A DNA stretch of 64,000 bases from Raillietiella orientalis (Eukaryota), in NCBI GenBank assembly GCA_036172245.1, contig JAYWIR010000018.1, forward strand, positions 2,666,001-2,730,000, given 5' to 3'. Both the position numbers and the translations under genes were made by a program. The notes under the pieces are model-generated. The model worked only from the letters and a program-made list of their open reading frames with translations. It did not search any database and was not told where the DNA came from. Below, piece after piece: positions 1-64,000 of this stretch; within the stretch, counting starts at the first letter, position 1, and each line of letters begins with the position of its first letter.

Positions 1-454
1 ACCTGCCTCTCACCTTCGTGCTTTTATCTTCACCGCGAAGGGCGTCCGTGACCTCGTCACCGGACGCGTTGCTGGGATGCCACACGAAGCAAAAAAAAAA
101 AAAACATCTCAGGCCCCCGCGGCAGGAAGCCGATTTCTTTTCCTCTCTTTCCGTCCTTAGACTCCGAGGAGTTTTTCTGGGAGCCGCTTCCGATTTGACA
201 ATGCACCACAGTTTTCCCGTTTCGCGCCTTTCCATCGCGGGATCACTCCTTCCAAGCCTCCCCTCTTCCGTACCGCCCCCTTTCCCGTTTCCCCTGAAAA
301 AGGCGGCAAGCCGCGACCTTCGCTCTCGAGCTAAAGCGCTCTCGCGCTCTCGGACGCCCTTTGCTTTCCCCTCTCCCCCTTACTCAGCAGGGTTGTCTTC
401 AGGACGGGCTTTTAATAAATCCGCTTGCTAATTGTTGACCTGCCTCGACGTAAT

Positions 455-570
455 CGCTCATGCTTGATCCTCGGAGCCGCGAGCTTTCATTGTTGGAATC
501 CATTGAGCTGCTAGCTCTCATTGTTGACATCCGTTGAGCCACGAACTGCGTTCATTGTTGGCACCGAGTT
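455..570. repeat. Degenerate minisatellite with a unit of about 30-34 bp
   Basis: tcattgttg..tcc.ttgagc recurs at ~457, 487, 518 and 552. Confidence 0.65.
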
Positions 571-897
571 CTTTCGTGGCCTTTCAACGCCTATTTGCAA
601 TGCCTCCGATGCCGTTACTTGTGCCGGTGAGGCGCCGGAGTTTGCGTTGATCTCTCCATTCTCTTGGAGCATGCCTTGGAACCCCTTGGAACGGAGGCAC
701 TGAGGAAGGAGGCTGCTGACCCAGATGTAATCACCTCGTGATTACGGCAAGTCGTCAAGAAAAAGGTCCCGACTCCCGACTCTCTTTCCTCTGGCATTGG
801 CAAACTCGCAGAAACAGGGATTGTGGCTAGGAGAGGAACGAGGATAGGACATGCAGGCGAACTTTCGACAGACTGGAAGGGTCGGGGTCGCAGCATA

Positions 898-1165
898 ATG
901 TCGCCACCAGTGCTAGAGAAGAGCAAGGCGCGTGCTGGCGCTCTGTGTTCCCACGGAAGGGGCGCTCGTTGACTCCGCTCGACTGCCCTCTTTCAAGAGA
1001 GCGGCTGGACCCGAGAACGATGGGCAGAGGAGGCGCCGGATATCGTGCCACCGACCTTCCCGCTACCTCTTCATCCACCCACGAGGACCGCGCAAACTGT
1101 TCTCCCCACTCCGAGCAGATCCATCAAGAGAAGGGTAAGAGGGGTCGGATACTACGGCACTAGCG
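898..1165 (+). pseudogene. Histone H2A-like relic
   Basis: MS..EKSKARAG / VFP..GR / GRGGAGY / KGKRGRILRH. Confidence 0.35.
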
Positions 1166-1325
1166 TTACACTTCCATCTCGAGGAAGGGGAGGGGGAACG
1201 AGGGGAGTGAAGGAGGGAAAAGGGTGAGGTAGGGAAGAAACGGGAGGAGAAATCGCCTAGAGACGCAAAGGCCACTCCGTCCTGGGTCCCGCAAACGCTG
1301 CTATTTAGGAGCTCCCGGCCGCTCC
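1145..1325 (+). repeat. Diverged inverted repeat with ~4445-4625
   Basis: aaggggagggggaacgaggggagtgaag..gcctagagacgcaaag..aggagctcc is present in both copies. Confidence 0.85.
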
Positions 1326-2049
1326 TGTCCACTCCTCCCTCTCCCACCTTAAAAGACATGTCCTCTCGTCTGCTGGAGAAGAGCAGGAAGGTCCGAGGGA
1401 GGTTCGCAATTCAGCAACCAGGGATGGACACGAGTTAGGGAGGAGGGCGGCGACGGAACTTCCCCTCACGCCCATGCCGTTCCGCGACCCTCCCCTTTCC
1501 TTCGCTGCTGCGACTTGACCACCCTTCCGCCTCCGCACTCCCGCGCAACCTGTCTAAGCAAAGGATAGCGAGGGGAGGGGAGAGGGGGGAGGACGAACGA
1601 GCGCCTACCTGGGGGCCGCCGATGCGGCGCAGGCCGTCCTGCTCAGCGGACCCGGCGCCTCCGAACATGACGAGAGCCGGGGACGCCAGGGAAGTCGTCG
1701 GAAATCCGCCGCTGCTTCCGTTCATGGCGGGACACCCCGGACGGATGGATGGACGTTGCTGCGCCCGGCCGCGTTCGACACAACACTCCGGCCGCGCCCC
1801 GAGAGAGCCGAGCATCCTCCCTTTGCTCCCAGCGCGCGGCGGGGCGCGGCGGGGCGGGGAAGAGAGATAAGAGGGGGGGAGGGGGAGCGGGAGAGGTGCA
1901 GAGAAGGGGAGGGGGCGGAAGAGGAAGTGCCGCTCCGCGACCACGCGGCAGCAGCCTCGTTGCCTCTCCGAGAGAGGGAGGGAGGGAGGGAGGTGCCGCG
2001 AGCTGCGCCGGCGTCCAATCGCTGAGCGCCTGACATGCCGCCGTTCCGG

Positions 2050-2175
2050 GAGCACCGCCTCGGAGGAGGGAAAGCGGCGGGAGCGGAGGCTGCAGGGACG
2101 CCGGAGCGAAGCCGCCGCCTCGGGAGGGACCGATCGGCGGAGGACGAGGTGACGGAATGAGGAGGAGGAAGAAGG
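2050..2175 (+). repeat. Diverged direct repeat with ~4320-4445
   Basis: cctcggaggag..gcggaggctgca..ggacgccggagcg..gggaccga..gaggtgacgg is present in both copies. Confidence 0.8.
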
Positions 2176-2360
2176 AAAGTGGATGAAGAGATGGGGGAGG
2201 AAGTGGAAGGGGAGGAAGAGAACATGAAGAAGGGAAGAGGAGGAAGAGAAGGGGAGTGAAGGTAGATGGGGAGGAAAAGAGGAAAAGGAGATGAGATGAG
2301 GAGAAGGAAGAGAAGAAGAATAACAAGGGAGGAGGAAGGGGAGGAACGGAGGAGGAGGTG
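2155..2360 (+). repeat. Polypurine (GA-rich) low-complexity tract
   Basis: About 200 bp almost entirely G and A. Confidence 0.85.
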
Positions 2361-5300
2361 TGGAACTTGAGATCCACACGCTCGTTCGGCCACCCTCCGT
2401 GACGTAGATACCCCGTTGCCGGGTCAGCAGATCCGAAAATCCCCAGCCGGCCGCCCTCCAGCAAGAGCACAAGTAGCAGCAGAAGACGGCTCGGTAGCCA
2501 TGACGACGGCGACGGCTAGCAGGTGTTCCTTCTGTTTCCACCCTGTAGCACGGAGTTGTGAGCGCGTGCACTGCGAGCCGCAGCGGTAGACGCGAGAGGG
2601 ATGGGGACGAGGGAGGTGGCGGAAAGAGCAGAGGGTCTGTGAAGTGAGGAGGGCATCGTAGGGCAATGCGATAGGGGCCGTGAAAGTGAGGAGTCTCCGC
2701 GGAGGGGTCAGCTGCCAACTCTTCTCCGCCAACATCCCGCCGGAGCGCCCTCCCGTCTTTTGTTTTTCTTTTCCCCCACCGACTGGCGCGAGCCGTCATC
2801 AGCCGTTTCCCTTGGAGACGACAGCGCTGTAGGCCCGCGCTACTCCTCTCTCGTTGCTCAATGAACGCAGGCGAATCCGCACCGGGCTCGCCCGCAGCTA
2901 GCCCACCCGAAATGCTCCCGCTAGCAGCTTCCTGATGGTGCACCTCCCTACCTCTTCCGTCTTGGGTAGGAATGGGAAGCGCGGCCCCGGACGAAGGCGG
3001 GACGAAGACCCCTGGGGCAGAAAGACGCCAGGAATGAGGATAGTTGCGACAGGGAGACGCCGCACTCTGGCAGCCGGAGGCGGAGACTGTCTGGACCCGC
3101 CTCGATCGTCGCCGGGACGCCGTCGCGACCGTGCGCCGCGGGGAGGCGGCGGCCCCCCTGATCTCTCCCTCCTTCCCTCAGGAGAGGAATCCGAGTTCGC
3201 CCCCGCTCGCGCGGCGCCGCGCATCGGAGGGCGAGATGTCCGGCGACGTCGGATCCCCCCTTCGATACGGAGAGCGTGAGAGGACTCTGCGCCAGGCAAT
3301 CCTCCACGAGCGATCCGTTCGCCCTTCCCTGGTCTCCTTGAAAGCGGGCGGCCAGGGACATCCAGCCCCCACCCACCCCTCCCTTGAGGTTGTGGGGCCA
3401 CCGCGGAAGCGCGAAACCCCCGCCGCCTGGCTATACCGGGAGAGGACCAGCCTCCCCGTGGAGGTGGCACAATTCCGCCTCCCTTCAAGATGGTTGACTC
3501 CGGCTCCGCCGAAAGAGAGTGACCCAGTCCCGAGGGAGTTTTTTCCCGATTTCTCTCCTGGATCACAGGGTAGGGAGACCGCAGCTCCCCTCCTCCCCTT
3601 CCTTGTTTCCGACGACAACGCTCACGGAGGCATCCGCGGCCGTCGAGCATGCGGAAGGGGGGGGGAGGCAGCGGGACGCGGTCGTCGCCACCTTTATCCT
3701 TCTCCTCCTCCTCAACGCCGTCGTCGTCGTTCCGATCCGGTTCGCATTGTATCCTTGGAATCTCCGGCCACTTCAGGACGTCGGTGGTCCCACGCGTTCC
3801 CCTTCCCTTCCTCCGTTGCTAATTGCTGAAGAACCGTCCGCCCCCTCTCCTAGGGGAGCATGGGACAGGCCCGACACCGCCGCCACATGTGGAGTGCAAC
3901 TCAGCTAGGGACCGGACCTAATTAGTCAAGAAAGGCTCTCCGAGCGTGGAAGACCCCCGAGACCCCGGGTTGCCTGGTGCAGAGAGGGACGCCTGCCCGC
4001 CTTTTCTTCCGGCGTCTTCCTGGCCGCTGCAGCCTGGCTTTTCCTGAAAGCCACCGTCGCGCCGTGACTCCCTGCGGTGAGCTTAAGGCGCCGCCTCACG
4101 CACCTTCAGCCGCCGCCGCGTTTGGCGACGCTCTATCCGGTACGGACAGAGGGAAACTGACGCATGCCGTAGCAGCGAAGGGAAGGGAAGGGTCGCGGGA
4201 AGACATGAGCACGAGGCGAAGCTCCATCGCGACCCACACCCCACCCCACCCCAACGTAGACTCGAGTCCGCCCCTGCCTGCTGAGCCTTTACTCGTTCTT
4301 CGTGCGCTTCTCAAGCAGGAAAGCAGCTTCCTCGGAGGAGAGAAGGCGGAGGCTGCAAGGACGCCGGAGCGGGGCAGCTGCCACGGAAGGGACCGACCTG
4401 GAGGGGAGGAGGTGACGGGAGGAGGAGGAGGAAGAGAGGAAGAGTAGACAGGAGCTCCTCAATAGCAACCTTTGTAGGGCCCAGGCCGGAGTGATCTTTG
4501 CGTCTCTAGGCAATTCCTCCACCCATTCTTCCTCTTCCCTACCTCATCCTTTTCCCTTCTTCACTCCCCTCGTTCCCCCTCCCCTTCTTCGAGACGAAAA
4601 TTGAACGCTTGCCGTACTGTCCGAGTGAGAATAGGCGAAGCATGGGTGGTTTCCATGGGCGTTCACCAGCTAGGGCTTGCCTCAAATGGTGCGAGCTCCG
4701 GAGGTGACCTTTGGTCTCGTCACATCGATCAGAACGGAGAATCCTCCGATCGGTGACTGCGGCCCCTTCGTTTCGGAAGCGTCGGTGCGCACTCGTCCGT
4801 GTGGACGCCTTTCGTCTTTGAGGTCGAATGCCCTGGGCAGAGTCAGACGTCCAGCGACAAGACCGGGAACGTGTTCCTCCACATCTACCTCCGTCAGGGG
4901 ACTCCACGTTTCCTTCCTCACCTGGGGGTGCCCTGAGAGAGACTGTCCGGTGCAGATCTCCAAGCGTTGGTTTGAGACGGCATGGAGGAATGCAGGAGCA
5001 TCGGCATGACCAGAGCATCTGCATCCTGACTATCTGTCCAGAGATTTCGATGGAGCGAATGGAAGGCAGAAGCTGAGACCAGACAGTGCAGCCACCTCTC
5101 TCCTCCCTATTGCAGCACGCTAAGGCAGCATCAAAAGGCTCAGCAAACGCATCTTGCCAGTCCCTAGGACTGTCAGATGAGGAGAGATGCAGTGGAAATA
5201 ACACTTTGGGCAGTGGATATCGAGGAGTCTCATCTGGAAGTCAAGTGGAATGCTGGCATTAATTTAGCATGTGTACACGCTTCGGCTGTACATATGCTAG

Positions 5301-5829
5301 AAATGGAATGCTAGCTCGGTTGTCAATTGCAAAAGCGATCCACTTGCTTTCGGTCATCTCCGCCATCGGCTTAGCAAAAGGCAATAGCTCTCGCCAACAT
5401 CCTCCACAAAGTATCGCTGCTATTATTTCATGTGTTCCTCGGGAGAGTCTCCCAAATGATTCTTGAGTCTCGTGACTTGGGTACTAAAGGAGAAGGGACT
5501 CACAGTCTCCAGGAAACGACACATTTCCTTCTGAAACAGCAGGTTCAGAACCGCACGAATGCATTTTTTCGAGTTCAAATGTTGCTCAAATGCCGTGGCG
5601 CACGGTCAGCAGAATTCCAACACGAGAAAAAAAAAAAAAAAACGCGAAAACCCGTCAGAGTGGCAACACTGCCGGCCCTTTCCCGCTTCTACACGGCGAA
5701 GCACTGTAGCAATGGCAGATCGACTTGAGCTCGGGGGAGGGGGAAAAAAAACTCGGCTTTGTTGCGCTCCCCCCTTGCGCGCTTCCCCGGTTGTTCAGGA
5801 GACGAGCGCTTTAAATGACTAGAAAGCCA

Positions 5830-6048
5830 ACCGCCATGATGGGTACTGAGGCTCCACCTTCAGCCGTGGTACTTCACGCGCTGCTTCGTGGATGAATGAT
5901 CTTCCGGCATGGCTGCGAGCTGCTTTGAGCGCCCGTCCGACAGGTAAGCTCTTGACGAATCCTCTATCCTGAAGAAACTCCTTGCTGCTAATGAGCATCT
6001 TTGTTCCTGTTGAGCCCTTCTGCTTGGCTGCTTGCTGCGCGCTATCAT
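5830..6048 (-). pseudogene. Possible histone H3 tail-like relic
   Basis: MIARSKQPSRR..GRSKQLAA..RVKYH vs MARTKQTARK..PRKQLAT..GVKKPH. Confidence 0.28.
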
Positions 6049-6229
6049 TGAAGCTCCCGTGGTGCCGTTTTTCCGAAATGGCGCCTCTGTATTTGGAAAA
6101 AAAAAAAAAAAAAAACATTTCGTATTCCTGAGATTCCAGGCATCTCCCTTTTTTTGCTGGTTTGTTTGTCCCAGTCCACGACTCTGGTTTGGTTTGGCGT
6201 CGACGAATCGATCGTTATCCCTCCGTCGG

Positions 6230-6420
6230 GTCTCCTTGCGCCGAAACGGCGAGAGAGCGCCACAGCATGCACACGCGTCCCGCGCGAGGACGCCTCGCCT
6301 TGTCTGGTTGACTGGGAGACGCGCGAGGAAGTGTTCCGCGCGGATTTCGGTGCGCGCGACCTCTCCCCGCTGTGCATCGCCCTCTGATCTTCTCGCCCAC
6401 TGCTGCCCCTGATGCGCACT
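6230..6420 (+). pseudogene. Histone H4-like relic
   Basis: SPCLVDWETREEVF..ARD vs SGLIYEETRGVLKVF..IRD. Confidence 0.38.
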
Positions 6421-9400
6421 GGAAGGAATCGGGGGCCTCGGAGGACGCTGCTGCCTCCTGCTTGTCCTCAGACAAATAGCTCCGTCTCAGCATCAATTTG
6501 CAGTCCAATTTGAATGTGATCTGCCGATGTGCCTTCAGCCCTTTCTTTTAATTAATATCCAAAGGGTAATTTATGAGATATGATCTCCGTGCCTATAAAT
6601 AACTTGCATCAAGCGGAACTGCATTCTAGGGAGGGCGGCGAAGGCAGCCGACCTGGACTCCACGCTTGAGGGCGAATGAGGGTTCGAGTTTAATTGCAAA
6701 AACTGGGGTGGAGGATTTTACATTAGCCTTTGCTACGTGACCTTTCCGGGAATCTCAGTGCCGAAGGAGGGGGGAGGGGGGGAAATAGAATAAAAGGCGG
6801 CCACGTGCTGCATTTCCACTTGGTCGACCCAGTGATCTGCCAGACTGCTTGTGCTTCAGGAACCATGGGCACGACTCCCAAGTTCCTTGTCTCTTTTGGT
6901 TCGCGACTCGCCCTCCGTTCTTCGTGAATCGTCGAGGTGAACACACGCGACCAGCAGTAAATTCTGAACTTCCATTCTCTGAGGTTCCATCCGGGTGTCT
7001 AACCTGGAGGACTCACGCACACCTCCCGATAAAGCAAACAGATCTCTCTTTCCTTTCCGACGGCACCTGGAAACAGCCTTTTCCGAGCAGCTCACAAATG
7101 GCCCCCGGCGTGTAATCGATGAGGAATGTGGGGATCTCGTTTCTTCATCATACTTTCGCAGCCTTCAATTAATGCCAGCTAGTAATAGTCGCCCTGGCGA
7201 TTACCGCGCTGCCTGACCTACACGTGCTGGCAGCGTGTTCCGAACGCCATCGGACCGGCACTCCATCATGCGAACACCTCCCGGAGCTGGGTAGGATCTT
7301 CTTGTCTTCTTATGCTCGTATGACTCGACGTTAGCTCAGACAGGCCAGGATGAAAGCAATCTGCTCCATGGGCTAAGCGGAGATAAAGGGAGGACATAAA
7401 TCATTCCTGCTCCTACTTCCGTGAAAGCTGAGGTGGCTCCGATATCAAATCAAGGCCTTTTTCCCTCTTCAGAGGAAGACCTGCCAAACGGTTTCATTCG
7501 TTTCTGTTTGTTTGAGATTTTTCACGTTGTTTTCGGGGATTCGAGACAATCTTTCCTCCCATTGATGGACCAAACTGTGCAGGGGGGAGCGATCCCTGAA
7601 ATCCGAGAGCCTCAGGTAGCTTTCAACAACAGTTCTGGGACCCAGGAAGGCTGCCGAGTGAGTGTCAGGCAGTCTCTTTTCCATTCAGCAACTTTCCAAT
7701 ACCACACAGTCTTCTAAAGTTTTCGTATATGCATCTATATCTATGTACGCATAAAAGATAGATGATACAAGCAACTGAATTGTCAAATTATTATATATAA
7801 AGCTTCCTTCTTGGGAAGATGTGATGCTGCAGTTGAAAAATCCTGATGAAGAAAATTCCGTTTTCCTCAGATACCTTCAATCCATCTGCAGACAATTTGC
7901 AAAATTCCCGGCAGGTGCCGTTTACATTCTCCCCGAGTCACTTCTTTTACTGAACATTGAGCTTCAGCTTTACATGTACTTATTTTTTTTATTTAAAATG
8001 GTGCGACGAAACGAAAACCTTGCCTTGTTCGTGGTGCTGCAGAACGTCACCACCCGAAAAGTAGAACCTCGAATCCCTTCCAATTTCTATGCATTGCAGA
8101 ATCATCCAAACCTTCCATTCTGCATATTGGAAACGCTCGCAGTCTCTGCTCTCCCGAACTGACATTGGAAACCTCCCAAAGACAAGCCCAAAGTATCGTG
8201 CTTCTGTTGCATCCCAAGCAGCCTTCTGCAAGTCACTGAGAATGCTCTAAAAGTCTTCCCATTGTGTCTCCAGTGGATCCTTCTTCACGCTCTTCGTCTC
8301 CTGGATCGTCCTAGCTGCTTCATCCCCTACAGCCCTCCAAAAGGACTCACTCTGGCCAGCTGTCTCAGATACGGCCAGACGACAGGGTCTCGTCGAGACT
8401 CTGAGTACCAGCTTGAAATTCGAATGCGACCTGGTGTGGCTCCATCGCCACCCTTCGCGCCGAAGTCAATCAGCGTCGCCGCTGCTCAGCTGTGCTCACC
8501 CACGCAGCCCCACGCCATCCACACGCCAGACACTGCGAACCACTCTCGGCCAGGACGAAGCCGCAGGGAGGCAGCCCTGGAGCAGGTCCCCAGCAGCCCT
8601 GACGTGCAGCTCGGTCGTGGAGAGCCGGGAACAGGGGCAGAAGGCCGAGCGAACCGTTGCGGCCCTCACCAAAGTTTGTCCCGGTCTATCGAAGAGAGGC
8701 GAAAACAGCCGCAATAGGGCGAGGAGTCCGGGCTGCTTCGCCGCTGACACTCGGGCCATTGGCCCCTGGGGATGCACTTTGGAGAGCAGGACGGGCGAGC
8801 TGAACGGCAAAGCTCCGGGGAAAGTGCCGGTTGCCGCGGGCAGCGAGCGGGACGGTGGTGAGGCCGCGGAGGCCGGGACAGGGAGGGGAAGGGGTGCACG
8901 GCGACCCGCCAGTTGCTGCAGAGACGGCCCCTCTGGCTCCGGGACAGGGCGCCGTTCCTGCCTCCCGACGTGCCCGCGAAGTATGGACTCAAAAGGGATC
9001 GGGCGCGAGGAAACTGCCCGGAGACGCGACAAAGACATCCGATGCGGAAGAGGGGTCCACGGGCGCAGCCTTCGGGAACGGCTCGCTCGAACGCAAGTCC
9101 CAGGAGATCCCCGATCGCAAGGCGACCTGGTCCCTCCGCTCGCCCAGAATCACCACCACTCACCGGCCAATCAGCCGTTGCGTTCCGCGCCTGCGAACGC
9201 GTGCGGAACGCAACCGCTGAGGTCGCGTTCGCCCATGCTCGCCAGTGGCTCGGCCGAATGCCGGTGGCGCCTCCTTCCGGTTCAACACCTTCGTCGCCGC
9301 CGGCATCACGCAGCAGCAGCGGGTGAGTCGGCAGGCAAGCGCAGCGCGCCACGAGCACTACTGAGCTCGTGGTGCAGCGGGCGGAGTACCAGCAGTGATG

Positions 9401-12400
9401 ACGCGGAGGAACGCTGTGAGGTGTCCAGGTGAAGGACGAAAGGCGGTGGTGGTCCTCCCTTCTCCCCCCCCCCCCTTTTCCACCGTAGGAATCCTACCGT
9501 CTGCCTACGGCACATCCTCGATGCAGCCGTTCTGCCGAGCGCCGTTCTGCACGCGGCGTGCGCGTCAGAGTCCCGCGAAATCGCTCATCCAAAGATGGCC
9601 GTCCCCTCCCTGCCCTTCGGAAATTGGGCCGATGGCAGCGAACTTCGTGTTGGGGAAGCGGGCTCCCACGGTGAGGAGATGGTAATGGGAAGCGGCGGGA
9701 AGATGAGGCTCATTCGTCGCTTTCCGTTGAGAACGGAGCAGGAGGTGTGCATGGTATCGTGGGAGGCGTCCTATGGGTCCGTCCGCCTTTCGGAGGCGTT
9801 CCCACTGCTTCTCTTCTTGCTGCTGCCCCGCGGGAGCCGCCGTACGCGGCTCCCACGGGGCGGAGCCAGAGGGCAGGTGGCACCCCGTGAAGCTGGGTGT
9901 CCTTACCAACTCGCGAGGTCCTGCGCCCCTTTTCTCCGGAATTCTGCAACTTCCGCCTACGCTCTGTCGGGAGCGCCCGCTCTTGGCCTGCTGCCGACGC
10001 CGACCCGGTCGCGCCGCTGCGTTTCCACGGTGCTGCAGCGGCCGGCCGCGGCAGCGCCATGTAGTTTCTCTCTTTTCAGGCGTGTACGTGTTTGTCTCGA
10101 TATGTAAATCACACAATTGCACAGCTTTGATGAGCTCCAGCCTTCCTCTTTGTTGCAAAGTGCATGTTAGTCAGTTCCTTGTGTTGCATTTCCTTCAGAA
10201 GGATGTGTCCATTTCGGAGGAAGAAAATGACTGAATGACGAAAATTGGTTTTTGTTTCGCCACGAAACAACTTGCACAAAGTGCAGTTTGTTTGATGACG
10301 AAATAATCATTGCACCTGTCTCTTACAAATCTTTTTGAAGGGAATGTCGTGGCTTGGGGATTCTCTCTTGTTTTGCTCTGGAACCACGGACTCTTCGTTC
10401 CCTTATCTCGTTTCCCTTATCCGACTCCTGGAATCGCAAACTCTCCACGATTGAATGAAATTTAAAATTTAGAGCTCACATAGCACTGGGCTGCAAGAAA
10501 TTCAAGAACTAGCCCCTACTTCGTGCTGGACTCCTCAAACTGCTGAGCTTACTCCCACTGAGGTCCTCGGAAAGCAACTGTGTTCAATCACCGGAGCTCG
10601 AGATGGATGACATGAGACAAAACAAAAAACAAAAACACTGTGACGATTTATACTTTGCGCAAAGTGCTTCCTTCTAAATTATTCCTGATGCAGCGAGATA
10701 CTTCCCACGTTGTGCCTTGTGGATTCCTGACTCGAGAGGCGAGGTTCACCGCCAGAGGGTATGCTGAGAAATGAGCTTCCCTGAACTCATACGAAACTTG
10801 ATCCTCATCAGCAAAATTTTGCCTTTGAGAGGAATGAGAAGACTCCCGGTTTCCCGAAATATGCAAGGAGTTCGTTCCTTATATCTTTCATTTCATATGA
10901 GCTCTCAGTGACTGCTTCCCTGTGCACGGAAACAAGTCACAGAGATGTTGCGTGCATGCCATAATAGTACAGTGAGCGATTTCCCTTACGCCATCGACTT
11001 GACTATTTTATCAGTGAGAGCAGCAAGTGAGCATACATTCTAGAGAAGCAATTAGTCCGCAATTATCCGAAAAAAAATGTTGCTAATAACGTTTTTCAAA
11101 GTCGCCCTTCTTAGCTTGAAGTAGTAATCCGAACCTGAAAAAAGGAAACCCTGTCAGCATACTCAACTCGTGCCACTGTCCGTTCGAAAGCACATCGGAA
11201 GCACTCCAGAAGGCATGCGGGAAGCAATCTTTATGCACTGTTTTGCTGTGCTGGTGATGGACTTGCGGTGCGACCAGTGGCGGGGGAATTCTCCATTACA
11301 ATCACCACCATCCGTCCGTGCTTCCCTCTTTATGTGCCCCACCCGCCTTCGATTCCTCGACTTCGGCGCTACGAATCCCTGGGCATCCTCCGCCACGGAT
11401 CCCTGCACTCCGTCGGCGAAGCGGAGACGCGCCTGCTCTCCTTCCTTCGTCTCGCCCTCCTACAGCGACCCCGGCGGAGCGTCGGGGAAGCAGGCGGAGC
11501 CCACTGTCCACGCGCATTCCCACCCGTCACCCTAGAGCAGTATGGATCCACGGGTGCTTCCCAACCTGCTCGGGGAACGGGTGGGTTGGTTGCACCTGCT
11601 CGCTCGTTGCCCTCCCTCTGACCTGGCTGGGCTCTCGACGCTTGCTTTCCCGTTCATCACGCAGTGGCTGGGTCGAACTTTGCCCGTGCCACGCGCACGC
11701 CACCTCCCGACCCGACGGGGTCAGCGCAGCCTCTTGTGCACGCTGTCGGCGCAACGGGACCGCGTCGCACGAGTCCAATTCGAGACGACCACCGTGGGGC
11801 AGAGGACGAGCTGGGTGTCTCCGCCTGGCCCGAAGGCTTCCAGGCGCTGGGTCGTGCACGCTCGAGGTGGCGTCCCCGGAGCCGCATGGTCCCCGCCAGG
11901 TTCGTTCGCTTCGAGGGTGCCCTGCCCTCCTCGCTCCGGCAGGCGTCTGTCTTCGACGGATGCTGCTAACCCGTCACCGGTGCGCGCCATCTCCTCTTCG
12001 CCGCTTCTGCACTGCTGCGTGCCGCAGGGCGAAAAGGACCGACCGCCTGAGGTGGAGTCGTCGGTCCCGAGTCCCGAATCCGGGCAATCCGAAAGGCCAT
12101 CCGGCGGCATCCCTTTGCGAGACCGGAACAGATGCTGCCGGCATGGGTTGCGCCCACTTCTTCGGCAGTTGTCTTCTGCTGCTGTCCGACCCGCATTTCC
12201 GAACGCACCCATCCATGAGCCGGCGGCAAGCAGATCTTCTCTCACGCAATCCACCGTGGTCGCTGCTGCTCCGGCCAGGGTGTGTCGTCCGGTGAGGGTG
12301 ACCTCGCACCTGAACTTCCCCTGATGCTTGCGTGCATCACTCCTCCCAAGATTTGACATGCCTTGTTGCTCGATTTGGCAGGTAGCTTTCCTGACCCCCA

Positions 12401-15179
12401 GCGGGCTCATGTTGCGAAGCAGGCTGGCTTTCGCGAGCAGTCATGCAGCATTTGGAGGCGTTCGGGAAGCCCATTATTCGTTTCTTGCTAGGTCATTAGG
12501 ACAGTGGCTACTACAAAGTCAGTTCCAAGGTCATTGCTAGTCCTCGAAGAATAGCTTCTGCTGCTGTATTGAAGAGCAGGAAGCTGAGAGGGCACCCGTG
12601 CTTTACATTCCAGAGAATTTGGATGCTTTTTGTAGCTCAGGATTCCTCTTGATGGAAAGTACGCACATCCTTGTAAAGATCCTTTTGTTATTTCTTCAAA
12701 GATGATTTCCACTTCACTTTGCTGTAAGGCATCGTGAGACGCTTTTGCCAAACGCATCTGCAAAGAGAAATGAGATACAGATGTTCTGCGAGAACCTCTT
12801 TCGGTCGTCCAGTCTCGCCTGCAGCATGAACTGCTCGATGAGGAATTGAAGGGATGCTCTCTGTTTCAGACAAATGATCTGACTAGCAATGATCTACACT
12901 CGCAAACTTCGCGTGAGGTACTACAGGCTACATAGGCTCCTACATGCAACTGGTCTCCTCCATTCACGCACTCCTGGTCATCCTGAAGGTGATTGGGGAA
13001 GCAGGGTTGTCTTTGGTGGTTCCCCATATTCTGGCGTTTCCCTCGTCCGGAGTGATAGGTTAAAGATGCAATGAGCAGCCGCCCTTGGGTCCAACTGATG
13101 TCTTGCATCTTTTGTACTCTATTCCATCCGATCCTGAGGATGAATCCTCCTCTTTGGTATTGTAATTGCCTCTTCCTTCCTGAAGACACCGGTAAAACTC
13201 ACTGGGGGATGAGATCGCTTCCCACATCTTGGTATTTCTTGCTGGTGTCGGATTCGATTCCGTTCTGATTTTGGAATCCTTCTCAGAGTACTCTTCCAGT
13301 TAGTTCTTTTACAGGAACCTCACACTGTTCTCGAGCTGATCCGGTTACGCTTGCATCAAAGTTCTCCTTTGGTTGATCTGGTACAGTCTTGAGTTTCTTC
13401 GTTAGATCATTTGGTTCCTTCCTGCTATCCCTCAGGTCAGTTTTTACTTCTAGGGTCCCTCCGACTTTGTCTAATAACTGAGAGGCTCTTTCAGACCTGC
13501 CCCAGCAGGGGGATCCTCCTCACTGCGTCGTTCCTGTAATTTTTCCTCCGCACGTGTGAGTTTCTCTGAGCCTTCACTTTCGTTCTTTTCTTCTCTTCTG
13601 CTACAGCACCTGATTTTATTATAGAAGGAATGGAAATTCCTTTCTTTTTGTTGCTTTTCCCAGGGATCCTCTTGTTATGTTAGTGGCCACACTGTGCAGC
13701 CCATGTTCAAGGTGTTTGCCTCCCAAGGAGGACTGTGTTTATCCAATCTGGAAGGATATTTCTTTCTCCTCCTCCTGCTTTCTGACTCCTTGCTCCACTG
13801 ACAGAAAGTCATGCAGTGTCTGTCGCGACCTAGAAGGTGAAAATCGCTTCCACAGTTTCCGACCGAGATGAAAATACCGAGCTACTCTAAATAACTTCAC
13901 TCCCTGTTGATTGGTATGTTTTACGGAGGTTTCATCTCGCTCAGTTTCCCCAGGTTCGACTAGCGGGGGGGGTGAATTTATTTAACAGTACATGATACAG
14001 TACGTAAAGATACAGTACATGAATTTCGCTTTCATTCAGTCACATTTGGTCTTCTCACGCACTTTGTTCACTGTTTTCCCACACATAGCGTTCTTTTGAA
14101 TGTCACCATCGGGGTTGTTTTCCTTTGGACAAAGTCGCTGGGGGATGGAGGACAGTTCACTCTCTTGGCTAATGTCCGCGATCCTCCACAAGATGTAGCG
14201 GTACGTCGAGGTGGCCATCCTGCCGCAGTTACCGGTTCCTCATCTCATCAATCCGGGAGCCGTCCTTTCTACTGGATGCACATGCCGTTGATATTCCATC
14301 TTCACACTCCCGGCAGACGGCAAGAAGGAACTCATCGGTGTTTAATGTGTTGTTTTGCTCTTCTTTCTCTTTTGTTTAGGAGAAGTGATCATCGTTTTTG
14401 AGACGGTCGTCTCTACCCCGCATTGCTCTCCCACTCGATGTAGCCGCTGGTTTCGTCGACGATGTTTTCCTGCTCCTCCTGGGTTAGGCGGGCAACCCTG
14501 TCGTCTTCCTTGCTGGAAGCGAGGCCTGCTGGGCCAACTCGAAGATACTGTCTTTCGCCTCGTTCAGAGCGTTCTCCTCCTGGAGGCTCATCTTTTCGTC
14601 TACTAGTGTGTTGAGGACCTCCTCCCGGAGAGCGGAGATGCTCAGCAGAAGCTCCTGCTGTGCTGCTCCTACGTGTCGTCCCGACGGACCGCTTTCGCGA
14701 ATACGGCCACTTTCTGCGCTTACTCCGTTTCATCTCGCTCAGTGCTAAATCGTCCGAGTGATGAGCATCCACAGAGTCATGCGAAGTGGTTTAGTTCCGG
14801 CGTGGTTTTTCACTTGCATATGCTGGGGCATTTATTATTAAAATTTTAATGAAATAAAATTTTATAATGAAGTCTTTAGGTTCATTCAGGCAGAGCATGT
14901 GAGTCTGCTTGTCTTGGAACACTTGTCTTTACCGGCCCTCAGGCCGGTGAGGTCCTCTTCGCTGGCGAAGGGGGAAGGAAAACCACACAAAAAACAAAAA
15001 CACGAGGGGAGGGCAGTGTTTTCGGGAAGGAGAGGGAAGAGAAGGGATCGCAGTTCTCCGCGAGTGGTCCTCTGCATCCTGGTTTGGATGCGAACAAGTG
15101 ACGGTCGTAGTGTCCGTAACCGACAGCATCGGGAGTGGTAGACTCCCCTGAGCGGCATTCTGTCGGATTTGCTTCCTCC

Positions 15180-15460
15180 TTAGGCCTCTGATCCTCCTCC
15201 AGGCGTCGGTGAGTGTGATTTGTCAATGCGCCCTTTCTGGTGAAGGTCATGTCACACTCCGGCCTACCGCTCTTGAACTCCAGTCATCTCGTCGCTGTTG
15301 CCGGCCTTAGTCCGTTCTCATCATTGGGTTCTCATGTACCTTTGGTTAGTCTTCCAGCACGAATATATGCATACACATTCTACGCGCGTCACTTCAACGC
15401 ACACTAGGTGGCCGTTTTCGCTTCTTACTCGGGCGTCCAGATCTGCACGTTCTGACCTCG
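15180..15460 (-). mobile_element. NeSL/Utopia-like N-terminal zinc-finger fragment
   Basis: FKSGRPECDMTFTRKGALTNHTHRR aligns with FICNKLDCGMAFSTRRGLLNHQI*H at ~30692. Confidence 0.5.
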
Positions 15461-15799
15461 AATGGCAGCTATCGAAAGAAGAAGCTGGTGGCAGGGCAAA
15501 TGGATGAAGAGACCATTCTTCGCGCAATTCTACGCTTCTATCATTTCTACGATGCTTTTTGTTCCTTTTACTCCAAGTTCTGTTCATTCCTGTTCCGGGT
15601 TTCCCGACGGGTTTCCCTTTTACTCGACGTGTTTCAGTTGCAGCCACAGATCACCTAACACAGCTGAGAGGGGCTCCGCTCCCAAAACGGCGCCGGCAGA
15701 TTGCAATCAAACGCCCTTCGTATAATCAGCTGTCCCTGAGCCTGTCGGACTCTCTCTCGCTCTCTCGAGTTTTCTGGAGTTCTTGCGTTGCGGGCAAGC

Positions 15800-16080
15800 A
15801 AGGGAGGAAGGAGTTTGAGGGCGGTTTCTTGGACAGCATAAGTTGACAGTGAGTCCACCTGCCTGGAAGTGCCCGGGCGTCACGAAACCCTTCGAGCTCG
15901 CACTGGTTTGTCCGAGTCACGTGCTTGGTGGTCCCGCAAATTGAAGCTCGTGCGTTGGTTGAGGAGTTCTCTGCAAGCGTGAGGGGAAGGGGGGAGAAGA
16001 GAGGGACTTTCTTGAACTCCGGGAACAGAATGGACCGCCTCCCTTCCTGGTGGAAGATGTTGTACGTCCCACAGATCTGA
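15800..16080 (+). pseudogene. Histone H2B-like relic
   Basis: RKE..VHLPG..WFV..EARAL..EKRGT / TASLPG vs RKE..VHPDTG..SFV..EASRL..NKRST / TAVRLLLPG. Confidence 0.38.
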
Positions 16081-16649
16081 GGAAAAAGACAGGCAACGCA
16101 ACCTTGATGACCACAGCAGCATCGGGAAACGCAGAACACACTGCCGTACCAGGCCACGTATGCAACGTGGGGCACTTTGATCAGCCGATAGTGAAAATGG
16201 GGTCAAAATGAGACGTTTTCGTTGAAACGGAAGGCTGGGTCTTCTCCTTTTCTTCTGCCTACCTTCGACCGCCTCCCTCTTCTCTCAGAGGGGTGGAAGG
16301 CTATGCGCTCTGGAGACGAGCTCACCAACGCGAAGGGAGAGAAGTTCCAAGGTGCGTCACCGGGGCAGGTGCAGCTGCCGTCTCGCTGCCTCTCCCTCTG
16401 CATCAGTCTCGTCAAGGACATATCCTTCCATGCTTACGCTGGTTCTCGAGAAGAGAGCCTCCTAGCGCAACAGTCTGCTGATCCACCGTTATCGGTGAGC
16501 GCGACTCCGTCAAAGGTGCCATCAGCATCTTCTTTAAGACCATTCTGTCCTCCGAGCAGACAACCGACGACATTTCTGGTCGCACCAAGAAAGGGAACGA
16601 GGTGCTTGCCATCGGAAACAGATGAAATCTCTGCGCGATTTCTCCCTTG

Positions 16650-17290
16650 GAAATTTGTTGGTCTCCTTTGAGCGAATCGGGCACGCCCCAGAGCAAAAGT
16701 CCGCGAGGTCGAGCAATCGGGGTCACAGCGTTGGTGAGATGGTCGATTTTCCGTTCGTCTAGTCTTTTCCTCCTTGCAAAGATTTCCACAGTAACCTCCC
16801 ATCTAGTCGTAAGGTTGCTGCCCATATGCTCCCTAAAGGAGGGCAGCGCGGCGACGAGGGAGGTTCTGTTTGTCCATTCACTCTGCGCGGGATCTTCCAG
16901 GGTCTCTCGGAGCATGCAGTTGTTGTTACGCGTGCACAGGAAACGTCGCACCTGTTCCGCACTTGGCTCTTGGATCCTCGCCCATGTGCGCACGGTTTCC
17001 TGCAACCGGACACTACCGTTCGCGGGACTCCACAAGATCAATCCGGTTTCCTCGCCAGCGTGGCCATCTGCCGCAGGTGCAGTCCGCCGTGGATGAGACT
17101 GCATGGACGGAGCGCAAGGAAGGACGCAAGTCCCACGTTGCCTGTGGCTTGCACGACGAGAGGACATGCAGGTTGGCACCAGGTGGTGGTCCATAATTTT
17201 TCTATGTGGACCATTGTTCGAAACTGGAGCTACAGATCTATTCGCTCCAGAGTTAGAAGGCCCAGGCCGCTGTCCCCGAGCGGAGAGCAC
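16650..17290 (-). mobile_element. L1/Tx1-like ORF2 fragment (post-RT region)
   Basis: LQETVRTWARIQE..RTSLVAALPSFREH is homologous to ~57800-57980 (FQETVRTWARNQE..RTFLAAELPFLREH) and ~43795. Confidence 0.75.
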
Positions 17291-17382
17291 AAGTCCTTTA
17301 CGCGGACTCAGGCCTCCCTTTGCCCCAGGGGGCGATCCAGAGAAGATCCTTCTTCCGCTTTCTGATTCTACATGGCGGGGGG

Positions 17383-18246
17383 CAAACGAAAAGCAGGGAG
17401 CGGAGGAGGGGGACCACGAACGTGTTGGTGCGGCACTGGTTGACAGCCAATCACGCCGGGGCGTTTATTCATAAAATGAACTTACATGTTTGATCCTGCC
17501 ACGTTACTTATGAATACGAAAAGGAACCTGCCGGGATCTGACTCGCAGGCCAGCGGGGTTCGCCTCGGCAGCACAGGGGAAGGGGAGTGGTGAAAACCGG
17601 AAACCGGATGCCCCCGTTCACTGGCCTCTGGGATTGGAAGTGGATCCTCCCAGGAACCAGGGAACGATGGTTTTCCTCAGGGGTTCCTCTCCGATCGTGC
17701 GAATGGAGCCTCCCCCCCGCCTTTTTTCCTCCTAAGAGACCCTCCATCTCGCAACATGGAGCTGGAGGATTGATACCCTTCCAGAGTGTGAAGGAGTGCG
17801 CTGCTCCCTTCGGGAGTGCCCTCCAGAGAAATTGGGAAGAGTCCCGTCGGGGTTCTCTGCAGAGGAGGAAACAAGGAGGGCTCCCATGCGGATGCTCTCC
17901 GTTGAAGAAATTCCAGTAGCGCGTCTTTTCCAGGTTTTCTTCGGAGAAGAAATGGGAAGTGGTTCCTCCTCCGGAAGACCCCTCCGGAGAGCAAAAGGAA
18001 AAAGTTTCCCTCGGGGTTCCCTACGGAGGCAACCATGGCGCGGGTTCCCCTCCCCTCCCAAACGTAAGAGGAACGGGTTTTTTGCTCCGGCGCCTTCCTG
18101 GATTCATAGGGTGATCCCTACGGAGTTAGCCCTTATACCTTGAAGAGTGAAACGCCTCTTCGGGTGGCGTGGACAGCGCTAAGGAGCTTCGTGAGCTCCC
18201 CCTAAGGAGGCGGACGGTTCTTGAGCACTTGGCAAACCAAAAAAAA
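17383..18246 (-). repeat. Bipartite LINE derivative (5' end/ORF1 start joined to 3' UTR), inverted duplicate of 54522-55395
   Basis: 17383-18238 matches 54540-55395 in reverse complement (856 bp, few substitutions). Confidence 0.9.
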
Positions 18247-19939
18247 GAAAACATCACAGTTTGTTGATCTCCCGATATTTTTTTTCTTTCACGATTGTCG
18301 GTTTGTTTGTTTCCTTTTTGTATCTTCTGCTGCCCACTCCACTTTGCCCGTTTTCTTGGCTATCGACCTGCGTGCCGGCTCTCGGTGCATTTAAAGTACA
18401 AGTTGTTCCTTATATGTATGTTAACTGAATTCAAATAGCAACGGCCCTGTCGGAGCGGGAGAGAAGCGGTGACGCAGCCGCACACAGGTCGAGCAAGCGG
18501 TAGAAGATGGGGAAAATCCTCATCCTAGCCCTTCCCTTAAATTTCTCCATGGAATCCGCGCAATCTTTTTTCATAGCATTTTCGCCATGTCAAATCGCTG
18601 GAGGCTGAGGAAGTGGCCATTTGTTTTGCTCTTTGCTTCAAGAACGGTCGTGCTAGTTTTCCGAAGACACCTCGAAGCTCACTAAGAAATGCAATTGCCG
18701 AATTCCTATCTCAATGAATTAAACCCGCATGACTAATTTGGGCCAATTAAACGAACTGAACATCGCGATGGAGAATGTGTGGGGTGTGCGAATTTGTGCA
18801 TCGTCAGCGCGCAAATCTAAGAATATGCCCATGGAAGGTGAGCGCTGTTGATGAGGAACACGGCCCAGAGCAGCACCGCGTTTAGAAATTTTGACTCCTG
18901 GCCAAGTCGAGAAGCGAAGAGGATGCGGATGCGTCAGAGCGGCAAGTTCATCTCAAAATGCTCTCAGGAGGATGTATGTTTCTGTCACCAGAAAAAACAA
19001 CAACAACAACAAACTTGATTCGGAATCAAATTTTAGAAGAGAGACGAATATAAAACCGAGATTTCATACATTCCTTGATAGGTCATTAAAAAACCTTGCG
19101 TTTTCTCATGTCTGCATCTCGCTCAGACACGGAATCTTCCTATTCTTTTTTTTTTTTTTTTGCCTTCGAGATGATTGTTCTTGATGAAAACCACGGAATT
19201 GTGAATATTTGCATTTTCCCGACAATCTTTCCAGAAAACTCCAAAGATCATACGATGTTTCAACCAATACTTGAAAATTAATGACGCGAAAGCTGAATAC
19301 GAGCACAGCAGCATGCGTTACATCCTCCTGCATTAGAGCTGCTCCCTGAGATAATCACATCTGTTGCAGGTGCACACTTTCATCTCTTTTTTCGTAAAGG
19401 TTCCTCCTTTGGTGCAAGAAAAGCGAATTCGAAGCGAAGGCGGACTTCACGTGCCTTCGGGGAACGCGTTCCGCTCTATTTAGCTGAGAATTCATGCTCG
19501 TCCTTCCATCGACAGGACCCTTCGCATTCACACGCTTGCCGTCCGTGTGAGGAAAAATCTTAGACGAAGAATTCAAAGAGCCGTGTCGCAAGTTCCCTCG
19601 CCAACGTGGTCTTTTGACACAAGTCAAAAACGACCTTGCGACCCTCACTCGAACTCGATCTCGGAAAAACCCCGGTTCGAATCCAGCGTGAAGGGTGTTG
19701 GAATGCCTCTGCTGGATTCCTGAAGGCAAAAAATCGATCGAGGCAGGACCAGGGACACCACCCTGCAGAAATCCAAGTACATTCGCAAAATGAAATTCCA
19801 CGTTTTATGAAAAACGGGAGCGAAAATCACATCTTCGCCTCGGAGCCGATCGGTGTGAATTCAGTTAAACTGCATTTTGAGTGGAACGCTCCCATCATTA
19901 ACGACTAACAGAAAACGCCGAAGTCAACAGAGTGGAGGC

Positions 19940-20155
19940 TATCAAAAAGGGGAATCTATTTGAAAGGTAAGGACCGAATGTGCAAAATCACTTGCCGCCA
20001 TCAATAGCGAGGCTCAAAAAAGGGTAAAAACACAAGCCAGGGACTCCGGATTCTTAATGCTGCAAGCCCCATTGCGAAAAATAGGTTCGTAAAGGGTGAC
20101 CCGGCGTGTCGAGAGACAGCCGAGATCCGCAGCCCGAGATCAGCTGGCATTTCTT
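19940..20155 (+). pseudogene. Histone H2A-like relic
   Basis: IKKGNLFER*G / LAAI / DQLAF vs LRKGNYAERVG / LAAV / LQLAI. Confidence 0.33.
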
Positions 20156-23100
20156 TACTGTGAGGAGATTGACTGATTGGGATTAATTTTGAATTTCGAG
20201 CATCCTCCGCTGTTTGCAGAGGGTTGTGGCAAGCATCGGGTAGAATCTGGAAGTGATAATAAACTGTCCTGGGAGTTCCGTTCGCTGGTGCTTGGGTTCG
20301 GAAGAGCCACCGCCATCACGCTCGAATCAAAAATCCCGTCTTCCCAAACGTGGCAACGCGCTTCCTTTCCCCTGGCACTGCGTCTGTGACCGGCCTTCGA
20401 GTCCCCACGGCACTGGTCACTATGTGCGGATTGTGTTCGGGAATTTCGCGAGCCTGAAGGTTGGTCGGCATCAGCGCTTTGATTAGCGTCTCCTCTGGAA
20501 ATCGCCAAGCGTTAAAATCGGAAATAAGCCGACCAACTCTCACAAAGAGGGCCACAAAAAACTATTCCGTTGCCACCCAAATGAATCTATAAAGTTCCTT
20601 ATCTTTGCAAACAAAAAAAAAAGGAAGTGTGTGATGTATCCACTTCTTGGAAGGCAAGTCATTCGCTTCTCAGAAGTTACATAATCTATCCAGTTGTTGC
20701 TTCAAGAAATTCACAGAGTTACCTGAACAGTTCGAAGTACATGCTCGCTCTTTTGAAATACAATTGGTACTCTGGTGTTTTCATCAATGCGATGACTGTA
20801 CACTGTACTAAAGCTATGCGTCTCATCGAAAATAAGTAGAGTCAAGTCGTATGTGTTCAGTTTTTCGATTAAAAAATTACTGATAGCATTTCGTGATTCA
20901 GTGAAACCATTCACACTGATTTCACGATCCCAGCAAGCCTTCTGTAGCAGGAAAGCATCCTTCTTGACGAGGGGAATGGCAACAAAGCGAATGGGATAAA
21001 TCCGTCGCTATGACCTGACATTGGGCTTTATTCCTCGAGGAATTAAAGGATAGCAAACACGGAAGTGTCACTGAATTGTGTTTTCATGATAAGGAAGAAG
21101 TCTAAATGCAGGAACATTACACTTCGAAATGAAGGTTCTTAATATCACCGTGGAAGGTCAAAAGCATCGGTTTCCTCAACTTTCACTACGACTCTTTTTA
21201 AAATCTCGCTGAAAGTTATTCTGTTTGCCTCGTAACTGGAATAAAGTGGGGAAGAGCCATCTCTCTGAATGGAAACCGAGATGCAAAACGATCGAATCTG
21301 ACAGCACCGCCCAACTTCTCTGTGCTCTTAGGAGGTTCCGTAGTTTCTGAAAGACGTCTTATCTGGAATCAGCGTGGAATGGATCTAAGGGAACACCTCG
21401 CTCGGTTGGCTTGAATGAAAGCTCAGGATTTTTCGGTACTGATAAGCCGCATCTTCTCGCCCGTCTTGCGGCATGTTCAGGTACCAGCCAGTTTGAAAAT
21501 CTTTGATGTGAGGAGATCGAAATTGAAACTTGCAACCAAGGGAACCGAAAGGAATCCACAGGGCTGGAAATTTACAGTGCCTTACAGGGAGTTCCAATCT
21601 GCCAGTGTCACGGCAAAATTTTCTTCCTGGAGGGAAATAAATCAGCAACATTTGCGCCGGTGATCCTGGATTTCGGAGAGCGGGTAGGTGTTTGGGAACT
21701 ATTGATTCGGCGGAAGATCTTCGACGCAAGTTTCACTGTTCTCATGCAGGTCTGAGCAGCGCACTGACATAAAATGCTGACAGGTGGAAGGTGAACGTGT
21801 TTTGAGAAATCTGGGATTGGAAATTTCATGGGCTTGATGTTGTTTGCTCACGTCCTTACTCGTTCGAGGGAAGTCCATCCGTCCATTTCGATTCGATGCA
21901 TCGGTCCTCCGAAAGAAGCAAAGCGATAGTTTGGTGCCGTGGAAAAGAAAGGTCTCCAAGGGAAACCATAGTTAGTTAGCACAGGACTCCAGAGTCCAGA
22001 GTAATCTGGTAGATAGAGTAGGAACTTGATGTTCCCAAAGCTAGGAAGCTGGAGCGCGTGAGTTTGCTGTTGTCTGGATCCCTGGATGCATTCCTAGTCA
22101 GCATCCGGTAATGAACGAAAGCACTCTCTTCATCGTCTCTATGATAAAACTGCTCAACACGTCGGGAGTCGAACATAGAAAAGGTGGAAACGAAGTTTCT
22201 GACCTGAAAAGCTTTCCCGTTTCGAAATACGGGAAATTCGATGAAGACAAGATAGATGTCTTCACCTTACAAGCAACAATTATTATCTTTGGAAAACAGA
22301 TATATTCTTTTTTCTCACAGCCATTCATCGGCTTTAGGAATTTTTTGGAATTAGAAGAGTGAAGTAACTTGTGTAATTCATGTGTCTATTTAATTATTCG
22401 ACGCCGTCGCGCGCCAAAAGTTCCTGGAAAGCTCGGGAATTCAAATAATTTGAAAAACTTTCAAAAATTGAATTCTGAACTCTGAATTTTTTAAAAGAAT
22501 GCAGCAATGTACCAGCTACGTAATAGCGATTGAATGGTTTTTACAACTGCCAAATCGATAGATATATGGAACAAACCCACATTTATGAAAATGTGGTCGT
22601 TACTTCTGTCTATAAAATGCATTGCATCAAATAGTATCTTTCCGAACATCTTTTACAAAGATGTTTGAAAAGTAACAACAGAGTTCAACGCATGCTGTGG
22701 ATCAGCGGGTACCAGCTCAGCAAATTTGATCTTTGCAGATATCCCCATTATGCGGCTGCAACAGATTCATCAGGGAGAGATAAAATGAACGGGTTTGACG
22801 ATTAGGTTGCTATGGAAGTTTTGCTGAAATGAAAACTCGTCAAATATACGAAGTGAATGTGCGATAATAGAGTGGTAGTTTATCTTTGACACTTAGACGA
22901 TACTATAGAAATGACGCACGAAAATTAAACGAAGCCTCCATGAAAGAAGACTGAAAACGAAAGTTATCTTGTTTTGGTGAAGAGGATAAACCAAAACAAT
23001 GAAAGCAATCCTTCGACGTGGTTAGAAAAATCATGTACGTGCGTCATATCCTCACGCGGCATTGCAGTTCAGGATGGACTTTGCAAATGCGAAGCAAATT

Positions 23101-24321
23101 AATAAATCAAAAGTACGTAACGCACGAAGAACATCACATGAGAACACCTATGACAAAAGTACAGCCAGGGGAAACTGGGGTCAAAACCATTCTGAAAAGT
23201 CCCGCGAAAATGGAATGGTTGTGGGCAAGAACCTAAGTATGAAACCTGCAAGTGGCAAAATTAAGGTGTAGAGGTCATGATAGGACCAAGTGCGAGTCAA
23301 ATTTCCAAGTCTGGAACCTGACCGTAAACCAGTGTGTGTTACTGGTGGCCCTCCAGAATCCATTCATCCCTTCGGGCAGCATTCTAATGACTTTTCCTTT
23401 GTCCGAGGCAACTGCAGAAATGCAACCCGTATTCTTCAAAATATCTGCTTTCACTGCTCCACGGCAAAGTGATTGCTCCTATTCTGGATTTTTGTCTCCT
23501 AATGCCATATCTAAGTGAATGGAATGAATCCCATCTTTAAGTGAATGGGATTCCTAAAGTGCGCTTGGAAGATGGAGCCAATGCATCTGCAAAGATTCCG
23601 CATTCAGCAACACGCGTTGAAATCAAAACAGAACTTTGATTTTTTCAAGTATCTTTGCTGAGGATGTTCGAAAAGATCTTGTTTCATGCAGTACGTTTTA
23701 TAGCCAGGAGCAAAGAATGTAAACAACCCGAATTGTAAAGCGCTTCCACTCATTACGCTCGATCGATTCCTGACCCTCCGATTCGCAGCAACCGTGTTCG
23801 CCGAGATGGATCGGGGGACCCAACTCCTCTCAGGTGAAAGCAGAATCACGGAACTGCGAACATCTGTGGAATCTCTGACGAGCTTAACGAATTGCCCAGC
23901 ACACAGATCAACAAGAGTGCAGAAGCAGGAAAATGAATCATCAGTGCTCACGTTTGGGGCATTTTGTTCGCACTCTTACTGAATGGAAACCAGAGAGACA
24001 AAGGCGAGGAAAAAAAAATAAAAATCATGTTGATCGAATGTTCTAGATAGCATTGCTCTCCGTACACACATAGGTTTTTCTTAGGCATCATGAGAGTTTC
24101 TATACGCACTCAGCTTCACAGCTTGCCTCAGGGGCTTTTGATGCAAATCCAGGAAACGACTCGAGACGATTTCTTACGTAAGTAAGCACAAGATAACGTC
24201 AGCTTCAAACCCCAATGCAGCTAAGCTCGTGCAGAAAGTTTTTTGGTATGAGCCCGCAAAAATGTATTGCAGCACCATCTTTCCAAAGGAAGCGACTTCA
24301 GCCCGGTTTCCAATAGCGATA

Positions 24322-25158
24322 ACAGTAGGCCCCCGTACAGCGCGGGGCACGCACTCCGCGCGCTATACGAGCCGTATGGGTCACACATGGACAATTCGTG
24401 AAAGACAGAAAATGCATCTAAAGCTCCATAACAGCGGAACATCACTCTCAAACAAAACGAAAAAACGAAAAAGGTTTATTCATCATTCAACATGAAATTA
24501 AAAAAAGAAAACCTTTTCGAGTTGCGTTGATTTTTATTTTTTTTATTCGACTCTAGCACTTCTATAACTTCACCTCTATCGCTCTCGTTGTGCACCTTCC
24601 CGGCCGTTTCCTTCACGAACCTTCGAATGACCTCGACCCACTCCAGTCGCACGTTCGCATTCGTTCCCAAATCAGTTCGGCTGACACGCACTGCGCCCCC
24701 AATTCCAATTCGCCCACAGAGGCGGGCGAGACTGGTTGACCGTCTTGTACGAGGGCTGCGCCCAATACTTGCTGCCGCGATGTACGAATCCGCTTCGTAC
24801 GGAAGTCCGTTGCGTTTCCCACAAGGAATGAAATGCAAACAGAAACGAAAACCGAGGAGTGTCGGCTGCGAGTTTGTCCAAGCGGCGACGCCTCGGGCGA
24901 GGCGTCAGGGGATTCGAGCAGTTGGCACCAACGCGACCGCAACCACTTCCGGTTCGCAAGAGATGGTAGAGTGCCTGGTGGCAAGTGTTTCCAGATTCAC
25001 AGAACACAGTAATGCAACGGATTGTCTCCACCCCTCCAGAGGGGTGGAGACACACCTGCTCCATCAGTACGACTCGGAGAGTCCCCCCCGGAGTCCGCCC
25101 CTCCAACATCTGGAGAGGTGGCGACGCACCTAATCCATGTGAAAAACAAAAAAGGAAA
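24322..25158. repeat. 837-bp module, directly duplicated at 52361-53197; possibly an antisense LINE 3' end
   Basis: Near-identical sequence at offset 28039, with several strong hairpins. Minus-strand GNTCHQALYHLL..LWANWNW only weakly resembles a LINE zinc-finger C-terminus. Confidence 0.93.
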
Positions 25159-28100
25159 AACCTTTCCAAAATGAGTCTTTGGCTGCCCAAAGATAGCAGG
25201 TGTTTCAGTCTCGTAGATTTCTTACTGAGCTTTTGAGATACGAATAATTCATTAAATTCTTTCTATTTACTTTCGAAGTTTCCGAGTTTTTCGATTCGAA
25301 CACAATTTTAATAGCTATTCGTTTTTCGAAAACTTATTGGTTTTTCAAATAGTCGTAGTTTTCTTCAAAATCATTCATTTTTACGGATTGATCAAACGAG
25401 GAACTGGTTCTCAAGCTGGTGAATCTGTTGATGATTTCACCTACTTCGAGATCGATAGTTTGCCATTCAGGAATTTCATACATAATTATCGTTTCTGAAC
25501 ACATATGGAAAGCTTCCACTACATACTGAAATTTTCTTCTTCAAAAAGTCGTTGCAGGTGATACAGGCGTTGCAGAATTACTTATGAATCCAAGCTATAA
25601 AATGAAGTCCTTTCAAAAAGAATCGAGAAATTAACGATTTCTTTCAGAAAAAACAAATGCAAATAAAATTTTGACGGAATTTCGTTAAAACATGGTTTAC
25701 TGTAGGTGCAAATTCTTAATGATGCTACTTTATTACTTCGGTCACTTTCGTAGTTCCAAACGTTCAGACTAAAAAGTTTTTGTTTAAGCAGCTGTTGGCA
25801 GCCACTTGTGATTTAAGGTTCAGCAGTTTTTTTAAAATATAAATTCGTAGAGCTGGCAACAACAGGAGATACCAGGTTTTGGTTCTTTGGACGAAAACGG
25901 GATTTTTTTAGCGTCAGTGATTTTCCACTTTTTCTTATTCCATAATCTCCAGACTGTAAATTAGTTGAATCTGCAGACAAAGATCGTGATTGTAAAAATT
26001 GTGGTTTTGAAAAATGCCAACACAAACTGGGAGATTGCACTGCTTTGCTTAGCTGTCATCCACACACGAGTGCTAAGCAACTGCTGGTCAATTTCCAGGT
26101 TATTCAGTAACATGAATTGTTACATTATATATTATTTATTAACGTTTGCCAAAACTTTCGGATCTTTTTGACTGATTGATTATGTACGTTCATGATATCA
26201 GCTTTTATTTTTTTATTACCACTGTAAAATGCAGGCGCAAAAATTTTTCACCAGCAAATTTGCTTCTCCGTAAATGATGGGTTTCTGAAATTTATAGGAA
26301 ACACTTCGTTTATTGGGATTGAGGGTCTTTTGAAATTCAGTTCTAGAAACTGCAGAAGTTCCTACGTTTTAAATAAAATTGTTTATTTTAAACTATAACA
26401 TGATAGTGATGTCGCAATCGTGGAACGTATGGCTTTTAAGAGTCCATATTCAACTCCTTGTAATTTTATGGTTAGAGTGTGTGATTTTATGGTTACAGAT
26501 TACGAACCATTTTGGATGATGCCAAGCATTTCTTGAAAAAGTATTTCATGGTTTAAAGCAGTTTTCATCAAAGCGCACGAATTTTCTCCTCAATCTTGTA
26601 GTGTTTCTGGCTAGTTATGCATTTTGGTTCAGTTCAAAGTCTCGTACAACTTTACATTAGAATTTGATATCTTGCATACATTATGCATCCAGAATAGTTT
26701 CAAGTGTTTTTAGCTAAAATGAATCGTTTGTTTGCTTTTCTGTTTCAGTTGATCGCATTTCTAAGAAAAAAATTTGGAAATAAAAGTTTCCTCTTGTCAA
26801 TAAGCCACGATTGGAACCTATCCCATTGGAGTTTTTTTCACATTACTTAATTTCAGTGTAACTTTAAAACAATTCGTTTTTAAAGAAAGGACAAGCAGAA
26901 CTAAAATCATTTTAATTATTTTTGGCATCTTAATGGTAATTTTGGTTTTCAAACAAAATTCCAAACATTGCCTTCAAGTTTTTGCCCTCAAATTACTGAA
27001 GAGTAAAAGTGATTTACAGGTCCTGAAACTTCGAGATAGTGACTCTTAAGCCTTCAGGTTTCATAAAACTTGTTAGGTGTTAAATTTTCCAGGAACTTGT
27101 AAAATTTTGGCACCTTTTGTTTTTAATGTAACAGCACCATTAAGCCATATTTCTGCTTAGTAAACTAAAAACTGATTATGGTGATATTCAAAAGTGATGT
27201 AACTAAAAAACGTAATATAAACAAGCAATCCTTTATTTGCTTTTCATAAAGAGCTTGCAGATCTGTAAAGATCTATGCTTTCTAGGATTTGATAAGTGCT
27301 TTTTTTTTTTATACTACACATGTAGCTTTTAGATTGGATCTTTAAGAATTCACTCTTGCTCGTTTTTAATCACGAAAAGATTTAAAAGATAAAAGTACTG
27401 TCAAGTTTTGGGGTTTGGGAGCATTCTGCAAATATTTAGATGCAGCGTGCTATGCTATTCACAATCTAGAAAGCATAATGATAACTAACTCATTAAACTC
27501 CAGCATGGCACATGTTCAGTGCTGTAAATGTTTGCAATATGTAGTCATTAGAGCAATTTTTCTTCCCAGATAAATACCTTTAAGCATGTAAAAATAGATT
27601 AAACATCTGAAGATTTCTCTGATGCGAATAAAATGTTTAAGTATGTTTCCCAGTTTTTCTGGCAATTGCATGACAACTCAAAAATGAGTAATTCTTTTTA
27701 TTAAGTGTATGATTATTCTCAGCAGTGATTGAAATGCAAGAGTCTGTGGTCCAAGGCTATTGTGATTCTGGTTCCTCATGTTCTGTGAAAGGTGTGAAGA
27801 GCATTTACTGTCAGCATATGGATTTTAAAGATTACTCAATTTTACAAAATGTTGAGTAGGCAACATTTTGTGCTCCCTTGTGTGGCATCTTGGCTGTAAG
27901 CCATTTTGTGTGACTGTGTGTTGAAAGCATTTATTGATAGCATCTCTATTTATTAATCACAGTGGAAACATTGTTTTGAATGCTGTTTGGAGTTTATCAT
28001 GGTATCAGTAATCCAGTACATTTAAGGTAAAAGTTGTAGTAATGAGGAAATTTTTGTCAACAAGTGTGAATGAATGATGACAAATTAGAGGTATCAGACT

Positions 28101-30289
28101 TACATGGAATTCTTCAGCTATAATTGCTTTAAGTATTTACAGTGTGTAAGAATTGATGCCAAATAATTATTACCATGTGTAAAGTGTTTTAGCTGTTGTA
28201 GCAAGATATTGATGAGAATACATACATCTATTTTGGTTGTGTTCAGATATTGTTATTGGTTGTTGTTATCAGTGCATGGAGTTTTTGTCATAAGGTAGTA
28301 TTGTAAATAATTATGATGTTTTACAGAATCAATACCCTCCAGAATTATACTCTACAATAGCTCAAACAATTGAGCTGATTGCTTTTCTGAGACCAGAGAA
28401 TGCATGTTAAAGCTGATTTTGTTAAGACATTTGATCGTTTGTTTTGTTGTATGTTTTTATCTATAAGAATATGAATTGACCTTTAATTAGCTTATTTGCA
28501 GTAATCAGTTTGCTTCTTAAATGTTCAAGCCTAAAATTTCTTGCTTAAAATCTGGTAGAAAATAATGCTATTTTCAAAGTAATTGTTATTTCTGATCTGT
28601 ATTTGCTGATTCAATTTAGTACTCACATCAGGACAAATGTGTTTCTCAGTACTCTATAATAAAGAACTAAACTCAAGTACTGTGACTACTGATTAGATAC
28701 TTAAATTTGTATGGCAGCTCTTTTAGGCAAAATACAACTGAAAATTAAGTAGCTTCCTTGAATTAAAGTTAGAACTCTACACCATTTTTTAGAAAACATT
28801 TTAGTATGAGGGAAATTAAGAAAGTATGTTTCATTGAGATCCATTTTTGTGTTTTCAGTGAAATATAAATTACTTGCATTTAATTGGTAGTATTGTAATT
28901 TTTCAGTTGTTTTAGTGTAATTGTAATTTTGGTAAGTGTGCACAGATTCATGGATAACAGTTTGGTATAGAGGTCTCTAATTATGATTCTAGGAATTGAA
29001 GCTCACAGCCTTAGTACATAACAATTACCATAGTACATGTTACTGGATTATGATGGGATGCTTAATACAAAATCAGAATCGTTTACCTCAAACAAAGCTG
29101 ATTTATTTTTTGCTTTCAGAGCTGTTAAAACTGTTTAATTTTTTCTTGTATTCATAAGTATTCATTCTAATGGCAATACCAAATCCCAGATTTCTACAAC
29201 TTTCCCTGCACACATGTATTCAAAATTCATTTGTAACTTGGTTTGGTATTTTCCCCTCAAATGTGCCATTTCACAAGTATTGTATCACCTTCTGTGCTTC
29301 TGTCTGCAGTGTTTAGGGCCTGAACAGTTGAGGATGTGTCTAATTTTCAGTGTATTGCAGTGCATCAGTTTTCTTAGCATTGCATGTTTTAAAATTCCCT
29401 TTTTGTTTTAAATCAAGGATTGAGCTTTTGGTTCTTTTGAAACTGCTTAATTTCTACAAATGCTTTTCAATATTTGTGCAAGAAGTTGCTTGAATGGATT
29501 CCATTAACTGTTTGAATGATGAGAAATTTGTTATACCTTTTAGCAATTCGGAATTTTTCTTTTCAGTTTGCATTCATTGATCCAGTGTAACCTCCCACAT
29601 TGTAGAATTTATGGTATCACACCACATTAATTGTTATATAATAATAAAAAAATACATGGCCTCAAAACCATAAGGCGGCAGCACCTTCTGTTACCTACTT
29701 ATGGGCAAAGGTGCAGTAATTTATAACAATTATTCTGAATGATATGGCAAAACTTCTAATGCAAATGAACATCTTGTGCATTTGATCTACATCTTTGTTT
29801 GCAGGCTGCTTACATGTTCAACTACAAAAATCTAGAATTATTTTGGGTGAAGTTAAATTTGCAATTTTTTCTATGATTTTTTCCATTCACAGGCTTCCTT
29901 TTTACTGCATAGTGTGAAGCTTTTTCTGTTCAGCTTACACAGTCTTTAATGAACTTAAATATAACTTCTTTTAAACTACAATATTACTTTTTTTAGTAAC
30001 TATGCAATCCAGCTCATTTAGTGCAGCTCAGACATCTACATTTTTTTCCTTAACCTTTGTAAGCATCTCTCATTTTTAAAATTAAGAAAAATAAATATGT
30101 ATTGTTCATGTTATCACATGAAACAATCTTTTCATTTGCTGCTGATTCAGTCAAATCATAAAGCAAAAAAATCTCCCCATTTTTCATTTCTGGTCACTTA
30201 TGCACAATCCCAATAAAAAGCTAGTATCACTAGTAAGCCTCAAGCACAGCAAGGCCTAAGAAACTTTAAACTTAGTCTGTTCTTCTGTA

Positions 30290-30335
30290 GCCACCAGATA
30301 GGTGGCGTATCAGATATTAAGCTGATATGAACAGA
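30290..30335 (-). ncRNA. U2: U2 snRNA gene fragment (about nt 39-84; stem IIa and stem-loop IIb), non-functional
   Basis: Minus strand reads TCTGTTCATATCAGCTTAATATCTGATACG, 28/30 to the vertebrate U2 sequence as I recall it. It is followed by GCCACC-TATCT-GGTGGC, a 6-bp stem with a TATCN loop as in stem-loop IIb. The U2 5' part and Sm site are absent. Confidence 0.85.
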
Positions 30336-30416
30336 TTTTATTTGGAAATTTCTTTACATTACATGCAAGCATATAAAATGGATGGCTACTGTATCTTCCT
30401 TTCTTTCATTAACAGC
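30336..30416 (-). mobile_element. Inverted copy of the Utopia-like 3' UTR
   Basis: The reverse complement aligns to 34046-34128 at about 80% identity by hand, and both copies end in aaataaaa|tctgttc. Confidence 0.85.
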
Positions 30417-30417
30417 G

Positions 30418-33400
30418 ACCCGTATGTCGTGTGGCATGGTGGGTTGTAACTCATCAACATGGTTACTGTTCACCATCAGATGCAGTCTGTGAAGAGCCAT
30501 GGTAAGACTGCACATGAGATAGAAGAGATGCAGTTAAGATACAAATGCAGGGACTGCGAGGCAATCTTTCTGTCGAGGAGACCCTCAGACCACACCTGCG
30601 AAGATCAGTCCACTTCAACTGCGGAAACTGCTGCTCACTCGGTCGTTCGACCGAGTGAGCAGCAGCAGTTCAATGGTCAATCTAACCAGGTTCATTTGCA
30701 ATAAGCTGGACTGTGGCATGGCCTTCTCTACAAGAAGAGGCCTATTGAACCACCAGATCTGACATGATCGAGCAGAACGATGATTAGTCACAACGTCCAC
30801 AAGTATAGAAAAAGAAACAAGTGATGAGGCGGAAGAGGACTCGATTCATGATATATCTGTAACAGGACTTGAATGCAATAAGAAAGATTGAAAAATTCCT
30901 TCATTGCCCGCCCGTAAGAAAATTATGATAACATTTGCCTGCAACAAGCCTGATTGTAAGATAGTACCTTTGCAACACAAAGACCCTTCGAAACCATCAA
31001 ACCTAGGACGTTCGCGCTGATCGACGGACCAGATCAGTCTCTTCTCAAGGATGCACTGAACTTTATAGCACGCAGAGCACTTCAAGTGAAAATGAAGATG
31101 AGTTCAAAAATTTGGATGCAGTGATCGAAGATTTCTTAGAAGAGAACCAAGGGAAGGAAGAAGAAATATCCGAAACACTTACAGAATCAATGGCAGATCA
31201 GCAGTTGGAAGAAGTGCTTCCCATAGACTCACGAAGTTCGCTACCTGCACAGATGGTCCCTACTATTGAACAGAAAGATGACTTTGCAGAAGCAGGGAAG
31301 CTACTAAGGTCCATCATTGATAACGAGTTCTTCGAGGATGAGGATATCTATGAAGCAGAAGTACCTCAGGAAGATCAAGCTGCCATACAGAAGCAAGAAG
31401 AGCATCCTAAAGAAACAGTAGTGCTCACTGAAGAAGGAAAGCAAGATCAACAAGTTAAAAAGAAATCAAGGAAAAAAGGAATAAGGCAACCGGACTTCTC
31501 GGAACAGTTTGCCGAAGAAAGGAAGTTCCCCCTAGACTTTTCCGAGCATTCAAGGGTCAAGATAAGTATCGTCTCTCGATCGATGCCAGCGTAGCTGAGA
31601 AACATTTTGAATAAGAATTGGAGATTTTCGTCCCTACAGATGCGGAAGTTCCTAGGAAGATTCTTCTTGGGAGAGACAATCATGTGTCTCCCCTGGAAAT
31701 GTCTCCCCACTCTGAAGAAAAGGTCTCTGGATGGCTACGAAGGGCAGAAAACTCGGCATCCAGGCTAGATGGAATCACTTCGAATGGAGAATTCTGGACT
31801 TTGAAGCAAAGATACTAACATCGGTTTTTTATATCCTTTTGAGGGAGAAGTTGAGTCTATCAGCTTGGACGTGCACGTGAACGATTCTGCTTCCGAAATG
31901 TCTGCAGCTTCCCCCAACATGGCGGACTGGAGACCAATATCAATTGCTAACTGCCTACAGGTTCTACTCCAAGTGTCTGTCAGCGCGTCTCAGGGATTGG
32001 ATCCGTGATAATAACGTCATCTTTCCGCAACAAAAGGGCTTTTTACCATTCAATGACGTATTGGATCACAATGTCGTGCCGCAGACAAAGCTGGAGTACA
32101 CAAGACGAACTTGGAAAGATATTGGAATCGTCTTTGTGGACTTGGCCAACGCCTTTGACACCATCTGCCATGAAATGCTTTCGAGAACATTAGCAGAAGT
32201 AGGAATGGTAGATTTTTTCATGGAAGTGATAAAGGAATTATGTTCGAACGCTGTGTACATTCAGCTGAAATACTACGCTCAGTAGACCGTGGTTCCTCCA
32301 GTGTGGAGTGAAGCAAGGGTGTCCATTGAGTTCCTTCCTTTCCATCTTCTCCCGGGAGACTATTTTAAGAGTAATGTGGCAGAGCGTCGGTGAAGATACT
32401 CTCCTGACATACGCCTGATACGAATTGGTCGCCTTGGCTGAAAACGAAGACCTGAAGTGGAGGCTACGCCACTTTGAAGATCTTGCGTCTCGCACTGGCT
32501 TGACCATGAACCCGTCCAAGGATTATTCTCCTCCGGGAAGACGCCTCGAGGTCTCAGAAACACCAACCTGTGGGTTGGGAAAGAAGACATTTCGAACATC
32601 GCAGTGTCTGAGGCGTACGGATACTTGGGAAAACCGTGCGGAATTGAAGTCTTTAAAACTGCTTCATCTAAAGAAGAGATGGTACAGAAAGTCCAAGTCC
32701 TTTTGATGTCTGGGCTGTCTCCGTTGTAGAAGTTCGATATCATTAAAACCTTTTTTCATAGTTTTGTGCATTTTCAGAGACTGGAAACGCATCCCAAAAA
32801 TGATTGGAAATACCTCGATATGTAGATCAGAAGGATGGTGAAGACCATTCTGCACCTTCCTACAAGAGCCAATACTTCTACGGGGAGAGAAGAAAGCGAT
32901 GCCTGGAGATGATGCGGATGTCCGATGAATTTGATACCATTATCGACAGTTGTTTCAAACTCCTAACGTCTTCTGATGTGGCCGCAAGGATCTAGCTAAG
33001 CAGTCACTCCGAGAGGTGTTACTTAAACAGTTACCACAGCCACCTTCGGGTGAGGAGCTTGGAATATTTCTATCCGGTGACACTTCCGGATTAGTGGAAA
33101 CATTAAGAGCATTTAGACCACGGGAATACAAGCCTCCTACCGCATTTGGCAACTTGGAACTTCGAAGATGATGAAACCAGGATACAAGTAGGAGACCTAA
33201 CGTTCAATGCAGCAATGGGGGGGAAGTGCACTGCGACAATGCGGAACGCACAACGGGAACGCTCATGGCTAGAACTGATCATTCAGATCAACATTCAGAT
33301 CAAGGGAGAGCCATGCGACTTTATTGTTTTTCCAGTTATATTTAACGACGACTGGAAAATATCTTCGTTTTGACGATTTTCGTTTCATCCATGCAGCAAG

Positions 33401-34128
33401 ACTGAACCTGCTGTCGATCCGAAGCGGAGCAAGAAGATCCCAAGGATAAAGATCGTGCAGCCGCCGCGTACCTTGAGATGAGACCCTGCTTCAGATTCTG
33501 AATCACTGAATGATGCACTTTCCCCTATACTCAACGAGGCACGATGCTATCGTAATAAGGCTGTCGGCAGTGGCAAAGAATACCACAGGATGGAAGCTAG
33601 TGTCGTCGGACAAGCTGGTACCTGAGTGTGACCTTAGCTTATGGCCTAATCTGGCGCTGCAGAAGGCAAAGAAGATGATCATCCTTGAAGTTTCCCGTCC
33701 GTTCTACAACACGAAGAGGTATTCATCCTCAGAAGAACGGAAAAAGATGAGTACCGGGAGATCCCCTGACTGGTAAGAAAAGCTTCAGGCTGGGTGAAAG
33801 CTATTATCGTCGGTGCATTAGGAACCCGGGACCCACGGAATGATGGAGTAATCGGTGAGTTAGGTATCTCGAAGCGGTATTAGGAAGCCATGTGGCACCT
33901 GATGGTGACCTCTTGCATACAGCACAGAAGGGACATCGGCAGCCTGGTCACATCGGTTAGGGCATCCTCCGGACGACGCAAATCGACAAACATATGAAAC
34001 AGCTGCAAAAGAAAGTACCTTATTAAATCCATAAAGAGTGAAGAAGCCGTTATCAAAAGATAGGAAGATACAGCAGAGTCATCCAGTTTATATACTTGTA
34101 TGTAATGTGAAGAGACTGTCAAATAAAA
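30418..34128 (+). mobile_element. Degenerate RLE-type non-LTR retrotransposon, NeSL clade, Utopia-like (zinc fingers, RT, CCHC, RLE)
   Basis: Motifs read across frameshifts: zinc fingers YKCRDCEAIF..DHTC (~30540) and FICNKLDCGMAFSTRRGLLNHQI*H (~30692). RT: WRPISI, YRFYSKCLSARL..W, QKGFLP..DHN, FVDLANAFDTICH, GVKQGCPLS (31925-32340). RHDAIVIRL, WPNLAL..IILEV, IIVGALG..DP.ND (33535-33850). The 3' end aaataaaa is followed by TCTGTTCTT, the U2 sequence found 3' of Utopia insertions. Confidence 0.88.
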
Positions 34129-36910
34129 TCTGTTCTTGTGGAAGTAAAGAAAGCAAGGCTCAACTGATTTCTTAAGTGTTGGCACTTAAGAAATGGTTTA
34201 TGTCATTTCTTATCACTTTTAAACTAGCTTGTTCTCTCGTGCTACAGATTTTAAACGTCTTCCAACCGAGAAGGAATAATCTTGAATCAATTCGTTCTAT
34301 GGAATCCACGCTCGAAACTTTAGCATGGTGAATTCCCAATCCCGCGATTGACCAGCTCATTCATTGAAGTAAACTTGAAGTATGCACTTCCCTCCTCACA
34401 ATCTGAATTTCCGGGCTTCTAAATTTTGTGCCCAAATTCGTTTTTGTCACAGTGAAATACTCTTCCGGCTGACATCAAGCTCCGTGGAATCACAACACCC
34501 GAATTAAGGTGTAGCTAAAATTCTGAACTCGGTTTTGGAAATTACAAGGATACCGTGGTGTGTTCACGAGATTTCATCCAAAGGCATTTCAGCTGCCATT
34601 TATTGCTGTGCAAGTCGCTGCATGCAGCATACATCCGTTGTGCTCATTTTTCTCTGAAAGTGCTCACAATACACTCTCTCTAGTTTACTGTCCTGGTCTG
34701 AGCACTGTGTAGTTTCTTTCTTATTCGTATCTTGAACAGAGTAGGACCGTCGGCTACTGAGAAAAGTTCGGGAGTTTGAGTGAATTTGCAGACCTTGAAA
34801 GAGTTGGAAAGAACTGTAATAAATGTGTACCGCACTGCCAGCTGTTACAGATAGACTGATTGCATTAACATCTTAGAAGAGTGTGAAAGAGGTCCATGAA
34901 AGCAATCTGCTTTTCCGGAACGCAGGATTTGAAAATGGTTAGCGCTCATCTCATCAAGGCTAAGGAAAATCTGCTTAAACAAATTAGCAAGTCACGTTAC
35001 ATTTGACACACTTAGTGTAAGTACTAGAACTGATGAAAAAGCTCAAGATGCAGACGCAAGTCGAGTCACTCCGTTCTTGAGATTCATCTTCTGCCTGAGA
35101 ACAAAGAAAAAACAATTTGAATCTCACGCCATTCAGTGTAAAGCTGGGAGGATGCTTATCAACTTTGCTAACTTGGAAGAGAAGGCTTGACAATAGAAAA
35201 AGCAAAATGAAAACTATTCTACAAACTGCTGAGACAGCCAAGGAATAATCCATATCATGAATTGAAACCTATGTTGCATCTATAGAACATCTCGTAAGGC
35301 GAGCTCATTATTTCAGTGAAAACTAAAGATGCTATGTAATTCAACAACACCCAAATTTGATGGAGAAGGCTAAAATATCAACCTTCTTTGATCGGGAGAT
35401 AACTTTTGCTGCTTGCAATTTCGGAACATGACTACCTGACTATCGAGCAAATAGAGGCATGCTAGTAACGTAAGACTAAAACAAAAACCAGTGAAATACT
35501 TTAGAAAAAAAGGATCTACTACATGAACGGACCTAATGAATGAATGAGGGATCTGAGTCACGCAGCTTCCTTTTCTCCTTTTTACTAAGAAGCGGTCAGA
35601 TATTACCTTACCTACTAATTTGACTTGTGACATTAAAAAGTGTTCATATAATATGAAAAAAACCTTTTATATATTAAGAAATTGGCATTAATTGTGTATA
35701 GACCTGTGGTTCGTAACATATATTTGTAACATACAATTCATGACGGATGTGGGACCTATCGTGACAGAGAGGCTTTCCTCCAGTGCTCTGCTGCGACCGC
35801 ACCCATAGACAAAACGAGGCTTTACTATGCATAAGCTTTTCTCATATAGGAAATACAAATTCATCAGCACATTTTTGAAAAATCATCATAGGACGTGCAA
35901 TGCCATTGATAGAGTTATGTTGCGAGAGTGTGGAAATAATTGACACACATACTCGTAATTAACAACAAAGTGCACAGTTTAAAGAAATAAAATATCCTTT
36001 GAAGCTGAGGCGAAATCTTAAGAAAACCCTGAAAGAGCTGGAGCGAAGGACATAAGCCATGACATTCTGGCAAAGACATGGGAAAGACCCACCAATGACT
36101 AAAATTAAAGTAGTTTGTTTTGTGTCAACATGATATAGGATCACTGACCGGAATTCATATGATAATAATCTAAGACATCGGGTAGAACATTAGTCTCTGG
36201 TTCCAAAAACGCTCTAAGAATACTTCTGCCAGCTTCATGCAATTCTGAAACCACCACCAGCTAACACAACACTGAAAACACTCTGTGATTATTCCGTAAA
36301 CTACAAGACCGAGGTAAGATTTACGATGCAGGATAGCAAAACTCTTCAACGAATGTAAAAGAAAAACATGGGTATACGATACAGTGTAAACATGAGTTTC
36401 AATGTATATGCCTATACATGATCACATATATACTCAGGGGAATACTTATTTACATTATCGTATACCCAAGGGACACAGGTTTGATGATACATGACCCAAT
36501 ATATGCCAGTAATCGTACATGAAAGCATAGGAAGCAATCACAGGATGTGTGCGTGTTTACAGTTGACACTTTTTTCTGTAGGCACATCAATCAGGGACAA
36601 ATCCGATAAAAAAAGTCGATTACAAAGTTCCTCAGTCAAGAACGTGATAGAAACAGTTGCCCGCCAACGATATTTATCGATAAATAATTGAGGAAGAATT
36701 TGAGGATATTCTTGGGAGACTTCTGCCTTGCAACAGATCTTCAGATGCAAAATTTTTAAGTAAAATAAGGAAGTACTGGACATCACATTTTCAGCGGTTG
36801 CTTACTTTTTATCTTCTGCTGCAAACTTAGGAAATCTTGCATTCGCTTTCCATTCTGAACATATGTGCTGTTCACACATGGTCTCCAGCAACTACTCTCA
36901 CATGTTCTGC

Positions 36911-39900
36911 TTTCCCCAGTCCGCTGGAGTGATTTTATTTAATCCACATGCATACAAAAACGACGATTGGACGAACAAGGAAAACACTTTCTCATTTGCT
37001 TTTACGCTGTCGTCCGGTGCACTGAGTATCACTTTTTCCAGTCAAATCCAAGCTTATGTCTCTGGGGTCCGGTCACTAGGGAATGTTGGGCGTTGCACTC
37101 CCCTGGACAGGATGAGCGATACACGTAGGCTGGGATTGGTCCGCAGTTCCTGATGTCGATTTCCCTCTGGGTTAATCCTCTCATGATTGCCATCGCAGGC
37201 GCTATTCTTGTACTCCTTATCTTCGCCCTTCTTATCGCAATGCTCGTGATGAAGAGGACAATCACTGTTCGTACCATGGGATCGTATCTGGGAACGTTAC
37301 CATGCCCTTCGAACAATCCCTTCTGGATTTCCATCTTTGATTTCATCTGCAGACCTATCACTGCCTTCAGCATTACTCACTCTTGGCCTAGCGTTCAGCA
37401 GGTGAACACCTGGAGCTGTGTTTTCTTGGCTCCACACTCCTTGTGGAACTCTTCCTGAGTGTTGCCTGTCCAGTATTTGGTTCTCGGGGCACCCAGAATT
37501 CCTCCGTGGCAAAACAAGAGGGGGTGGTCATGAGTGTGCGATAGCAGGTCACTCCAGCAGCTTGTGGGCTCATGTTGTGAGATTCGTAACGGCTGGCAGC
37601 TGCGGCGAGGAGTCCTGGTTTTCTTCTTTGGTGAAAACAAGTTCATGTTTTCTCATCATTTTGGACCATGCACTGCTCTGCTTTTTACGCATCTCGCGTG
37701 TCCTGTGCGTAAAACGTCCTGTGACTTGCTTGCAGTACCGGAGCAGTCGCATCTCGTGGTAGCTGCCATCGGTAGCGAGCTGTTCTCAAACCCGGATGGT
37801 CAGTCTGGGTCTTACGTGTATCCAAAGCTACATCTCCCTTGGAACGGGAAGGAAGCAAGAATTACCGAGGTCGGTTCTTCCATCTGGATTGTTCTGCTGC
37901 GAGGCATCATTTTCCTTTGGTGAGTCCTCACCAGTGCCTGCTTACTTTTCCAGGTGATCTCCATTCACTCCAGGTTTGCCAATAGAGGATGACATCAGGC
38001 CACTAAAGTTAACACCTTCGAAAAGGCTCTTTGTGCCACAAACTCTCATCCGTCTCGGTCTTCAGCAAGTTCCAGTTGTCGCGCATTCATGGCGATGCAT
38101 GTAGCGTTCCGACGACTTCATCCCGGTTCTGCCATCTCCTTGAAGGCGGTCTTGAGCCTTATCCGCTATTTGAACTCTCCCCACAGATCTCTTCGTTGTA
38201 GATGTCCCACCTCCATCTGAATCTTCTTGTCCATTCGGCAGATGGCCCTTTCACAGAGCACCTTGGTAAGGAGCACGTCATTTTACAAATTGGTACCCTG
38301 CTTTATACTTTTGAAGTCATCCAGGGTGAAATTGGCTGCTTTTCCTCTTTTTTCCTTAGGATTTCTCTCCACAGAGGCCTGCGACGCCGCCGATGGGGAT
38401 TCCAAGGTTCTGATTCCATCTACCTCTCAGAATCCCTTTTCTCTTAGTCTGGAGAGGTTAAGAATTCCGGTGGACATGAGATGGGACTTTTGGACGTTGA
38501 TCTGGAGACCCAGTTCTTTCTTCAGACTCGACTACACGCAGGAACGTATGCTCCTCATCCTTCAGGAAGAACAGAAAATTATCCGCATTTGCTAAGTGAA
38601 TCAGTTTGGCGTCCTCAATCTGGATTCTTTGAAGGCAGCTGCCTCTCATCGATCACCGACGGAACAATCTCCATGTAGATTACAAACAGCATTGGACTCG
38701 GGGCCTCGCCTTGGGCTGATTCCCCTTTCCATGCTGATTGCTTTTGCAATCTGCCCGTTGATGCAGATTTTGAAGTACTGCTATTCGAGTACTCTTTCCA
38801 CTCACTGGATGGAGCACTTTGGGAAGCTCAGTTTCCTCAATATACTCAGCAATATTATTATCACGTGCTTCACGGTGCCCAAGGTATTCTCCACATCCGT
38901 GAAGCCCAGCGTTAGTTCATCGCCGATGTGCCGACTATGCTCAGTGGTGGTGGCCTGGGTACACCCCACGTTGCCAGGGAGGCGGTGTCCAGATACCGCA
39001 AACGTCCGCTTTGGAAAGATGGTCTATGCTAAAACCTCACTCAAGCGGTCGGCCGAGATCGTGGCCAGGTACCGGGCGTCCGAGTTCAGGATGGACATTG
39101 GTCGACGCGGGGTGACCTTTGTTAGGTCGCCTCCCTTGGGTGGCGATTTCATCCTGCTTCCGTGGAATGACTCTGGGAGCCTCTTCTTCTTAGATGCAAA
39201 GCGTGAGCTCGTGGGACAGGCGCAGGATGTCCACCTTCCACTTGAGAGTGGAAGGTGGACACATTATGAGGCCTGCTGCCACATTCTTGCGTAGTTCCGC
39301 GTACGCGCCTTTCACTTCTTCCATGAAAATCTCTTCGTCTAGCCTCTGGACGCTGAGTCCTCGCCGGAGGTAGCTCAAAATGTTTCTTGTTGCATGGAGA
39401 ACACGTCTTGGCTTTAAAAGTGAGGAGTGGTTGTGTAGTTCGAGCTCTCCTACGATGCTTTCCGACGTTCGATGCACTTGATCCTTGTGCTGGATGCAGA
39501 AGATGCCGGTGGAGATGTTTTCATCCAGCACGACGATTTCCCCCCTTACCAAGTGGAAAACATACCGTCTCGCGTAATGACCCCGATTCTTCGAGAGATA
39601 GGACCTTGGACCTTCGAGCGACCTTGGATGTTTAGCTCTCGGTACGCTTCCTGGATCATCATACAGTCTCCGTATCGAAGGTTGCAAAACGAGGGGATCC
39701 TATGCTTCAACTTGCCCCAGTTGACGACTCTGCAGAAGGTGAGACTTCGCAGAATCGCCTCGCTAACTTCCTGGTGGCAGGTAGGCATCTCGAGCCAGGT
39801 GGGCATGCAGGCGAGGGCAGCCTTGGATTCCATCTTCCTCCGAGGGTTTTCCGTTTTCAAGGTGAATCACAGTAGCGGGTGATCCGAGAGCTGAGTCTCG

Positions 39901-42085
39901 GAACCCTTGCACGAGGTTTCCTATTTTCATTCTGCACAGGACGTCCTCGAATTGTTCGTGGTTTGCTGCCTTTAGCCACAGTAGTTCGAATTTTTCGAAC
40001 AGCTGCCGATATGCTTTGTAAAGCCATTGGCGTGCCTTGGCTCATTGAAGCCTCGTACGATGTCCTTTGGTGCGGTCTTTTTGGAAGAGAAGGGTGAACA
40101 CCGGTGTTTCCTCAGTGGAGTCCGTACGCGTTCTCCAGGAACACGTGGACGCTCCCAGACCTGGACATCTGAACTTCAACGATGAGGTCGGGCTATAGAA
40201 AAAAGTGTTTCGCGGGTGGCATGTGAGATGTCGTTCTTTACGAGGATCACCACTCCTCTTGGTCTTCTCCTTTTCCCAATCACAAGCAGTTGTGCGTCTA
40301 ATCGTCGCTCCAGTTCGAGAACGAGTTGACGACTCTTGTCCAGGGTCTCCTGTAGGCACATGATGTCGTCACGTTCAATAATGAGTGTGATTTGCCTTCT
40401 TTTTTCCTGGCTGTACAAGCCGTTCCAGGAAGCGATCTTGATAACTCCCTACTGGTGACAGGAAAGTGGCCATTGAGTTTATGTGAAGGACTTGGTATTC
40501 TCGTGCTTCCGTTCGGGAGACTGCTGCTGCCTCCTAATTGAAACGCTTAGTTCGCCAATGTTGCTTGCAGACTCCAGGTAGGTAGTCCGTCCTCTTGCTT
40601 GGAAGCACGGATCGGTGATTTCTTTTTCGGTCATCCTTCGGCTGGGAAGAGATAGGGTGTTCACAGTCTCTCCATGTTTTGTCTTCACGCCAAGCAGAAC
40701 GCTCTCCATCTTCACTCAGGGATGTTAGTCACCGGGGGGTCACTGGTCGACGACTTACTGGAGTTCATAGAGCGGGCGCAGAGCGTCTTCATGCTCTTCG
40801 CCGCCCATTCCTGGTGGCTAGACTTCTGTGAGCTGTTCTTTTTCCGTCACATGTTCTTGCATTTGTACCAGTTCCTCTCTCTGCGGGGCGTTTCCCGACG
40901 GCACCTTCAGGATGAAACTCGTGTCTGTTGGCTTCCTCTTTCCCTTATTCCGTTTTACTCCGGAGAATTTCGCTACCGTGGTCTCGGGACTTTTCTCCTC
41001 GTTCTGCTCCTTCTAAGGTGGTTCCGGAGTAGGAGTTAGTCTCCGCGTTTCTCATGGAGCATTTCCCACATCCCCCTTTCGCGTGCCTCGACAGCCTACT
41101 GAAGTGCAACAGCCTGCGGTTAGGTGCACGACCTGATAAATAGGTCCTGCTGGCTGCACCTGGGTCATGGGCAAGAATCGACCCCATGGCCAAAGGTCTT
41201 GCACCCGATACAGAATGCTGGTCGTTTGACTACGTTTCATCAAGACCACTCCCGGATTCTTTGCATCTTCGTCGAGTTTGGTACCGGCGATTCTCCCTCG
41301 GAGATGGCCTTGCCCACGTGGGGTCCCAGAAATCCACTTGCTTCACCTCTCTTTACTGGTACAGGTGATCTCGGACCGCCTGATTGGTGGTGTGGGAGCT
41401 GACGCTTGCCATAAACGCCATTGTGATGGAGGACCCACCTATTCCATGCTGCGCGCATCCATTGAGAGTGATTCCCTTTTCAACTGGCTCATCGATGAGC
41501 GCTTCTTTGAACGTGTGGATGGTAAAGCCCTGGCACGTGGAATGATCGCTTGTATGCGGCCAAAGTCCACATTCTCTTGATGTAGCGCAGGTAAATTTCC
41601 TTTACATTGCTGATTCTTAGTGCTCTGGCCTTCACGTCACACGTTCCCATCTATCCTTCCACTCTGCAGGGAACCTAGAGAACTCAGTTACGTTCGGAGA
41701 GGACCCTTCAGAGAAAATAAGAAGAGTCTTTTCGGGGTTCTCTTCAGAGACGTAACAAGGATCAGTTCTCTTGTGGGCTCCCTCCGGAGAAGAAATGAGA
41801 AATGACTCTCTTTGTGAAATTTATCTGGAGCAGGAAGAGGGCCCTTCAGAGTTCCCCATCAAGCTTAAGGGGAACGGACTCCTTCCTCCGGACCCTTCCT
41901 GGATTCAATGTCATCCTTCCGGGGTTACTCCCCATAACCTGAGGAGTTGTACGCACCTTCGGGTAAAGTGCACAACGTTAAAAAGCCCTTTTAAGGAGAC
42001 GAACTGTTCTTAAGCGCTTGGAGAGCCAAAAAAAAGGCTGTAAGGAAAGCAATGAAAACAGGAGAAACTAAAAGAATCCCGGTCA
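36911..42085 (-). mobile_element. Degenerate near full-length L1/Tx1-like LINE (5' UTR, ORF1 relic, APE-RT-zinc finger ORF2 relic, 3' terminus)
   Basis: APE start IASWNGLYSQEKRRQI..DIMCLQET..RGVVILVK (~40440-40230). RT: RPMSILNSDARYLA..RLSEVL, ICINGQIAKAISMERGI, LANADNFLFFL (degenerate YADD; 39120-38560). C-terminal FCHGGIL..KYW..ECGAKKTQL (~37500-37400). The 3' end aaataaaa-tcactccagcggactgggg-aaa is at 36911-36940, and the T-rich 5' end is at ~42028-42085. Confidence 0.85.
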
Positions 42086-42123
42086 TCAACACTCACAAGA
42101 CGTTATAGGAGATGCGGTGGGCC

Positions 42124-43075
42124 TCGTCTACTCCCCTTGCTTCAGTTCTGCCCTCCCTAAGGGACGCAAGGGACAGCGCGATCCCGAAAAGGTGGGAATT
42201 GACTTGCTGCATGACGGCAAAGAGGAAAGTATTGGGGGCGTGGACAACTCGGAAAGTGACGGACTCTGAGGCTCCGAGTGTCCCACCCAAAGGGCTTCTA
42301 CGCTGAAGAGAGCTGCTTCCAATCCCTCCGGAGGGCGTGAAGCGGCTCCCAGAGTGCTGGAACAGAGTAGCTCCCTCCTCCTCAAATGGCCAGAGTTGGC
42401 GTTGCCGATGATGCATGGGGGAGTCCCGTGCAAAGCGCGCCTTCGCCACTGGACATGGGGCGGGGAGCGCGGACGCTCAGTGCGACAGGCGCGGAAAGAA
42501 GGAGACCCTCCCGCGCCTGCTCTTGGGCTGTGCTGTCCTCCGACCCCTTTGGGATCGTCTCGCGACGATCGTAGGAACCCCGGCGGGTGGCCCCACGGGC
42601 ATTTGGAAACGCCTCTTTGTGGGTGATGCCTCACTGCCACCAGCCGCTACCCTTGCAATTCTCTGTTGTGTTCGCAGGATCACGGCGGTTTGGAACGGCA
42701 GAGGAAGAGGCCGAAATGGCAGAGGCGCCATCCACTGGGCGTGGATCTTCCTGACGACCGCCTCGGGATGGTGCCACCTGCGCGAGACACGAACGGAACT
42801 CGTCAGCATCCTGAACAGGATGCAGGGGACGCCTGGGAACGTACTGTGATCCCTTCCTCGATTCCTCTCTCCCCGTGTAAAGTTTCCCCTCCTCTGTTTC
42901 ATTTGTTTGTTTGTTTTTTGTTTTTGTTCTCTCTTCCCCCACGCTGCCGAAGCGGACCTCGCCGGTCTACGCACCGGTCTTCGGCAGGTTCAAAGCACGT
43001 GGTACAACGAGTGTTCTACCACAAAAATGTATTTTTATTACTTCACGTAATAAATGCCTCGGCATAACCTGGGTG
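42124..43075 (+). mobile_element. L1/Tx1-like LINE 3' fragment (ORF2 C-terminus and 3' UTR)
   Basis: MHGGVPCKARLRHW..CDRRGKKETLPRLLLGCAVLRPLW (zf-RVT-like), then a T-rich UTR and the terminus aataaatgcctcggcataacctgggtg. Confidence 0.8.
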
Positions 43076-43079
43076 ACAC

Positions 43080-43750
43080 TCATCTCTTCCAAATGGAGCC
43101 ACCGAGCTCCCAGTGAGGCGCGAAGTCAGGCAACTCACCACTGTCTATTGCGGCTCCGATATGTCCTGCTTCTGATTGCACACTGCTGGAGGCCCTTCGC
43201 AGAGAGCACCGGCAAAGCGGTTGTCGTCAGGGTTGGAGAACTCAAGGAGAATCCCACCCGGGGAAGGACTGTCGCCATCGAGAAATGGGTGCGCAGTGAG
43301 TTTCGGGTCCTCCCCTCTTCTTGCAAGGCGCTGACTGGCCTGTAGGCTTCGGATGCAGTAGTAGTGGAAGCCAAAATTCCCAGGATGCTCCTTTCCCCCC
43401 GCTGGCTGACAAGGATTGGAATTTGACCTTCTGTGGTCCTTCCAGGAACTAAGGAGCCCCTGGGTTTCCATTCAGTTGTGAAAATGGAGCTGATTGATAC
43501 CCCTTTCCAGGGGTTGCCTCTCCAAAGTGCAAGAGCCCAGCTCCCTTTGGGGAGCCTGCTCTCGTCTGCCGAACCACTCTCAGTTTCTTCTCCTCTTCTG
43601 CTCCGAGGCTCACATCCATCCTCCTGCAAAGTGATTTTCCTTCCTTTCCAAAGCTTTCTGCTTCCACAGAGCTGCGGGACTCCTATGGTATCTCCCTTCG
43701 CCCCAATTCTCCTACGCGGACCCCTTCTGGTGACTGCTCCGAGCAGTGAC
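43080..43750 (-). mobile_element. ORF1-like fragment of the same LINE family
   Basis: WKPRGSLVPGRTT resembles ENHRSLVPGRIH in the 5'/ORF1 segment at ~55100-55150. Confidence 0.45.
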
Positions 43751-44717
43751 ATCCTCCGAGACTTCCCGAGTCAGAGGAATTGCGCGTGGGCAGGACGAAC
43801 TTTCCTTGCCGCGGCGCTGCCCTCCCTGCGGGAGCATCTTGGCAGCATCAGTCTAACGGCGAAATAGGAAGTCTTCTGCGAGATATCATCCAGATGCAAG
43901 ACGCTCACTGGTTGGACCACGGGCCAGTTAACCGACACTGCGACCCCGTCTCCGGCCTAAAGGACTTGTGCGTTGGGGTGCGCTGCTGAGCATTCCTCGT
44001 GAGGATCTTGGGTGGCCCCCATCTCTCCTGAACAACTGCACCCTTCCTCTCAATTGGCAGCAAGAGGCGTTTCTGTTGTTGCACTGTAGCCTCCCTAGCA
44101 ACGCGCGCCGATACCACTGGACCAGGGGGTGTGTGGATCCGAATTGCAGCAGGTGTGGGGAACGGGAAACCCTCCCTCACCAACTTGTGGACTGTGTTGC
44201 CCTGCGACCCTTGTGGGGACCATTTACGGCGATGACCTTTGGACCCCATGTGGCAACCCCAGGGACGCACTGAGACCCCTCTTCGTGAGCGACGCACTGC
44301 CGCTGTCCGCATCCTGAGCAGCGCTTTGCTGCCAAAGTAGGATTGTGGCGGCCTTGAGCGACGCTAGTGGAGGAGGAAGCGGCAGGGAGGCTATTCACTT
44401 CACCCTTCGTTTTTTAGGGAGGACAACGAAATGGCTCCGCCCGGAGAACAGGAGAGAAGAACCTGCCAGCATCCTGCAAAGGTTGCCTCCAACAGACAGT
44501 GATCCCTTCCCGTGCCCTCGGAGCTTATTAATGTTAATACATTTTTACTTATTTTTTTGTTTTTGTTTTCCCATCCACTCTGCTGTCGAAGCCATCCTCT
44601 CCGGTCTGCGCACCGAACGCAAGCTTTGCAGAACAGAGAATTTGACAGATCCAATGAGCCTATCATATTGTAAAGTTTATTTATCTAAATAAACGCCCTG
44701 GCGATCCTGGGTGAAAA
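43750..44717 (+). mobile_element. L1/Tx1-like LINE 3' fragment
   Basis: RTFLAAALPSLREH, LLHCSLPSNARRYHW..CSRCGERETLPHQLVDC..LW, LRPLFVSDALP. The terminus is aataaacgccctggcgatcctgggtgaaaa. Confidence 0.85.
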
Positions 44718-44811
44718 CCGAGTCGGCGGAATTTGAACTCCCGTGCCGGAGGCAAGATCTTATTTGACCGAGAACGCGAAGGGCTCTCTAGTGGCAGGTT
44801 TGACGGTCGAC

Positions 44812-45060
44812 ATGGCTGCAAGAGTGAAAAATACCAAAGTGAGAGGTAGTCAAAGTCTCGTTCCGACCGTGTCGGCCTGCGGTTTTCGGTCGGTTGTGTT
44901 CACCGGACACCTGTGCTGACCGCACGGGAATGGGAATGCCCGCGAATCTGTCCACAGCAATGAATACCTGGAGGCCGAAGTTCGGAAACGCGGCCAAAGG
45001 CAATAAGAAGTTTTTCACCTGGTCACTCCAGGCGTTTATAAAAAAAGAAACCAGCTGGGA
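44812..45060 (+). pseudogene. H2A: Histone H2A pseudogene
   Basis: Across frameshifts: MAARVKNTKVRG / KSRSDRVGLRFSVGCVHR / CADRTGMGMPANLSTA / EYLEAEV / GNAAKGNKK..LQAFIKKE. This is colinear with H2A [70 protein letters not shown]. Confidence 0.85.
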
Positions 45061-45849
45061 ACGCAGTGCCCAACTGAAGATGAAGTTCAAGGGGAAGATC
45101 CTCCGCAGGTCGGAATAAGCAAAAGTCCAGAACGCGGGAGGGAAGCGGGGACAATTAAATACATTAGAAATCCGGGGAAATGGGGAGTGGGGATTGCCCT
45201 CGCCAAGAGGAACCCCTCACATGCAAAGGAAAAAGCAGCCGTCCCGCTCCCAGGAGGGCAACATCCCTCGCCGATTCTCCTTTCTCTCTCGCCTCCGCTT
45301 GTTTTTCCTCCTCCGGTCGTCATGGTGATCCGCGAACGGCGTGGGTGCGGCACACCGACTACCGCCTGGCGGAGCGGCGGGGCTCCTCGAATCGTCGTTT
45401 CTTCTGCTGTTCCCATCCTCGACGCGCTTCCGAAGCTCCCGAAGGGCCACCCAGATCGGAGCGTTGCCATGGCACGGAGGAGAGGATTTTCACCCGTTCA
45501 TGCCTGAGGGTGTTCATTTAGTAAAAATGAACAAGTCGGGAGCACGCTGGTGCCCAGTCGGGGACAAAAGACGTTCCAGAGGGAAGGAAGAGGGGGGAGG
45601 GTCGATCGACACACAGGTCGAGATTTTCGAAACTCTGGAATAGGAGGAAGGGAGAGGAAGATGATCAAAAAAAAAAAATGAAGTAATCCGGGCGGGATGG
45701 GGCAGGGGTCTTTGGGTTCTCCCGTATGCATCGGAATGAATACGTAAAAAATGGGAAAGATACGGAGCAAAGGGAAGTGGAGAATGAATAAAAAAAACGA
45801 TAAAACGAAATAGAGGGTGGAGTCAAGGGTCACCGATGTCCGCCGTTCT

Positions 45850-46400
45850 TTCGCTTCAGAATCGGCGCTCGATGCCGGCGATCTCCTCCATGCCTTCCTA
45901 TTGCAAGGTCACCTGGAAGTCGCCCTCATTTAGGCGGTGCTGCCGTCCCAGTGACCTCCTTTGGCTGCGTCGTCGCCTCCAGCACATGGCGGGCTATGAC
46001 GATGGCACTGCAATGATTACGACCACCGTGCCCGTCGAGATTCCCTTCTGGAGCAAAGCGCCGTCGCAGCAGGTCGCGGGCGGGGTGTCCTCCTGGTGCA
46101 GTAGCGCTTACGCCAGCCTCCCTCGCAGTTCCTGGAGGGCATTGAAGTCGAAAGCAGGTGCGGATGGATTCCGCCCACCCGCATCTGGCGCAGTTTCGGG
46201 AGGTAACCCCTGCTCAAACGAGGGTGCCGGCGTCCGTTTCACTGGAATCTTCAGTGGATGGAGAGCAGCGCGGCCTACTTCCAGGAGAGCGGGAACACAG
46301 AAGCGTTCAGGCATTGGGGAGGGACCATAAGTTCCTCGGGAACAACACTCAAAGAAGTCTACCGAAGGAATCCCGTCTCCAGAGTATTCGGAGTGGCTCG
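45850..46400 (+). mobile_element. Possible highly decayed RLE-type RT fragment
   Basis: YCKVTW..LLW..AGYDDG..SAYASLPRSSWRALKSKAG follows the order of RT motifs YK..RL..W, GF...DG, NAF.S.PH..L...G. Confidence 0.3.
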
Positions 46401-46664
46401 GGCGTCTTCTAGCCGCCAAGGAGTTTCGTCCTTCCGGCGATGGTGATGGAAAACCCACCTCGCCGGTAGGCTACTGCCGTTTTTTGCCCTGAGGGAAAAC
46501 AGAGCTGTGATGGGGTGTGTGGTGGCCGGGGTAGACCATTTTGCCGCGTCCTGTATCACCACTTCCAGAGGTACAGATGTCGCGGGGGCAAAGATCTGGG
46601 CGCATTCCCTAGAATGCAGTCCAGGAATCAACAGCTTCCCGTCTCCAAGCATTGTAGTTCATTG

Positions 46665-46935
46665 AGCGGCAGGAGATCCACGGCTGGACTTTCACTATTG
46701 AGGCGAGTTGCCTCAGGAGGAAGCCGAATCCCCGCATTCTATAATGGGTGCTCGGGAGCAGCGAGAGCAGTCCTTTGCTGCCGGCACATCTCCGCAGGAT
46801 GATGCGCCCTAATGCACACAACAAGACAGGAGACAATGAGGCGCGCATCATCCCGCATTACCTGCAGCTGGCCACGAGCAGTGACGGAGAGCTAAACAAG
46901 TTGATTTCTGGAGTGATGGCAGTCGCACAGGAATC
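46665..46935 (+). pseudogene. H2A: Histone H2A pseudogene
   Basis: GDNEARIIPHYLQLATSSDGELNKLISGVMAVAQ vs [34 protein letters not shown]. Upstream in another frame: RSTAGLSL..GCSGAARAVL. Confidence 0.8.
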
Positions 46936-47789
46936 TAAAGGCGAAGCATTCCAGAGGGCTTTTCAGCAAAACAGTATTCAGGGGTCACGGATCCGCGTAG
47001 AAAGTGAGTCAAGAGTGGAACGACGGAGCTTTGCTTCAGCCTCGTCTTCCCTTCCAGCTCCTCAGCCTTGCCGGTTGCCTACGCTGCTGCACACGGTGTA
47101 TACCTCTCGCTCAACCCCTGTTGCAGCATTTCTTCCTCTCACGCATGCTCTTCTTTACCCCAGCGTGCACTTCATGTGACGCTTTCTTTCTCAAGGAACG
47201 ACTGCTCCGCACGATGCTGAATTTCTAGAGTAACGCACTTGACTGGCATGAAAGTCTCTATCTGCCGGTGGTAGCGTGCTCCACTCATTCTACCTCATGC
47301 TCTCGGCTGCTTTGTCGTCTGGTTGTTCCCTGAGCCGCTGCCGCGCTACCCGGCAGCCCTTCGCTTGCTTTGCCTCGGTGCTTCTGGATTCTTGCATCTT
47401 TGATCAGGAAATGCTCTGTCGTATCGCAGCTCAACATATTAGCGATCTCCACTCTTTCTTGTGGGATCAAAATCTAGAGCTTCTGTGCCGGGCTGGGGTT
47501 CCCTCCTGAAATCCCTTGTCGACTGAAGAATGTGGTGACAACGCGTCGCCAAGAATCAATTGGGGGATGCCTTCCGGAAACCCCACCGTGCAATGAAAAT
47601 TCCTGGTTAATACTTACGCCCGGTGTGCATAGAACGACGCCGAAAAGTTCAGGGACACGTTTTAGCAACCCTATTCCCAAGTGACTCATAGCAACGACTG
47701 TTCTGTCCCGTCCTCGATAAGCACGTCCTCCTTGGAGTACAATCTGAAAAGTGTATACAAAAAGCAGTATCTTTTTCGTCACACTCGTA

Positions 47790-48030
47790 ATGAGACACTT
47801 CTTCGTCCGCCCTCTGCCGCAACAGCAACTGTTGTGGAATTTCCGGGATTCATGGTTCCGAGGAAACTGAAAATCCCTTACAAGCTGGTCATCAGGAAAG
47901 AGACGAACAACCAGTAATGTCTAGTGAGAACATAATGAGGACCATCATCACCTCCTGCATTGGGGGAACACTCGAAAATAACGGTAACAGCCGCACAAGA
48001 GAGGAAAGTGGGAACCCTGTGTCCCCTACG
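47790..48030 (+). pseudogene. Histone H4-like relic
   Basis: LVIRKET / ENIMRTIITSC / EHSKITVTA vs LIYEET / ENVIRDAVTYT / EHAKRKTVTA. Confidence 0.5.
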
Positions 48031-48389
48031 CCGTTTCCGCTCGTTTCGTCCATTGCTGCTTTGCCATCATGTTCACCTATCTTGGTTTGACACTGGAAGA
48101 TGTTTGAACGGGGACCTGTTCGTCGTCATCTCTGCGCGGCGTCTCCGCCATTACGAAACGCGCGGTTCTTTCGAAACCGCTCGGCCGTACGCACCAGGCG
48201 ATGTACATTCGGGCGAATACGGATGTGGCGTTCGGAGTGACTTCCGGCCTCGAAGATGGAAAGTTTCCACGATGGAAACATCACATCACCTTCCGACTGA
48301 AACTGCCACACCTCACAGAAATGCTATTTTTGGAACCGATGTGCTTTCCGAATTTTGCTGCAGCAGAGCCAACGTGCTGCGCAAGTTCA

Positions 48390-48625
48390 AAACCAAGCAG
48401 CGATGTAGGCGTAGGAAGCCGCATGTACAACACGATCCACGACGCGCACAACACCTTCCTTCCTGCCCATGAGTCTTAAGGAGCTCGGAGCGGCCAGCTG
48501 AACGGGGATCGGAATCGCAGCTGCTCGGCAACCGCTGTCGTACGGAAACACAGCAGCAACACTTGCAAACCGCCCGGAAACGAAATTCTTCCAGCATCCT
48601 CTGCGCCAACGTTTCGGAGAAGATA
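48390..48625 (+). pseudogene. Possible histone H2B-like relic
   Basis: GIAAA / LQTA / ILP / VSE occur in H2B order; weak. Confidence 0.25.
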
Positions 48626-48691
48626 CGGGGAAAGAAGGAGAAGGTTTTTCACCCGATTTTGCCGTGGCATTGATTATCAAAAATAATAATG

Positions 48692-49606
48692 ATAAAAATA
48701 CATTTTTGTGGTAGAACACTCGTTGTACCACGTGCTTTGAACCTGCCGAAGACCGGTGCGTAGACCGGCGAGGTCCGCTTCGGCAGCGTGGGGGAAGAGA
48801 GAACAAAAACAAAAAACAAACAAACAAATGAAACAGAGGAGGGGAAACTTTACACGGGGAGAGAGGAATCGAGGAAGGGATCACAGTACGTTCCCAGGCG
48901 TCCCCTGCATCCTGTTCAGGATGCTGACGAGTTCCGTTCGTGTCTCGCGCAGGTGGCACCATCCCGAGGCGGTCGTCAGGAAGATCCACGCCCAGTGGAT
49001 GGCGCCTCTGCCATTTCGGCCTCTTCCTCTGCCGTTCCAAACCGCCGTGATCCTGCGAACACAACAGAGAATTGCAAGGGTAGCGGCTGGTGGCAGTGAG
49101 GCATCACCCACAAAGAGGCGTTTCCAAATGCCCGTGGGGCCACCCGCCGGGGTTCCTACGATCGTCGCGAGACGATCCCAAAGGGGTCGGAGGACAGCAC
49201 AGCCCAAGAGCAGGCGCGGGAGGGTCTCCTTCTTTCCGCGCCTGTCGCACTGAGCGTCCGCGCTCCCCGCCTCATGTCCAGTGGCGAAGGCGCGCTTTGC
49301 ACGGGACTCCCCCATGCATCATCGGCAACGCCAACTCTGGCCATTTGAGGAGGAGGGAGCTACTCTGTTCCAGCACTCTGGGAGCCGCTTCACGCCCTCC
49401 GGAGGGATTGGAAGCAGCTCTCTTCAGCGTAGAAGCCCTTTGGGTGGGACACTCGGAGCCTCAGAGTCCGTCACTTTCCGAGTTGTCCACGCCCCCAATA
49501 CTTTCCTCTTTGCCGTCATGCAGCAAGTCAATTCCCACCTTTTCGGGATCGCGCTGTCCCTTGCGTCCCTTAGGGAGGGCAGAACTGAAGCAAGGGGAGT
49601 AGACGA
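48692..49606 (-). repeat. Near-identical inverted duplicate of 42124-43038
   Basis: 915 bp; the ORF-track peptides are identical apart from a single substitution (GHGAG vs GHEAG). This copy lacks the LINE terminal motif. Confidence 0.95.
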
Positions 49607-50259
49607 AGGCCACAGCATCTTTCACGGATTGGACACGAAGGAAGGAGAAGCTGAGAAGGGAAGAGATGAAAAATTCTTCCCCGGCCTTCCGTTCAGCAGC
49701 ACCCTTACGGGCCGAACCGTCGCGCGTTCCGGCAAGCCGGGCGAGGCAGCGCGCTTGCGGGAAGGGGCACTCTTGCGGTAGGCGTGCGTCCAGAACCGTG
49801 TATCTGAACAATGGGTAGACGATCAGGGAACGAGGGGGTGGGTGGGATCTTTTGCCTTCTTGGATCCCGGGTTGCCCTCTCCCGATGAATAAAAAATGAA
49901 GGCGAAGGATTAGGGTGGGAAGGACGGCTGGAAGAGAACTCTACTCTCTTCGTGAAGATTGCAGATTACATCTAGTAATATTTAGAGTATATTTTTAGTT
50001 TGCTTCGGAAAAGCAAGTAAATAAAAACTAAATTTAGTGAGGACTACGGTAAATGCCAAGAAAACATCCTTCATCAACGAAGAGGACTGTGACTTATTTT
50101 TAGTAAGCATTCAAACGAAGAGTTCATTAACACACGAACTTATTTTGGCCCACGGGGAAGATGATGTTTCGAAAAGGTGCGAGGCGTCGAAAATTTCACG
50201 GGGAAAAGAAAGGAAGGAAGGAGCCACGTGCAAGCGCTTCCCGCACGCGCGTGATTTGC

Positions 50260-50625
50260 ACGAGCTGCGTTCCAAGACAGGTAGGGTAGGTGGAAATTCA
50301 CCCCATCCTGTCCGCGGTCGCGCGGGGGGAGACCGCGGGAATGAAGGCTGCTAGCGTTCCTTCATCCCCTGCCTCATCAGCGGAGGCCGGCGCTGACTGC
50401 CACCAATAAATGGAGACCATCCCGAATTGTAAAATGGGAAGAGCTTCTGCTCTCCCACGTCCCACCTTTCCAACTGCAATTTTCATTGCAGCTGGAAAGG
50501 TGGGTACGAAAGGTCTGTACGATAGGCCGAAAGCTGGACTTCCACATCGTGCGGCCGCGCAGCATGGCGCTCGTTCCTACGTAGCAAATTCCCACGACGA
50601 TGGCAATCTTCTTGGGTTCTTTTAC
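50260..50625 (+). pseudogene. Histone H3-like relic
   Basis: LRSKTGRVGGNSP / MKAAS / EELLLSHVPPFQ..RWVRKVC..LDFH..SMAL / GNLLGFF occur in H3 motif order. Confidence 0.4.
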
Positions 50626-50629
50626 TTTC

Positions 50630-50969
50630 GCTGCTTTCCTTCCAGCTTTATTTTTTTCTTTTCTGGTATTCCCTTTTTTTTTTTATTGGCCACATGTTGA
50701 AGAACCGTTTGCTTCCTTATGGAGGGCTCACGAGGTTCTTTAAGAGCCATCCATGCCAGCTGAGGGTGCGTGTCATTCTTCAAACGAGGAGGCAACCCCG
50801 GGAGAACCACCCTATGAATCCAGGAAGACTACCGAGGAACGAGTCCGTTCTTCTCACTCTTGGGAGGCGGACCCTCTCCCTGGTTGCCTTAGAAGGGAAC
50901 CTCGAAGAAAACTTCCTTTTTCTCTCCTGAGGGGTCGGTCCCACGAATTGGGCCACTTCCCATTTCCTC
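50630..50969 (+). mobile_element. LINE 5' end fragment (T-rich UTR and ORF1 start)
   Basis: gaagaaccg..accctatgaatccaggaag..cacttcccattt matches 54555-54830. Confidence 0.75.
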
Positions 50970-51545
50970 TTTTTTTACCCGATTGCTCTGAGGCGTTTCT
51001 TACATGGAATAAACTTTCAAGATGAGTGGCGGGAAGCCGAGTCCAGCCGCGTTCCTTCACCGAACCTGCCGAGGAGCCGATTCGCAGACCGGCGAGGACC
51101 ACCTCGACAGCAGAGGGGTGGGGACGAAACAAAAAGAGAGCAAAATAAAAAAATAAAATAAATATAAACGTACTTTAGGGGTTGAGGAGGGAATCACTGT
51201 TTGCTATGGGGTGTCCTCTGCATCCTTCCAAGGATGCCGGCAAGTTCGCATTGCATGTTCCTCAGATGGGACGTTCCTCTTGTGGCCTTCGTCAAGTAGC
51301 GGACGGCGAAGTGGATGGCATCGCTACCCCTGCCTCGTTGTCGCCTTTTTCGACAACGCTCCAGATAGCCGTGATCCTAATTAGTCTTATAGCTTCGGGT
51401 GTGGCAATGGTGGAAACTGGATGTCCCCGTTGACCGGCCGGGACTTCTCCGGGATCCTTCGAGGAATCAAGAAGTCGGCCTCCTTCGAGGTTCCCCCCCA
51501 TGCGTAAAAATGGAGGCGTCCTTCCTCTCTTCGGGAAACCCTCCA
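50970..51545 (-). mobile_element. LINE 3' fragment with short poly(A), abutting the 5' fragment
   Basis: Minus strand shows the family UTR block ctgctgtcgag..cctcgccggtctgcg..ggcaggttc, then aagaaacgcctcagagcaatcgggt followed by A7. Confidence 0.75.
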
Positions 51546-51596
51546 TCGCGAGGGGACTTGAAACCTATGACGCCCCCATTTCTCGGCATCGATCCT

Positions 51597-51672
51597 TCCC
51601 CTGGGTGGGATTCGAACCCGCGACGCTTGCTACCACGCGCGCGTAGACCGTGCCCACACGGCTACCGACGAG
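51597..51672 (-). other. tRNA-derived sequence (pseudo-tRNA or SINE head)
   Basis: Minus strand has A-box-like TAGCCGTGTGG and B box GGTTCGAATCC at tRNA-like spacing. I cannot fold a complete cloverleaf. Confidence 0.6.
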
Positions 51673-51689
51673 GGCTGTCGGCTGCTTGC

Positions 51690-51925
51690 GCGAGAAACAA
51701 ACTCGGTGGACTGCTTCATGGAGCTCAGATGACGTGAAAGCATCCAGAGATTTTTGCTCGCCTGGTCGGATGTTCTCTTCACGCGCCGCCTGAAGGCGTC
51801 TTCGTACCAGGGTTTCAGCGGAACCCGGCGGAGAACGTAATGCGCACGAAGTGTTTCACTGTTCATTAAAAGCAGAGAAAGGGATGCCTTTCCAGTGTAG
51901 AGGTAGCGCTTTGGAAGGAGGCCAG
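51690..51925 (+). pseudogene. Histone H4-like relic
   Basis: RESIQRF / ENVMRTKCFTVH*KQRK..VEVAL vs RDNIQGI / ENVIRDAVTYTEHAKRK..DVVYAL. Confidence 0.38.
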
Positions 51926-51939
51926 TGGTGTCGTGCCGA

Positions 51940-52170
51940 ATCATAAAAGTGGGAGGCGCGGCGAGCCGTGCGCTGCCAGCTGGATGGATGATCCATCCGC
52001 CGCTGACGCCACAGCCCAGGAACAGCGAGTCGCTGGCCACAGTCGTGATCCTGCGCCGACCCGGATTCATTTTCCTGGCCACACAGGAGCCGCTCAAGAT
52101 AATCGCAAGAGAAAAAACCGCTTGCCCCTTCGGGAACTTCGCTCCCTTGTTGCGACAGGAATGTCCTTTG
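51940..52170 (+). pseudogene. Histone H2A-like relic
   Basis: SRALPAGWMIH / GAAQDNRKRKNRLPLRELR. Confidence 0.33.
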
Positions 52171-52360
52171 TTTCTTTGTGGAGGAAGACCAGCAAATTAT
52201 AGATTCCGTGGAAAGTTGGAAATACAGGATATGGATTTTTTTTTACTTCCGCTGCACATTTGAACCGGGATGTAGGATACCCAGGATTACTACAAAGTTG
52301 CTTCCGGATGCAGACATGATAGCCTCACACAATGAGCAGCTTCGTGATTTTGAACAAGTT

Positions 52361-53197
52361 ACAGAAGGTCCTCGTACAGCGCGGGGCACGCACTCCGCGC
52401 GCTATACGAGCCGTATGGGTCACACATGGACAATTCGTGAAAGACAGAAAATGCATCTAAAGCTCCATAACAGCGGAACATCACTCTCAAACAAAAGGAA
52501 AAAACGAAAAAGGTTTATTCATCATTCAACATGAAATTAAAAAAAGAAAACCTTTTCGAGTTGCGTTGATTTTTATTTTTTTTATTCGACTCTAGCACTT
52601 CTATAACTTCACCTCTATCGCTCTCGTTGTGCACCTTCCCGGCCGTTTCCTTCACGAACCTTCGAATGACCTCGACCCACTCCAGTCGCACGTTCGCATT
52701 CGTTCCCAAATCAGTTCGGCTGACACGCACTGCGCCCCCAATTCCAATTCGCCTACAGAGGCGGGCGAGACTGGTTGACCGTCTTGTACGAGGGCTGCGC
52801 CCAATACTTGCTGCAAAGATGTACGAATCCGCTTCTTACGGAAGTCCGTTGCGTTTCCCACAAGGAATGAAATGCAAACAGAAACGAAAACCGAGGAGTG
52901 TCGGCTGCGAGTTTGTCCAAGCGGCGACGCCTCGGGCGAGGCGTCAGGGGATTCGAGCAGTTGGCACCAACGCGACCGCAACCACTTCCGGTTCGCAAGA
53001 GATGGTAGAGTGCCTGGTGGCAAGTGTTTCCAGACTCACAGAACACAGTAATGCAACGGATTGTCTCCACCCCTCTAGAGGGGTGGAGACACACCTGCTC
53101 CATCAGTACGACTCGGAGAGTCCCCCCCGGAGTCCGCCCCTCCAACATCTGGAGAGGTGGCGACGCACCTACTCCATGTGAAAAACAAAAAAGGAAA
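52361..53197. repeat. Second copy of the 837-bp module
   Basis: Matches 24322-25158 with scattered substitutions. Confidence 0.93.
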
Positions 53198-54269
53198 TGG
53201 TATCTACATGACTGGGATGTTACAACAAAGTTTCAGGGATCTACACAACCTGGCTCTGAAAGATTAGCGTGCCGAAGAAAAGTGTACTTGCCTAGCACTG
53301 GAAGTCTTACGGAACTCCATATCCTGCATCAGGCACTCCCTTTCCTCGGCTTGTCATTTCTCTTGGCGACGATGTTTCCTTAGAATAGAATGAACCGTTT
53401 TTGTCTTTTGTTGTGTCTGCGTGGTGAAGTGATATTCTTGGCCAAAGCTAGAGATAAGGAGCAGACTCATTGTTCGCTTCCCACTCCTAGAATCAACTGT
53501 CATTCCTTCTCTGGAAGTAGATCCACGTATCTTCTAACCGCTCTCAACATCTCAGTCACTTCTGGAGCCCTGCCTGTTCTGTGTCGCCATCATTGTCGCC
53601 ATTGTCCATTCAACCTTTCTTTCAGGGTTCCCGTCTAAGTTCAGCTGCCCTTTTTATGCCAAGCCTTTGAGTACAGTTGCCTCCAGGAAGAACGTGGCTT
53701 ATTAATTCTGGCGGAAGCTTCAACAATCCGTGCTGCCTTTTCTAGAGGGGAGGCACAATCCCATTTTCTTACAGCCCTTCCGATCTTCCTGTCCTTCAGA
53801 ACGCCAAACGCGCAACGCTAAGCCACCTGTCACGTAATTCCACGCGGTCAGCTCGGTCGGTGGTGGCACGGGGGGCTCGACGGAAAGCGTCTTCATGTAG
53901 CTCCCAGAGTTCCCGAAGACGCAACCCTCCAGAGTTTTTCTTCCGCTCCTCGTGCTCCCGACTCCGCTCACGGACGCGACGGTGCGGCTCGACAGTGCCA
54001 CCTTTCAACGTTGCGATAACGCACCAGGAAGTGTACCTTGCAGAGACCAGATAAAATTTCCTCGAGGTATGCGGTTGTGTACATTCCCACCTAAGAACTC
54101 TTGCAACACGCACGTGTGAAAATAACACAGAGATAAATCATGGTGCAGAGATGATGAGAATGCGAAGTTGCGAAGAGAGGAGCGACTGCAGCAGCGAAGA
54201 CCCGGCGCGCGCGCGCGCGTTTTTTGTGCTCGGCTGCTTCGCAGAAGCGCAGTTGGGTCTCGGGCAAAG

Positions 54270-54490
54270 CTTCCCGCCCAAGGACCTTCGCAGACGGAGC
54301 TCCTCGAGATCAACGTTGCCGACTTCCGCCGGCTGTAGGAGCTGACGGACCATAAGCCCGAGAAGAACTGCTTCCCGGGAGAGATGCCGGAAGATGCTTG
54401 CGTTCCGTGGACTGCAGGAGGTGGTGGGTTCAACAGTACGCGGAACGAAACGAGTAGAAGCCGACCGAGGAGCGGTGGGGAAGCTGAAAC
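54270..54490 (+). pseudogene. Histone H3-like relic
   Basis: SQTELLEINVADFRRL*EL / AFRGLQEVVGSTVRG vs KSTELLIRKLPFQRLVREI / AVMALQEASEAYLVG. Confidence 0.5.
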
Positions 54491-54521
54491 GCTTCCTGAC
54501 GCGTCCGGCATCCTTGCTTCG

Positions 54522-55395
54522 TTTTTTTTTTTTTTTTTTGGTTTGCCAAGTGCTCAAGAACCGTCCGCCTCCTTAGGGGGAGCTCACGAAGCTCCTTAGC
54601 GCTGTCCACGCCACCCGAAGGGGCGTTTCATTCTTCAAGGTATAAGGGCTAACTCCGTAGGGATCACCCTATGAATCCAGGAAGGCGCCGGAGCAAAAAA
54701 CCCGTTCCTCTTACGTTTGGGAGGGGAGGGAAACCCGCGCCATGGTTGCCTCCGTAGGGAACCCCGAGAAAAATTTTTTCCTTTTGCTCTCCGGAGGGGT
54801 CTTCCGGAGGAGGAACCACTTCCCATTTCTTCTCCGAAGAAAACCTGGAAAAGACGCGCTACTGGAATTTCTTCAACGGAGAGCATCCGCATGGGAGCCC
54901 TCCTTGTTTCCTCCTCTGCAGAGAACCCCGACGGGACTCTTCCCAATTTCTCTGGAGGGCTCTCCCGAAGGGAGCAGCGCACTCCTTCACACTCTGGAAG
55001 GTTATCAATCCTCCAGCTCCATGTTGCGAGATGGAGGGTCTCTTAGGAGGAAAAAAGGCGGGGGGGAGGCTCCATTCGCACGATCGGAGAGGAACCCCTG
55101 AGGAAAACCATCGTTCCCTGGTTCCTGGGAGGATCCACTTCCAATCCCAGAGGCCAGTGAACGGGGGCATCCGGTTTCCGGTTTTCACCACTCCCCTTCC
55201 CCTGTGCTGCCGAGGCGAACCCCGCTGGCCTGCGAGTCAGATCCCGGCAGGTTCCTTTTCGTATTCATAAGTAACGTGGCAGGATCAAACATGTAAGTTC
55301 ATTTTATGAATAAACGCCCCGGCGTGATTGGCTGTCAACCAGTGCCGCACCAACACGTTCGTGGTCCCCCTCCTCCGCTCCCTGCTTTTCGTTTG
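54522..55395 (+). mobile_element. Bipartite LINE derivative (poly-T 5' end, ORF1 start, 3' UTR) plus about 60 bp of shared flank
   Basis: 54540-54700 is homologous to the 5' end of the full-length LINE (41890-42035, reverse complement) and to ~50690-50830. 55200-55335 is homologous to the family 3' UTR and ends in aataaacgccccggcg. Confidence 0.8.
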
Positions 55396-55929
55396 TTCGG
55401 GAGCCGTGCAAGCAGGCGGGGCTCCCAGATCGGCTGCTGGGAGCCCCAAAGGACCGGCCCGCTTCCCGGGGGTCCACCAAGAGGGAAAGAACCTGAGCCG
55501 GCGCCTCCTCGTGGTCCCCGCCTCCCGAAACGGAGGTCCTCGGAAGCCGGGAAGGAACACAGGAAGCGGCCTCCTCCCAATTGCTGCTAAAGGGCAGGGT
55601 GGGAGGGAGCAGTAAATAAACAAACAAAAAGGAGGAAGGGAAAGAGATCATCGGTCACATCCTCGGCGTCCCCTGTGCAGCTTGCCTGCGTAAGATGCAG
55701 GCTGCGTCCTCCTTGACCCTGTTATTCGTAAAAGGTCATCTTTACCACATTCCTTGAGGCTGCGAGGTGGAGACGTGCGGTCCTCCCTCTCTACTGGTGA
55801 GCCTCTTGCATGCTCCGAGACGATGCGATCCATCTGATTCCTTGTTCCTGAAGCAATACGGAATCAGACGATCGAGGAAGCCCGTGAAGAAGCACGGCGG
55901 CAGCTCTTCCGGGTCTCCTTCGTGTCAGG

Positions 55930-56440
55930 AAGAGCAGCCGCGAGGCGTTTCCGCATGCCTCCGGAGGCCACCGAATGCCGGCGGCAGATGTGCGTTTCGA
56001 ACAGCTTTCACCACCTCGCTTCACCTCCACAGCCGGCGCAGCTCAGAGAGGTGCTACCCCCTCGTCCGGCGATACCGGCTCTGGCTGCGCAGGGAACCCC
56101 GGAGCACGGGTGGTCATGCACTCCCTTGTGATAACCTTTCGCTGCCACCCTGCGCACCCCACCGGAGACGTTCTGAAACGCCTCTTCGTGAGCGACGTCC
56201 TGCCGCCGGCTGCATCTCCAGCAGGCCGCTACTGCCCTCGAGGCACTGTGGCGGCCTCCAGCACCGCCGCCGTTGCCACATGGTCACGCCAGCGAGGCTA
56301 TTAATTAGAATGAACTCCCAACTACCGTGGTGGGGTGCAAAGTCCCGATTCTACAATGGACCTGTTGGGTCACCGGTATGCAGACCGGTGGGCTCACCTC
56401 GGCAGCCGAGGAGGATGGGAGAAAATAAAAATAAATAAGA
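55930..56440 (+). mobile_element. LINE ORF2 C-terminal fragment
   Basis: DVLKRLFVSDVLPPAAS..RWAHL. Confidence 0.65.
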
Positions 56441-56469
56441 GCACTTTGGAGGGTCAGGAGGCGATCACT

Positions 56470-57290
56470 GTCCGCTGGAGGGAGTCTACATCTTTTCCAG
56501 GATGTCAGCTAGGTCCTTCAGAATAGGTCCCAGGTGAGGCCATCTGACCGCTATCCTCAGAAAGCGAACTGCAAACTTGAAGGCGCCCCTCTTGTTCCTT
56601 CCTTTGTCAGTCTCTCTCCAGTCCGCCACGATCCCGCTGATGCAGCAAAGCGCTGCTAGAGCTGTGGCTGGCTGCAGGATGTCCCGCACAAAGAGGATCC
56701 GAAAACGTTTCTGGGGATGCCGACCGGGATCCGGAGAGGCGTTCCAAAACGCTCCCTCAAGGACCGGAGGACAACAAAGTCCACAAGCAGGTGCGGAAGG
56801 GATTCCCATTCTCCGTACCTGCAACAGTCCGGGATCGTACTCCCCAGCGTCCAATGGTGTCGGCGCGCGTTGCAAGGAAGACCCCAGTGCAACAGCAGGA
56901 GTGTAGACTCCTTCCACTTCAGGGAGACACTTTTCCCGGGAAAAAAGAGGAGTTCCCGAAGCAGCAAAAAGCAGCACCTCTGGGCACCAAAAAGCAGCAG
57001 TTTCGAAAGACTACGGAGGACTCTAGCCTGGAGAAAAGATACGGAGGAGGAAATCCTCAGCGCCAGTGATAAACGAGGCTCCCCTCGAAAATTCCCTTCT
57101 GTCCTTCACGAGGAAGTCAAGCAAGAAGAGGGACCCGCTTAGGGAGGGACGGCGGCTCACTCCCGGTGGGATTCTGGGCCAGCCCCAAGCAGGCTCGAGG
57201 CTCTCCCATCGTCGGGAGGGAAGGGTGGTGTTGCAGGCCGGATCTCTCGAGCGAAACGTGCCGTCAATAGGGCGCAAGGCGTCCGCGCTT
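56470..57290 (-). mobile_element. LINE ORF2 C-terminal fragment
   Basis: LLHWGLPCNARRHHW..CCRYGEWESLPHLLVD; LFVRDILQPATALAALCC..RWPHL. Confidence 0.8.
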
Positions 57291-57499
57291 CCTCTCCGGG
57301 AAGCTGAGGTCCGGATTGCATGACAGCCATAGCATTGGACTCTTCGGAGAAGCGCGCCCCTTCATCCGGAAGTTCGCGACCGAAACTATACCGGAAGTGA
57401 TGGCTCTGCTCAAGGGAACGAAGAGGCAAGATCGGATCTCCTCATCCTCCTCGGAGTGATTTGCTGAGTTTAGTTGCGTCTCTCAGAGGTGATGCGAGG

Positions 57500-58560
57500 A
57501 AAACTGATCACGGACAAACCCTGGTGCAAAAAGGAATTCAGGAAATGTTTTCAGTATCCCGAAACAGAATGGAGGGAATTCCGGTCTGTTCACATCGGTT
57601 CATCGTCCCAAATGTCCTCTACCTGGCGGTCACAACAAGATGGCCGCGCATCAGATTTCAAGTGCACCCGTTTCGCCCTCCATGACCTCACAGAGCAACA
57701 GAGTCTTGGAAATGCGAATTGGTCTACAGATCCTATTCGAGCGGAAGCGAGCCAGTCTCCGTGCACCTCCAGGGATTTCCTCCCGCGAACGGGGTGCCTG
57801 GTTTCAGGAAACAGTTCGCACTTGGGCGAGGAACCAGGAGCGATGCCCGGAACATGCACAACATTTCCTATACGGGTGATACAACTGCTCTCTTCGAGAG
57901 ATCCTTTAAGATCCAAGGAAAAGTGTATGGAAAGGAAGGACCTTTCTTGCCGCAGAGCTGCCCTTCCTGAGGGAACATACGGGCACCTGCACCCCGGAAA
58001 GATGGAAAGTATCCATAGAGATCTCCGACATGGGAAAGGAACTGCTGAGTGGATGAAAGGCCAGCTTATGGGCGCTGCGACCCCGAGTGCCCCACCTCGA
58101 GGACTTTTGTGCCGAGGCGAGCTGCTGGATATTCCCGAGGGAGATCTACAGTGGAGTCCAGTGCTCTCGATCACATGCACCCTCCCATTAAGGTAGCAGG
58201 AGGCGGCGTTCATAATGCTGCACTGGCAACCTCCGTGAAACGCCCACTGGCATCACTGGACCCGTGTGCCAGGTTCGACACCTCCTAGTGAGCTGTGTTG
58301 GCCTCTGACCCCTTTGGGGACGCTTTGCCGTGACCCTAGAAATCCCTGGCGGCAAGTTCAGGGTCGTTTTACAACCCCTCCTCCTAGGCGACCTGCCTTT
58401 CAGCCGGCAGCCTCGTTAACAGCTCTCCTCTGCCACCGCGGGATTGTAGCGGCCTGAAGAGACGCAAGAGGAGGACCGAGCGACAGGGTTCCACCCATTT
58501 TTTCGTTTGTGCCATCTGAATCAAGCGATGCAAGCATCCTGGATCCTATCTCCTGCAACC
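57500..58560 (+). mobile_element. LINE ORF2 post-RT and C-terminal fragment
   Basis: IVPNVLYLA, FQETVRTWAR, RTFLAAELPFLREH, HLLVSCVGL*PLW. Confidence 0.75.
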
Positions 58561-58596
58561 CGGCGACTGAATTCCAAGCTGGCGTCCGGACTTAGC

Positions 58597-59260
58597 CACC
58601 CGGTTTCCCCGGGGCGTTTCTTAAAAACAAACATGAGTGTAAAAGCAGCGGTGGGACTCCCGGTTCTGCACTAGGAACACGCTGAGGTGTCGGGTCTGCA
58701 GGTTCTTTCTCGGTAGCAGAGGGGAAAGGAACGAACGATAAGAAAACAAAAATAAGTAATACAAAAAACTTCAGGGAAAGACCCGGGAAGGGATCACAGA
58801 CATTTGAAGGAGATTCTCTCTGTCCTCTGAAGAGTGCCGGCAAGTTCCTCCTGTATAATTCCCAGATGGGACCATCTTGTTGTCATCTGTAGGAAGCGCA
58901 CGGCGGAAGGGATGACGTCCCTACCTGCTGACCTCTTTTGGCGGCGCTCTTCAGCCCCCGCAAAGGCAGCAGACAGCTGCTGGCAACGCGGCTGGCGGCA
59001 GTGCGCCCCTCACGAAAAGGCGCTTCGAAACATCCCTGGAGTCGTCCACTGGGGATCCGGTGGGCCATGCCATGGCAACGCGCCCCCGGACGGGCCGCAG
59101 AGCGACGCGGTCCGCGAGCAGGAAACCGCACCTGTAGCGGTTCGAATCCTCACTCGCCCTGGACCGGTGATGCAGGCGGATGTTGCTTGAAGGACCCCAG
59201 TGAGAACGCCAGCAACACCGACTCCGGCCACGAAGGGAAGGGCACGGCTGCCCGAGAGCA
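58597..59260 (-). mobile_element. LINE 3' fragment with terminal motif
   Basis: SKRLFVRGALPPAALPAAVCC, then the UTR gatcccttccc plus a T-rich stretch and the terminus aagaaacgccccggggaaaccgggtg. Confidence 0.75.
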
Positions 59261-60149
59261 CCGCGGCAGCCTCAGATCTTCCCAGGAAATCGCCAGCAGA
59301 TGAGTCCAGCGGAGCAGTCCTTTAGGTGGAGTGCTTGGGTGGCAGAGTTCGTGGGGTCACTTTAAGACCATCCCCCAGATGGTTTGATCTTTCACCTTGA
59401 GGGCTTCTCACTGCAACGTCTGGACTCGGAAAAAGGGACCGGTGAGGCGATGTTCGCTGCATTTTTCAGAGGAACGCAGCGAACTCGCCATTTCACGAAG
59501 CTGCAAGAAAGCTGCTCATTCATCAGTGAGCAGTGATTTTATCGCGGTTGCTGTTTTTCAGGTGTGGGCCATCCCGGCTGCTTCTTTCTCCTTACTGTCT
59601 TTTTCGGGAGCGCGTCTTTCTCGCTGTAGAGCCTGGATCAGCTTTGATCACGGGAAGGTGGATTTTGCTGCAACCTCCTCTGTTTCCTGGACCTGCCTGA
59701 CTTGATCGCTGCCTCGAACCCGGTCGCATCGTGGGTTTCGTTCAAAATGGAGGAGCGCCCGCTGGGGTGCCCTGGAGACGGCGATGAGCGAACTGGGGAG
59801 CGCCGATGCGCAGGTCGGTTGCCAAGGGAGGAAGAACGCGCTCAGGAGGGAGGGTTGGCGGGATCAAGAGCACGGAGGGGGAGGCAAGGTAATCGGGCTC
59901 CTGTGCTACGCGTCTCTCTTACGGCCCTCTGGAGACTCTGGAATTTGGGACGGAGGTGGGACAGGGGGTAGCCAAACGAAGCGACTGGCCGTCCCTTGGA
60001 GCTACCACTGCTCCTCCGCATGAATGCTGAGGAAGTTGTGAATTGTCGGCTGCGACCCCGAGGTCGAGGGAACTGCTGTAAAGGTTCCCCCGGATGCAGG
60101 GGGATCGCTGCCACCAGCTGCCGAACTCAAGAGGGGGCAGAGGGAGAGT

Positions 60150-60420
60150 GGGACTGCGGGTTGGCAGCCCTGGGTTGGGTCCACCCACACCCAGGGTCTC
60201 CGTCTTCCGGAGACCGCGTGTGGATCTGAGCTTCGGAGCTCGCCCTGGCCGAGTGGAGACCCCCGGATTCTGGAAGACGCCTCCGGCCTGGCGAAGCACA
60301 TGCGGCGCCTCGGAGCTGTGCAGCAGGACGGCTGGTTTGCCCAGAGGGATGTCGAGGTTGTCTCTTCGCCAGTGGGCACAAGCGCTTGCAGTGGCGGTGC
60401 ACGAAAGTTCCCGAGTCTCT
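60150..60420 (+). pseudogene. Histone H2B-like relic
   Basis: ALGWVHPHPGSPSS..RRLRPGEA vs VLKQVHPDTGISS..ERIAAEA. Confidence 0.33.
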
Positions 60421-63400
60421 CATCGGCTCGCTGATTTCTGTGTGAGGGGAGATCCACTTCCTCCCAGTCGGCTGTCTCAGTCATTGTTGACGAAGCGCCC
60501 ATCTGGGTCAGGTGTTCAGTGCCGGAGGGCGTGCCTTGCCGAGGGAACTCGTCGCTGCAGGGGTGCGGAATCCGCACTCTTGCGCTCGACACTGAACTTT
60601 CGCTGCTTGCTTGATTTGGGGCTCTGTGGGAAGGGTCGCCGGCCTCCCTTTAGGGACTCGACGGCATAGGTTTGTGGTTCGGTAGGCGGAAAGTGCCCAG
60701 CGGATGTCCCTGATACGCTGGATAGTGGACGGCTACACAACCATGACAGGCGGTCACTGGGCGGTCTGCATGCGGCCTTTCCAGCTTTCGCAGGACGTCG
60801 TCGTTCCCAGAATCCCGTTGGATCGACGATGGCAGCGCGAATCTTTTGCTCGGATTCTTCCTGTAAGCGAAGCGGAGAGCGTGTGACGTTGCTGCACTTT
60901 CGGTTCCTTCCGGGAGCCCACTGGATGCCCCATTACCTTGCTTTCAGGTGAGCAGCTCAACAACATTTCCTCATCTAGGACGGGGCAAGGGTCTTACGGA
61001 TAGCCACCTCACTCTTCCCTCGAGTTGGCAGCACTCGGAGCAGCCGCTGCTGCGCCGGGTGCTCTCCTTTGCGATGCGCCCCCTGGCCGCGCCTTACGCA
61101 CGAAGGGGAAGGGTCCTTCCCTCACGTGCCTGTGGGCCGCCCTCCGACGAGTACGAGAGCGCCCCTCGACGTCCCTGTTGCCTTCCTGGCATCACCCCAG
61201 GGAGGTGCTAAAGCTCGTCTTGGTGGGAAGCTATCGTAACTCTTTGCTACCCCGGCGGCACGGCTGCCACGACATGAAGCACCTGAGAGTGCAAAACAAG
61301 AAGGGAACGCCATCTACACGGACGGCCTCCTTCTCAAAGAGGACAAAGAGGTGACCCTGAAGGAGTTCCGCGTTTTCCCTTTTTCCAATATCTGCTGTTT
61401 TCGGGCAGTGCCTCCCGATACATCAGCTGGCTTGTCGCCAGCCCTCCGGGGTCGTTCGAACTCTCGCAGGAGCCTCCGCCCTGATTGTTTTGCCTTATCT
61501 TCGCGTTTCCCTTGTCGAAAGTTCTCAATGAGCGCCCCAGGACAAGTCCTGCTTCCTCCCGGGTGTCCCAGGACGATGTCAGATCGCGGAAAAGACTTTA
61601 GGTATCTTTGGGATGCAGACCATCCCTGAACCACCTGGGTGCAGACGATCGAGACTTCGCGCCTCCTGGGGAAAAGTCGAAGGTTCCGCGCGCGATAATT
61701 TACGGCGTGCGGCAGCGTTTCGTCGTAGCCGTGGAGCCGAGGGCAAGATCGATCTCCTTTTCATCCCCTTCCTAGATGTTGCCTCGGTAGACGAGGGAGT
61801 CGCGGCACGCATCAGATAAGGAGGCTCCACACCCAGCTGCAGTAGCAGCAACCTCAGATCCCGCAAGCGCAGCGTTTACTTCCCTGCTCCCCAATCAAAC
61901 GTCCCGCGCATCACAAGATGGATATGGAAGGACGAGGAGAAGGGATGTTGAGGAGCAGGGGCAAAAGAACTAGCAGTTATTTGCTTGGACTACACCATTT
62001 CTCAACACCGGAAGCTCACAAAGATCGATGACCCTGGAGGGGTGGCGGTTTCGAAGGAACAGGGACTCGTTACGGATTTCCTTAAGAAAACCATTAGCCA
62101 CAAGACGCCATAAAATATCATCAGACTAACCACCACACAATGGAAAAGCCTTGTTAAGATGAGTCACTGATAAAAAGCAAGATACTTCTTGATTGGGCCC
62201 TTCCATTACATAATACAGAAAATGTCTTCCTTCTTTGCGTACGGTGGCGCCGGGACGTTCACTGTAAAGACGTATTTGCCGGCAGGCAGTCATACTGAAC
62301 AAAAAAAGGATGACAGGGTAGATGGATAAGAATAGAGAAATAAAGAAAAGAGGGAGACGAAGGAAAGATGAGGGAGAATATGAAGCAGAAGATGGCCAGA
62401 AATAAAACAAAGAAAATGGTAAAGAGGACGGCGAAGATGAAGGTAGTGAACAAGACGGGTGCTTGCTGCCGCTCACTTAGAGAATCACCACTTGCCAATC
62501 GTACCATTCCCTCCGTGATCACCCGCTGGCGCCCCAGCTGGGGCATTCACTTGGAAAGTTATTCACAACAAGACGGTCATACTGAATAGATGGTCGCTCT
62601 TGCATGGCAGGTCTTGCTGCATCTGTCTGGATGCAGGAGGAGTCCCTGCAGTCAAGCCATCTGCTCAGAGAATTGCATTCAATGAAAAGTGGGAAGGATA
62701 CAAAAAAATCAAATAAAATAAAATAAAATAAGCGCCTTTTCAAGCACGAAAAGGCGGCAAGAAAAGGGATCGCAGAGAATTCCCTGCAGTGCCTTGCACC
62801 CTCTCAAGGATGGCTGCCGGGCTCCTCCCAACATATAGACGGGTGCGACCATTTCGTGGTGATCCTGATGGATAACGGAGACGGCGTCCCTGTTGTTGTG
62901 ACCTCTAGCGGCTTAATTGTCCATCCCGCGGTGACGGCAGAGGGTTTCGTTCCGCTCCGCACGAAGGGCTCGCACACGATTCTTCGGGCTGCCCGCCAGG
63001 ATTGCAGAGGGCCCCAAATGCCGGAAGTCTAGACGCTCCACTAGCAAATGAGGAAAGGACTTTGCTTCTCCTGGAACAGCTCAGGATGCAATTCACCTCG
63101 CCAGGCGGAGTGTCCTCGGTACCCCCTGGTAGCAGCACGCAACTTTGCTTTCCGCGCATCGAGGATCTCCTACGCAACCAGCATCGTCAATGCTAGACCG
63201 AATGCAACGCACCAGGTGCAAGGGAAGCGAGGGCGATCATCCTGCATCTTCTTCTGGACTGCGGTGGCCTCTCGGGGAGCTGTGGAGCGCCCAGCGTCAT
63301 CGTTGCATCGCCCTGAGGGCATCCCCAAAGAGCTTCTGCAGAGCTGCTTCATGTGCGGTGGGTTTTCGCCTGCCATCCCAACTCTCCCGATCCTGTGCTC

Positions 63401-63739
63401 TGTCAGGAGAGTCATAGGGCCTCCCTTTGCGCGCAGGGAACTCTCCGGCAAGAATTGAAGGCCGTGCGCCTCGGCCCCTAAGGGGGCGAGGTCAAGATGG
63501 CCTCATATGCAAGAAGGCGCGAGGGAGGAACGGCGAGCGACGTAGGCAAGCTGAAGAAGGCGTGGCAGGCAATCCTTTCCTCCCTTCTTTATTTATTTAC
63601 TCATTAATTGCTCTCCACTCCTCCATAACTTTCTCTCCCCGTCCTCGTGTGCAGACAGACTGAGAGCCAGTGGTTCGCTCCCCCTTTGTGGATCCTGAAA
63701 GAGTCGCAGAATCTTTTCCCTACTCTACTTTGCCGGTTT

Positions 63740-63930
63740 TGCTATTCTTGCCAGCGTCACCAAGAGGCGGAGAGCATTGCATGGGGTACCCCGATGCAGC
63801 ATTAGCAGCGCCAAGTCCTGCCGCTCAAGGAGGAGCACGGAGCTGCCAGTGAGCACCGCGGACGTCTCCGCATCTTCCACGGGAATTCCGAGAGAATCCT
63901 TCCAGAGGATAAGTCCCTCGAAATGGACGC
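63740..63930 (+). pseudogene. Possible histone H3-like relic
   Basis: PASPRGG..PDAAL / RRSTELPV / SFQRI. Confidence 0.27.
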
Positions 63931-64000
63931 AGTTCCCTCCCAGCAGAGGAGTGCGGTCGTTTCTGTTCCTATTCGCGAGTGACCTTGCACCTTGCCGGTT

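What the first reader, a model, noticed from the sequence alone, without database searches (positions are those of the whole stretch)
30276..34137. Utopia-like LINE at a non-U2 site, bracketed by TCTGTTCTT and capped by an inverted copy of its own 3' UTR plus U2 read-through
Seen: TCTGTTCTT at 30276-30284; an antisense U2 fragment (30290-30335); an antisense copy of the element's 3' UTR (30336-30416); the sense element to 34128; then TCTGTTCTT at 34129-34137 not followed by further U2. Known: Utopia elements insert into U2 genes just upstream of TCTGTTCTT. Inference: an off-target insertion at a 9-bp U2 mimic with a 9-bp target duplication. Its 5' junction would come from twin priming or a template jump onto a read-through RNA (3' UTR plus U2), giving the LINE pseudo-terminal inverted repeats. 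Alternative: two independent head-to-head insertions.
Basis: partly seen in the sequence, partly recalled or inferred. Interest (0 to 1): 0.75.

Follow-up and report, generated by a model that had tools for sequence, protein, structure and literature searches.

The report
Utopia retrotransposon with inverted own-tail cap
A long-dead jumping gene that normally lands in U2 spliceosomal RNA genes sits at a 9-letter look-alike site and carries a back-to-front copy of its own tail plus a piece of U2 on its front end, most likely because both ends of the cut DNA started copying the element's RNA; it is a one-off fossil of a process known from human LINE-1.

Summary
The structure is real. TCTGTTCTT lies at 30276-30284 and 34129-34137. 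Between them are antisense U2 (45 of 46 nt), 81 nt of antisense 3' UTR, and a decayed, 5'-truncated RLE retrotransposon. The two UTR arms (66 of 81 nt identical) are each other's closest match among 71 junctions in this genome, and their divergence fits the decay of the ORF (about 8-10%), so they probably had one source. The orientation rules out a template jump onto RNA. The U2 content rules out simple snap-back at this site, which would have copied the right flank. Best reading (0.55): one off-target insertion at a U2 mimic in which both cut DNA ends primed reverse transcription, the second at the 3' end of a U2 read-through RNA (the same or a sister molecule), leaving a 9-bp duplication. 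The empty site could not be found, so the duplication is inferred. The cap was seen at 1 of 71 junctions, so it is an accident and not a family trait. Earlier scan notes describe U2-headed Utopia copies in this genome but not this architecture. New variant of a known kind; interest 0.4.

The parts
30276..30284 (+). Left TCTGTTCTT; inferred left copy of a 9-bp target-site duplication, starting exactly at the Utopia first-strand nick position
   Evidence: Exact match; chance about 1.4e-4 within 10 nt; duplication inferred, no empty site seen
30285..30289 (-). 5-nt linker (TACAG on the minus strand): either three more U2 bases (CAG) behind a 2-nt insertion or untemplated bases
   Evidence: locus L019 has a similar TA insertion at the same U2 position
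30290..30335 (-). U2 snRNA fragment, 46 nt from the Utopia junction (nt 39 in Kojima and Jurka's numbering) to the base of the second hairpin
   Evidence: Rfam RF00004 model 34-84; 45 of 46 identical to the L012 tail
30336..30416 (-). Last 81 nt of a Utopia 3' UTR ending AATAAAA (antisense arm of the cap)
   Evidence: 66 of 81 identical to the sense arm and sister to it (96/90); mutual best match of 70
30415..34128 (+). Decayed, 5'-truncated Utopia-type non-LTR retrotransposon (lacks the roughly 900-nt leader and the first ~25 codons seen in relatives)
30424..30760 (+). N-terminal zinc-finger region, frameshifted
   Evidence: 25 other matches in the own genome; zf-C2H2 E 0.0021, below its cut-off
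30648..30672 (.). Private 25-nt fold-back insertion, an inverted copy of the bases just upstream (18 of 18 perfect arms)
   Evidence: I6; absent from 12 of 12 aligned relatives
31576..32977 (+). Reverse transcriptase region, broken by 5 stops and 6 frameshifts in 464 aligned codons
   Evidence: Pfam RVT_1 E 4.8e-8 on 31881-32282
33339..33937 (+). Decayed CCHC finger and restriction-like endonuclease
   Evidence: 46% and 42% identity to the C-terminus of U2-flanked relative L137, E 9e-38
34046..34128 (+). End of the 3' UTR (sense arm of the inverted repeat)
34129..34137 (+). Right TCTGTTCTT; canonical Utopia 3' junction, with no further U2

Best explanation
One insertion event at an off-target U2 mimic, primed from both ends. 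Shown: the order, orientation and identity of the pieces. Inferred: (1) the source copy sat in a U2 gene, so its RNA read through into U2; (2) the endonuclease nicked the bottom strand just upstream of TCTGTTCTT and that end primed a long cDNA at the UTR/U2 boundary, copying 3.7 kb; (3) the top strand was opened 9 nt downstream, and this second 3' end primed a short cDNA at the 3' end of the read-through tail of the same RNA or a sister RNA, copying 46-49 nt of U2 and 81 nt of UTR; (4) the two cDNAs were joined head to head with about 2 nt of overlap; (5) fill-in duplicated the 9 nt. The copy then decayed by about 8-10%.
For: Direct repeat brackets the whole composite and starts at the family's nick position. 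Arms are mutual best matches among 70 alternatives, sisters in a tree of the 16 closest UTRs with 4 shared derived sites, and equally diverged (6 versus 9, or 10 versus 7 private changes). At 8% decay per copy, 15 or more differences in 81 nt has P 0.26 and at most 1 in the 46-nt U2 piece has P 0.11; 5 stops in 464 codons corresponds to about 8-10%. The cap holds U2 bases that are absent from the right flank, so its template was not this locus's own cDNA plus target. Opposite-orientation pieces inside one duplication are the signature of two reverse transcriptions from opposite ends in LINE-1 (PMC13174262; PMC11702581), where secondary priming preserves the duplication; here 0 of 6 other 5'-truncated, U2-headed copies keep TCTGTTC at their 5' junction (L012, L046, L070, L074, L080, L170). 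A duplication that starts at the nick has precedent: 20 bp in reptile Utopia and one 18-bp case in S4 Fig of PMC4640811. Read-through target sequence aids R2 priming (PMC6795142 passages).
Against: No empty site was seen, so the duplication is inferred. Kojima and Jurka report no duplication for arthropod Utopia. There is no complementarity between the left 9-mer and the U2 bases beyond the cap, so priming would have to be at a free RNA end. The U2 piece looks younger (1 of 46) than the ORF and arms (P 0.05 at 10% decay), which would suit a later second event. Mutually closest UTRs in an inverted pair also occur at L032 (1 of 6 tail-to-tail pairs), so sister arms do not prove a single event. 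The arm identity is only fifth of 2485 pairs. Inner-junction similarity is weak (reached by 2-13% of null positions). Only one such locus was seen (1 of 71).
Confidence: 0.55

Rival explanations
1. Template switch on DNA. The 3' end of the long cDNA annealed to another U2-embedded copy (the donor locus or another cDNA), copied its UTR end and 46-49 nt of U2, and was then joined to the left target end. One event, but the cap was made by snap-back-like DNA copying and not by a second priming on RNA.
For: Snap-back junctions that put antisense transgene or nearby rDNA at the 5' end are a documented R2 outcome (PMC11371274 passages). A private 25-nt fold-back lies 230 nt inside the same element. 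The 2-nt overlap and patchy similarity at the inner junction fit equally well.
Against: Snap-back on this locus's own cDNA would copy the right flank after the 9-mer, not U2; a second DNA must be recruited. It does not explain why the 9 nt of the left end were kept.
Confidence: 0.17
2. Two events at one spot. The sense element inserted first; later a sister-family RNA with a U2 tail was copied in the opposite orientation at its 5' junction.
For: The U2 piece is better preserved than the body. Short, 5'-truncated copies with U2 tails of many lengths are common here (71 junctions with tails of 8 to 152+ nt; some of the shortest may be chance matches). L032 shows neighbouring inverted sister UTRs.
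Against: The cap lies exactly between the left 9-mer and the body and has no duplication of its own; its closest relative among 70 is the very element it caps; both arms carry similar numbers of private changes.
Confidence: 0.15
3. The composite formed on target inside a U2 gene by snap-back (which would copy UTR plus U2 exactly as seen) and then either was transcribed and re-inserted here, or lost both U2 flanks by deletion.
For: It yields the cap content with a documented mechanism. The left flank has a faint likeness to U2 upstream of the site.
Against: No second locus with the cap-to-body junction was found. The left-flank likeness is weak (reached by 1.4%, 13% and 9% of background positions for three window sizes). 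Two precise deletions would be needed, or an RNA whose 3' UTR is tied up in a 130-nt duplex.
Confidence: 0.1
4. Assembly or library artefact, or a DNA transposon with true terminal inverted repeats.
For: Inverted copies of nearby sequence are a known sequencing artefact (own knowledge); no reads could be laid on the locus.
Against: The arms differ at 15 of 81 positions plus a 2-nt gap, and the cap holds U2 bases absent from the right end. The left arm begins 44 nt inside the left 9-mer, and the coding sequence is RT plus RLE.
Confidence: 0.02

Closest known systems
Utopia, U2-targeting RLE non-LTR retrotransposons of the NeSL clade, especially weakly specific crocodilian Utopia-1_AMi copies (Kojima and Jurka 2015, PMC4640811; read: main text parts 1-3 of 5, S4 Fig whole, S1 Fig part 1 of 8)
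   Same: Zinc fingers, RT, CCHC and RLE in one ORF; 3' end AATAAAA joined to TCTGTTCTT; off-target sites with short U2 mimics; a duplication that starts at the nick in reptiles.
   Different: No inverted UTR-plus-U2 cap appears in the parts read; arthropod families are said to make no duplication; here it is 9 bp rather than 18-20 bp.
LINE-1 twin priming and two-RNA opposite-orientation chimeras (PMC13174262, PMC11702581, PMC2912911; passages only)
   Same: Two oppositely oriented reverse-transcribed pieces inside one target duplication, joined with little overlap.
   Different: APE endonuclease and poly(A) priming there; the classical form copies non-overlapping parts of one RNA, whereas here the 3' end is copied twice and includes read-through target sequence.
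R2 snap-back 5' junctions in PRINT (PMC11371274; passages only)
   Same: RLE enzyme; antisense element or target sequence at the 5' junction.
   Different: Snap-back copies the locus's own cDNA or flank; here the cap holds U2 bases that the right flank lacks.
Penelope-like elements with inverted pLTRs (PMC3846280; passages only)
   Same: A head-to-head inverted terminal piece with an optional tail, the whole flanked by an 8-10 bp duplication.
   Different: In Penelope this is a recurring family structure with a different enzyme; here it is 1 of 71 junctions and the enzyme is RT-RLE.

Membership tests
Utopia | 3' end joined to U2 sequence at TCTGTTCTT (nt 39) | tested here: met
   Both UTR ends in the window, and related copies L002, L005, L006, L007, L038 with longer U2 tails
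Utopia | Restriction-like (PD..D/E-type) endonuclease after a CCHC finger, not APE (separates it from Keno) | tested here: met
   Decayed motif aligns at 46% to U2-flanked relative L137; related RT region is closest to R2 structures in the PDB (L070, E 8e-45 versus 1e-20 for L1)
Utopia | N-terminal zinc fingers then RT in one ORF | tested here: met
   ORF is broken
Utopia | RT groups with named Utopia families in the NeSL clade | not tested
   No named Utopia proteins were fetched
Utopia | No R2-type Myb domain (criterion in PMC13188248) | tested here: inconclusive
   No Pfam family on the 195-aa stop-free piece between fingers and RT, but the region is decayed
Classical twin priming (one RNA, internal second priming) | Inverted and direct pieces come from adjacent, nearly non-overlapping parts of the RNA | tested here: not met
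   The inverted piece repeats the last 81 nt of the direct piece
Double-ended priming, broad sense (two cDNAs from opposite ends) | Opposite orientation of the two pieces | tested here: met
Double-ended priming, broad sense (two cDNAs from opposite ends) | One target duplication around both pieces, confirmed by an empty site | tested here: inconclusive
   Exact 9-bp direct repeat; flanks single-copy, no empty site
R2-type snap-back at this locus | Antisense piece copies the locus's own cDNA and downstream flank | tested here: not met
   Cap continues into U2, right flank does not
Elements with built-in inverted termini (Penelope-like, TIR transposons) | The inverted end recurs across copies | tested here: not met
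   1 of 71 junctions; not seen in 40 stretches of 9-10 kb

The most novel reading that the evidence does not exclude
A single Utopia RNA was copied from both cut ends, and its U2 read-through tail did two jobs: its first 9 nt paired with the primer strand at an off-target mimic and displaced the top strand over exactly those 9 nt, fixing where the second cut fell, and its unpaired remainder served as the template for the second priming. The duplication length would then be set by RNA-DNA pairing, making the read-through tail a target guide that also leaves its own record at the 5' junction.
Probability: 0.2. Interest if true: 0.6.

Novelty: new variant of a known kind. Interest (0 to 1): 0.4.

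Why it matters
How RLE retrotransposons cut and use the second strand is still poorly understood (PMC6895275 passages), and R2-type proteins are being developed for gene insertion. If the best reading holds, this fossil shows that Utopia RNA carried at least 46 nt of U2 read-through in vivo, and that the second DNA end can prime on that tail. It predicts a specific by-product (antisense 3' module inside a short duplication) at off-target sites. As one decayed locus without an empty site, it suggests an experiment rather than settling the question.

Tried and rejected
Empty site: both flanks matched only themselves in the own genome; no relative genomes are held; for sequencing runs none was listed, which is no evidence either way. 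Family-wide cap: among 71 junctions, 24 had same-orientation protein hits within 1.2-1.5 kb upstream, 4 had opposite hits (one junction had both) and 44 had none; of the 4, only the window's hits were to Utopia finger and RT queries, and the other 3 came from query pieces that look by eye like the C-terminus of another LINE; those 3 loci were not examined further. Left flank as decayed U2 5' end: inconclusive. Reading 30267-30284 as a decayed continuation of U2: blastn extends that far for some U2 tails (L014, L015, L054), but it requires the central 8 nt to turn into a perfect target motif; considered and not favoured. Inner-junction microhomology: inconclusive, 1 of 17 relatives dropped for lack of the anchor. 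20-bp duplication for full-length relatives: their 3' ends were not intact in the stretches fetched, so it is unproven. Folding the cap as RNA gave no unusual stability (z -1.33). No tRNA genes in the window; 0 of 13 other long window ORFs had a Pfam family. Literature searches for this architecture in Utopia or R2 returned no description of it; the library lacks most subscription papers, and 7 of 8 parts of S1 Fig and the other supplements of PMC4640811 were not read.
Full report
Observation. TCTGTTCTT is exact at 30276-30284 and 34129-34137, two of only three exact copies in the window. An antisense U2 fragment follows the left copy (Rfam U2, 30290-30340, E 1.8e-4), 45 of 46 nt identical to a well-preserved U2 tail elsewhere in the genome. 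Then come 81 nt of antisense 3' UTR, 66 of 81 identical to the element's own 3' end, and the sense element to 34128. U2 similarity stops after the right 9-mer. An exact 9-mer within 10 nt of the cap's end has a chance of about 1.4e-4. The 5 nt between the 9-mer and the U2 piece may be three further U2 bases behind a 2-nt insertion; L019 has a similar insertion.

The element. It encodes zinc fingers, an RT (Pfam RVT_1, E 4.8e-8) and a CCHC finger plus restriction-like endonuclease that align at 46% with a U2-flanked relative. A U2-flanked relative's RT is closest to R2 structures. It is dead: 5 stops and 6 frameshifts in 464 RT codons, which simulation puts at about 8-10% decay with a wide margin. 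It is truncated at the first finger; relatives have about 25 more codons and a leader of about 900 nt. It meets the Utopia junction and domain tests; the phylogenetic test was not done. Earlier scan notes call the host an arthropod; I did not test that.

The family in this genome (210 Mb, 491 contigs). I catalogued 71 candidate 3' junctions with U2 tails from 8 nt to the full 152 nt scored; some of the shortest may be chance matches, and the searches give lower bounds. Short tails and off-target sites are therefore ordinary here. The cap is not: only the window has a Utopia body head to head with a U2-tailed UTR (1 of 71, 1.2-1.5 kb examined upstream, 44 with no protein hit at all), and no such cap appeared in 40 stretches of 9-10 kb.

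One source or two? The two arms are mutual best matches among 70 alternatives and sisters among the 16 closest (96/90), with 4 shared derived sites against the four nearest outgroups and a roughly even split of private changes. At 8% decay per copy the 15 differences are expected (P 0.26) and the near-perfect U2 piece is tolerable (P 0.11; P 0.05 at 10%). So the arms can have been identical at insertion, though sequence cannot separate one RNA from two sister RNAs. Against over-reading: the pair ranks fifth of 2485, and the tail-to-tail pair at L032 also has mutually closest UTRs.

Mechanism. Orientation and content exclude two simple routes. A jump of the first cDNA onto another RNA gives the same orientation (PMC13174262, passages). 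Snap-back of the cDNA on itself, documented for R2 (PMC11371274, passages), would copy the 9-mer and then the right flank, but the cap continues into U2. The template therefore had U2 beyond 9 nt: a read-through RNA, or another U2-embedded DNA copy. Opposite-orientation pieces inside one duplication are what two reverse transcriptions from opposite ends give in LINE-1, including from two RNAs, and secondary priming there preserves the duplication (PMC11702581, passages). Consistent with that, this truncated copy kept 9 nt of downstream target on its left, while 0 of 6 other truncated U2-headed copies did. It differs from classical twin priming (PMC2912911, passages) in copying the RNA's 3' end twice.

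Is a 9-bp duplication plausible for Utopia? Kojima and Jurka report none for arthropods and 20 bp for reptiles, and rare recognisable ones off target; their S4 Fig shows one 18-bp duplication starting at the nick. In this genome three near-full-length relatives (L182, L185, L201) start right after U2 position +20, which could reflect a downstream top-strand cut or a U2-derived RNA leader; their 3' ends were not intact. The inner junction has about 2 nt of overlap and weak further similarity, compatible with end-joining under any one-event model. The left flank's likeness to upstream U2 is inconclusive. The empty site was not obtainable.

Verdict. Double-ended priming at an off-target mimic 0.55; switch onto donor DNA 0.17; two events 0.15; on-target composite later moved or trimmed 0.10; artefact 0.02. 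My searches found no description of this junction type for Utopia or R2, within a library that lacks most subscription papers; the scan's own notes hold none with these words. It is a real, single, decayed example of a process known from LINE-1, carried out by an RLE element on a read-through tail: a new variant of a known kind, interest 0.4.

Noticed in passing
window 30648-30672: A 25-nt fold-back insertion inside the element forms a perfect 18-bp hairpin and is absent from 12 of 12 relatives. It may date from the same insertion event or be younger.
   Followed up: partly
L182 (rc 514-533), L185 564-610, L201 (rc 589-640); also L092, L093, L006: Near-full-length Utopia relatives begin right after U2 position +20 (…CAGCTTAAT), and several tails stop at 19-20 nt. 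This resembles the 20-bp duplication of reptile Utopia rather than the 'no duplication' reported for arthropods, or marks a U2-derived RNA leader.
   Followed up: partly
G000 genome-wide (L150-L179 sampled): 562 matches to a 16-nt U2 5' motif (control 3). In the 30 sampled the U2 match stops at about nt 31-38, only 1 heads a same-orientation Utopia piece, and none of 44 heads seen continues as an intact U2 gene.
   Followed up: partly
L015, L016, L022, L032, L029, L054: Six loci hold two U2 tails facing each other 280-360 bp apart; four share a homologous spacer. This suggests an old inverted U2 pair that was duplicated or carried by read-through.
   Followed up: partly
L057 (about 1380-1510) and L077 2525-2560: U2 5' pieces in inverted orientation next to Utopia-like ends: at the 5' side of a short copy in L057 and at the 3' side of an element in L077.
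   Followed up: no
L071 2095-2260 and L206 2950-3140: Opposite-strand Utopia-like pieces abut tail to tail, with only 7 nt of U2 in L071.
   Followed up: no
window 42110-43076 / 48649-49620, 17383-18251 / 54527-55395, 24322-25158 / 52361-53197: Three pairs of young (98-99% identical) inverted repeat copies of 0.8-1 kb, probably recent transposable elements.
   Followed up: no
window 12535-13184 and 38856-39191, minus strand: Fragments of other reverse-transcriptase elements.
   Followed up: no
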